Of a stretch of 64,000 nucleotides of DNA, positions 1 to 64,000 are shown one piece after another. The translations under genes and the position numbers were made by a program. The stretch's first letter is position 1; every line of letters begins with the position of its first letter. Source of the DNA: Anolis carolinensis (taxonomy: Eukaryota); the NCBI RefSeq assembly GCF_035594765.1, contig NC_085842.1, positions 146,705,036-146,769,035 of the forward strand. Reading direction: 5' to 3'. The notes beneath the pieces were generated by a model. It searched no databases. It worked only from the letters and a program-made list of their open reading frames with translations, and had not been told where the DNA came from.

Positions 1-124
1 AGGAAAGGGCTAGAGAGATCAACATCCATCAATGCTTAGCTTAAGGTGACCAGGGCATTGGCCCAGTCTGCTACTGAACAACAACATAAAACACATTCTC
101 TTGAAACTAATTAGAGAGACTTAC

Positions 125-3100
125 CTGCTGATACATAGGCTGTTGTCCTGACATGTAAGGCTGCTGGGGTGGCAAGCTACTCAAACCTGGCTCTTGGCCA
201 GGGAGGGTTGACATGAGGTTCTAGCAAGGAGAAAAGAGAGTGTGTGTGTATCAGAAACCCCAGTGATCCAAGAAGCCACAGCCTGGACAACAGGCACCTT
301 GTGGTTTTGTGCCATGAAGTCATTTCTGACTTATGGCTACCCTTAGGCAAACATATCTTGGGTATTCTTAGTAGGATTTATTCAGGGAGGGTGTACCATT
401 GCCCTCTTCTTAGGCTGAAGTAAGACCTGCCCAAGTCATCCAGTGGGTTTTCACAGCAAAGTAGAGATTTGAAGCTTGGCCTCCCAGTGTGCTAGTCTAA
501 CACTTAAACCGCTATAAGACACTGGCTCTCTGGCACCTATGCACAGAAATTGGGTGTTCTCCACCAGTCCTTTTTGTGAGCTAACCATCTTCACACATCC
601 ATGCAAAAGTGATTCCTTACCTGCATGTTGTAGGGTTGGTAGCCCATTGAAACTGACTGATTGCCCATGTAGCCCATTGTGCCACCAGATGGTGGAGGAG
701 CCTGTGTCATGGCAGGGATGGTCTGGGGTTGGGAAGAGGCCGCTGCATTCTGCAAGGCAAAGAGGGCAGGGATGGGCAAAGGCATGGAAGAGCATGTAGC
801 ATAAAATGATTCTGATCTTCTGCATTTCAATAGTAAGGAGTTATACAAGGCCAAAATGTATTGTACGTATACCACTGGCTCTCTTCCAGAGAATTCAAGG
901 CAATATACATAGGTTTTTACATTTCATTCTCACAGCACTGTGAAGAAGGTTAGATTATGAGACTCGCCCAAGGGAGCTTTATGGCTTGACAGGAATAAGC
1001 TGGGTTTTGCAGCCCAACACTAACTACAGTCAGCTCTCCATATTAACTGGGTAAAGGGGCACAGTCCCCCACGCCCCAAGTGGAAAAATGTAAATAAAAA
1101 ACAGCCACATTTTTGCATGAGAGAACACCTTTCTAGCAATCTCTAGTTCCTCCAGCATGACTCTGGACATCTTCCACTGAGAGCTGACCAGAGAATCACA
1201 CTGAATTATCTAGAGATTACTAGAGAGAAGATTTTAGTCAAATCCTTGAATAATCAAAGCTTCAAAAGTCAAATAAGCAAATGCAGAGTTCCATCGGTAT
1301 TTCACTAGGGCACTCCCTCCTCTTCCAAACAGTCTTAACCACGCTGGGTATGGGAAGGGACTTGTGGGTCTGAACTTACCTGATAGCCCTGGGTAGGAGT
1401 AGGCTGGTAAGAGGAATAGGCGGGGTTTGTAGTGGGCACTGGCTGCCCTTGTGGAGCTGTCTGTGCACTGTTAGTTCCAGTTGAGTACATATAGGTGCCC
1501 ACCATGTTGGGATCTGAAACATAGGTCAAGAATGAGTAAAAGACATCCTTCTAGGATCTGCTCAGTAGTCTAGGTGTTAGATCAACATTCAGTTTGAGAG
1601 GCTTAGGCTAAATACCTTCACCTCTTCTTACTTTCTCCTCTACTGTTCTTACCTGTTCCTGCCACGGACATTGCAGTGTAGGGCCCAGCACTACCCTGGG
1701 CGGGTTGGCTCATGTACACTGTATGCATGGGTGAGCCCTCTACTGAGCTTGCTGGGCTGAAGGTGGCTGGGAAGCTTGTGGGGCCTGACGGCTGGTAGAT
1801 CACCCCGCCAGCTGGAGGCATGGCCTGCAGCTAAAAAAAATAAGAAGTGAGGCCAGGGAGGGTGAGTTACTTCAGGTTCTACCCTTGCCTAGTTCATAGG
1901 GGGAAGAAACAGGACAGAAATGTCTGGTCTCCCCATTCTTCCTACCTGGGCATAAGGCAGGGAGAAAGCAGGCATCTGCGCCCGCATCTGGATTGTTTGC
2001 TTCTGTTGCTCCAAGCGCATCTGGCGCTCCTTTTCCTGCTCCTGAAGGCGCTGGATAGCCAACTGCCGCTGCATCTCCAGGTATTCCTACAAGTGAGCAA
2101 CATGCACATTGGAGATTTAGTCCTTGGGCCACTGTGCTTCATGTTGTGCTGGGTTCTGCTACTTGCCAGTCATTTTTCAAGAAATAGCAAACATATCCTT
2201 AGGTTATGCAGTCACACTTTGCACATGCCAGTGGAAGGCTCACCTGTTTCTTCTGCCTCATAATCTCCAGCTTCTGGGCCAGTTGGATCTGTCGCTGTCG
2301 CTCTGCCTCCTCAGCAGCACGGCGCAGCTTCTCTCTGTGTTCCTCTCGCAGAGCATTCAAGGCTCCCCGGGCATCCCGGATCTGGGCAAGTTTATCTTGA
2401 AGTCCCTCATAATACACTGGGGGTTGATGGGAGAAAGGCAGTGTCAAGACTCTCACCAATGACCACTTTTAGACATACTTCCCCGAGACTGAGCAGCTCC
2501 CACCTGGACTAAAGCAGGGGTTGAATTCTCAATGAGAGCCAAAGGCCAGTAGATGTTGGGGTAGGAAAAGGGGATGAGATGGGGTTTGTACCAGAAGGAC
2601 ATAAGGTTGCCAGATAGCAGGCAATGATTTAAAGGGGAGCACAATACTGCTACATATCCATACACACACACCCCTCCCCGGTCTCCAACCCCACAGGGAC
2701 TGGGATTCTGAGAACATACAACGGCGTTCATCCAGCTGATTCAGCAACTCCAGAAGCTGGGGATGCATGCTGTTGATGGATTGGAAGAGTGAGAGCACAG
2801 CTGAGTCATTAGTAATGCTCCGTCCCCGGAGGTGATTGCTCTTCATGCGGTTGACAAAGGTGGTGACAGCATTCTGCAAAGCCTTCAAGAACTGCTCGTG
2901 GCTCTCATCCGTCTCTCCATTTTGGTACTGCTGCTGAGGAGGAATTGAAACCAGGAAGTTGAAAGAACAATTCCCAATCCAGTTTACAATTTTAAGAGTA
3001 CTTTTTAATCCAGGATTACCACTCTCATCTCCCCTACATTAGAAGCTCCTTTATAACATCCCTTTCCCTAAAAAGACAACACCCAGAACAAATGTGACAC

Positions 3101-6100
3101 ACCCTAAACGTCAATTCCTTTTGACCTGGCTGCTTCCACTGAAGAAAGAAACAGCAGTTGCCCCCATTTAGCCCACGAGACCTGTGGAAACACAGGAGAG
3201 AAAGTTCTTACCTCCACTATGCTGAGTGGGGCAGGCTGGACCTCAGTGGATTGGGCTGCTGGCTCCCCCATAGACAGTGGGGCCGAAGGTGTTGGGCTCT
3301 TGCGCACTTCCTCTTGCTTCTTTTCCCAGTAGTTACGGTTCAAGTACCGAGCCAACTGTCAGAAGATAGTGAGAAAATGAAAGCCAACTCAGATGTTTGT
3401 AGTCAAGCACTCACAAAGACCTGCAGCCATCTGGTCTAATGAGATTGAAGAAGTGGGGTGTTCTTACCTCAGGGTCAATATCCTCAGCTAGAGGTGCAGA
3501 GGAATTCTGAAATGAAATAGACACCAGATTCACTTTACTTTGTCGAAGAGCATTCATGAGGACTATCCTCAACTCACCCAGAACCCATCAGGGGCTAATC
3601 TTAAAAGCTTGAGGGCATTAGTACTGAGAGGTAAAAGGGGAGTTGCTTAAGCAAGGGACACAAGTTGAAAGACCCACATGAATCCCATGGGTTCAAACAG
3701 CTTGGGTAAAAACTACATAATTTTAATCAGTGATGTGAACCTAAGCATCAACAAGAAACTCTGGTCTTACAGGCTCCTGGATCTGAGTGCCAGGTACCAG
3801 GTGCTTCCTGAGCTGAACACTTACCACAGGTGATGAATAGAGAGTGCTGACTGGAGGGGCTGAAGACGTAATTGGTGTTGGTTCCGCCTTGGGGTATGTG
3901 GAAAATGTGCTTTTTTGCCTCTGCAGTGGGAAAAAATGATAAAGGATGTAATCTCCCAACTTGTAACAGACCTTTGTCAACGTGAAAGAGGAAATGGAGT
4001 ATCTATTTTGCCCATTTAACAGTTGCCATGTTCAGCCAAATCTTTACAATATTGGCATGTGTGTGATGAGCGCCTTAGTAGGGCATTTACTACTCTCACA
4101 CAGAAATAATATCTGAAAAGTAGTAAGGTCTCAGGTATTGGAGGTAAATTTGATTTGCATGGTATCTGGAATTGATTTCTGGCTCAGTTGATCCATAGCT
4201 TTATCCAACAGTGGAGGTCTTTTCTGCCTTAGAAGCAGGAGAGATTGAACCTCAGCATGAGCTGTTTCACAGCAGGAGACCAGTGCTGTCACAGAGATAG
4301 AGCCTTTATTTACTCCAAACATGGAGCTATCAAAACTCTTTGGCTAACACAAGGCAGCCAGCCATAGGGGGCCTACATGGCATTCATGTAATAGAAATCC
4401 CCCACCATAACCAAGACACAAACCATCCTTTCCTTCTCCTCAGCCTCTGACTGTGACAATGCAATTGCCAGCTGCAGCTCCTCTTCCTCCTGCAGAGCAG
4501 TTTCATCACGCTTTGGAGGCAGCTGCAGAAACAGTAAAGGGTAGCTGTGTAAGCAAGGTGAGCAAGGGACCCATCTCTACCCCTCCCATGTAAGCACTCA
4601 CCTGAGACTGCTGAGAGAGGGGACTGGTCAGGTACTCAGGAGGAAGCTCTGTGCTACCAGTCCCTTTGCCTTCTGCTTTCCTGTGTGGACATTAAGGCCA
4701 AGGTCATGATCACTACTGATGGCTACCTTGCTAATAAGGTGAAGAGCCAACGGGGTGGGGGGGGGGGGGAGGGGCTCAACAACTGCTGCTAAACTGTGGC
4801 ACAATGATTTATAATAAGCCAATTAAGCTCTTGGCTCAGGAAGCTGCACTTCACAGAACAGACAAACAGGAAAGTCAATTGAGTTATTATAGGAATGACT
4901 CACACCTGCAGAAAAGGCTGCCAACACCCATCTGTTCCCAAGTTTTAGTACCATAACCCACACGCTTCAATACTTACTTGTTGAGGTGCTCATAACAAGG
5001 CTCGCACACTCGCACCTCCTTCTCTATGCCAAACTTAGGGATGGTGGAATACTTAGAAGAGCACTTCCCACAGAAAATCTGCCCACATGCCCTACAGTGA
5101 TGCTGTGGAAACAGTGGATAGGTTAAAGGTAGCAGCCAGTCACTTCAAAAAGACATCCACAAAGTGGAGAGAGCTTAAAATATTGTCCTTGCATCCATTT
5201 GCTCTCCCCTGGATGGCTCTGTGTTACCAAAATGGGAGAGCTAAGGCCTGGCCAAGGGAGCCACAGCACTCACCTTGCGAGTCACCACCCCAAACTGGAC
5301 CCGGCACCGGTGACACTCTTCCGCATCCACCCAGTCAGGAGCCTGCCACATAGAAGCAGAATAATTCTTAAGTAACAAAAATGGTGTTAAGTTTTGAGAT
5401 GATCCAAAGGGTGTAAAGAGCATTCCCAAAAACAACAGTATGTTTTAATGATCAGGCAGGAAAAATGCAGACACAAGCATTAGTGAGCACAACTGGAACA
5501 ATGTGGATGTTACAGAAAATTTATCTCAGGGCTCAGAAATTATGGCACAGAAAGAAGCTCAGCTCAAATTCTCAGCACTGGGAGCAGTATCAAGTTCTAA
5601 ATATCATAGAAAAAAAACAAAATAATGTCCTTGTTCATGGTATGGCCCTTTCCCAACTGGAAGACTCACCCTTTCTGCTGCAAACATGGCATCACTCTCT
5701 TTGAATTCTGGAAAAACATGACCTGCAGATAAAATTAATGCTGTTATTTCAGTTGACTCCAGCTGCTTGTGCCCATGTCCTTAAGATGGGAACTGTATGT
5801 CAGGCCTGTCAGATTGTGTAAGTTCTGTCCTGAGTGCTGCTTCTAGTTTAGAATGCATCAAAGCCATTACCTTAATCAAGAATGATCTCCTTTCTAGCTA
5901 AACAACAGCACACCAGCTCACTGCATAGAAGATGAGTCTATAATGTTTGACTCAGCCCAGCAGACCTTCCAAAAGTCAGTCCATGTGATTTCTTGGGCCA
6001 TAATATAGCATGCATTCAGGAGATCTAGGTTTACATTTTCAGTCCTTGGAACAACATAGGTTACCAAAAATGAAGAAAAAACCTAAAGTAGATGAATGTT

Positions 6101-9100
6101 TTTGGAGGGAAGGCTTTCTATGTCAAATGATGCAGGAAACTCCTGCAACCTACTTAAAACATAACCTGTTGCTTTTGGATAACTTTGGAAAAGGCATTTC
6201 ATCCTTGGAAAAAGGGGGGAAAGACTAGGTCCAAGATGGCCACAAAATAACTTGGGCTAGTGCAAATTGAAGAGCCTCATATTGTACACCTCTGCATTTG
6301 AGCTTATTCCTATAATGCTGAGTAAAAGTCTGTCACCACTTTCTTTAAAACAAAAAGTGGGGAATATGTGTCCCTCCAGATACTGTGGAGACAGCATTTC
6401 CCATTAGTTCTATCCAGCCCAGCCAAATAAGAACCGCAATTAGACACAGCTTCTCCATATCTGACATAAAGCAAAATGCATCAAAACAAACTCTCCACAT
6501 ATACCCCACTGTTCCAACATGCTTAAAACCATGCTCCTCAATACAGCTTGTCAAGAGACTTGTTTCTATTTTAAAACTAAGAAGCTAAGGCCAGGAAATC
6601 GGACTTCGCAATTTCTTCTGGAAAATGTAGCTATTAGAACTGCTATCAGCACTTGGTGCCAAAAACTTCATGCAGAGGGTCTCTAGGAGACAGAAGCCTC
6701 CTTGGTTCTTCTCCCAAGCCACCCATCCACCCATTTCATATCTTAACCTAAATTCAATCTGTTATCTTTACCTTCTACTTTCATGATCTGATATGTATCC
6801 TGGACGACCTTGTATTTAGGCTCATTGCGGAAAGCATGGGCCCATGCTTGGATTAGGTACAGGATCTTGTTGCGAACATTGGCTTCAACCTGTCTCTGTA
6901 GAGATAGGAACAATCAAGATAAGGCAGTACTCACATTGAAGTAGAATCTCAATTCTCACAGGGAGAGCATCAGGATATCTATTTTAGGATATGAAACTCA
7001 GAGCAATGCCTCATCCCATCTAGCTCTAGAAATCTAACCTCAGATTGTCTCTTTTTCTTCTTAACTCAGTACCTGCATACCAACACCTCTACTAGGGGTT
7101 TCTTCACAAATTTACTCCAGCTGCAAAGGTAAATGTAGGTTTAATGAATTAATATTTTGGAGCCAGAATGCTAACCGAATACTTACGATGCCCCAACACC
7201 CTAGCTAATGCAACCAAGTTAAAAGGAAGTAGCCAAATTTACTCCAGCTGCAAAGGTAAGTGTAGGTTTAATGAATTAATATTTTGGAGCCAGAATGCTA
7301 ACCTAATACTTACGATGCCGCAACATCCTAACTAATGCAAGCAAGTTAGAAGGAAGTAGCCAAAGGTGTACAAGTCAGACTGCTGGCTTCTTAACATATA
7401 AATGTACTGTCTTTCATTGTTGCTGCCATCCCCTCCCCTATAGCACAGTTACAAGTTTAGGCCTTTGCTGGCAGGGTCTAAATGGACAGAAAACATCTTT
7501 CTTATAAATAGCACAAGAGCAAAGTGAAAAACAAGTCTAAACAAAACTGACACCAAAAAAGACCCTGTGGTTGTACGCATGTATGTATAGAGCTACACCA
7601 AATTAGTCCACTAATCCTTCTAGTTCTGTATGGTGTCTAAGGACTGGCAACAAATCTCTAGGGTGCCACAGGCCTTTGCTGATGTACCTGGGAAGGTGTA
7701 GAATGTGGTATGCAACCTGGGAGTTCCTTGGCCCAGTGGTAGGGAAGCAAGCAAAATATGTGCTCTACCACTAAGCCACAGGAATATTTCTAAACTTCAG
7801 TGAGAATAAATTCAAGATACTCATTCTTTCAAGTGTTATGTCCGTGATATTCTACATCAGCTAGAACAAATGGCTTTTGTCGTTCTCTTATTTTTTTGAA
7901 GGCAGTGAAAACTTTCTGCTTATTTGGCAGTGGTCAATAAAGATCCACATTCACTAGAAGATGTGACTGCAATCTTTTGTACACATTCTTAGGCATAAGC
8001 CTTATTGAAGTCAACTGGGCCTGCCACTCAAAAGATATGTATAGAATTGTATTCTACAATTCTGAATTTTCTCAATAAATCTCAGGCAAGTCGAAGCATA
8101 TCAAAGCTGCTTCACTTCTGTTTTAGCACACTTTGGTACTCTCTAGACATATTGTCCAAATTACCTTCAGCAACTCCTTCAGTTCTTCCATAGTTTGTTT
8201 GTTAGCCACTTCATCATGGACTGTTTGTCCACAGTTCTTTACCACAGACTCCAATACCTAAAAAAGAAATACACAAAAGTAAGTACAGTCCACTTCTAAA
8301 TCTCAACAACCTTCGATGTTAACAAAAGGTTTGATCCTTCTCTGAAAAAAATATGCTGGTGGCACATCTTAGAGATACAAGGGAAGACAACCTTTCTTTT
8401 ATGACCAGAAAGACAACAAGTTGCAGAATTTCTGTTTACTTCATCTTACCTCCAGTGCATAAAGGGCCACATGTGGATTTTTGTCATTCACTTTCTTCTT
8501 TATTGCACCCACAGCATATTTAGCTCTGGACAAAAAGGAAAAGAGAATGACAACTGAAAGACTACAATTCAGTGAACAAAGCCATTGCTAATATGTAAGA
8601 TGACAAAGACAATGATTGAACTAGTCTAAATAAATGGCTAATTAACAAATCAAATTTATTTACCTCAAGATAGGCATACTCTGCATATCTATGAATTTTC
8701 TATGAGAATTTTACCACTAAAAACAGGCTTGACTAAGCAGTTTCATTCTCAGTAGTTGTACTGAGAAAGCTCTTTGAAACATCTCTAGTCCCTTCTTAGC
8801 TTCCTAATTTTTCTAAAAATCAATTATTTGCCAATCACAGAATCAGAACATGTAGAATTGAGGTGAGACATGCAAATACCAAGTTTGTCTCTTGTGTTAA
8901 GCTGAAATTTCTTGTTAACATTAGATCAGTAATTTTTTAGGATCAAAACCCGTGGACTTTTTTCCTCTCTACTCCATCAGCAGAGGATATAATTCTAGAA
9001 TGTCTGCCATCAACAGATGATGAATTTGATTGGCCTGACAATCCTGTTCTTTGAACAGTGAACATTTTTAGCTTCTTCAGAGATGTACTGTTCAGATTGC

Positions 9101-11680
9101 ACTGATTCCTGGAGCAGGTTTAGGATATTAATTGCTCATTTGAATGGCCTGAAGATATTTCTGGATGAGCAAGTTCCAGAGAGCATTACAACAGTACGGA
9201 TAATGTTGCATCTAAATGCAAAAGATCCAGATCCAAGTCTCTGTCCAATGAATAATGGCGGGCAAACCATATATTCCTATCTAATCACAAAGGAGATATA
9301 CCAGAGGAAAAATAATGTACGAAGGGAATGAACAACACAAAAATTGATATAGATAACAGGACTTACTGAGTATCACCCTGACGAATCATATCACAAATCT
9401 GTAAGATGGACTCCCAGTCTGTCTCCAATAGAAGCTGACTGGTAGCTTTATCTGCAAAACATTGAAGCAACGATTCATCTCCCAAGTTAAATGTTATATT
9501 TTGTCTTTGCTGTGGAAAAGCATGGGGATGTATTATCCTTTCTTGACATTTCCTAGGCAAAGATTATTAAGATTTTACAAAGATTTTACAAAGATAACGT
9601 CAGTACATTTTTTATGTGAGTTACTTTTTTACTGTTATTAACTACACACAAATGCTGAAAAAAACCTTTCTATCCTCCAGTAAAAGGCACTGAGATATAC
9701 AGATGTTGTATGTTGGCAAATGAGCCTGCATATGTGATGTCTGCTCCTTTGGTTCTACCATTCCTGTTTTCCAATCTGTCTACTCTTAATGACTGGAACT
9801 CTTTCTCTCCAGAAATCACATTCTCTTCTTTCATATCCCCCAGTCAAAAAAACTTGGTCTGTATTGTAAAGCATTTAGTGTAAGCTTTTTCATCCTACAT
9901 CTAAAACAAAGTCTTCTTTTGTATGTGTTTTCTTTGTATAACTTCAACCCTTTCTGCAGCTTTTCTTTCATCATGGTTAATACTATAAGGTTCTTTGAAC
10001 AAAACATGCTCACGTTACAATGATGTGCCATGTTCACAGAGCTCTATATGAAAACAATATTAATACTTTATTTGTAATCCGCCCTATCTGCCCCGAGGGG
10101 ACTCAGAAAGGTTTCCAACAAAACAGGCAAACATTCCATGCCATAAACAGACAAACAACAATGAACTCAAAAACAATAAATAAAAACAATCACAATATAT
10201 AACTTTTAATAACTAATGCAAAAAGTAACCAAAATTATTAAAAATTAATGACTTAAATAAACGAAGTGTAACACATCACAAACATTTACCACATAATAGA
10301 ACTAACAGCTAAAAGGCATTAAAATATGGGGTGAATTACAGCAACCAACAGGACTGAGGTAAGTTTCAAGTATGTAGATGAGGATATATATAAAGATGTA
10401 CTAGTTCTCCTCCTCTCCATGAGCCCAAATGCATAAGTGGGTTTTTAGAAGCTTCTTAAAGGAGAGAAGGGGGCAATTTTTAGTTCTTTAGGAAAGGAGT
10501 TCCAGAGGCAGGAGGTGATCACGGAGAAGACCCCGTCTCTCGTCCCCACCAACCGTGCATGAAATGGGATTGGGACTGAGGGTAGGGCCTCCTCTGCTGA
10601 TTGCAGTGCCCATGCTGGTTTGTATACATAGATGTGGTTTTGCAAATAGTCTGGGCCCAAACTGTTTTTCTACCAAAAAGGGTAGAAAAGGCTCATAATG
10701 CAGACACATTGTCCTGCGTGAGCACCACTCCATATGATTAGCTGATCATTTGTTGACATTAAAGACCAGCTGACTAACCTCAAATATTTTCCTCTTGTAA
10801 CATTTGACCTATAAATGCATCCTTGACTCAGTGTGATGTCAGCATTTGGCCTGACACTTCCTGGACTTGCAGAGCCTGATTTAAGCATAGCAATGAGGTC
10901 ATCAACACTATAAAACATGCTGGCAGATACAATTGCCTTGCCCTAGAATTTAAATCGGGCCAGTTTACTCAGTAAACCAAAACCTCAGTTCTGACTTGGT
11001 AAAATATCCTTCATCTTCCAGCCAAAATAGCCAAAAACCTCTTTCTCAAATGCCTAATCTAAGATCAAGGAAAACTGCCATTCCGGATCAATACAACTGA
11101 GGCACAATAGAGGATCAAAGGCGTCAGACAGCCCAGCCGGCCATTTTGCTTCACCCTTGGCAAGTGGGGGAGAGGAATAAAAGGGGGCTTTGTGGCATCC
11201 ATATAAACTTTGGCCCTCCCCCAATCCGCGAAGTCAATGTCCACAGATTCTGGGACCCGAGGCCCAAAAAACATGGAAAACCAAATGTTGAAAAGAACGG
11301 ATATAATGGATAGACAACAGGAGGAAAACAATCGCGGCCCAAAACTTCGTTTCGGCCCCATCGATACTGCTACATAATGCAGTTCTAAACTGCATTATAT
11401 GGCAGTGTAAACTGGGCCTTCGTTTTTGACACTGTAAGCTTTCTAATCACAGCGGCTTTTAGGAAGGAGCCGTTCTCCCTCAGAGGAGTGACAAGACTGG
11501 CCTTCTGACTCAGCTCGGCCCGCATAAGCCTCGGGCAGGCAGGGAAGGGGGGGAGGGAAGGAGGATTTGAGCTTCCCCGCTCCCGGGCTGCAGCTGAGCC
11601 TCCGGCAGCCGCTACCCTCAGCCTGCTCCCCGCCTCCAGGTACCGAGGAGCCGCTCGAAGGTGCCTCCGCCTCGCCCCAT
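125..11680 (-). CDS. HGS: Hepatocyte growth factor-regulated tyrosine kinase substrate (HRS, ESCRT-0). 20 coding exons in window; final exon lies beyond the left edge
   Basis: Exons in transcript order: 11644-11680, 9367-9451, 8450-8525, 8165-8257, 6772-6895, 5670-5722, 5274-5342, 4978-5102, 4602-4680, 4424-4522, 3825-3920, 3468-3506, 3212-3355, 2720-2933, 2244-2416, 1946-2086, 1653-1830, 1380-1513, 621-749, 125-220. All are GT-AG with compatible phases. Translation gives MGRGGGTFERLLDKATSQLLLETDWESILQICD (VHS), WVDAEECHRCRVQFGVVTRKHHCRACGQIFCGKCS (FYVE), EEEELQLAIALSQSEAEE (UIM), PTPSAP (TSG101-binding), YYEGLQDKLAQIRDARGAL (coiled coil) and a Pro/Gln-rich tail. Confidence 0.97.
7107..7364. 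repeat. Local tandem duplication, 2 x 127 bp, in HGS intron 4
   Basis: CAAATTTACTCCAGCTGCAAAGG...AGGAAGTAGC begins at 7107 and again at 7234, with a few substitutions and CAAA microhomology at the junctions. Confidence 0.9.
10065..10670 (-). mobile_element. L2-clade LINE 3' end, decayed
   Basis: ORF 10445-10660 resembles the L2 ORF2 C-terminus (GPDYL...ALQSAEEAL...RDGVFSV...LWNSFPKELK). The tail resembles the L2 3' end at 54240-54300. Confidence 0.65.
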
Positions 11681-11973
11681 GTCGCCACTCGCTCGCTCAA
11701 TCACCCCAAGACCAGAGAAGCCCGTCCGCTGACTCTGCGCCGCCAGGGAAGCTGTTTCCGCCACCTAGGCCCCGCTTCCGGATTCCGCACAGCGCCGAGG
11801 CGGGCTTTCCGGCGGCAGGCGCAGACGATTGGCAAGCGTGGAATCGGAATGACAGCTTCTTCCGCTGCCGCGCCTTAACCAATGATGGAAGCCTGAGGAG
11901 ATCGCGTTGGCGGCAGTGCCCGGAAGAAGGGTTGGCCTCGGTTGCTATGGCAACGGCTGCCCGCGAAGGCGCC
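11681..11973. promoter_or_regulatory. CpG-island bidirectional promoter shared by HGS and ARL16
   Basis: Only 293 bp separate the divergent ATGs (11680 and 11974), within a GC/CpG-rich tract at about 11440-12150. ETS/GABP cores: CTTCCGG 11775-11781, TTCCGG 11807-11812, CCGGAAG 11920-11926. Opposed CCAAT boxes: ATTGG 11828-11832 and CCAAT 11879-11883. Confidence 0.85.
11941..11954. promoter_or_regulatory. RFX X-box motif GTTGCTATGGCAAC
   Basis: Near-perfect 14-bp palindrome matching the X-box consensus GTTGCCATGGCAAC with one mismatch, 20 bp upstream of the ARL16 ATG. Confidence 0.7.
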
Positions 11974-14900
11974 ATGTACCTGCTTTTGGGCGGTTCGGGC
12001 GCCGGGAAAACGCTACTGGTTAAGCGGCTGCAGAATATCCGGACTATCAGAAGCGGAGGGGACCTGGCCCAAGCCCGGGGGGAGAGGCTTGGGGCTTGAA
12101 GTGCCGGGAAGAGGCGGGAAAGGGGGGAGGAGGTTTCAGGGCCGGGAGGGTCAGCCTTTGGGCTTTCCTGTCCTTTGGGGCCCTTCTACACTGCCATATA
12201 ATCCAGATGATTTTATCAGATAATCCACATTATCTGTTTTGAACAGGATTATATGAGTCTACACCAGGAACGGGCAAACTTGAGCCCTCCAGGTGTTTTG
12301 GACTTCAATTCCCACCGTTCCTAACAGCCTCAGGCCCCTTCCTTTTCCCCTTAAGCGGCTGAGGAATGGTGGGAGTTGAAGTCCAAAACACCTGGAGGGC
12401 CAAGTTTGCCCGTGCCTAGTCTACACTACCATATAATCCAGTTCAAAGCAGATAGTCTGATTGTATATGGCAGTGTAGAAGGGGCCTTGGACTCACTTGT
12501 GCAGCCCCTTAGCATGGCTAATGCTGGCTGGGGCTTCTGGGGTCCCCCTTGCGGGCAGAGGGGACGTTGGGGTTCGGTGACCAGGCCCCCGTGGGTGCCA
12601 TGCCAACATTCATGGGTGCTCAAGTTCCATTATATACAATAGTGAAGTTGTGTCCCTTCTATAAAAGGGTAAAATAGAGGCTTGTCTTTTGGAGTTTTGA
12701 AAAATTACCTTCAAGATGTGGATAGTTGAACCGGTGGATACAGAGGGCCGGCTGTATAATTTCACCTGCCCAGTCTCACAATACTTGTGGTTCATGCTTG
12801 CCGCTTGGCTGAGGGACGCAAGGATTGCCACACCAGATGGAGATTACCATGTGGGTCAGTTGAGCAAAGTCAAAAGGCAACAGTACCTTCAGAGTGGTGG
12901 CAGAAAAAGAAGCATTTCCCCCATTGAGGAAAGCTGGATAACCCAGACTCTCTCCCAGCCTATTCCAGGGATCCCCTGAGGGCAAGTAAAGGACTTTATG
13001 ACAATGTGAGCCCCAGATCATCCAGGTTTTGAACTTTGGCACCTGTTCTTCATTGTGCATGATGCAGGCTAGTGCTGATTAGGACTGTAGGGTTAAAAAA
13101 TTTTGTGTGTCAGGAGCAGCATGAGAAACTGCAAGTCGCTTCTGGTGTGAGAGAATTGGCCATCTGCAAAGACATTGCCTAGGGGATGCCTGGATGTTTT
13201 CCCATCCTGTGGGAGGCTTCTCTCATGTCCCCACATGAGAAGCTGGGGCTGACATGCTCCCCAGATTTGAACTACCAACCTTTCTAGGGTTAGAAATGGC
13301 AGGCCGCCATGGTCCACTCCCATTCTGCCCATTGAGGCCCAGTATGTGTTCATTCTATAACCCTGAGTCCCTCTCTTTTGTATCACTGCCACCTTCCTTA
13401 ACAATTTTCCTCGCACAGCTTTCCTCTAAGGATGGCGCCAAGGAGCTTGGGGAGCCACCAGCCACACTGCCCACGGTATTGTATTCATTATGGATATTCT
13501 TTCTTTATTTATATCACATCCTTCCCAGGGTGTCTTCTCTTTTGTTCAGTGACAGTATGTTAGTTAATATGGTTCAGTGGCACAGAGCACAAGATTGGGA
13601 ATGTGATGAAAAATGTTGATTTCAAAACACAGTGATGTGTGATTTTTGGTGCGTTTAGCTCAACAGTTTTCCGAGCTATCTGCTTGCTCCAGGTGTGAAA
13701 TTTGCAGGTATTTCATTTGTAAAAGCAGTAATGGGGCAGGCTCTTTAATGAGAAATTTTAACGTTCAATAGATTTTCATTATTTAAGCGATAAAAGTACC
13801 AATGACTCAGCTATTCATTTCAATTGTGTGAGTCTCAGACTCTCAATCAGTGCAATTGGGCAGCAAGAGGAGAGGAGAATTTCATTCTAAAGATAAAACA
13901 AGCCTTCCTGTCCTTCCTGGTTAGACACTACTAACTGAATGTAATGGTTCACAGCGCAAGAGCTAGGGAGGGGAAGACAGCTGAATGTTTTATGGTTCTC
14001 ATTCTTCAAGAGTTCTTCACAAATGGTTTGGTTTCTCTGTCAAGGGTGAACTAGTTGAAATACCTTGCTCTCCAAATAGCACCGGGAATAGTGATAAAAT
14101 GTCTTGCTCCCTCCATGAATGAGAAGGATAAAGAGGGAATTAATATCAGTGCACCAGATTTGCAACCAGAAGATACCTAGTGAAAAATGTATTTTGGCCA
14201 GGCACTAGGCAGCTGTTCATTCAGACTAGAGCCAAGACAAAAAACCTGTTGTTCTTTAGATGTTGCAAAATCCCAATAGGATGATCAGTAGATGGAAATG
14301 ATGGAAGCTGTAGCTCAACAACTTCTGGAGGGCCATAGGTGACTCAATCTTTCAGTAGATAACTGAGCTAATGAACTATTGGTTTGGCTGCTTCTTTTGT
14401 GCTGACTACTTCAGGATGCTAAGAACACAGATTACACATGATTTACTGGGCTGCCACTGACTGGTGTTGGCAGCTGAAGGTGATGTAGACAAATTGCAGA
14501 ATAGAAATTTGTTGCATTTCAGGTGGGCACAAATCTTACAGACCTCTCACTAGGAAAGAAGATTACAGTGCGGGAATTGGGAGGATGCATGGGCCCCATC
14601 TGGTCCAGTTACTACAGTGACTGCTGCTCTGTCCTGGTAGGAGCTCTGTTTGCATATACTGTATATTTCACTCACCCCTCTGTGGTTGGCTCTTTACTTT
14701 GTTTCAGTTAAGCATAAGCACACAGAAACTTTGTGCAGACCTGCTATGTTTTGCACTGGAATTGGTAGGGCTTATGCTTGCCTTACAATACATTGTTTCT
14801 AAGATACTATTCTGTGCAGTGGACTGGATTTTCTTGGATTTTAAAAATCTTTCATGATGTTGTAACTTGTGGTCACTCCAGCAGTGATACTAAGACATTT

Positions 14901-16091
14901 GTATAAGCTGCTGTTTTTTATTTTTTTTGTATAATTTTATTAGGTTTTCCTTATACCTGAATAAGAAATAGAGAAGGGAGGGAGGGAGGGAGGGGAAAAT
15001 AGGGAAGGCAGAGATATGGGTGGGAGGAAGGAAGTGGAAAAAGGGAGTTAGGACAAAAATGATTAAAAGTCCCACAGTTGTAAGCTGCTGTTTTTTAAAC
15101 TATGGGTCCTGACCCAAATGGGGACCCTTTAGCTTAATGTCACAAAAATTTTGGCAACAGTCAAAGATTTGTAAATGATACCTATTTACACAAATCTGTT
15201 AACAACATGTAATGGTTACAGTAGACTTTGCAAAAAATATGCTTCCACTTTAACAAAAAAAAATCAGTCTTAACTTTCAGGAAAATCTGCTGTGATCCTA
15301 AAAACGAACCAGACATTCCACAGCAGGCATGGGCAATTTTTGGCCCTCCAGGTGTTTTGGACTTCAACTCCCCCATTTCCTAACAGCCTCAGGCCCACCT
15401 GGGGGGGCCAAAGTTTGCCCATGCCTGATCCACAGGCTATGCGCCATGAATGACAAGAGACTGTGTATATAATCTGTCTTTTCCTGCTGTGCTCAGTACT
15501 GGGAAGTTCTGGCACTTGAACCAAAAGCTCTCATTGCTTGTTACCGATATTTGAGCCTGTATATCTCTCTCTCTCTCCTTCCTTCTGTCTCTGCAGTACA
15601 TGATTGACGCTGCCAGGCCTACCCAGATTTCTTCATCCTGTGTACAACTTCTGTCACTCCTTTCTGCTGAAAAGCTAGCATCAGTTCCTGTTCTCATCAT
15701 TTTCAACAAGATGTAAGAAATGCTTAACTTGCATGCCCATTCAGGAGATCAGACAGTAAGGAGGAGGGAACAAACAATGTATTGAGCTTCAGTAATTATC
15801 GATAGGCGCATCAAACCCAGACCGATGGAATAACTACATCATGTTTCTATTTGGGGAGTCTTTCTGAAAGCAGTTCAGCAAGCAGATAGGAATGCATAAC
15901 TATTTTCTTTCTTCTCTGGTTCTAGAGACCTACCCTGCTACATGTCCCTTGTGGAAATGAAGTCATTATTCCGAATCCAAGATATCATTACCTTCGCCAA
16001 ACAGCCCATTGCTGTTTTGGAGACGAGTGCCCGGGATGGCACAGGCTTATCCAATGTATTGCAGTGGTTCAATTCCACTCTGTGCAATTAA
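11974..16091 (+). CDS. ARL16: ADP-ribosylation factor-like GTPase 16, 171 aa (180 aa if the in-frame ATG at 11947 is used)
   Basis: Exons 11974-12034, 13417-13475, 14523-14636, 15597-15712 and 15926-16091 (TAA). Translation: MYLLLGGSGAGKTLLVKRLQKLSSKDGAKELGEPPATLPTVGTNLTDLSLGKKITVRELGGCMGPIWSSYY...VLIIFNKIDLPCYMS...ETSARDGTGL. Contains the P-loop GxxxxGKT, the ARL16-type ELGGC in place of DxGGQ, NKxD and SA motifs. AATAAA at 16290-16295. Confidence 0.95.
12177..12486. mobile_element. Palindromic PIF/Harbinger-type MITE with a nested hAT MITE (12265-12418)
   Basis: Outer TIR GGCCC(C)TTCTACACTGCCATATA. The inner element CAGGAACGGGCAAAC...GTTTGCCCGTGCCTA is flanked by the 8-bp TSD GTCTACAC (12257-12264 and 12419-12426). 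Confidence 0.8.
13100..13340 (-). mobile_element. tRNA-derived lizard SINE (Anolis SINE2-like)
   Basis: Shares GCAAGTCGCTTCTGGTGTGAGAGAATTGGCC...GGAGGCTTCTCTCATGTCCCC with the copies at 35501-35770, 41720-41852 and 53616-53897. Confidence 0.7.
15324..15427. mobile_element. hAT MITE
   Basis: TIRs CAGGCATGGGCAA...TTGCCCATGCCTG; same family as 12265-12418. Confidence 0.7.
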
Positions 16092-17004
16092 AGCTAAGCA
16101 TTACAGAAGCTAGGGCTGGTTCTCAGCTCAAAGACCTCAATGAAACAATAAATATAAGAAAGATTGCTGGTCAACAGGGATGCATCTGGAGAACTGAATT
16201 AGGAAGTACAAGCAAACTGAACCAACTGTCCCCTGCCGGCAGTGGGCAAAACATTACTTCTATAGAATCGGATACAATATAAAATTGCAAATAAATATTT
16301 TTCTGTTGAATCAATTCATTGCCTCTTGTTTGACACACTGAAATGCTACTAGGTTTCTAGAGCAGATTGCATGCTGCTAGACTTGAGACTTGGACATATT
16401 GAGTTGCTTCATTCTACTGGTGAAAAGTTAATCTCATGTAAAAAAATCTATATTGGCACCATTGGAGCCAATGGAACTAAACCATAAACTGGTAAAATTA
16501 GCCCACCTCTATAGTTTCATTGCTACAATGCTGGCTGCTTCAAATGATAAAACTATTGTCATACCACTTCCATGCCCATCTTTGCTCAAAAAGGATCCAC
16601 AAAACAAATATTCTCAATAAAGCAATTTGTGAAAATTGCAAGAGCGAGCAGCAGTCTAAACCCATGAATCTGATTTTACATGCTATGATGTTATTGTGTC
16701 CCTTCAAGCCTTTTCTGACTTACGGATTCCCTAAGGTGAATCTATCCAATATTTTTCTTTGCAGAATTTGTTCAGAAGAGGTTTGTCATTGTCTTTTTCT
16801 GGGGCTGAGAGACTGTGATGTGCCCAAGGTCATCCGGTGAGTTTCCATGGTTGAGTGGGAATTTGATCCCTCCAAGAGTGCTAGTCTGACATTTAAACTA
16901 TTACACTATGCTGTTGCTTTTATATGCTATACCGGGGTTTCATAAACTTTTCCACTTCCAACCCCTTTCAGCCCAAGAAATTTTTATGTGACCCTGGGTA
17001 CATA

Positions 17005-17747
17005 CCGTGTTTCCCCGAAAATAAGGCAGTGTCTTATATTAATTTTTGCTCCCAAAGATGCGCTTGGTCTTATTTTCAGGGGATGTCTTATTTTTCCATG
17101 AAGAAGAATTCACATTTATTGTTGAACAAAAAAAAATGAACATCTATTATATACTATACAGTAGTTGTCATCACAAACCATCATAACCAGACAAACTGAA
17201 TCCTATCAAGAATTTCTTGTTACAGTCGAGTCTCACTTATCCAACATAAACGGGCCGGCAGAATGTTGGATAAGCGAATACGTTGGATAACAAGGAGAGA
17301 TTAAGGAGAAGCCTATTAAACATCAAATTAGGTAATGATTTTACAAATTAAGCACCAAAACATCATGTTATACAACAAATTTGACAGAAAAAGTAGTTCA
17401 ATATGCAGTAATGCTACGTAGTAATTACTGTATTTACTAATTTAGCACCAATATATCATGATGTATTGAAAACATTGACTACAAAAATGTGTTGGATAAT
17501 CCAGAACGTTGGATAAGCGAGTGTTGGATAAGTGAGACTCTACTGTACTACCATTATTTCCATGTACAACAATCTATGGTACGTACATTTACTGATCCTG
17601 CATGTTCTGGTGTTCTGTTCAGCGGCATGCTTCCAAACAAAAACTTCGCTAGGTCTTACTTTTGGGGAAGGCCTTATATTTAGCAATTCAGCAAAACCTC
17701 TACTAAGTCTTATTTTCTTGAGATGTCTTATTTTAGAGGAAACAGGG
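17005..17747. mobile_element. Tc1/mariner non-autonomous element with a nested second MITE (17223-17545)
   Basis: Outer TIR CCGTGTTTCCCCGAAAATAAG / CTTATTTTAGAGGAAACAGGG with TA TSD. Inner TIR CAGT(C/A)GAGTCTCACTTATCCAA with TA TSD. The empty site TTCTTGTTACTACC is visible in the paralogous copy near 60701. Confidence 0.88.
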
Positions 17748-18329
17748 TAGGGATATAAAATAGGTATAAAAATCAAACATTTACTGCTAATAAATCATCA
17801 TTTTTAAGTCTTGCTAAACAGAATGCTTTTCTGTTTTAGGAAATACAGCTGCAGTATCTTCTGCAGAAACCACCATAAAAAATGGAGCAGATTCATGTAA
17901 ATATCTAAAACAGCCACTAGGTGATGTTCAGAAAACTTTCTGTTGCCAAGTTTTTCAGGAACCCAACATTGAGCTTAAAGGACCCCATTTAAGAAGCAGT
18001 CTGATATACAACCCTTCTGCCAATCTTCTTTTTGTTCTAAGTTAATTGCTGTTCAGTCAGCTTTGATGTATGACAGACCTATGTATGAAAGAACTCCAAG
18101 ACACCCTGTCATCAATAGTCCTGTTCACATCCTGCAGATTCAGGGCTTGATTGAATCTATACACTTGTAATGCAGTCTTCCGCTTTCCCTACTGCCTTGC
18201 CAAACAGTTTTCTTTTTTGAAAAAAAAATGTAATGCAAACATGCATGTCATACATTTCCAGTCAGTCTTAATATCTTATTACTCACTTATGTCACCAAAC
18301 TGTAATTTTCCTCTAAAACTTATCCATAC

Positions 18330-18900
18330 ATAAACAAGAAAAAAAATCAACCCCCATTTAAATTTAAAATTAGCTATAAAAATTAAAAAGCACTACGTCC
18401 ATAGAGACAGTAATTCTGTCTATTTAATTTGTTGTCTAGTTACAGGTATTTTCCGTCTATTTCTATTATGTTTTAATCCTCAAAACCCACAGATATCTTC
18501 ATATTATCTTCTTTAGGAAGATTATGAAAGGTACAAATAATTTTGAAAGTTCTTTGTTCTTTGTAGATTTTTAAAATCATAATTGACATCAGTTTCAGTC
18601 ACTTCCGCTAACTTTAAAATCCAAACTTGTCTGAATGACAAATCTGTTCTTTTTCCACTGCTCAGCATAAAATATTCTTGCAGCTAAAACCGTGGAATGC
18701 ATACTAGGTCAAATTTTTAATTTGTTCATTTGATAAACTCTCAAAAAATAACGTTAGATCTAAAATTACCTTAATTTTGTAAATTTCTTGCATCAAAGAT
18801 CATATTTTCTACTTAGATGTGTTGTCTCATGATATGGCAAAACTAGAATAGTCTACATTATTATGTTCCTTTCTTATCCCTCCTAATTCTTCCTGGCACA
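18330..18900 (-). mobile_element. Decayed L1-like LINE 3' fragment
   Basis: T-rich on the + strand. The minus-strand frame contains AARIFYAEQWK, resembling the squamate L1 ORF2 C-terminus. Boundaries are approximate. Confidence 0.4.
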
Positions 18901-19484
18901 GCATCAGTAAAAAGTATAACAGGTCCATTAGCCTTCTTTCTTCAATAATCTCTTGGAGGATAGCATACATTCAAACTACAACCACACTCTGAGGACTGGA
19001 TACTGTTAAATGTGTGCGGTCAGTTTTCAGTGGATAATAGAAGCCCTGTCTTCATTCAAACACACACCATTTCTCTGAAAGTCAAGAACAATAGCTCATT
19101 GTTCCATGGTGCCAGGCCATTTTTCACTAGGACCATTTATTAAGGCCTTATCAGTCAGGAGGTGGGAGAGAAAGAAATCTTTCTCTCACTACATTAAATA
19201 ACAGGTAACTTTTAACAGTTATACAATCCTAATCATGCAAATCTGAATACAGAAAATATGGCAGTAGGAACAACATGCAGTGACCTTATGCCATGTATCA
19301 TGTATTCTAAATATTGACTTTCTTAGGCTTCATGAAAACTGGTGAGATGGTTAATGAAAAGTCATGTACAGAGTTGAAATTTTTTCATTCCCAAACCCAG
19401 TCCCACAGCTAGCCTGTTCTATGTGTGGCAGGAAGAGGCTAAATCATCCTCTATTTGTGAATTAGTGCTCAGTAGTGAAAAATA

Positions 19485-20143
19485 CAGTAGAGCCCCATTT
19501 AACCGAGCTCCACTAATCCGAGCGTCCGTATTATCCGAGGCACTTCCGAGTTCAAGAGAAGGAGGGAGAGGGAGGAGGAAGCGCCCTGCGATCGCTGCTC
19601 ATGAGGCACTTGCCAAAGGGCGAGGCTTGCTGAGAAACGTCCTGTGGAGAGCCCACATTTCCCCAAGCAAGCACCTTAACCAGAGGGAAAAGAAAACTCT
19701 TCCCTTTGGTAAAAGCGCTTGCCTGGGAAAACGTGGAGGCATTGCTCCGCATTGCCCCAGTCTCAGCCCTTTACCAAAGGGAAGAGAAAACTCTTCCTTC
19801 CGGTAAAGGCGCTTGCCTGGGCAAACGTGGAGGCGTTGCTCCGCATTTCCCCAATCTCAGCCCTTTACCAAAGGGAAGAGAAAACTCTTCCCTCTGATGA
19901 AGACGATAACCTGGTAAAACGCGGAGGCATTGCTCCACATTTCCCCAGTCTCAGCCCTTTACTGAAGAGAAGAGTTTTCTCCCTTTGGTAAAGGCCTGAC
20001 TGAGACTTTGGGGAAACGAGGAGCGTGTTGCTAAACAGCAACGCGCCCCGGGTTTCGCTAGGCCGGGCCTCCCTATTATCCAAGAGATCCGGCTATCCGA
20101 GACGCGGCCCATTCATTTAACTCGAATAACCGGAACTCTACTG
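19485..20143. mobile_element. Tc1/mariner-pogo-type non-autonomous element with internal 94-bp tandem hairpin repeats
   Basis: Imperfect TIRs CAGTAGAGCCCCATTTAACCGAG and CTCGAATAACCGGAACTCTACTG, TA on both sides. Repeat units start at 19745, 19839 and 19933, with a diverged unit from about 19651. Confidence 0.8.
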
Positions 20144-22028
20144 TAGTTCTGTCCACAACTGTGAGATACAATGCAAGAGCATCCATGTAATGGACTTGAC
20201 TAATTTCTTCACAAGAACTTTCTAAACTAAATCAACATTCACCGCAGTTTAGTCATGACACATCATACTGCCAACCAAGGAGGAAATTAAAAGTAATACT
20301 GTTGAGGAAGGTTTTTTAAAAAAAGAGTAGTTTAATTACACTAAATCATGATTTTCCTGACAGTAGTTTAAGTAAGTCTCACATTATACTCCCATGTTTT
20401 CATAAGTCCAGTACAGGAAGCCCATGGGCCATTTCCATCAATTTCCATCAATTCGGTTTTTCTCTTTTAAAAAAAACAACAAATCCACTTCCATGTTTTT
20501 CAAGCAGTTCTAAGATCATTTATTCCAGTTCGAGGAAAATGTCCACGTGCCTGTCCATGAAAGCTGGAATTGCTCTCAAATGCTAGAAACTGTTGTTCTC
20601 GGACTGAAAGCAGATAGGAGTCCTCTAGAATCTAAAAACAAAGATGCCCAAGGGCCAACCAGTGAGGTCAATGTTTTCAGCAGCATGGGCCTGTTCCCAG
20701 AGCAGTTCCAGCAAGATTCTTCATCTCCATATAATCTTTTTAGGTCCAGAATGAGAATTCACCCTTTGAGCGAAAAATGCTAGGAATATTTGAGCTGTCG
20801 TTTTTAATCACAAAGGTCTTTGCTGTCTAGATAATTGTTCCCATCACTGTCCTGTGCCAAAAACCTAACTTTTTTCCAAAGCTCTGTTTTATCGTTTCTT
20901 TTGTATTCCTCATTCCAGGTATGTGGATAAAGCACCCTCCTCCTTCATTCCCTTCATTGTCCCTGGAGTGTTCTAAACAGAATGAGCAAATCCACTGTCC
21001 TGTTACCCTGCTCCAGGGACAGAATTAAAGATTTCCAATTTCTGGTGCAAAAATGATGTAATGATGCATAATCTTCTTATTGTGAAGTGGTCTCCCCTGC
21101 CCAGATTCCTTTGAACCTGGTGGCCATGCTTTAAAATGAAGCTCGGGAGTAACAGGAATGCTGAATTATTCCACTTGTTCTTGCATCTCACAGCTACCTC
21201 TCTTTTGATGCTGCTTCCAGTCTCAAGAGCCTTGCCAAGAGAAAAAATACAGAGATGATCGTTTGTTAGGAAAGGAGATGTATATCCAGAGTCCAGCAAT
21301 CCACTTGCTTGCCCATAATGTTTAACTCACTCCACCTAATTCCAGGTGAATTTGCCAGCAGTTATTTCAATCTGCCAGCATCATGTTCAATTTACTCTCA
21401 GTTATACAGCTTGCATCAAGAATATTTTCTAGCAGGAGATTTTCATAAATAAACTGCTTTCACTTTCTTTTCTATATGTCTGTGCAGAGGTCCTCATGCT
21501 TCCACCTGTGAAGCCAGCTGAGAGTTCTGCTTGCCTCTTACCTTCTCTAGAGAGGCAGAACCCTATTACTCCCTGAACTGCCTTGGGGCATCTGTAGCTC
21601 CTGTTTGTGTTTTATTCATTTCAAAAAAGGAGTAAGCACAGAAATAACGGGTGCTGCAAACATAATTGAAATGCTCCTCATGGAAGCAGTTAGGCTCAAC
21701 ACAGGTAGAGACACACAGGATGCATGGATTCAGTGCTAGGACTTTTGTCCAGGACCGGGGGACTATAAGTCTTATAGATGTTGTCAAACTCTAGTTCCTA
21801 TCAGTACCACCCAGCATGGCCAAGGGTGAAGACTGGTGAGAGTAGTACTTTATCAACAGCAGGAGGGCCTAGGTGTCCCGACTGCTATTTTTGACCATAC
21901 AGCAATGTATGTATATGCTAGACAGCCATGCACTCTCCACATCCTCTTCTCTGAGCTGCAGTCATTTTACGCAACTCTTCCGTGTAGAGCTCTGAAGCAC
22001 ATACCTTATCTTCTGCTGCATGGCTCTC

Positions 22029-25000
22029 TCATTTCCCATATATAGTATGAAGCTTCTCAATGAGGAACATCTTATCTTCTCCTTCCTGGAATAGAGGTAT
22101 TTAAGGTAAGTAAAAGAAAAGTGACATTCTTGAAAGACCAAAAGGATGTACCATAAGTCTGAAACTAATCTGCTCTGCAATCACTTGTCTTATGAGTCAG
22201 TGCAAGAGATTGTGTTTGTTTCTTTTTCTTACTATGAAATGAAAGATTTGGATCAAGAGATTCTGAATATTGCACAGATCCAATATGAAAGGTGCACTGC
22301 ACCTGCAGATCTTTATGGGTAGACACTTAGCATGCATGTCTTTAATCTGTCAATGAAAATTGGGCCACCAACTGCATCTTTGTTACAGTGTTGTTCCTAT
22401 CCAGAGTACTTTTCATTTTACTACAGCAGTGACTTTTACTGTGACACAGCATTCACTGACAAAAAAAAACAATTGATGGAGTACTGCCATTTATTTTTGT
22501 TTCAATAAAACCCAAGGCTAAAGGGCTTGATGTTCTCTGGTAAGAGACTGGCCCTGCTTTGCACTTGGCACTCACGTTGGCAATCTGCTCCTTCAGGAGG
22601 GTGATAATTCTTCGTTGACCCTGCACCACTTGAATGTTGAGGTAGATCACAGCTCTGTAAATCATAAGGATATGGAATATGAAGATTATGCTGAGAAGCT
22701 GAGCAATACGTATGCAAAAAATCCCAATATGCGGAAAAAATTGCTAAATGAATCGCCCACAGAAGTATTGTTTTAGTCCAAATTCTCCACACAGAGGAAG
22801 GCAATGTTCCCAGGTATTGGGTACACCTAAAACACTCATTTGGATGAGTATTTTGGCCTCTCAGCCACTGTGAGCTACATGAAGCCTGTTTACTTAAATC
22901 TGTGTGACTGGACAAGAAGCAACTTGTTTGTGACCACTACAATTACACAAATCGGATTTTTTTTATAGCAGCCTAAGGTGCCGTTGGGCAGACCTCAAGC
23001 TTGCAATATTTACTTAGGTCTTCACTAGAACTCAAAGGTCCATCAGCCTGAACAAGGTTCAAAATAGTGGACAGGGAATTGTAAACAAATGTTTGGTTGG
23101 TTTGCAGCACCAGGAACTGGAGTACATACAGAAATCACCTCCTGATTCCCCTAAAACTTTTAGCACTCTTAATAGAGAACAAGCAGGGCAGGAAAATTAT
23201 TTACTGCTTTTCTACAAACCATTACTATCAGTAGATTGAAATATACACTGTGATTGCCCCTTGGCATTAACAGGACAGGAGAAAAATACTTATGTTCTAT
23301 TTACTGGCACTATTTTCTGTTTCATTAAGAAAAAATTGTTTTAGCAAGTTCTATGAGTCAGCGTCACCAAGGAGGTGCCTCAGCATCAGCTTTTCAAAAA
23401 AGTACCAATAGCTCGGAGAATTTGCTTATGTTGCATTAGGCTGAGAACGGGGCACAAAAAACTTATTTATTATATGACAGAAATATTCCATGTGAACAAT
23501 GTTACTGCCAAACTACTCTGTATATTCTAGACTGTGGTAAGGACAGTGCTTATAGTTTTTAGGTGTAAACAGACAGTGGAGTCCTTTCAACTTACAGCAA
23601 AATTCCAGAAATTAAAAACAAAAAGAAGCTATTTTGGATCAGATGCTGATGGATCCAGGTAAACCAGGTAAGGTTTGGGCTAGATTGCTCTAGATCCACT
23701 ACCCATGTCTTCCCAGAATCATAGATGGTCTCAAAAGTTTGGAAGGGTCCACACATCTCTGAGGGTTTTACTCTGAAAACACAAAAAGAAAAAAGAAAAA
23801 AAAGATGAGCATGAAAGGACTAATCAAAAGAGTGTTATTCTACTTGGCACATCTAATGAAATATATATATCAACATACATACACAACCTTTCTACATTAA
23901 TACACAGGGCAAAGGCTGTAATTAATATACAGTGTGTGCATGTGTATATGTATCTGTATGTGCATATTTGACTATGCACAGGACATGTTTGTGTCTCTCT
24001 GTTTGTATGTATATTACTATATAGTAAAAAGAAAAGCAAAGATCCCAAAAAGATACACGCGTAGGATAGTTCTTATTTCAGATGTAAAGGGATGACAAAA
24101 CTAGAATTACACAAATGTAATGGCTGAAGGTTTAACACGCAATGTCTAGAATGCAGATGCAGCAGATGACATTTTCCCTGAAGATCTACTCACGCCCATA
24201 TAGTGTAGGAGAGGAATATGGAGGCACCCAGGAATGAAGGGAAGCACAACAAGGTGATGAAGATGGTACTCATGTGGGATGCACGCCAGGGCTTACTGGG
24301 AGACTGGCAATTTCTCATCAAACTGGCCTAGGAAGAATATAGTAGGCTAGAATTAGATCACCTCTAAATGAAACTTAACTACACATTGAGGAAGACTGGA
24401 CACAACTACACCTTCCTTGGTTGCTCCACATCTCCCTTACGGGGTAACACACACCTAGACCCTTGCATAAAATAAAGCAACTTGGGGCTGATTCTGGATG
24501 GGAAAATCACCAGCATAGAAAGGGATTTGTCACTGTATTTCTCTCCAGAACTGCAGTCTCCCAAGGTTGTTTACATTTTTTTAACACCCCAGGGTTTTTA
24601 CTACAAAACTTAACATGTAACTTAGCCCTTCTCAGCACACACAAAGCTGCTTCCTGTTGGCCTAAGATTTATATTGGATTTGTATTTCCTTTATTTGTTT
24701 CCAGCAGATCCAGAGGTCCTGCTCAACATGGTCGTACTCCACCCCCCTCCATTTCCAGTTATTTCTATAATCCTTCCTTTTGCTCAGACTGCTTGACTGC
24801 AAATAGAAAAGCCACTACCTTCTTTATATAAAACAAGAGCAGCAACTTGAGGATCTGAACAGCAGGGAGGAGTGGGGCAAAGAAGACACCCAGCCTAGAA
24901 AAAGAAAAGTGAGGTGGATATTATTAAATCATTTAGCTGTATTTTCCTCAGCATCAGAAAGACTGACATGTTCTACTTTGGGAAGGAAGGCAAGGGCAAC

Positions 25001-28000
25001 TGTGCTGGAAACTGAGGACCTTCTCTATCTACATTTATTGCTATAGGCTTGCTAAGTTAACTAGCAAATGTCCACTTACTACTGCATATCCTAATTTATA
25101 AGTCTAGAAATGTTAGTTTAAAAATTGACCCCAAAAACCTGTTTTGACTTATTCATGGGTCAATGTAAGTACTGTGCCTTCACTCTTATGGACATGAATC
25201 TTCCCCTTCTCTGAGCAGCTTGGAACATACACTTGTTTATTTTTGAGCTTCCACTGGATTCCAACCAAATATTTTCAGGCCTCTATCAACTACATTGTAA
25301 AATAAAACTGATTTAAAAAAAACTGTCTCAAGAAAACTAATCTGGGCCAAATATTCTGTAGTTGTATTGAAGTTTATCAATGCACCGTTCTATCTACAGA
25401 TTATCCTGACCTGCTGAAGGTATTACAGAAGGAGATACACATGGAACCTAGTGATCTGGACAGTTTAGGGGAGCTGGATGTCATGGACTGTGTTCCAAAT
25501 TATGCACCAGGAAGTTTAATATAAGCAATCAAAGAGGAAAGAAGAACTGGCTCAAAACAATCTGAAGTTCTACACAGATGGCTTCTCTTTTAATCAATAC
25601 ACAGACTGTACATCAACTGTGTTTTTTTCCTGAAAAGCTTGCACCTTCCTGTAATGGTTTTTATATAGTAGAATTATCTACTATAATGTTCCGACTTATG
25701 GCTCTCTTTGGAAATAGTTTGAGAAAAGCAACTAAAGTGAAATGTTTCATCTTGCCTCCTCACAGGCATGAAGAAAGGACATATTCATGCTGATTCCCAC
25801 ATGCTACTTTTATCTTTATTTGTTACCCAGTATCCTTCAGAGACTGGGCAACAAATATCATTAAAATGTCCCTCTTTCTTTAGAATGCCCTGTTATGATC
25901 TCAGGCAGGGGAAGTGAAGGGCCACTGTTGAAAGATCTACTTAGAAAAGCTGTAAGAAGAACTATAGCTTTGTGATAGTGTATGAACTGTAAAGCACCCT
26001 GGTTTCAACATCCTTTCCGAGGTGGCCAGATCAGAGTTCCTTAAAATTCCAGGCATTTGAGTAATATTGCTCTTTGTATGGCAAGGGTGGAGATGCTGTT
26101 GGACTTCAGCTCCCACCAGGTATGGTCTGCCTAGAAAATGCCTAAGCCTGGTGAGAGCCACATCAGAAGGACCATATGTTTCCTGTCCCTTGTATAAATT
26201 GAACAGTTCAGTGATATTTTTATATATTTTTAATTCATAATGTATTTTAATAGTTTTAACTATTTATGTGCTGTTTTATATTGGTTTATATGGGCATCTA
26301 ATTGTTGCCACTGTTGTAAGCCGCCCTGAGTCCCTTCGGGTGAGAAGGGCGGGATATAAATGTGAGAAATAAATAAATAAATAAATATTGCATTGTTTTG
26401 TATGCAAAGGGTTTGGGATTCAAACCCTGACACCTCCAAATGTCATTGTAGGAGACAACAGTGAGCTAGTTCGACCAGTGACTTGACTCAAGGCAAGGAA
26501 GATGCTTATGTTAATTTGTCTCAGAAGCCACCTCGAACACTTCTTATGACAAAGGATGCACATGCTTTACATAAATAAGCATATATTCTGCGCATCCTCA
26601 GACTTTTGTCCAAAAATAGTTTAGTATTTTTATCTTCAGAAGGAAGTAAGCAAATTAAGAACAAGAATGGCAAAAGAGAGATGCTGTGATTTAGCAGAGA
26701 ATGGGACTGAAAATTTCTTACCAGGTCAGGGATTGTCCATAAATCAATTCCAGCACATTTCTAGCAATGTCAAACTCCGGTCTCTGTTTACGTTGCAGCT
26801 TCTTCTCTAAAATCACTCTAAATAGCAGAGAGAAAGAAAATGTGTCTGACTCAACAATTAAATTGTAAGTCTGCTCTTAGAATCTATCAATTAAGAAGTT
26901 AAGAAGCCCTCATTATGATAGTACACAAACACATATTCTTTCCCACAGATGCCTTTTCATTCCCATTCCTTTTTATTCAACAACCCAGAGAAAGTCACCC
27001 TATTTCTACAGGGCTTGCCCACCAAACAGCAGAAATGTCTGTTAATGCTCCAGAGCTCCTGCCATGAGGTTCAACCCACAAAGTTTGTATTAGTGTGAAG
27101 CTTTTTACTGGAGCAGCATAATGTTTTGGTGGGGGGATAGCTTAGCCCTAACCTATGTTCATACCAAAATAAGTCCAACAGCCTGCAACATGACCAGTTT
27201 TAGGGCTGCAATGCAGTGGGACAACCTCCATATGTCATGCAGCCAATAGCAAACCTCCCACCAACATCCCAAGATCTATCATGGCTATGTACAAAAGAAG
27301 ATGTGCTTTATTCTTTTTGCACATGTGAACAATAAGTGGTGATGAGGAATTCTTATGTGTCTTACTATCCCTTAGATTGTCGGCTGCAAGTGAACTCAAG
27401 TACATTTTGTCTGCCTGAAGTGACACTGTGTACAGTCTCCAATGATCTTGGGGAGGGAAAGTTAGATTACATTTTGGTTTGAGGGAAAAGGAGTTTCCTG
27501 AATGTTACCTCCACATCAGCTCTCCAAAGAAAGTGTCCAAGAGGGTGAAAATGAAATCCATCACCACCAAGCGATAGAGCTCCTGCCCTACAAAGGTCTC
27601 CCAGCACTGTGGAAAAAAGATAAGAGCCCTCTGAATCAGAAGAAGCAGAAGAAAGGGCATCTTCTTTACCACCCTTGGAGCCCCTTCCATAGTCCTCACA
27701 GGGGATAAATGAGCACCAAACAATACATACGTGTGCAGCAACTAATTTCTGACAATACCCATGTGTTGAACTGAGCAGATTTGAAGGGCCAATTGTCTTG
27801 AAAGGAGACATTGGCAAAAAAAAAACCCTGTTCAGTTTTTCCTGCCTTGGGCGATTGGACATGAAATGTATAAAGGTTTTCTTCCCATATAGATCTACAT
27901 TTATAATTCTTCATTAGCCTGGATCTTCTTGGACCAAATGCAAGAGGTGTGTGGTGGTGACCTGCTCAAAAGTAGAACTATACCAGTGTTTCCACTTCCA

Positions 28001-31000
28001 CTCCTACTGGAAATAGCTTGAAGAACTCTTTCCCAGTGCTCTGTATCAGGAGAAAGTGGCCAAGGAGCTAACTAATGCAGGTGGATGTGTCCCGGGGGGA
28101 GACTGGGACCATAACAGGAAGTCAACACGGGCGCTGGACATTAGCTGTTTACTTCTATGTTATCAATGTATGAGAGAAGGGGAAAGATATGGCCTGCCAC
28201 ATGTTGCTGAACTTCAAGGCCTGTCACCATTGGCTGTGCTGATTAGGGATCTCTTCACATGGGGCATTTTTGCCAATTTTTGCCGTTTTTAATCACTGCA
28301 AATGACACACGGTAGGCCCCACTCACATTCCTCCCAAAGTGGAGAAGCACTGAAAGGCGCTTTCTCCTCCACTATGGGGAGGAAAGTGTTGTTTGGGTAG
28401 CTCCAACACAGCAACCTGCACTTTCCCTGGAAATTTCCCCTGGTGATGGCAGAAACAGTGGTGGGGCAACACTCATTGCCACCCTTTCTGCCATTTGATG
28501 GGGGTGGGAAAGGGTACCAAAGCATCTTGTCCCCTACATTTAATGTGGGGAGGAAGGCATGCGGGCCGCCCCAAGCCACGATGCATGCCTTCTTTTTCGC
28601 TGGCACAATGGCACAGTCGTGTGAACAGGTCCTAAGGCTGATGAGAAATGCTGTCCAAGAACATCTGACTACAACATCTCCCATCTCCGTTCTAGAGCTC
28701 TTCCCTAATTTTTTTTCTCCCAGTATCTCATGGGATGGATGCTTTTGCTTTTAAAATCACAAACATAATAGTCTATGCTGGATACATCCCAGCTCAGCAG
28801 AAAGAGCTTTATTGATCTGAGAGATCTTTTTACTTGGCAGAATGAGGAACCTCCTGCCTCTGGCTTTTGAAGCGGGAAGGTTGCAATTGCTGCTGCGTGA
28901 ATGCAGAAATGCTAACCAGCCCCAAATAACAAACAGCTTATCCTTTTGTTCCACAGATACACCATACTGTTTAGTTTAGCACTATCACTGCAATAGTTTG
29001 ATTACAGAGCCCCATCTGTAATTAGCAACAGAAAAAGCTGCTGACATCAATGCCCTTTTCCCTTTCAAAAAGTTGCTTTTTGTGACTACAGCTGAAAGTC
29101 ATGAGCAATCTTGGGGGAAGCTATCTGCGTGCCCACAGCAGTGCATACAGAACTAACAAGAGTAGGGAAAGACTCTTCTGTTCCAAGCATTCAAAGCTGC
29201 TTTGTGTATTTGGCCCATTGTTTAAACAAGTCACAAGAGCCTAGTCCTCATCATCTCTGGAGCTATTCCAGCAGCACAAAGCTTAGGGGTTACAAATTCC
29301 CACTGACCTGAATCTTTGAAGAGGTCACTTCCCGACTCAGCCAGTGGTAACAGAGCAGGCCTAGAATGACCATCTTAAGAATTAAGTTCCTGCAGACGAA
29401 AGAAGAAAAGAGTTTCTAGATCAAGGTAACTGGTGTCCCTGATTTCATCACATAAATCCTCTTATTATTAGGAGCAGGAGGAACTCTACCACTTTCAAAG
29501 CTGAAGAACTGTGAAAAGGAAAAGGATGACTCCCCGTGTTATAAACTGCAAATCTGTAGGGTTTAGTGGTGCAAGCTGTCTTATTCATTTATCTGCAACT
29601 GTGGCATTGTTATACCTAAGTAACCTAAAGGCACCAGATCCTGTCTAATCTTGAGTTAGCCCTGATTAGTACTTGGATAGGAGACTGTCAGTGAAAACCA
29701 GATATTGCAGGCTATAATATACACAGATGCTATAGGCTCTATTTCAGAGAAAGGAACTAGCAAAAGATACATAGCTTTGAATATTCATTGCCTGAGAAAT
29801 CCCAGTGAAATTCATGGGGGTAATCAAAAGTCAACAGATAACCGAAGGCACATATATACACATGCAGATTCTTCAAACGAGTTCAGCCTCTTTCTCTGTA
29901 AAGTTATCCTTAGAAAAACTCTGACGAATAGGTCAGGGCGACAGACAGGGAGCGGGCCAAAGTCACTCAGTAATTTTGTGGCTCAATGGGGAGTAGGATT
30001 TGCATCTCCCAAATCTGAGCAAAACAATGTAAATCTTCATGTTCCACTGGTTCCATTCTAAAAGGACTTGTGTGTCTATTCTTGTGCCAGACAATGTTTT
30101 GGATTGTCCAGACTGAAGTGGTACTGAGGGATGGTTCTACTTTGCAACACAGTGTTGAAGTAGAAACCGTTTTTTGAGTTTTTGATTAAAAAAACTAGTG
30201 AAAATGTAGTAATGGGACCAAAACAATTAGCTCTATTTGCCTGAAAACTACACCATCAAACAAAACATTGGAGAAAGCAGAAGCCACCCGATGGAAGAAA
30301 TATTTGTCATTAAAAAGTAAGAGTAATATTCCATCTTGACTTCTCCATAGTAATGATTTGTCAGTCCAAAGTAATGAAAGTTACCAGCTCAATAGATAAA
30401 AAGCAAGCCATTTTCTATAACCATTAAACTCAATCAATATGCTGTTTAGGTATTGACTGAATTTCCCGCTTTGCAAGAAAACCAGTAAAGATGTGAATAT
30501 TGCTTATATGTCTTACTGATATGATAAATCTGGGTATATAAAAGCCTTCAAGAACCAGCTGCATAATAGATAATTCATTGAATCCAGCAGTTTCTGCCTC
30601 TATTTTGCAGTCTCTGTCCTAGACAAGATGGGCACCAAGCACTGGCATCATTAACCCATCTATGACCCATAATTGGCTTCCTCATACCAAACCACAAAAT
30701 GAAATTCAGCAACAAATTCAGTGTTATTACTTCTTCCTTTTTTCTGCAAGACCCAGAAATGGCATGTTCTACTTTATGGCTGCTGCCTTGATCCCTGATG
30801 CTAATACCCAGGTCCATGGCTGTCGATGGTGCTCAAATCCCTTTCTGGTACAGTGTAGGCAGGAAAGATATAAACTACTACAAATAGAAAAGAGAAACAA
30901 GATGTAATATGTCTCCCTTAAATCTGTGTTGCCTGCCTTATAAAAATGGGGCACTGAGATTATCTTGGAGAACAGATTTGTTCAGTGTTCTTCTTGGAAA

Positions 31001-34000
31001 AAGTAAAAAAAGAAAGGAAAAGGGTCTACAAATCCATACAAACCGGGGGACAACCTCAACACCTAGACTTCTGCTGGCAATGGCCAACACATACAAACTG
31101 CAGAAGTAGCAATATTCCCCATCCCCCACTTCATTTTAACTGTCAGGCTTTGGGTTACCTGCAGATAGCAACATACACCTCTAGGACTGGAGACTCCTGC
31201 TTCTCCCAAGCGGCCAGGAGGTTGTACATATATGGCACCAACAGGTTTATCAGAGACACCAGCAATGGCAGGAACAGCAGGAGGGCTTCTTTGCCAACAC
31301 GGTTACTTGCTGAGAACTTGTCCTGGTGAACCTGGGGAAGAGAAGGAATTGCTCTGTGGGCTGCTTTGCCCTCACTTCAAAAACCATTTAGCTGGGAATT
31401 CTCTCAGTGCCAACTAGCATGTGCTGACTTGTTCATACAGTAGTCTCACTTATCCAACATTCGCTTATCCAATGTTCTGGATTATCCAATGCAGTTGGCC
31501 TTTTAGTAGTCAATGTTTTTGTAGACAATCTTTTCAGTACATTGGTGACGAATTCGTAAATACAATAATTACTACATAACATTGCTGTGTATTGAACTGC
31601 TTTTTCTGTCAAATTTGTTATAAAACATGATGTTTTGGTACTTAATTTGTAAAATCATAATGTAATTTGATGTTTAATAGGCTTTTCCTTAATCCCTCCT
31701 TATTATCCAACATATTCGCTTATCCAACGTTCTGCCGGCCCATTTATGTTGGGTAAGTGAGACTCTACTGTATTTAACAAAAGCTGAGTTGGACATAACA
31801 GAACAAGATTTAAAAGAACCTTTCCTGTGACATTACAAGACACATGGCAGGCATCTAAAGAAAATGGTGAAGGCCACAGCAGTACTGCAATGTCTAAAGA
31901 GTTTATTTTCTGGAACGTAGCCATTTACGTATCAGAAGTAGCAGGCTGCTGCTGTTGTGGCTGATTACGGAAGTTCTTGGCCTCATATGTGTTTCATACT
32001 AAAATAATGTAATAATACAATACAATAATGCAATAATGTAAATAATACAGCCCCATATCCACGAGACCCATACCCATATTTTCATATACCCACATTCAAT
32101 AAAATATGCTATCTCTAGGAATTTTCTAGGACCTTCAGGGCAACATGCTTGTGGACAATTTCAATAGAAAGGAGGAAACCATAAAAATGAACAAAATCTG
32201 GCTACCAGTATTTTAAAAAACTCTAAAAGCAGGACAGTAAATAAAGAACACTCAGAAAACAAAGGAATTCCAAACATGAAATAAGTAGGGCCAGCTAACA
32301 CCTCCCAACAAAGGATTACCCCAGGCAGGAAGCAGCTAGACTTTGAAGCTGCAAGTCTATTCAGGGCTAATCAAAGTGTCCAATTGCAATATTCACACCT
32401 GCCTCAATCAGGCAAGAATTCTTCTCGCACCCTGGACATTCCACATATATATAAACCCCTTTTGCCTAGTTTCTAACAGACCTCATAACCTGCCATAGAT
32501 ATGGTGAAACGTCAGGAGAGAATGCTTCTAGAACATATCCATTCAGCCTGGAAAACTCACAGAACCCCATTTCAATAGGACACACTACTATTCATAATTT
32601 CTTGTTTCCACAGTAAGTTCAGAACCATATCCTCCACAGATGCCGGGGACTGTATTGTATTCAAAAAAATCCACACTGAATGTCTATTATAACACAGAAG
32701 AAAGCAAACTGCTGTTAGGTCAGCCATCAAGGTACCACCAGATCCTGTCTTTGGAAGAAATCTAGAACTGTAGCTCTGTGTGTAAAAGGCAACCCTTCAA
32801 AAAATAACTCCTACAGAAATACTTGATCCTATCTATTCATGTGACCAGAAACTTAGCCTACAGCAGAGGCTACGCATTCCCTCTTCTGCACCCAGCAAGG
32901 GACTCCAACTGCCAGAAAACTCACTCACCTGGTGGCTGTACTCTGAGAAGTAGTAAACACCAATGGCACAACCCAGAACAACACCCAGGGATACGGCCCA
33001 GCATATCAACAGGATGGCCATCCTTTGCAGTCTCTTACACAAGTTTAATGGATTCGATCTAGCCCAGTGTTCAGCCAGACACTCCTAAAAAAACAGAATA
33101 AACCCAAACATCAGGACAATATGTTAGAAAAAGTCCTAAAATATGATTGCCTAGGCCAGTGGTTTCCCAACCTTTGGTCTTCCAGATGTTTTGGACTTCA
33201 GCTCCCACAATTCCAAACAGCTGGTGAGCTGGCTGGGGTTCCTGGGAGTTGAAGTCCAAAAAACCTGGTGACCAAAGGCTGGGAACCACTGGCCTAGGAA
33301 GTCAAGGATCACAAAGAAGCTAAACTGCATCTTGAGGCGATGGTGCAGAGACATGTTGACTGTGGGATTCTGGGCATAAATATTTCAAATTCTGTGAACC
33401 CCAATTACCTAAGTCTTTAGAGGAACTCAAGTCAGTGATTCTAATGTGCTTCTGTCTAGAGTGAGATTTTTATATATATATATATATATACACACACAAC
33501 ATAAGGTAAAGGCAGAACTATTTTTGTTTTTATCAGATAGTTTGGAAAGTTATCAACACCATAGCCCAAGATGCTTTGGATATGCCACTGCCTTGGAACT
33601 TCTTTGTACGTATTTTCTGTGGCCCTGGAGCCAAAAATGCAGGCATTTGGTTTCTGGAGTCCTCTTATTCTATCTATTCAGGGGACCAGTTTCCTACTTC
33701 ATTTAATTGTTGAATTTCTATAGCCTTGCCTTCAGCTGAGTGCAGATGTTTTCACTCTGAAGTAGGACGGAGCGTTTCTGGATCACCTTGTAGTCCCAGG
33801 CACAGAAGACCTTAACAGCCAGCTCCCCTGATGCACTGCCCACTCGGTAACTCTCCCCAAAGGAGCGAGACATACTGAAAAGGGAATATACCATACCAGA
33901 CTATATGATTAGGAATGCCTTTTTTAAAAAATCCTGTAAGCAAAGTCCTATACAATCTTTCCATTTTAGCTGAGATCCAATAAAATGGATCAGCAGTAGT

Positions 34001-37000
34001 AAGTAAGTACACCCGACTGATTGCAATGGGGCTTACATCTGGGTAGAAATGCATGGAACAAGTGGGGTAGGAGAACCAGGGCTTGCAGGACATTTTCATT
34101 GGCACAGAAAGTGATATCAACCTCTCCTTCACCTTTGGGCTGCTTTCTTCTTTCTGCAGGAGCAGGTAGCTGGTGGCAAAATGTTTCAGATTTTGGGATG
34201 CTTCAGATTTCAGACAAGGAATGTTCAACCTGTACTGACTGGCCTTGTATTATACACTCATGTTTTACATCTGAAGTATGAATAAAATAACCTTGACTTT
34301 TAGTGTTGTTGCTGATAATATATTAGAATTTTAAAATTGTAGTACAGTAGAGTCTCACTTATCCAAGCTAAACGGGCTGGCAGAAGCTTGGATAAGTGAA
34401 TATCTTGGATAATAAGGAGGGATTAAGGAAAAGCCTATTAAACATCAAATTAGGTTATGATTTTACAAATTAAGCACCAAAACATCATGTTATACAATAA
34501 ATTTGACAGAAAAAGTAGTTCATTATGCAGTAATGTTATGTTGTAATTACAGTATTTACAAATTTAGCACCAAAATATCACAATATATTGAAAACATTGA
34601 CTACAAAAATGGTTTGGATAATCCAGAAACTTGGATAAGCAAGGCTTTGATAAGTGAGACTCTACTGTATTTGAATTAGAAAAGATTTTCCAATATTATT
34701 TCTGAGCATGGCTCCTCAAAAGCAAGAGCCATTGAGAACAATGATTTTCCCTCCAAGTGTGTATGAACAGAATACAGGCAAGAAGGAAAACAGAAACTGA
34801 TGGGGATTACTATGATTTTCAAGCAAATGTTCAAAAGCAAAAAATTGTGGTGGCCAATATGTTTCTGATCCAGAAGAAAGAACGAAAAATATGCCATGTC
34901 CTGTGCAGGGTGAGCAAGGGGTGCATCTCACCTGTAGACCAGAAGAATGCATGTCACAAAAAAGGAGACCCCAGTGACAAATAAGTAGGCCAGGGGCATG
35001 TTGTAGGGCAGCTGGACCTGACTGGGCTGCCTGCAATGTGTGACATTAGAGCTGGAAGCACAGGGGTCATTCAGTGTGAAATTACTGTAGTAGCCGTAAT
35101 ACAACAGGGTGTGAGTGAAGTATCCCTGTGGAGAGAAGAGAGAAAATTATCCTGGTCTCTTGCTTTGACACTTGATGGCCATTATATGAGACAATTGACT
35201 CATGTAAATCGTCCATCAAAGCCAGAAGGAAATTAGAGTTCGATCCTACACTCAGTCATGGAAACCCACTGGGTGAGCTTTGGTAGAGTCACATACCCTA
35301 AGCCCCATAAAACCTTGTGATAGGATGTCCTTAGGGTCACTTTAAGTCAGAAAAGACCTAAAGGAATTCAGCAATAACAAATGGTTCATCAAAGCAGTTA
35401 ACATCAGAAGCTTTACATCTCCTCTAGTAATCTACCAGAATTGAAGAAACATAGGAGTATACCATGCATCATTTTACACATCCATTGTGTAGTTCATACT
35501 TTTTAATAGTGTCAAAAGCGACTTGAGAACATACGGCAAGTCACTTCTGGTGTGAGAGAATTGGCCATCTACAGAGACATTGCCCAGGGGATGCCTGGAT
35601 GTGTTACCATCCTGCTAGGAGGCTTCTCTCATGTCCCCGCAAGCTAGAGCTGACAGATTCACCCCATCTCACAGATTCAAACCAGCAACCTTCAAGTCAG
35701 CAACCAACCTTCAGGTCAGCAATCCAGCCAGCACAAGAGTTTAACTAATTGCACCACCGCATCCCCTGCATAGTTCATACTGCAGAGATATGAGGTAATG
35801 AGCATGCAGGTGTACATTACACTCACATTTCCATAGTCTAATGGGTAACTGCTGTATATTTGGTCAGGACGATACCATCACATTTTGAGTTAACAGTTGG
35901 TCATTCTATTCTGCTATGGCCTGAAGCCTGACTTTCCCAAATAGTGTGCATGTACAATTTAGATGGGGGGCAGGAGGGAGGTAGAGATACATATTTAAGG
36001 CCTACAACAGAGAAAGGCAACCCCTGAGGATGGGGAAGTTGGATTGGCTCCCTCTGAACCCACTAGTGCAGTGGTTCTCAACCCGTGGGTCCCCAGGTGT
36101 TTTGGCCTACCCGTGGGTCCCCAGGTGTTTTGGCCTAGAAATCCCAGCCAGTTTACCAGCTGTTTGGATTTCTGGGAGTTGAAGGCCAAAAACATCTGGG
36201 AACCCTAGGTTGAGAAGCACTGCACTACTGCCTGTATGCCAGTTCTGGAGCAGCACAGCTAATCATGGACAACAGTTGGCTAAAATAAAGGCCCTTGAAT
36301 TTTCATTCAAAACAAGGCGTGTGAAGACCAATTTATGGATCACATCACACTTCCAGGAAGCTTTTGGGAGCAACAATTTGCTCAAACTGAGAAATATGCT
36401 CCACACTCTTCTTGCTTTACAGGAAAACTTTGAGTAACTTTCCTGGTAGCAAATTCAGTAAAATTCAGAATTTGCAGACAATGGGCAACTTTCAAAAATG
36501 TGTGGGTGAGAGTGGTCTACATGTTCCTATTTCCTTCTCACAATAGAGAGGTATTATGTCTTTCATTTGCGTTTGGGAGAAAAACTCTCATGAGACAAGC
36601 AAGCCATTCTGCTGCATCTTTTTTCTTAATCCATGGTGGGAACAAGGAATAAGGTAAAAGGCATATTTATATTTTCCAGCACATGTCACACGTAGAAGCA
36701 CAATGGATTGTTCTAACAATGTTAAAAGCACACACAATTTATTCGATGAATACTCACTGCTCCAGTGAAGAGCTCGAGCCCTGTAAAGGCTTCTCTGTTG
36801 TGTGTGGCAGGAGGGTAAGCAGCCTGCATGGCAACTACAAAGACCAGCAGAATCAGGAACAAGAAAAAATTAAATGTAAGCAAAGTCTTGACGAACAGGA
36901 AATAAGAAAGGATGCTGGATCCAAAGCGACCACTGATCTGCTTGAGAGAATAATGCCATGGCTGGAGAGTGTGAAGGAGGGACAGCAGGCTGTACCAGAG

Positions 37001-40000
37001 ATTTCGGAAACCCTGTAAGGAAAATAGATATGAATGGAAAAGCTTTTCAGTTCCAAAGATGGTCTAAGCTATCTTGGACTAATGGGCCATTTGGGCCTTT
37101 TTCCTATTGGCATTTTTGAAGTGTTTTAAAACCATGCATTCAAGTATATCAAACATGCAGTTGTTGCATTGTTCCTCTAATACAGTGGTTCTCAACCTGT
37201 GGGTCCCCAGGTATTTTGGCCTACAACTCCCAGAAATCCCAGCCAGTTTCCCAGCTGTTAGGATTTCTGGGTTGAAGGCCAAAACATATGGGGACACACA
37301 GGTTGAGAACCACTGCGTTTAATATCTAGATGCTAAAATAAGATACATCAAAGAAGCAAATTGATAAAACTTGCAAAGCAGCTGATAAAGAAGAAATGTC
37401 AAAACAGCTTTTTCCCCGGGTCTAGCTTATTATGAACTGAGATGTTCAGTCTCTACAGAGAGTGATTTCTCCAAACATAAACAGAGACTTATATGTAGTC
37501 ATGTTGAAGAGAGAACTGCCATATCTTCTCCTCTGCTTGCTCTTAAATGGTTGCCGAGAAGCACTTTGCTTATGCAAAGTGAAACGAAATAGTAACAGCC
37601 TCCACTTTAGATGAGGAACACTTTGTATTAAGCCACTCTTTGAGCATTTTTGCATAGCAAACGGGATGCTTCTTGGTTAACCAGAATGAGTGAGCCAAAG
37701 CCCATCTTTCCTATTTTTCCAAATTCTCAGCATCAAAATTGACCTGCTGCCGTTTTTCACAAACTCATCGAACTCATCGAACAAAAGTCTGCTCCCTTTG
37801 TACCAATCACTATCATGACAAGGGATGAACCGTTTCTTTCTGCACTCCATGTAATAACTCAGATTTTCGTAAAGCATGCTGAGATCAATAGCAACTCTGA
37901 GGTTGGCAAAGAGACAAAAGCTAAAAGCTCTCACAGTTCTTACAACTTAAAAAAATCCATTGATTTCATGAAAGAACTTTGTAAAAATTTCTTTCCAACA
38001 GCAGTTGGAACATAGGAGCCACACTTTCACCCCAAGGAGACTCCAAATGTGGGCTTAGAGGTTTTCTGGTACATTTTACCTTTATTATTTATTAAATTAA
38101 TTTGTCTTGCCCTATTTTGTAAGATCCCCCTAGAACCAAATCCCATAGTAAAGGTAAAGGTTTTGCCTTGATCTTAAGTCTAGTCGAATCCAACTCTGGG
38201 GGGTGGTGCTCATCTCCATTTCTAAGCCAAAGAGCTGGCATTGTCCATAGACACCTCCTAGGTCATGTGGCCAGCATGACTGCATGGAGCGCTGTTACCT
38301 CCCTCCCGAAGCGGTATCTATTGATCTACTCACATTTGCATGTTTTCGAACTTCTAGGTTGGCAGAAGCTGGGACTAACAAAGGGAGCTCACTCTGCTCC
38401 CAGGATTCAAACCACCAATCTTTCAGTCAGCAAGTTCAGCAGCTCAGTGGTGTAACCCACTGCGCCATCAGGGGGGCCTAAATCCCATAGGAGTCTTGGA
38501 ATCAAATCTCAGCAGGAGCCAAAGACTCACTTCACTTGGTGAAGGAATGAAACTAATATCTGTTCTTATTTGTGTGAAAATTTGCAATCAATTAGCCTTG
38601 GTAAGAAGGTTGAGGGTGAAATCTATTAGCAGCATCTGCCCTAGACATGAACATAGAATACACACCTCCCTGTTTTGAGATTATGAGTACCAAACTAGAT
38701 GATTGTTCTTATACTACATAGGTAGAACAGATGGATAATGGCTTACTATAATGATGTGGTATTTAAGCCGGCTGCACTGTGACAAAGGAGCAGTCGTCTT
38801 GGGTTTTTGCAAGGTCCCTGAGTAGCCACTTGAATCGTGCCTACAAAAGAAATAAGCAGGCAGATTTAAAAGCACTCCAGAAAAGTTGTTGCTTTGAACA
38901 GAATTATGAATTCCCCATGCTGTTTCAGGTTCAGCCCCTCAATCTGATCCCCACAATGCTTTTTCTTTGTCCAGAAAGAGCTAGTGGCCAGAAAAGGTAG
39001 AACCTAAGGATGCATAAAAGCACTTACCTGAGTCGGCGCTTTTCGGTCAGACTTAGAGGCATTGCTTGCAGCATGTTAATGCGCTGATTTGCTGGTAGGC
39101 TCCGAAGTTCTTTCACCAATAAGGCACGCTTGGCTAGGAAGGAAAGCACATAGGTAGCAAGAGGTCAGAAATCAGGGAGACAGAAACAACAGCATTCCCC
39201 ATAGACACACATTTTGGCAGCAGAAAGAAAAAACAACTCAAAGGAGAACCCCTCTAATATATTCCACTTTGGATCTAGGCACCATTAAAACAAAATAATA
39301 TTAATAATACAGAGAAATAGTGGCTGACAACAAGAAAATAGAATGTTTATGGTGAAATGTGCCAGAAAAGTGAGCACCATCACTCTTCTGGACATCATAT
39401 CTGGAAAACCTATAGAGCTCCTGTCTCTTCTGGTGAGGAAGTCAGATTTTTACAATGTACCAGTAATACCAGGAGAAAGGGACTGGGTGATGAAGACATC
39501 TGAATGGAAGGATAACATATGGTAGATCTGGGATTTATCTGGCCCTCCACATAGTACACTGACGAAGTCCTATGATCCTGCAACATTGCTTTTACTAGCT
39601 AAGGCTGATGGGGATCACAATCAAACAATATATGGAGGACCACTTACTCATTCCTGTATCATGCTAATCACTAGTGTTAGCTATTTACATTTATAGCACA
39701 TAGTTAGTAGCCTTGGGGAAGCATTGCTCCCAATTCCCTGGAACTGCCTCCTTGCCCAAGAGTGCCATCCTCCTAGCTCTTTCAGCCAACTTACTTTCTT
39801 CCTCCTCCTGACCAGAGTCAAGCTCTAGATCAAGCTGCCGAACACTGGGCCGTGCAGAGCGGGACACTTTTTGCAATGGTACACGGCTGCTCCTACGGCG
39901 CAACCTGGCAGTGCGATTATAATACTGGGACAGGATGGCTCCTCTGCTACGGCCTGCAAGCAGAACAGAGAGGCACAAAAAATGATGAGTACAGCCCATC

Positions 40001-43000
40001 AAATAGACAGCTATTGCTCTACTAAGCTCTTGAGCATTCAGGTCCCAGAATTTCAACTTGTGTCTGTGGCTTTTGCTTCATAAAAGGAAGCAGACCAGAT
40101 GCCTCCATGCAGGTTCACTCCAACTTACCAATGGTTCTGCTCGGCATGCTGGCAAGGATCCTCAGTGTGGCGGAGGAGAAATCGGGATGTTCCACTGTTT
40201 CCTCTGGCGATTCCCCAGCCTCCGACCGTCGGGGAGAAGAAGCCACGTAAGCCACATTCTCTGGACAGGTGTGAGAGGAAACAGATCTTCTTTACAAGAG
40301 AAAAAAGGTGTCTATGCTAAAGATAGTGCCAATTTGCGCTGCTAATCTAATCTGCAAATGTGTACAGATGGTTTTCATAAAACACAATTAGGCTGCCTAC
40401 CGTGCAAGTGGTAGATTTTGCATTTTTAAAGAAATCTGTTTTTGAAGCAGTCACAGAAAGATAAATAAACAGGACGAGAGTTGGTTTCTAGGATTGCTTG
40501 CTTGTTTCCACAACTTTTAAGATTCAGTGTTGTTAACAAATTAGGTTTCAAGGAATTCTTAGGCTTTCATAATGATCAAATGAATTTTCACAGCACATTC
40601 TGCTATCTAGCCTAATTCCTCTATGACCATAGGAAATCCTCTCCAAGTGATTTGTATAGTGAAAAACAAATATTTAACAGTTTGTAATACCAGAACTGGT
40701 TCTTTTGCAGCATCAGTACTTGCTGGGGAGATGTCATTGTGGGTTTACACACAACTCCATCTCTCACGGCTAATTACAGCATCTGGAAAAGATCACTGAA
40801 TTTTACATTCACTGGTTTTCTCCAGAAACTTTGTAACCTGTGACATGTTTTACTTTTTAATTGCTAATCCAAATGTTGTTAGTAAAAACAGTCTTTTCCC
40901 TAGTTGATAATTCTACCTGCCTCAGAGGAAAAGACTTAACAGAAAAAGCTACTTCCAGTAAATATGTTTCACTTCCACCACTATTTCTGTTTCAACTATT
41001 TCCCTGCAATGTTTCTGAAATGAATATACCCACCCCTTAAACCTCAGCACTGCAGCTGTGACCTGTCTCACCTCTGCCCCTTGAAGCCAGATCCTCCATC
41101 TCCACCATCTCTTGTTCAGCCAACTGGCTCTGCTCCTGGATGAGCTGATGGAAGGAATCATGCACGGCACCTTCATCATATGGACTTGTGTCCTCGCTGT
41201 CAAGAACAAAGAACCAGGGAACAAAACTATACAACTGGCATGTTTCCTAAAAGGACATTATTCTAGCTCACACTTGATTCATGTGGGACAATACTATAAG
41301 TCAGGTACATAGCGAGAAAGAGGGAGAATTATGTTTAAGAACAGATAGAGCCTGGCAAGTGTCTTTTGTTCCTTTCAGCCATCATAGTTTCTGTTCTGAA
41401 CAATGAGCTCCCATATGCCTCATGTCTATATTTCGAAATACGCAGGTATGAGTTTGTGTACAAGAAGAGCAGGGCATGGGTCTTGAAAGGTTGTAGCTTT
41501 AAAGAAACTAAAGGCTACTCCAAACATTACAGTAAAAGCAGACACACAGTCGCTGCTTCCAGTTCAGAGCAATAAAAGGTAATTAATGTATCCTTAGTCA
41601 GTTGTTGCTTTTTTATGTCCATATTTTCTTATATACAGCAATGGCTAATGAAGCTTCCTGTTATATACTCCAATTCTGTGTACTGAGTGGCGAAAACAGT
41701 ACATAGCTATCTGAAATGACGTGAGAGAAGCCTCCCACAGGATGATAAAACATCAAACATCCGGGCATCCCCTGGGCAACCTCCTTGAGGTCCAATTCTC
41801 TCACACCAGAAGCAACTTGCAGTTTCTCAAGTTGCTCCTGACACGGAAAAAACATCTGAAATATTCTGGGATGGGGGAAGCACTTTTCTGTGAACATATG
41901 AAGTAACTCCAAGAGTAGATGAAAGTAAAAAACCTCACAGACACCCACCACACAACCTAGGTGTAGGGCATTCTTCCTTCAGCCTAATGGGAATATTAGT
42001 TGAGATAGGACAGTACAGAAAAATGAGGCCACAATGAACCTCAAGGTTCAATAGCTTTAGATTTGGTACTGCTGAATGCCATCAAGTCGCTTTCAACTTA
42101 TAAGAACCCTTTCATTGGGTTTTCTGAGATTAAGAATATCTGATTTGCCAATGGGTTTTCATGGCCAAACAGGGATTCGAACCATGCTCTAAAAAGTCAT
42201 AGTCCAATGCTAAAACCATTATGCTAAAAGTTTCTGAATGAACACTCTTCAGGAAAAAAGAACCATTTTGGGAATGAAAAATGCTTTTTTCAGCCCCGTA
42301 TCATGCTGCAAGTCCCTAGAAATGCAACTGGAACCCACTCAGGGAACTAAGCCAAAGGTGGTACCACTGCCCCCTTTTCTTCTGTCCAATTGAATGCATC
42401 TTAAGATATAACATAATTGTTATGTTTGGTAGAGTTGCAGTGTTGGATTTTCCCAGGCCCTAAAGGCTTCTGGACTGAAACTGTGACTTAGATCCCTTCC
42501 ACACTGCCCCTATCTCCCAGGATCTGATCCCACATTATCTGCTTATGCCAGATCGTCTGGCAGTGGAATCCAGTTTAAAGCAGATAATCTGGGATCAGAT
42601 TCTGGGATATAGGGCAGTGTAGAAGGGGCCTTAGAGACAATTCCATAATTAAACAGTATACACTAAGTTCTTACCACAGTTGCTCACAGAAAGATAACAT
42701 ATTTCTTGTTTGGGAATCAAAACTGAAATCTTAGCTAGAGGGGCTGTTTGGAGATAGGTTTTTCCTTCTCACTTACTTAGGAAGACAGAGAAAGGAACAT
42801 TTGTTCAGGCTCGCTTGCCCTGGTGCTGTAACAACTGGGAAGGAAGGCGGGAACTGGGTAAATAAATACCCAGCTGTCCTGGAGAGCTTTCACAACTTGT
42901 AATGAGAAATCAACAAAGTTTTGTGACTTATTGTAAAGTGATGCTCTACTAAGTGCCCTGGTGATTTGCACAGAGCCATTTTTGCTTTTGTCTAACAAGA

Positions 43001-44609
43001 ATGTGCTTGTGTGAATCCCATCTGGAGATGACACAGGAAAACTAAAGACGAGATCTGGCAGTCCTAATGTAAGTGTTTTCCTCCAGAGTACAGCCCTTAG
43101 CCATATGCTCTACAGATCCAGTTAGGGTGGACAATGTGAAACTCCATGATCACAGACAACAGGCACACCAGAGATCTGTGTAGAGACAATTTAGACAACA
43201 CAAATATAAACAAGAGAGCAAGGATTATGAGAATTCCTTAGTTTGATTAAATAAATCTCTGTAAACCATTTCTCTGTGTGTACCATCTAAAGTCCACAGT
43301 TGCAGAAACCTTCTCAACTCAGAACTTTACTGTTTATGGGAACTGTGATGCAATCTACTTCTATCAAAAGATCAAAAAGCTAATGAAACAATGGGATACT
43401 TTGCACTGTTTTGGTATCAGAATATTCCGATGACTGCGGCACTCTGAGCATGGACAAAAACTACAGTTTTGAGTAATCGTTTTTTTACTGTGGATCACTA
43501 ACTTTGTACTTCCTCTGACTGACTCATTGAAGACAACATATTAGAGCAAACAGTCCAATTATCATGCCCAATAAAGACTTTTTTGTCCTCTGTCCTTTTT
43601 TTTCCCATCTTAAGTCTGCATGGATACAAGTGGACGTGCCTCTTCTACGCACACACAGGAAGAGTCTAAAAAGGCAAAGAGGCCTCCGTGCTCCAGCATT
43701 CCCATCCCCTGTGTGGGCTGTTTCTTTCTATGGTGAAATTCTGACCTCTTATCAAGTAAAAACAAACATGTCTGTCACACCCAATTTTACAGTCTTAAAC
43801 TACTATATGTGTGCTCCAATGTTTCTGAGTAAGTGTCATAGTGCATTTCCTGCTCTTCTTGAATGTCTTCCTCTTTCAGATTGTCAGCAATCAGGATGCT
43901 ATGCTCTAAATAGATAAGGAATTTCATCTTCTTGGTTAGTTTTTGCTTCCTAGGAGTGTGGGGATATTATTTATTTATTGAATTTATATCCCACTCTTCC
44001 TTGAGTGACCTCAAAACAATTTACATAACTTGTTTCCTTTCCACTTTATCCCATATAAAATAGATTAGGCTGAGAGAGAGAGTGACAGACCCAGGATTAA
44101 GATGTGCCTTAATCCGGTAGGGACTAGAACCAGCAACTCTCAAGTCTCAGTTTAATTCTATGTGTCTTACTATGATACCGCACTAGCTGTTTGACTCTCA
44201 GGCCCCTTCTACACTGCCATATAAACCAGATGATCAAAGCAGATAATCCACATTATCGGCTTTATATGAGTCTACACTGCCATATAATCCAGTTCAAAGC
44301 AGATAATCTAGATTTTATATGGCATCATAGAAGCGGCCTCGGAAATCTCTGGTTAAGAGTGTCTTGGAACAGCGTCATCTGATTTTTGGCAAAATAGAAG
44401 TATTTCAAAGGAAAGAGGTACTACTAGATTAATTTTTTCTAGTAATTAAGGTGCATTGCACTAGTCATATACCACATTTTAGTGCTTATCTAGGTCACAG
44501 AAAAGCAATCTTACAAATTTAGTACTCATAACATGAGACTGAAGTACACTCACCTCTTAGCCTCATTGTTCTCAGGAGCATGAAATGTGAAAGTCACCGT
44601 GTGGGACAT
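22029..44609 (-). CDS. TMC6: Transmembrane channel-like protein 6 (EVER1), about 797 aa, 19 coding exons
   Basis: Exons in transcript order: 44554-44609, 41072-41196, 40129-40260, 39795-39953, 39028-39133, 38747-38840, 36758-37012, 34932-35125, 33730-33874 (GC donor), 32929-33084, 31159-31331, 29308-29389, 27509-27606, 26722-26817, 24819-24894, 24194-24327, 23596-23772, 22576-22654, 22029-22085 (TGA). Total 2394 nt, in frame. TMC6-diagnostic peptides: [49 protein letters not shown], the TMC signature [28 protein letters not shown] and [13 protein letters not shown]. Confidence 0.95.
26200..26386 (+). mobile_element. L2 LINE 3' tail
   Basis: GTAAGCCGCCCTGAGTCCCTTCGGG...GGGCGGGATATAAAT followed by (AAAT)n. 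Confidence 0.65.
29620..29855 (+). mobile_element. 5S rRNA-derived SINE (SINE3, 5S-Sauria-like), decayed
   Basis: Head GCACCAGATCCTGTCTAATCT...GCCCTGATTAGTACTTGGATAGGAGACT...GCAGGCT aligns to 5S rRNA (GCGCCCGATCTCGTCTGATCT...GCCTGGTTAGTACTTGGATGGGAGACC...GTAGGCT) with an internal deletion. Followed by an RTE/BovB-like 3' body. Confidence 0.7.
31438..31770. mobile_element. Tc1/mariner MITE
   Basis: TIR CAGTAG(AG)TCTCACTTATCCAA, TA flanks; same family as 17223-17545. Confidence 0.85.
32165..32570 (+). mobile_element. Penelope-like element 3' fragment
   Basis: Same family as 50491-50964 and 51753-52265. Retains GAAACGTCAGGAGAGAATGC, but the hammerhead CTGAGGA core is deleted. Confidence 0.7.
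33157..33291. mobile_element. hAT (Charlie-like) MITE
   Basis: TIR CAGTGGTT(T)CCCA, 8-bp TSD GCCTAGGC/GCCTAGGA. Confidence 0.8.
34345..34667. mobile_element. Tc1/mariner MITE
   Basis: TIR CAGTAGAGTCTCACTTATC, TA TSD. Confidence 0.85.
35501..35770 (-). mobile_element. tRNA-derived lizard SINE, full length
   Basis: 11-bp TSD TAGTTCATACT (35490-35500 and 35771-35781). B-box-like GGTTTGAATC on the - strand. Confidence 0.8.
36069..36222. mobile_element. hAT (Charlie-like) MITE
   Basis: TIR CAGTGGTTCTCAACC, TSD CACTAGTG/CACTACTG, internal duplication of about 30 bp. Confidence 0.8.
37183..37315. mobile_element. hAT (Charlie-like) MITE
   Basis: TIRs CAGTGGTTCTCAACCTGTG / CACAGGTTGAGAACCACTG. Confidence 0.8.
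38149..38479 (-). mobile_element. Sauria SINE, full length
   Basis: (ACCTTT)n tail on the - strand, characteristic body (GGTCATGTGGCCAGCATGACTGCATGGAGCG, CTATTGATCTACTCAC) and 11-bp TSD AAATCCCATAG (38138-38148 and 38480-38490). Confidence 0.85.
42491..42630. mobile_element. PIF/Harbinger-type palindromic MITE
   Basis: Long inverted repeats with a 3-bp TTA TSD. Relatives at about 44200-44340, 47388-47490, 48198-48303 and 50168-50441. Confidence 0.75.
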
Positions 44610-45959
44610 CCTGAAGTCTCTGCTTCACAGTTAGTGACTACTAATTTGCTTCCCTCCTTATTTTGATTTCTGAAGGTATGTCTCAGTGCAGGTTAAAGAA
44701 CAAGCCCATCATCATCAGATGAAACTGCTTCCGCTGCCGAGCTTCTGCATCATCAGAAGTTTATACGATGCTGAGGACAGGATGTCTGCTCTTACAATTT
44801 TCCACCCCCTTAGTCGACAAAGAAGGGCTCAGAGACTGCTTGCAACATTTGAGCCTTTGCAGAAATGCAAAGCTATAGTCACTTCCCTCCGAATGGTCAA
44901 AAGTCTGTCATACCAGCGATCCACTCAGGGGGCAAACATACTGTGGAAGAGAAAGGAAACAAGCAAGGTTGAGACAAAGTTCGGTCTGGTGCACTGACCT
45001 TGCTCTGCATTTCAGAACTCAGATAACACAAACACAACTGCAGGAAACAGGACTTTGTTTCCACCCCTCAGAGTTGAAGAGCTGAAGGGAGGAAAAAGGA
45101 GTTTTGGTATTTCCAAAAATGAATGGGAAGCCAGTGGCTGGTAGAGAAAGTGGCAGGCGACCCGCAAGTGCTTCTCTTGCCTCCATGGTTCTAGCCTGAA
45201 GACCAATAGAGATGAAGTTTCTTGTGCTTATCTCAGCCCCAGCTGTCCCAACATATTATCAGGGAGACTGGGGCTGTTGAATACACAAGGGCTGGCTGAT
45301 CAGCACCAGAGCACAAGGAATGTCCAGCCCCTGCATTCTTGGGGGTGGAGGGAACACAGCCCCCTCGTCACTCACTCGCTGGTTGAAATCGCTTCCTCAT
45401 TAACATGGCACTTGCTTCAAATGGCAAGCCAACAAGGCAAATGCTGTTTCCTGGCTAACAGGAAACTTGCCTTCACCGCATTCTGTCCTGCCGCAAATCC
45501 CTGAAAAGGTCCGTAGCTATTGGCAGGGTATGAGCAGGTTGAAAAATGGAGGATAATTTGGATGCCGGCAGTATACTTTATACCAGATTTTTAAAAATCT
45601 ATGTTGCCTGGAGCCAAGAAGCCACTTAGTTTACCTTAGAGTGCTCTGTTCAACAAGAGTTGTAACACAGTTTTACTTCAAAGGACATCTTATTTTGAGA
45701 GCTTTGCACAGGGAACATCCCTATTTCATAAGTCTGGATCTGAGAACTCAGAAAATAACTCTCTGGTACAGTTCACTCACCCCAAATACCTGAAACTATT
45801 TGTAATAGCAAAGCTCATGGTTTGACTTGTTTAGAAGGATACCATAGACTCATACAGGAAGACCCAGAAAGGTTCACAAACATTTTAGGGAGATATATTT
45901 TGGAGTGTGGGTAAGTGAAATCATGGATGTTGACTCCATGGGTACAGTTAGTTTTAAAA

Positions 45960-46210
45960 AAAGGTAAATGTTTTCCCCTGACATTAAGTCCAGTCATGTC
46001 TGACTCTGGGGTGTGGTGCTCATCTCCATTTCTAAGCCAAAGAGCCGGCGCTGTCCGTAGACACCTCCAAGGTCATGTGGCCAGCATGACTGCATGGAGC
46101 GCCATAACCTTCCCGCCGGAGCAGTACCTATTGATCTACTCACATTGGCATGTTTTCAAACTGCTAGGTTGGCAGGAGCTGGAGCTAACAGTGGCCACTC
46201 ATGCCGCCAT
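45960..46210 (-). mobile_element. Sauria SINE, 5'-truncated
   Basis: Highly similar to 38149-38479. Confidence 0.8.
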
Positions 46211-47827
46211 CAACTATATAATATAAACAGATAGGAAGTCTAAAAACCATTAAATTCATATAGTAGGTGCTTATCTAAACAGGGAAGTCATAACTCAACA
46301 TGGGACAGAATATGATAACAGAAGATCCCTCAGTGAAGTCACTGAGACTTCTGTGTTTTCATCAGCCATGCTTCTGTGGTCATTGAGACTTTAAAAAGGA
46401 CAAACTCTCTTTTAGATCTTAGGGTTTGGGTTGGCTAAGACATCAGAAGACCACTCCCAAAGGACACTTAATGTAAGCCATCTAGGACTTGAAGAAACAC
46501 CACCAACAAACTGTGCTCAAAAAGAAACTGGTAACTACCGAAGCCCTTCTTGGAAAGTGGTGACATAATCTCAGAAGCCACAGCCCACCTGCTTTGTCAC
46601 TGTTGCATTCTGGGCCAGATTAATTTTCTGAACACTCTTCAGAAGGAGCCTCATGTTGAGTGTGTAATCCAGTCAAAACATTACCAAAGTGCGAGTCACC
46701 ACAGCCAACACTGACCTCATCAGGAATGGATGAAGTTGGTGGACCAACCTGAGCTGGTCAAAAACTCTTCAAGTTATAGCTACAGGCTGGCATCCAGGAG
46801 CAAAGCTGACCTGAAATGCTCCAAACTGAGAACTATCTTGTTCAAGGGGATAAGTGGGTACCATCCCATCCAAGATTAAATTGATATGGCAGAACTCATG
46901 AACATGGAGAGCCAGTTGTGCACCTTTATTCAGCCCGAGTCTAGGTTTTTGTTTCCTTTATATGCAGACACAGAAAAATAATCATTATAGGTGGTATATC
47001 ATATACAGCCACCACTGAGAATTAAGGGGTTAACTGTGGCACACCCATCCTCCCCCCCTAGCACCAGGAACTGGAATTTCAGAGTGCTTTGTTCATGTGC
47101 CCTGCAGGCAAGTTTATGTAGATAGATGGGTTGGGCTGGTTTTAATTTTACACATTTTAGAAACAGCTTTGTATTAAAAAAAAACACATACACAGAGATA
47201 CATTGTCATGCATGTTGCCAATGTTGTAGAATGACCCATTTCATTGAGTATATATCACATAGTAAAACAGAAGAATATACAACTGACCGATAATGACTGG
47301 CACAAAATTATAAGCTTTTCTGTTAAAAAACGAAAGAAAGAAAAGAAAAGAAAGGGGGGCTTTCCTTGTAGGAATTAGAATAACAAAGGGCCCTTCCACA
47401 CAGCCATATAACCCAGAGTATTAAGGCAGAAAATCCCACAATGTCTGCTTTGAACTGGGATATCTGAGCAGATAATGTTGGATTTTATTCATAAGATGAG
47501 ATCATGGCAGATAAAATGGAAACACAGCACTATGACCGTGTGGTCTTAAAGGACCCTAATAGCTCAACAGGACTAAACACAGCAACCAGAATGGTTTCTT
47601 AGCTGCAACAGGTTAGATATGTGGAGGGGGACAGAACTAGATCTGAACACAGAAAACTCTGAACAGGGAGCCTGTTGCTCTCCGAATATTTCAGATTACA
47701 AGTTTCACAGTCCTTTATCATTGGCCATGCTGGGTGAAGGAGAGAGCCAGCGTGGTGTAGTGAGTCATGTGTTAGTTAGACTGTAACTATGGAGATTAGG
47801 GTTCACTCTACCATGGAAGCCTACTGA

Positions 47828-47973
47828 GTCCCCTTCTACACTGCCATATAATCCAGATTATTTTCTTTGAACAGGATTATATAGAAGTGTAGACTAATAC
47901 AATCCAGTTCAAAGCAGATAATGTGGATTATCTACTTTGATAATCTGGATTATATGGCAGTGTAGAAGGGGTC
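47828..47973. mobile_element. PIF/Harbinger-type MITE inserted in an older tRNA/CORE-like SINE (about 47745-48120)
   Basis: Palindromic CCCCTTCTACACTGCCATATAATCCAG with a 3-bp TGA TSD. Confidence 0.75.
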
Positions 47974-48112
47974 TGAGTGATCTTGGGTAAGTTATATTTT
48001 CTCAGCTGCTGGAAAGCAAAGGCAAATTTGCTCTGAACAAATCTTGCCAAGAAAACCCCTTAATAGGGGCACCTTAGGGTCACCAAAAGCTGAAAATGAA
48101 CTAAAGGTACAT

Positions 48113-48167
48113 CACAACAACAACAACAGCAACAGCAGAAGCAACAACAGCAACAACAACAACAACG
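48113..48167. repeat. (CAA/CAG)n microsatellite
   Basis: Direct reading; continues from the SINE tail. Confidence 0.85.
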
Positions 48168-49085
48168 CTGAGTGTGACATTTGAGAATTAAAGACTATGG
48201 CCTGTTCTACACTGCCATGTAATCTAGATTATCAATGCACAAAAATCCACATTATCTGCCTTGAACTGGATTATATGAGTCTACATTGCACTGTAGAAAG
48301 GGCCTATATCAAAAGACAGGGCATAAGTTCACAATCTCTGCCCTATGAGAAGACCAAAACAGCCCTGGTCTTGTCACCTTGTAAGGCAAAGAGAGCGAAA
48401 AACGTTCATGGATCTGGGAGCCAATTTTCTGTGTAGGGATTCCCAGGAGACCTGTACACATTGCCACAAATAGCAAAAATAAAACAAACACAGCTGGAAG
48501 GCCATTCTTGGTTTTTAACTATTGGACGGTTTGTGTGTGTGTCAAATTGTACTGGGGTATGGGGGCTGCAATCCATTTAAAAATATCAATTGCTTCTACA
48601 GGAGAACTTCCTGAGTGGCCATTCAGGAAAGCCCAGGGAGATAGTGTGTGTATGGGCAACAAAAATAGTGCATTCTTCCTATCCCACAAAAAGGCCTGTC
48701 TACTTGGGTATCATACACACACTGCCTGGTGCCTTTCCACTGCTACATACTGATCATAGTGGGTGGAGGTAGTTTGGTTTGAGTTTATCTCCAGTGAGAC
48801 AACGTGGGCAATATAGTGGAAATGCATAACCTCCTTCAGTGAGTGGTATGTGATTTCAGAAAACTGATCCTTCCTTCTTCCAAAGATACTTCTTCTTTTG
48901 CCTGTCCAACACAACAGCTCTTAAGGAAGGGTGTTGAAAGCTGGCTCCCATTCTTCCCACACAAGAATCTTCAGATAATTGACTCGCTAACAAAAGTCCA
49001 TCTTAGCGCTCTGGTTTTGTCCAGCTTCCAGAGTTAGGTTCAACCTACCTCTAGAGCAGAGTTTCTCAAACTGTGCTCCTCCAGA

Positions 49086-49370
49086 CAGGCCTGTAGCGAG
49101 GGGGGGGGGGTTAGGGGTTCAATCCCCCCCTCCGAAAATGTTCAGGTTATAAAAAAAACCTGGTTTACTCATGAATTTTAACTGGTTAACCAAATCCCCA
49201 TGATAGTCTATGAGACGCAAAACATTAAGAGTCCCTCCAGGCACTATCTCAAGCAGATATTGGCAGGTTTCTAGCGGGGTGTGTGTGTGTGTGTGCTAGG
49301 GGTTCATCCTCCCCCCCCCCAAAAAAAATTTCAAAACCCCTCCCGAAATTTTGTTCTGGCTACGGCCCTG
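49086..49370. mobile_element. hAT non-autonomous element
   Basis: TIRs CAGGCCTGTAGC / GCTACGGCCCTG with a perfect 8-bp TSD CCTCCAGA (49078-49085 and 49371-49378). Confidence 0.8.
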
Positions 49371-50490
49371 CCTCCAGATGTTTTGGACTTCAGCTGAGCA
49401 TCCCACAGAGGCAAGCTTCCTTGATACATTATAACTTTTCCCCTTGCTCTCCCAGTGTAGCTATTTCTGTGATAATGGAAAGGCTGCATGCCCAAGGCTT
49501 TCTGCTCCTCCTGTGCCAGGCAATACAGCCTGCAGTTTCATCTTCCACCCTTCCCCCTTTTCCATTCCCTCCCTCCTCCTCCAGGACGTCCCAATAGGAT
49601 TCAGGAAACCTCACTCAACCACAGTTCCCCCTCCTTACATTGAGTGCTGGAAACCTCAGCCTATTTACTCAGAAGCATATTTCTTGAAAGTATATTTGGC
49701 TTTGGACCTGGATTCAGAAGTGACTCCAGTTAGGAGAGTGGGTGAAATGTCAAGCCCGGCTACCTCTACTAAAGAAAAATATGATTCATTTTAAGGTCAT
49801 AATTAAAACAAAGTTTTCAAAGCTTTCTTGTATCTGAGTCTTCTCTATAATCAGGAAAGCTATATTTTTCATCACAATAAGATATACTGTAGTTAGCATA
49901 CTAGAACTATCACCCCTTCTGTGGACTCCAAGTAAATAATGCCACTCTGGTTATTGGGTGCCTTCAAGTTATTTCTGACCTTTGGCAAGCTTCAGGCAAA
50001 CCTATCACAGGATTTCCTTGACATGATTTGTTTATAAGAGGGTTCCCATTGCTTTCCACTATGGCTGAGACAGTGTGACTTGCCCAAGGTCACTCAGGGG
50101 ATTTCATGGCCAAGTGAGGAATTGAACCCTGGTCTGAAGAGTCCCAGTCCAATGCCCAAAGCACAAAGGGCCCTTCCACACAGCCCTGTATCTCAGAATA
50201 TCAAGGCAGAAAATCCCACAATATCTGCTTTGAACTGGGTTATATGAATATATCCCAGTTCAAAGCAGATAATGTGGGATTTTATTCAGCCATGTGGAAG
50301 GGGTTTAGGGGCCCAGAATATCCCAGAAAATCCCACAATATCTGCTTTGAACTCAGTTATCTGAGTCCACACTGCCATATATCCCAGTTCAAAGCAGATA
50401 CTGTGGGATTTTTTAGGTTATATGGCTATGTAGAAGGGCCCTAAGTTTCACTTTGCAGGAACGTCTGATCAAAATAACAGCACACAAAAG

Positions 50491-50964
50491 GGTTGTTGTA
50501 TGTTTTTCGGGCTGTATGGCCATGTTCCAGAAGTATTCTCTCCTGACGTTTCGCCCACATCTATGGCAGGCATCCTCAGAGGTTGTGAGGTATGGAGAAA
50601 ACTAAGCAAAGAGGTTAATATATATCTGTGCGAAGTCTAGGGTGAGAGAGGTCAGTGTGAATGTTGTAGTTAATCACCTTAATTAGCATTGAAAAACTTA
50701 TCGGCTGTCTTCTTCCTGCCTCTGGGGCATCCTTTGTTTAGAGTCGTTAACTGCCCTTGGTTGATTCATTTCTGGAAATCCTCTATTTTCAGAGTGCTGC
50801 TTTTTATTTACTGTTCTGATTTTTTAGTTTTTTAATACTGGTAGCCAGATTTTGATCATTTTCATTGTTTCCTCCTTTCTGTTGAAGTTGTCCACATGCT
50901 TGTGAATTTCAATGGCTTCTCTATGTAGTCTGACAGGATAGGTGATTAAAGCCTTCGACAACAC
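50491..50964 (-). mobile_element. Penelope-like element, truncated, with target-site duplication
   Basis: pLTR sequence containing a hammerhead motif, a short inverted tail AAAGCCTTCGACAACAC, and 14-bp TSD ACAGCACACAAAAG (50477-50490 and 50965-50978). Confidence 0.78.
50542..50582 (-). ncRNA. Minimal type I hammerhead ribozyme motif (Penelope-associated)
   Basis: The - strand reads CCT-CTGAGGA-T-GCCTGC-CATAGAT-GTGGGC-GAAA-CG-TC-AGG: stem I CCT/AGG, CUGAnGA core, 6-bp stem II with two G-U pairs, GAAA, and palindromic ACGT before the UC cleavage site. Confidence 0.7.
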
Positions 50965-51061
50965 ACAGCACACAAAAGCTTTCACAATTGTTACGGTGAC
51001 TCAAGAGCCACTCTTTTGCCTAGCAACATTACTTGTTTCCTTTCAGAAGCCTTTAGATTCA

Positions 51062-51280
51062 CACTTGCCATAGACAATAGACAAGAGTCCTTTTCCCACC
51101 CTGGACCTTTCACAGATATATAAACCCCATTTGCCTAGTTTCCAGCAGACCTCACACCCTCTGAGGATGCCTGCCTTAGATGCAGGCGAAATGTCAGGAG
51201 AGAATGCCTCTGGAACATGGCCAAACAGCCCGGAAAACTGACAGCAACCCATGATTCCGTCCATGAAAGCCTTCCGCAAC
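51062..51280 (+). mobile_element. Penelope pLTR fragment with hammerhead motif (51158-51198)
   Basis: CCT-CTGAGGA-T-GCCTGC-CTTAGAT-GCAGGC-GAAA-TGTC-AGG, with a fully Watson-Crick stem II. Confidence 0.75.
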
Positions 51281-51289
51281 ACAGGCTCC

Positions 51290-51750
51290 CACGACTCCAC
51301 CACACTGAGCCATGGCTGGAACCCAAAAGGGCGCTGACGTCACCAGCCCCCCGCTGCAGATCGCAAGGCAAAAGGGAAACGTGAGATGGCTCACCAAGTC
51401 CAGGAAACGGCCCGTGTCCCAGTCCCACCAGTGAGGGACGGTCCGCCTTTCTCCCCCAGCCTTTGTCTCCCACCTGGCGACTTCCTCTTCCAGGAGCGTT
51501 TCTACCTAAGAGCCCGAAAACTTTTCCTCCAAGTTCCAGCCGCCAGACCGCACCCCGTGCCTCACCTGCGTTACAAAGGACGCTGGGAGTTGTAGTCCTC
51601 GGGCTTCTGAAGCCGCTCCCTCGCGCCTTCGCTTCTGGTTTCATAGAAAGGAGAAGAACCTGCTTGCAAAGAGCCCGCCGGTTTCCTTCGTTCAAAGGAG
51701 CTGCTTGCGCACCGGGGAAACGCACCTCCGAGTTCTCTCCCAAAAGAATG
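51290..51750. promoter_or_regulatory. CpG-rich island, probable TMC6 promoter and non-coding first exon (possibly shared with TMC8)
   Basis: Non-repeat GC/CpG-rich tract between the divergent TMC6 and TMC8 coding starts. Full CRE palindrome TGACGTCA at 51335-51342. ZNF143/SBS-like GACTACAACTCCCAG on the - strand at 51583-51597. Minus-strand donor CAG|GTGAG with the exon ending at 51566. Confidence 0.55.
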
Positions 51751-51752
51751 AC

Positions 51753-52265
51753 TGGGTTGCTGTGAGTTTTCCGGGCCGTATGGCCATGTTCCAGAAGCAT
51801 TATCTCCTGACGTTTCACCAACATCTATGGCAGGCATCCTCAGAGGTTGTGAGGTATATTGAAAACTAGGTCAGTGGGGTTTATATATCTGTGGAAGGTC
51901 CAGGGTGTATTAAAAAAAACCTATAAAATCAGGACAGTAAATAAAGAACATCACTCAGAAAATGGGAATTCGAGGCATGAAATAATCAGGGCCAGCTAAC
52001 ACCTCCCAACAAAGGATTCCCCCAGGCAGGAATCAGCCAGGCTTTGAAGCTGCAAGGCTTTTCAATGATTAATCACAACATGCCTCCAACAGACAAGAGT
52101 TCTTTCTCCCACCCTGGACCTTCCACAGATATATAAACCCCACTAACCTAGTTTCCAATATACCTCACAACCTCTGTGGATGTCTGCCGTAGATATGGGC
52201 GAAACGTCAGGAGAGAATACTTCTGGAACATGGCCATAAAGCCTGAAAAAATCATAGCAATCCAG
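51753..52265. mobile_element. Penelope-like element with inverted pLTR arrangement; hammerhead motifs at 51806-51846 (-) and 52171-52211 (+, mutated core)
   Basis: 51753-51908 is the reverse complement of about 52110-52263, the inverted-pLTR structure typical of Penelope insertions. Confidence 0.78.
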
Positions 52266-52382
52266 CAAACACATTTTTACACTCTACTTTCTCTCTTTGA
52301 TGATTGGGGAACCTGAATGTTAAAATTTTATGCAAATAATAACCAAAGCTGAGGAAAACATATATAGGTGTTTGTATTGTCT

Positions 52383-52695
52383 CAGTATCCCTTCTCTGAA
52401 ATGCTTGAGACCAAAAGTGTTTGGGATCTTGGATTTCCAGCCCCTAAACGTTGGAATACCTGCATTTGCATATACTGTACTTACATTATGAGATATCTTG
52501 GAGAACAGATCCAAGTCTGGCTATGAAATTCATTTCTGTTTCATATACACTTCGTACACACAGCTTAGAGATAATTTTATACAATATTGTTAATTGTCTC
52601 TGAAATAAAGTTTGTGCATATCAAAAAGCAAGGATGTTACTCTCTCAGTCACCTATATGAACAATTTTAGATTGTGGAATATCAGATATCAACTT
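52383..52695. mobile_element. Old Tigger/pogo-like MITE
   Basis: AGTATCCCTTCTCTGAAATGCTTGAGACCAAAAGTGTTT resembles Tigger4/MER46-type ends. Related sequence at about 56985-57595. Confidence 0.5.
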
Positions 52696-52929
52696 GCTTG
52701 TATAGTCCATCTTCAGGTGTCTTTACGTTTCATATGCTGTAAAGAACATGGCAATATGTTTCTTCCAGAGCTTGATATTTTTAGACTATAATTCTTCCAG
52801 AATCATCAAAGGCTTTCATGGCCGGAATCACTGGGTTGCTGTGAGTTTTCTGGGCTGTATGGCCATGTTCCAGAAGCATTATCTCCTGACGTTTTACCCA
52901 CTTCAGTGGTAGGCATCCTCAGAGGCTGT

Positions 52930-54300
52930 CATCAGTGATGGACTGGATGAGGGCCAACAAACTGAAACTAAATCCAGACAAGAATGCTGGTCAGTCGTAA
53001 GGCGGATCAGGGTGTGGGATTACAACCTGTGTTGGATGGGGTCTCACTCCCCCTGAAGACACAGGTTCGCAGTCTGGGGGTGCTCCTGGACTCATCGTTG
53101 ACTCTGGAACCCCAGGTGTCGGTGGTGGCCAGGAGCGCCTTTGCACAGCTAAAACTTGTGCACCAGCTGCGCCCATACCTTGAGATGCCGGACTTGGCCA
53201 TGGTAGTCCACACCTTAGTAACATCCCGTTTGGAATACTGCAACGCTCTCTACGTGGGGCTGCCTTTGAAAATAGTTCAGAAACTACAGCTAGTTCAGCA
53301 ATCATAGAATCATAGAATAGTAGAGTTGGAAGAGACCTCATGGGCCATCCAGTCCAACCCCCTGCCAAGAAGCAGGTAGGTTACTAACTGGAACCCCGTA
53401 CAGGGAGAGAACCACTCCCATGTTGCGGCAGCTCCACTAGCTGCCAGTCCGTTTCGAAGCTAAATACAAAGTGCTGGTCGTTACCTATAAAGCCTAAACG
53501 GCTGAGGTCCAGGCTATTTGTCAAATCGCATCTCCCTGTATAGACCATCTCGGGCACTTTGGTCAGTGGAGAAGGCCCTGCTCTCAGTCCCACCCCCGAC
53601 ACAAGCGTGGCTGGTTTTTTTTTTCTTCTTCTTCCTGTCAGGAGCAACCGGAGTTGCTTCTGGAGTGAGAGAATTGGCCGTCTGCAAGGACATTGCCCAG
53701 GGGACGCCCAGATGTTTTTTTCTCTATGTTTTACCATCCTTGTGGGAGGCTTCTCTCATGTAACCGCATGGAGCTGGAGCTGATAGAGGGAGCTCATCCG
53801 CGCTCTCCCCGGGTGAGATTCGAACCTGGCAGCCTTCAGGTCAGCAACCCAACCTTCAAGTCACAAGGCTTTTATCCCCTAGGCCACCAGAGGCTCCAGC
53901 GCGGCTGGTGGGAACAAGAGAGGGGGCCTTCTCCGTGCTCGCCCCTCCATCTCTGGAACTCCCTCCCTAAAGAAATTAAAATGCCCCCCACCCTCCTCTC
54001 CTTTAAGAAACTGTTAAAGACACATCTATGCACCTTAGCATACGGAGAGGAGGAGGACTAACATAACTGCCACCCCATAGCAGCTATGGTCTAAGTGAAA
54101 GTAAAACAAGGACTGACTGTCATGTTTAAATTTATTGTTTTTCTAATGTGGAATTTTATTATAATGTGTATGTTATTGTCATTTTATACTTTTAATATTA
54201 ATGAAGAAATTGTGGCATTGAATGTTTGCCGTTTATATCTACGTTAACCGCCCTGAGTCCCTCGGGAGAGAGGGTGGTCTAGAAATATAGTTTTATTATT
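52930..54300 (+). mobile_element. L2 LINE 3' portion (ORF2 C-terminus, pseudogenised), interrupted by a CR1 3' tail (53301-53376, -) and a SINE (53616-53897, -)
   Basis: WMRANKLKLNPDK...VRSLGVLLDSSLTLEPQV...LVTSRLEYCNALYVGLP...KLQLVQ is the L2 post-RT signature. The CR1 piece has an (ATTCTATG)n-type tail. The SINE has TSD AGCGTGGCTGGT/AGCGCGGCTGGT (53604-53615 and 53898-53909). Confidence 0.85.
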
Positions 54301-56007
54301 GTTGTTGCTGTTGTTGTTGTTGTTGTTGTTGTTGTGAGGTACTTCACAATCTCTGAGGATGTCTGCCATAGATGTGGGTGAAATGTCAGGAGAGAATTCT
54401 TCTGGAACATGGCTATACAGTCCAAAAAATCTTCCAGAATCCTTTACTCAGCGGAGCTATTGGCTGAAGGATTCTGGGACAAGTTATTCCCAAATCTTGA
54501 CATTTTCTCAAAAAGCTAAGACCTTTAAAGAGCTGTTGTCATATAGTGCACCTACAGTTTAAAAATAATGCAGTGTGATGCCACTTGTGAGATGGTCTTT
54601 AAGCTTCTCTGTCAAATACTTCTTCTAGTGCCTCATGGAGCTGCAGCTCCCTTGATTCCACAGTGTTGCTTCATGGCAATTAAAGTGGTGTTAACCTGCA
54701 TTAATTCTATAATATAGATGTACCCACAAGACAGGATATATGGACAAAACATCTCTCTTACTGCAGATAATTTTCAATTTGCTATTTCTCTATGTCCCAC
54801 ACCATGTAAAACAGGGTGATACTTACAGATAAATATTGCAACACACTTCCTACGTACCCTGACTACTTGCACTTCAGGAAATGGCCTGTTCCTGTCACAT
54901 GGGGTTGCCTTCACCATCCCTTCGTACAAGTAATGAAAATCCACAGTTGGGCTGAATAGACTGTACTTCAGTCCCCTCGCCCCTGAAAGAGCCTTATTGC
55001 CAGAATAACTCTCAGGGGTAACCTGTCATATTTTGAGGCTGTGGGAATTCACGACAAAGGAGCTAAAATATTGAGGGTTGAGTTATTTTTTTCCTCCAAA
55101 GTCAAACTGAAATTAATTGCTGTGCCAGCAGACAAATTGGGAGGAATCATTTCTGCCCCTTTGTGTGGCTGAAATAGTATGGCTGTGTGAGGGTGACAGT
55201 GGGAGGAACCCTTTATCACAGGCTCACATATGTATGTAAAAATTATCAGATAGGTAATAGCCAGCTGGAGAGAAAAGGAAATGAAAATGGAGCAACATGT
55301 GGCAATAACACTGTTTCTCTTTTCTCAGAGCTGACTGTATGGCGGGTTGACCAGAGGCACTCTCGGGTCGGAAGTTCTCCATGAAAACAAGAGCCAGAAC
55401 AGCAGAGCGGCTCCCGGAGAATGCAACTTCCTTCCAAGTGGTATGTAATATCTGTTAGCCAGTTCAGCAAAGGCATCAAGTAACCTTAAATATGTTATTG
55501 TAACTGCAATTCCTCCTTATACTAAAGTTTACTCCAAGTTGCTTTTTTCAGCTTGAAAATATTTATTAAAAATATCCAAAAAGCAAACCTTGATTTTGCC
55601 ATTTTATATGCTTTCTTACAACACCATTGTATATGATGGCATTGAGCATCTGTAGATTTTGTTTTCATGGACGCTCTTGGAACCAAATCCCAACAGATAA
55701 CAAAGATCCTGCTGCAATTTGGGGCTGTTCTTATTCTCAGCTAAAATAACGGAGAGATAAGGCTGCAGTAGTAGAGACTCAAAGGCAGTTGTGAGCCATT
55801 AATAGATAACATTTGAGGTAAAAAAGGCATCTCGGATCCGAGATGGATAGTGAAGCTGGTGCTTGAATGTGAATTCCTAGCATCACTGGTTATGGATCTT
55901 GGGAGTTATGATGCCTATAATCTGAAGAGTAGATTATATGGCCTAACTATTCCTATCACCAAACATTCCAGACCTGTTCCGCCTTGTTGTTTCAGGTCCC
56001 TGAAGTG

Positions 56008-57191
56008 ATGGATGACACACAGAAACTGCAGTACAGACTTGCCCAGCATGACACTCTCTCTGTCTGCTCAGACTCCAGCCTGGAACTTGCCCTGGAGCAG
56101 CTGGATATCCAAGAGTCACATCTCAAGGCCCTGCCCTACCCTATGAGGAAGAAACAAGCCCTCAGGTCAGGAGCAAGATCATAATTACTTTCATACAGAC
56201 TTATTGTATGAAATGAGGCATCATGGCTCATAGTAATAGGTTTAAAAAAACAAAAAACAAAGTAGATTAGTACAGGCCACGTTCAGTTAAAGGTTCTTTT
56301 TCTCATGCAGTTGTCCCTGCTCCATTCAATGAATTTCACAAGTTGTCCAGATACTGCCTTATCTAACTTCTTAAACTACATGCATTTTGCTACTTACTGT
56401 TGCTGGAATCATTTTTTAACCATAGAAAATCCATTAAAGGGAGAATATATGAACTAGTGCCAGAATATTTTTGACTGATAGTGCTTAAAGCCTGTAAACA
56501 CCCACAAAGAATTTGGCAGGAAAAGTGTGCCAGTTTTCTTAATATAATCAGTAGGAAAGGTTGTGTTTTTCTGTCTCTGCTGTAGATTGTGAGTTGTAGC
56601 TACAAGATTGATATTTGATCATCTTGCATTGTTTTAGCTTAGGTCTGTAATTCTTTCAGTGGCACTGCAGTCAGAAACCTTGAGCCACTGAAATCAGATA
56701 CATTGCAGGCAGGCCCTCAGCCAGGATTTTGATTGGGGGGGGGGGGGGGGGTTGCTGGGATTTTGCTTCAGGGCGGGCTGAGTCTGGGTAGGCAGAGGAT
56801 CTACCCTAGCAAACCTTTCGTATTGTTATCCCAATACCCCCATGCATATGGGATATAGTGAGCATGGTGATCAGATCATGATATGAATAAACATAACAGT
56901 TTAAATAATACCAGTAAGGCCTTCTCGCCAACCACACTGAGAATTTCGGGGGGGGGGGGGGGGGGCTGAAGCACAAAATTATTATAGATACTGTTTAAAA
57001 TTACCTTCAGGCTACGTATATAAGGTGCATAAAAAACAGAAATGAATTTCGTTTTTAGACTCAAGTGTAATCTCTAATATAACTCATTATGTACGTGCAT
57101 GTAAATACAGGTATTCCAAAATCCAATAATAAGTGTTCGACTTGTGATTTTGTGATACGAAATCCAGCATATCTATCTTGTTTGCTGTGTC

Positions 57192-57241
<50 letters not shown>

Positions 57242-57480
57242 TGGTTCCAGTCATGATTGGCACGCTGGCTGCCCTGCCTAAAGACCTTGGCCAGCACTTA
57301 AAGACAATTGATGCTGACAAAATTACTATCTGTCAGCTGCAGAAGGCCACCCTACTCAGATCTGCCCGCATTATTCGCCAATACATCACATAGTCCTAGA
57401 CACTTGGGAAGTGTCAGACGTGTGATCCAATAGAACAGGCAGCCTAGTGGTCTTGTTTGCTGTGTACTAATCTTGTTGTT

Positions 57481-57539
<59 letters not shown>

Positions 57540-60500
57540 TCACAATTCAAAAAACTTGTGGTACCAAGCATTTTGGACAACGGATACTCAGCCTGTGCCC
57601 CCAGTGGACAAGGGAATAAAACTGTAGGACTGAGAACCAAAATGTTTCGAAGTGCAAATGTTTCCCATTCCTGTTATTGTAATGTCCTGTACACTTCTAG
57701 AACATGGCCATACAGCCCGGAAAACATACAACAACCCTGTGATCCCGGCCATGAAAGCCTTCGACAACACCTGTACATAATGTTTTCTTGGCAAGATTTC
57801 TTCAGAAAGTGTTTGCTGTTACCTTCCTCTGAGGCTGAGATTGTCGTTCAACACTAAAACTGCTACATTATCATCATGTTAGTTCACTGTATGACTTACA
57901 AAAATAATCCCCACAAATCCTCTTTTTCTTGTTGAGAAAAGATACCTCGAGAAGTCACATGTTTTGACATGTCAACAAATCCATGTGCAAAAACCACTGT
58001 GAGAAAGAGAAGCAAGCTGCCCATCTAGTGCTCTCCTTTTAAAAACAAAGTAGCAGCAAAAGGTTTTTCTGTTATTTTAAGTTCTTCATTCTGCAAAAGC
58101 CCTTCACACAAAGAAGGAGGGGTTGGAAATCTGGAAAAAATGTATATTTTTTCCAGAATTTCATCCAGCAGGGAGAAAAATTTTGAAATGGTTCAGATGA
58201 AAATGAATCAAGTAAAGATTTAAATCCTTAATATGCTGTCTCTATTGGGGTCATGTATGTGGCAATCCTCAACCAGAGCATGGGCTGGAATATTACTTAT
58301 TTATTTCTTTATTTACTTTATACCCTTTAGCCACCTTAACCCTTCCTCCCTGAGGAAACTCAAAGTGACTAACAGTCACCCTTTGATCAATTTAAAACAA
58401 AGCAAATACAAAAATTAAAAAATAAGCAAGAGTGTACGTGTTAGATTAAAAATAGAATTAAAATACAATAAATACAATTAAAATGCATTTTAAAACACTC
58501 AATTCCTCCCTCCACAAAATCCGACCCACAACCTCCCCAGCAACGTGCTCTTTATCCCCTTATATATGATATTGTCGTAAGCATTACAGATGTAATTACA
58601 GCCACAGCTCCTTGCAGAAAGCAACTCAGAGCATCCACTGGAAGAAATGTGTCCAACTGGGTAGCCTTAAAACAAAGACAATACAGGATCCAGAAGCAGC
58701 TTCAAGAAGGCATTTCGGACTTTTCCAGAATCTTCCGGCTCTGGAGGGTTTCTCTGGATGACATTGAAGGTAAGCAGAGAATGGTTTTCAGCACCATAAG
58801 CAGGAAATATCACTGGTATAATGCATATCATCCAGCTGTCCTGACTTGGCAGAGGCCATGCCAATTAGAAATGCTTTAGAAATGCCGTAGTTTCTTCCTG
58901 CTTCCCTTTTTTCCCCCTTTGCCCTGGACTCACTTCAGGTGGTGAAGAGATCAATGCAAAAATAATTGCACTCAATTAATAGAGTAGAAGGGAGAGGCAA
59001 AATCTTACTCTTCCCAAAAGGCTCAGGCTCAAGGAAACCACTGCAGCTTCTGCTGAGTAATCCGCTGTACCTTGTTAAATGCCTTTTGCCATCTTGACCA
59101 AATCTAAATGGATTTGGCCACATGTATACTATACTATCTCTGAAATGTTGCAAGGTAAGATGTTGTCTGGGTTCAAGACAATGCCAACAATTTATTTATG
59201 GCCGAAGACATCGGATAGAAAAGCTCTCTGTTTTAAGAAGGAAATTGATTTTATAATACTGGCTGAAAAAATAACCTATCTAACCATTAGTCAGGTTGAT
59301 ACGGAGCAAGGGAGACCTCTGGAGGCTGTTTGGCTGGCTGCAAAGATTATTGGGAGGGAAAATTGTACCCTAATTTTGTGTAATAATAAAATCCCTACTC
59401 CAAAGTAGTAGGATCCCACCTTTGCGCAACTCTGTGGATATCATTTGTGTTATGTTGCATCCAGAGTTGTAGATTGATAGTGAAGGGAAGGGAGGCATGT
59501 GGTGTTTAAGGAAAACTACCCCTTTCTCCACAAAAAATATATGTTTTAAAATTCACAGAAGCCTATATTTGCCCACCAGTGACTGAAACTGAACTAGACT
59601 CATAGAATCATAGAGCTGAAAGAGACCTCATGGCCCATCCAGTCCAACCCCTTTCTGCCAAGAAGCAGGAAAATCACATTCAAAGCATCCCTGACAGATA
59701 GCCATCCAGCCTCTGTTTAAAAGCCTCCAAAAAGGAGCCTTCACCACACTAAATAAAATGGTTAACAGAAACAGACAAAATCCTCAAACTGGTTGGATTG
59801 AAAGTCACCAAAGGTGCATCTATACTATGGAATTATTGCAGTTTGACACCACTTTAACTTTTGTGGCTCAATGATATGGAGTCCTGGAATTTGTAGTTTG
59901 TTGAGGCACCACCAGTCTTTGGCAGAGAAGTCAAGAGAATGAAGTTGGCAGCATAAGCTTTAGTAGGCTCAATCAACTTCTTCTGAGTTTGCATCTGAAG
60001 AAATAAAACTGGATCTACACTGCCCTATATCCTACCCTGTTTCCATGAAAATAAGACATCCCCAGAAAATAAGACCTAGTAGAGGTTTTGCTGAATTGCT
60101 AAATATAAGGCCTCCCCTGAAAGTAAGACCTAGCAAAGTTTTTGTTTAGAAGCAGGCAGGATTGGTAAATGTACATTCCATACCGTGTTTCCCCGAAAAT
60201 AAGACAGTGTCTTATATTATTTTTTACTCCCAAAGAAGTGCTAGGTCTTATTTTCAGTGGATGTCTTATTTTTCCATGAAGAAGAATTCACATTTATTGT
60301 TGAACAAAAAATGAACATTTATTCTATACTGTACAGTACTTGTCATCACAAACCAATACAGTAGAGTCTCACTTATCCAACATTCGCTTATCCAACGCAT
60401 TTTTGTAATCAATGTTTTCAATACATCGTGATATTTTGGTACTAAATTCATAAATACAGTAATTACTACGTAGCATTACTACCTATTGAATTACTTTTTC

Positions 60501-60949
60501 TGTCAAATTTGTTGTATAACATGATGTTTTGGTGTTTAATTTGTAAAATCATAACCTAATTTGATGTTTAATAGGCTTCTCCTTAATCTCTCCTTATTAT
60601 CCAGCATATTCACTTATCCAACATTCTGCCGGCCCGTTTGTTGGATAAGTGAGACTCTACTGTATAACCAAACCAGACCAACTGTGACCTTTGTCAAGAA
60701 TTTCTTGTTACTACCATTATTTCCATATACAACTGGTATGTACATTTACCAATCCTGCATGCTATGGTGTTTTGTTTGGTGGGTGCCGGGCATGCTTCCA
60801 AACAAAAACTTTGCTAGGTCTTACTTTCGGGGAAGGCCTTATATTTAGCAATTCAGCAAAACCTCTACTAGGTCTTATTTTTTGGGGATGTCTTATTTTA
60901 GGGGAAACAGGGTAGATTGTTGTACATGGAAATAAAGGTAGTAACAAGA

Positions 60950-60992
<43 letters not shown>

Positions 60993-62033
60993 TAATAACT
61001 TTATTCTTGTATCCCACCTCCATCTCCTAGAAAGGACCCAGGGCAGCTTACACAGGGACAAGCCCAACAACAACATAAATTTACATACGAACAGAAATTT
61101 AAAACAGTAATTTAAAAACTGTATAGCAATAAAATATAATATAGAAATTCTTGAAAGGATTCACAGTTTGGTTATTTATTTATCTATTTAAAAATTTGTA
61201 ACTCATAATGTGCAACTTGCTTATCCATTATAGCAACCTCATTGTTTTTAATTCGATGTTTTAATACCTCGTTGTGTTTTTTTCGGTTGCTGTGTATATA
61301 TTATTATTGGTTTTTGTTATTGTTCTTTGATGTTTCATATTTTATTTTATCACTAGCTTTGCCCGGCCACGCGTTGCTGTGGCTTATGCTTTCAGAGTGT
61401 TGCTCTTTATTTACTGTCCTGATTTTAGAGAATATATTATATTAAATTGATAATCTTATATTATCTGCTTAGAACTGGATTATATGAGGCCCCTTCTACA
61501 CAGCTGTATAAAATGCACACTGAAGTGGATTATATGGCAGTGTGGACTCAAGATAATCCAGTTCAAAGCAGATAATATAAGATTATAAATGGGTAATATA
61601 GTTGTGTGGAAGGGCCTTGAGTCTACACTGCCATATACTGTAATCCAGTTAAAATCTGATAATCTGTATTTTATAGGCAGTGTGGAAAAGGCATAAGTGA
61701 GGCCTAACTCTGCCTGTCCCTGGGCTGAGTGGGTTGCTAGGAGACCAAGTGGGCGGAGCTTAGCTTCTAACTGGCAGCAATTGGATAAAAACAATTATTC
61801 TTCTTCCTCTAATTAGGACTTTATTTTTCTTTTCTTTTTGTTGTATGAACGTAGAGGCATGGATGAGGGGTTGTGCTGCCAAGTTTAGTGTTTCTGGGAT
61901 GTGTGGTTTTGTTGTTTTGTCCTAGGCCGAAATTTCATTACCCTTTTATATATATAGATTGTTTTGTATCTGATTTTGCTGTAAGCCGCCCTTAGTCCCC
62001 TTTGGAGGAGATGGAGGTGGGATGTAAATAAAC

Positions 62034-62080
<47 letters not shown>

Positions 62081-63648
62081 TGGTTATGCTAGTTTGTGAT
62101 GACAACTACTGTACAGTAGATAATACATTTTCATTTTTTAAAAATTCAACCATAAATGTGAATTCTTCTTCGTGGAAAAGTAAGACATCCCCTGAAAATA
62201 GGACCTAGCGCCTCTTTGGGAGTGAAAATTAATATAAGACACTGTCTTATTTTCGGGGAAACAGGGTAAAATCTGATCCCAGATTATCTGCTTTGAACTG
62301 GATTATACGCATCTACACTGCCAGTGCCAGATAATCTGGGATAAGCAAATAATCTGGGATCAGATCCTGGGATATAGGGCAGTGTAGACTTAGCCTCAGG
62401 GTGCATCTTCACTGTAGAATTAAGGTAATTTTACACCCCTTTATTGGTCATGGCTTAATGTTATAAAATCATGGGAGTTTGTAGTTTTACAAGGACTTTA
62501 GCCAGTTCTGCCTTAATAGTGCTGGTATTTACCAGAAAAGTCCCATGACTCCACAGCTTTGAGCCATGGCAGTTAAAGTGATGTCAGACTGCTACCAACT
62601 TTGTTCTCTCTGCTAGTTTGTATGGTGCTGTACAATCCCTTTGCCTATTGATATTCCAGACTAACATGGCTATGTCTTTGAATACATACAGGAAGCTTTG
62701 GCCCTGGAATCCAGTCGTATTTCACCTTCCTGAGGTTCCTGCTTCTTGTCAACTTCCTGGCTGTGCTATTGATTGCAAGTTTCATACTGCTGCCTATTAC
62801 CATTTCTCAGGGTGTGAACCCCTTTCCTCATAGTCCAAGCACAGGTACATCTTTGTGTATACCTTCAAGTATTAGAACAGTTCTTCCTAACCTACTCTCA
62901 TCATCCCAGTAAGCATGACAAGCGGCCAAGTAAGATGAGCTATAAAGTTTAGTATGTGGCAGGAGAGGCACTTATCTGGGCAAAGCTGCTTTTGTTTGCT
63001 ACCCTACCATTCAGATGGATTAAATCCTACAATTTCTGACATCAAAGTACCGGAAGACCTAACTCTACAAAGCCATCCTGTCCTTTTCTCTAGCATCTGA
63101 GTGCATGAACTACAGTACTGTCATCGGTCCTCGATCTGCCTGGAGGCGCTTGCAAGACATCTTCACTGGGGAAGTGAGTCTACAGGGGGGAAAAAATCTG
63201 GGGATTGGTTGTTCTGGAAGCGTATGAATACATACTATTACTTGACTGTGTGGCTAGAAATTAGGGATGGAGAAATGTAATAATGTATGTTGGAGAAGAG
63301 AAATGGAGACAAGTAGAAAAGGAACTCTGTTTGATTTAAGAGGAGGTGTGGGGGCTAGATTGTTTCTATCTGAACCTTGTCTTCACTGCACTTGAGATTT
63401 TGAAACTTTATAAGAAGCTATTATGAATTTGCTCAATCTACATATATAAAGGCGGTGGTAGATGGGGTTGGATTACTTTGCCATTCCTCCTATGCTTCTC
63501 TTTCTTAGGGCACTCTGGAGCATTCCTACCTGTTCTATGGTGCTTATAATGTGAAACAGTATCAAACCAATCACTACAATGTGCATTTGGCCTACCTACT
63601 TAGCATCCTGGGATACCTCTTTGTCTGTTTCATTTGGATCTTCCAGAG
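56008..63648 (+). CDS. TMC8: Transmembrane channel-like protein 8 (EVER2), 5' part; gene continues beyond the right edge
   Basis: Exons 56008-56165 (acceptor at 55996; the start ATG is inferred), 58618-58769, 62692-62844, 63094-63173 and 63509-63648, all GT-AG and in phase. Peptides [43 protein letters not shown] and HSYLFYGAY...LAYLLS resemble TMC8 ([24 protein letters not shown]). Head-to-head with TMC6, as in mammals. Confidence 0.88.
57128..57538 (+). mobile_element. Two tandem R4/Dong-like non-LTR 3' ends in (TAA)n microsatellites
   Basis: 57244-57393 translates VPVMIGTLAALPKDLGQHLKTIDADKITICQLQKATLLRSARIIRQYIT*, resembling the C-terminus of restriction-like endonuclease (RLE) clade elements. 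Both copies end TCTTGTTTGCTGTGT followed by (TAA)n (57193-57240 and 57485-57538). Confidence 0.7.
59598..59750 (-). mobile_element. CR1 LINE 3' end
   Basis: CATAGAATCATAGAG...CCATCCAGTCCAACCCC...GCCATCCAGCCTCTGTTTAAAAGCCTCC. Confidence 0.75.
60011..62392. mobile_element. Nested transposon stack: Harbinger MITE > mariner element (60035-62266) > same-family element (60183-60912) > MITE (60359-60662), plus L2-type tails and a Helitron
   Basis: Each mariner-type layer has matching TIRs and TA flanks, and the host sequence resumes after each insertion. Confidence 0.8.
61353..61958 (-). mobile_element. Non-autonomous Helitron
   Basis: The - strand begins A|TCTATATATAT at 61958 and ends GCCACAGCAACGCGTGGC-CGGGCAAAG-CTAG|T at 61353: 5'-TC, subterminal hairpin, CTAG-3', inserted at AT with no TSD. 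Confidence 0.8.
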
Positions 63649-63689
63649 GTAAGTTCTCCTAATAGAGGTAAGATGGATATCTTCTAGGC

Positions 63690-63824
63690 CAGTGGTTCTC
63701 AACCTGTGTGTCCCCAGGTGTTTTGGCCTACAACTCACATAAATCCCAGCCAGTTTACCAGCTGTTAGGATTTTTGGGAGTTGAAAGCCAAAACATCAGG
63801 GGACCCAAAGGTTGGGAACCACTG
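63690..63824. mobile_element. hAT (Charlie-like) MITE
   Basis: TIR CAGTGGTTC(T/C)CAACC, TSD-like TTCTAGGC/CCCTAGGC. Confidence 0.78.
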
Positions 63825-63835
63825 CCCTAGGCATA

Positions 63836-64000
63836 AAGGTGGTGCAGCGGGTTAATCCGCTAAGCTGCAGAACTTGCTGACTGGAAAGTTGGTGGTCTGT
63901 GGGACAGGGTGAGCTCCCATTATTAGCCCCAGCTCCTGCCAACCTAGCAGTTCAAAAACATGCAAATGTGAGTAGATCAATAGGTACCGCTTTGGGGGGA
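63836..64000 (+). mobile_element. Sauria SINE 5' part, runs off the window
   Basis: GCCAACCTAGCAGTTC...GTGAGTAGATCAATAGGTACCGC is the reverse complement of the copies at 38149 and 45960. Confidence 0.75.

What the first reader, a model, noticed from the sequence alone, without database searches (positions are those of the whole stretch)
50491..54430. Cluster of six hammerhead-ribozyme motifs around the TMC6/TMC8 promoter region
Seen: CCT-CTGAGGA-stem II-GAAA-(C/T)GTC-AGG recurs at 50542-50582 (-), 51158-51198 (+), 51806-51846 (-), 52171-52211 (+, core CTGTGGA), 52885-52925 (-, degenerate) and 54350-54390 (+). Stem II variants GCAGGC and GTGGGC both pair with GCCTGC. Known: Penelope-like elements carry minimal type I hammerheads in their pLTRs, with a vestigial stem III that is thought to require dimerisation through the palindromic loop. 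Inference: the copies bracket the CpG island on both strands, and the best-preserved one (50542-50582) would be sense in the inferred first intron of TMC6. Nascent transcripts could therefore self-cleave or form dsRNA. Function at this locus is unproven.
Basis: partly seen in the sequence, partly recalled or inferred. Interest (0 to 1): 0.7.

Follow-up and report, generated by a model that had tools for sequence, protein, structure and literature searches.

The report
Poseidon scraps crowd lizard promoter edges
The six ribozyme motifs are broken-off ends of a known, very common lizard jumping gene and are likely inert here; they bunch up because, in a sample of this genome, the element sits about five times more densely beside promoter-type CpG islands than elsewhere, likely from an old insertion preference.

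Summary
All six motifs are real. They are hammerheads in truncated ends of the green-anole Penelope-like retrotransposon PAc/Poseidon_Ac (12,566 exact copies of the best 41-mer genome-wide), and come from four insertions; two are bounded by 14- and 12-bp target duplications. Only 50542-50582 is intact. Copy 4 lost A6, copy 5 lost G12, and copies 2, 3 and 6 have a damaged palindrome or stem II. In the inferred TMC6 pre-mRNA the intact copy is predicted to be locked in a duplex with copy 2. The published motif cleaves only with PAc protein. Promoter-proximal copies decay equally at core and non-core positions (30/495 vs 64/1080), so a ribozyme role at TMC6/TMC8 is not supported. The clustering is not random: 29 of 58 unique promoter-motif CpG islands have a copy within 2 kb, against 8 of 74 control stretches (rate ratio 5.6, CI 3.1-10.2), in two motif sets. 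LINE/SINE fragments show at most 1.8-fold; MITE-like repeats 3-4-fold. The youngest copies are not enriched, so insertion preference versus retention is open. The scan met this element before on other DNA; I found the promoter-flank bias neither in those notes nor in my paper searches.

The parts
50491..50964 (-). Insertion 1 (young): 5'-truncated PAc 3' end (endonuclease C-terminus, pLTR, hammerhead, first ~83 nt of the next ORF) plus a short inverted tail remnant at about 50946-50964
   Evidence: 94.8% over 458 bp to long natural copy L051; closest relatives 95-97%; 14-bp target duplication at 50477 and 50965; tail remnant read from the sequence
50542..50582 (-). Hammerhead copy 1: the only intact one; would be sense in a TMC6 transcript starting at the island
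   Evidence: 12,566 exact copies in the genome
51058..51282 (+). Insertion 2 (older subfamily): truncated pLTR with hammerhead copy 2 (51158-51198; ACGU palindrome changed to AUGU) and full tail ending at about ORF +116
   Evidence: 84% to L051 over 51094-51250; limits read from the sequence; no convincing target duplication
51283..51750 (.). Small CpG island between PAc tails; inferred shared TMC6/TMC8 promoter; donor-like sites at 51565 and 51394 (minus) and 51381 (plus)
   Evidence: GC 0.56-0.60, CpG O/E 0.59-0.85 in 300-bp windows over 51201-51800; transcription start not shown
51750..52262 (.). Insertion 3 (old): inverted pair with one junction at 51907; copy 3 (51806-51846, minus; U-U mismatch and G-U closing pair in stem II) and copy 4 (52171-52211, plus; A6 changed to U)
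   Evidence: both BLAST pieces end at 51907; closest relatives 81-90%; single event inferred, no target duplication found
52805..54429 (.). Insertion 4: fold-back stub, copy 5 (52885-52925, minus; G12 changed to A) and copy 6 (54350-54390, plus; AUGU, weakened stems), later split by a LINE fragment
   Evidence: 12-bp target duplication at 52793 and 54430; 59-bp motif spacing once the LINE is set aside, as in stubs L028 and L040 (59, 62 bp)
52930..54330 (+). LINE 3' fragment (L2-like by recall) with a SINE-like insert at about 53616-53902 (Sauria SINE by recall)
   Evidence: translation; 7-bp duplication at 53609 and 53903; multi-copy; no Pfam hit
44556..44609 (-). TMC6 first coding exon
   Evidence: tblastn of P0002 residues 1-18, 94%; gene named
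55381..55452 (+). TMC8 first coding exon
   Evidence: tblastn of P0122 residues 1-24, 75%

Best explanation
The six motifs are hammerheads carried in truncated 3' ends of the Penelope-like element PAc, left by four inferred insertions, and they are likely decaying passengers that do not cut TMC6 or TMC8 RNA; they cluster because PAc copies are about five-fold denser within 2 kb of promoter-type CpG islands in the sampled genome, likely from a preference of an older insertion wave for accessible, AT-richer island flanks. Shown: identity to a long RT + GIY-YIG copy, target duplications, lesions, equal decay of core and non-core positions, and the enrichment in the sample. Inferred: inactivity, the transcription starts, and the cause of the enrichment. 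Confidence is about 0.9 for neutral debris, about 0.9 that the enrichment is real, and about 0.55 that insertion preference is its main cause.
For: Long copy L051 has an 801-codon open frame with an RVT_1 hit and a GIY-YIG-type motif next to the same 41-mer. The ATG starts stem II and the cut lies 26 nt after it, as described for PAc (sequence). Copy numbers: 12,566 exact, 37,939 relaxed vs 23 control. Target duplications and lesions. Core 30/495 vs other 64/1080 mismatches in 45 near copies, p 0.91. Downstream of the oriented motif 10 sense: 5 antisense. Enrichment: 35 events in 232 kb vs 20 in 740 kb, ratio 5.6 (3.1-10.2); loci 29/58 vs 8/74, p 7e-7. It replicates (23 of 32 events within 2 kb, p 3e-4; 12 of 17, p 0.011), holds with no locus dropped (47/119, p 1e-5) and by BLAST (ratio 5.0-5.1). 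LINE, CR1-tail and SINE queries give 0.3-1.6, against general retention. ATT/AAT density rises from 12 per kb in the island core to 43-50 per kb at 0.5-2 kb; PAc prefers ATT in vitro.
Against: Exact (mostly young) copies are not enriched: 1 seen within 2 kb, 1.6 expected without and 8.8 with a 5.6-fold bias (P 0.0014); 1 of 10 exact-copy loci has a CpG-rich patch, vs 40 of 222 background tiles. Near copies give longer BLAST matches (median 278 vs 105 bp) at slightly lower identity (78 vs 81%, p 0.044), which fits retention; on a fixed segment the difference is not significant (p 0.11). Core plus palindrome is intact in 13 of 45 near copies vs 4 of 29 background copies (not tested). Three MITE-like queries are also enriched (2.9-3.9), so the bias is not PAc-specific. 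Promoters were defined by two recalled motifs plus a CpG filter, not by annotation; 61 of 119 loci were dropped (48 in repeat families, 13 failing the filter). No sampled island had four events within 3 kb (maximum 3). Copy 1 is intact and was not assayed.
Confidence: 0.6

Rival explanations
1. The debris is neutral and insertion is unbiased, but copies near promoters are retained longer and stay recognisable, because deletions there are purged and CpG decay is slower.
For: No enrichment of exact copies; near copies give longer, slightly more diverged matches; the older subfamily drives the signal (27 copies in 232 kb vs 11 in 740 kb).
Against: LINE, CR1-tail and SINE fragments are enriched 0.3-1.6-fold only. 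Loosening detection to 10 mismatches or BLAST leaves the ratio unchanged. Copies at least 95% like the young element are 3 in 232 kb vs 4 in 740 kb (small numbers).
Confidence: 0.22
2. Copy 1 self-cleaves nascent TMC6 RNA, alone, as a dimer in trans, or helped by PAc protein, and so tunes TMC6/TMC8 output.
For: Copy 1 has all 12 core nucleotides and the ACGU palindrome and would be sense to TMC6. The same kind of motif cleaves in vitro with PAc protein (PMC11167929).
Against: No cleavage without protein and no RNA-seq ends at the site; a metazoan minimal monomer was inactive and dimers weak (PMC4209133). No second intact sense copy. The monomer's best fold pairs the core with the cleavage site, and the duplex with copy 2 removes stem II. 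No core conservation and no sense depletion near promoters. Copy 1 is young, so being intact needs no selection.
Confidence: 0.04
3. One or more copies were co-opted as promoter or splicing parts, for example the antisense tail of copy 3 supplying a donor (GCT/GTGAGT at 51762) for a TMC8 leader exon, or the copy 1/copy 2 hairpin acting as a dsRNA editing substrate.
For: Donor-like site at the island edge; predicted hairpin of -352 kcal/mol, z -19.
Against: The donor is part of the element's ordinary antisense tail and recurs at copy 5; inverted pairs are the usual layout (4 of 8 events in the random sample). No transcript evidence was obtained.
Confidence: 0.06
4. The cluster is a chance pile-up, and the apparent promoter-flank bias is an artefact of how loci were sampled.
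For: The window as a whole holds 4 events against about 1.7 expected; anchors were motifs, and 48 of 119 fell in repeat families.
Against: Two independent motifs agree; the outer 4 kb of the same loci has 10 of 58 vs 29 of 58 in the centre; the result holds at 3, 6 and 10 mismatches and with all 119 loci.
Confidence: 0.08

Closest known systems
PAc / Poseidon_Ac of Anolis carolinensis and its hammerhead (Frangieh et al. 2024, PMC11167929; parts 1-2 of 4 of the text read, supplement list seen, the .gbk consensus unreadable)
   Same: ORF begins at stem II, cut 26 nt after the ATG, RT then GIY-YIG frame, optional 30-40 bp tail (copy 2 ends near +116; the paper maps RT starts to +111-118), same species.
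   Different: These are truncated, ORF-less ends, 5 of 6 with lesions. The parts read report AT-rich target sites but no promoter-flank distribution. No direct alignment to the Repbase consensus was possible.
Minimal type I hammerheads of metazoan PLE pLTRs (Cervera and De la Pena 2014, PMC4209133; parts 1-2 of 4 read)
   Same: No loop 3, palindromic 15.2-16.2, extra nucleotide between 9 and 10.1, G10.1-C11.1 pair, long stem II, short stem I; opposite-strand pairs 100-700 bp apart are described there.
   Different: No same-strand intact tandem here, so the proposed dimer cannot form in cis.
Inverted 5'-truncated PLE insertions with tail (Craig et al. 2021, PMC8557442; passages seen)
   Same: Inverted truncated copy next to the main copy; tail at one end.
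   Different: The passages seen mention a microsatellite insertion bias for Naiad/Chlamys, not a promoter bias.
Elements biased to transcription starts and CpG islands: MLV (PMC1480600, abstract start in a search listing) and piggyBac (PMC4786924, title and abstract start only)
   Same: Excess near promoter-type islands.
   Different: Those use DDE integrases or transposases and were mapped de novo (partly recalled). Here the enzyme is RT + GIY-YIG, the data are resident copies, and the youngest class shows no excess.
Anole TE landscape at 1-Mb scale (Bourgeois et al. 2020, PMC7561263; passages seen)
   Same: Penelope listed as 'Linked Sel. + Pref. Ins.?'; preferential insertion in high-recombination/open chromatin is proposed for SINEs and Tc1/Mariner.
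   Different: Megabase scale, Penelope called hard to interpret, 'CpG' has 0 occurrences in the main text; here the signal is a kb-scale peak 0.5-1 kb from promoter motifs.

Membership tests
EN+ Penelope-like element (Penelope/Poseidon clade) | Single frame with RT followed by C-terminal GIY-YIG endonuclease | tested here: met
   Met by long relative L051: 801 open codons, RVT_1 E 1.4e-13, GVY..YIG motif by eye. Window copies hold only the C-terminal end.
EN+ Penelope-like element (Penelope/Poseidon clade) | pLTR with hammerhead overlapping the ORF start | tested here: met
   41-mer follows the ORF end in L051 and in insertion 1; ATG at stem II.
EN+ Penelope-like element (Penelope/Poseidon clade) | 5' truncation, inverted partner copy, optional tail, target duplication | tested here: met
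   Inversion junction at 51907; 14- and 12-bp duplications; tail in copies 2 and 5. No duplication found for insertions 2 and 3.
Poseidon_Ac (PAc) | Sequence identity to the Repbase consensus | not testable with these tools
   The .gbk supplement is unreadable; 0 hits in the 3 readable supplements.
Poseidon_Ac (PAc) | ORF starts at stem II, cut 26 nt after the start codon, RT start near +111-118 | tested here: met
   Positions counted on the sequence against the text.
Minimal type I hammerhead | All 12 core nucleotides, stems I and II, ACGU palindrome | tested here: inconclusive
   Met by copy 1 (1 of 6). Copy 3 keeps core and palindrome with a damaged stem II; copies 2 and 6 lose the palindrome; copies 4 and 5 lose A6 or G12.
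Minimal type I hammerhead | Second intact same-strand copy in one transcript for dimer formation | tested here: not met
   From strands, lesions and an inferred start at the island.
Minimal type I hammerhead | Self-cleavage | not testable with these tools
   Needs an assay.
Host-co-opted (conserved) intronic ribozyme | Core positions conserved more than neighbouring positions | tested here: not met
   0.061 vs 0.059 mismatches per site in 45 promoter-proximal copies, p 0.91; this is a class-level test, not specific to copy 1.
Host-co-opted (conserved) intronic ribozyme | Present at the orthologous site in related species | not testable with these tools
   No relative genome is held.
Promoter-biased mobile elements (MLV/piggyBac-like distribution) | Excess of copies near transcription starts or CpG islands | tested here: met
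   Ratio 5.6 (3.1-10.2) at motif-defined islands.
Promoter-biased mobile elements (MLV/piggyBac-like distribution) | Excess present in new, unselected insertions | tested here: inconclusive
   Exact copies 1 vs 1.6 or 8.8 expected; near-young class 3 in 232 kb vs 4 in 740 kb.

The most novel reading that the evidence does not exclude
A Penelope-like retrotransposon is steered to the flanks of CpG-island promoters in the lizard germline, so that about half of such promoters carry a hammerhead-bearing stub within 2 kb; subfamilies differ in this preference, giving a natural handle on how an RT + GIY-YIG element chooses targets in chromatin.
Probability: 0.45. Interest if true: 0.5.

Novelty: new member of a known kind. 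Interest (0 to 1): 0.3.

Why it matters
The element and its ribozyme are published, and this locus adds nothing to ribozyme biology. The sample-level result does add something: half of the sampled promoter-type islands have a PAc stub within 2 kb. If an annotation-based count confirms it and polymorphic insertions show it too, it would be a chromatin-level target preference for a retroelement class whose target choice is known, in what I read, only as an AT-rich motif. PAc is the PLE with a purified active protein, so this can be tested directly. It also warns that hammerheads beside anole promoters are expected and are no sign of regulation.

Tried and rejected
Rfam found no hammerhead at either threshold; this says nothing against a minimal motif. 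A first fuzzy-match script timed out. No RNA holder was listed. The supplement search for the PAc sequence was blank, and the consensus file could bear on family assignment. The Atlas gave no answer for the LINE fragment, and Pfam none. A larger young-versus-old test around the best genome matches could not be run (searches gave coordinates only). A generic CpG-patch test is uninformative because 18-21% of background tiles pass it. BLAST identity as an age measure was set aside as confounded by match length and replaced by a fixed segment. Rejected: copies 1 and 2 as one insertion (copy 1 has its own duplication; different subfamilies); copies 5 and 6 as two insertions (shared duplication); an orientation bias toward islands (24 of 45, p 0.77). 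Searches for a printed promoter or CpG-island bias of Penelope/Poseidon (listings only, plus passages of PMC7561263 and bioRxiv 10.64898/2026.07.22.740005) found none; subscription journals are not covered.
Full report
Observation. The six 41-mers are present as stated, with 0, 4, 2, 4, 6 and 4 mismatches to the copy at 50542-50582; nothing else in the window comes closer than 17 mismatches without gaps. A seventh, gapped copy at about 32143-32556 lacks the first half of the core, and a tail-only piece lies at 57693-57738. Rfam has no hit.

Locus. An exon at 39796-39954 (minus) matches proteins named TMC6 and is 100% identical to Anolis carolinensis entries; the TMC6 first coding exon maps to 44556-44609. 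An exon at 58616-58771 matches Anolis sagrei TMC8 at 85%, and its first coding exon maps to 55381-55452. A small CpG island lies between, at about 51280-51750. That both genes start there is inferred from the head-to-head layout and donor-like sites; no transcript data could show it.

What the motifs are. The best 41-mer has 12,566 exact copies in 1.85 Gb (control 0), and a relaxed core has 37,939 (control 23). A long natural copy, L051, has 801 open codons with an RVT_1 hit and a GIY-YIG-type motif, followed by the same 41-mer. In the motif an ATG opens stem II and the cleavage site lies 26 nt after it, as PMC11167929 describes for PAc/Poseidon_Ac (parts 1-2 of 4 read). Copy 2 ends near ORF +116, inside the +111-118 range where that paper maps reverse-transcription starts. 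The consensus file was unreadable, so family assignment rests on these features.

Four insertions. Insertion 1 (50491-50964) has a 14-bp target duplication and is young (relatives 95-97%). Insertion 2 is an older truncated copy with no clear duplication. Copies 3 and 4 share an inversion junction at 51907 and are old (relatives 81-90%). Copies 5 and 6 lie inside one 12-bp duplication (52793, 54430) and were split later by a LINE fragment that itself holds a SINE-like insert (family names recalled). Inverted truncated partners and tails are described for PLEs (PMC8557442, passages).

Would they cut? Only copy 1 is intact. Copy 4 has A6 changed to U, copy 5 G12 to A, copies 2 and 6 lose the ACGU palindrome, and copy 3 has a damaged stem II. 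With starts at the island, TMC6 RNA would hold copy 1 in sense and copy 2 in antisense; TMC8 RNA would hold damaged copies 4 and 6 in sense. The best monomer fold of copy 1 pairs the core with the cleavage site. With copy 2 present the region folds into a long duplex (-352 kcal/mol, z -19), and stem II pair probability drops from about 0.7 to 0.0. In print, the PAc ribozyme cut only with protein, was not needed for insertion, and left no RNA-seq ends; a minimal monomer from Schistosoma was inactive and dimers weak (PMC4209133, parts 1-2 of 4). Among 45 promoter-proximal copies elsewhere, core and other non-CpG positions mismatch equally (30/495 vs 64/1080, p 0.91), and downstream copies are 10 sense to 5 antisense (direction taken from a recalled motif orientation). 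Against this, 13 of 45 near copies vs 4 of 29 background copies keep core plus palindrome (untested, and slower CpG decay would explain it).

Is the cluster more than chance? Background was 29 copies or 20 events in 74 stretches of 10 kb (38 evenly spaced, 36 placed 50 kb from motif sites). Four events in 64 kb is ordinary (1.7 expected, hand arithmetic); four in 6 kb is not (P 2.5e-5). I therefore sampled promoter-type islands using two recalled 14-nt motifs (YY1-like, 128 sites; NRF1-like, 169 sites; controls 0), fetching 59 and 60 of them. I dropped 48 in repeat families and 13 failing a CpG filter, leaving 58. Events per Mb were 86 (0-0.5 kb), 293 (0.5-1 kb), 112 (1-2 kb), 26 (2-3 kb) and 47 (3-5 kb), against 27 in background. 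Within 2 kb the ratio is 5.6 (CI 3.1-10.2); 29 of 58 loci have a copy vs 8 of 74 (p 7e-7). Each motif set shows it (p 3e-4, 0.011). It holds at 3, 6 and 10 mismatches, with all 119 loci (47 of 119), and against the outer 4 kb of the same loci (10 of 58). At the island rate, four events within 3 kb either side has P 0.005 and the sample's maximum was 3, so this locus is an upper-tail case of a general pattern.

Cause. Of 10 other repeat queries taken from the window, two LINE pieces, a CR1-like tail and the SINE gave ratios 0.3-1.6, one unnamed repeat 1.8, three MITE-like repeats 2.9-3.9, and two were too rare to judge (names recalled). That argues against blanket retention and for a feature shared by elements that favour accessible DNA. 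ATT/AAT sites, which PAc prefers in vitro, rise from 12 per kb in the island core to 43-50 per kb on the flanks. However, the signal comes mainly from an older subfamily (27 copies in 232 kb vs 11 in 740 kb), exact copies are not enriched (1 seen; 1.6 or 8.8 expected; P 0.0014 against a 5.6-fold bias), and near copies give longer matches. I commit to an insertion preference of the older wave, with retention as the main rival.

Comparison with print. The element, its ribozyme and its inverted layout are known. PMC7561263 (passages) lists Penelope as possibly preferentially inserted at megabase scale and calls it hard to interpret. Searches (listings) showed no paper on a promoter-flank bias of Penelope-like elements; the library lacks most subscription journals. 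Earlier notes of this scan describe the same element on other DNA (8 of 29 shown); none held the promoter-flank words.

Verdict. Observation confirmed; ribozyme function at TMC6/TMC8 unlikely (about 4%); the kb-scale enrichment at island flanks is the part worth following up. Interest 0.3.

Noticed in passing
L060, L065, L067, L078, L084, L089, L090, L092, L100, L102, L109: A dispersed repeat of about 4.7 kb, 98-99% identical between copies, carries a CpG island with the YY1-like motif and three old PAc hammerhead stubs at fixed spacing: a young mobile unit that seems to have captured a promoter-like island with its PAc flank.
   Followed up: partly
26 of 60 NRF1-motif loci (L111-L164): One repeat family holds the NRF1-like motif at its centre; not identified.
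   Followed up: no
window 51759-51767 (+): The antisense tail of copy 3 gives a consensus donor-like site (GCT/GTGAGT) at the island edge, in TMC8 orientation; use unknown.
   Followed up: partly
window 32143-32556 (+): Seventh, older PAc copy in a TMC6 intron; the first half of the hammerhead core is deleted.
   Followed up: partly
window 50165-50445: MITE-like repeat of nested inverted arms next to insertion 1; this family is itself 3.9-fold enriched at island flanks.
   Followed up: partly
window 51585-51600 (-): ACTACAACTCCC, resembling the ZNF143/THAP11-type motif of bidirectional promoters (recalled); a common anole repeat carries a similar word, so its origin is unclear.
   Followed up: no
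window 2532-3038 (-): Exon with an Hrs_helical domain (HGS-like, E 1.4e-19), so the gene order beside TMC6 here may differ from the human one as I recall it.
   Followed up: no
sampled copies, motif positions 26-27: A recurrent TG-to-CA double change turns both G-U wobbles of stem II into Watson-Crick pairs, probably a subfamily trait.
   Followed up: partly
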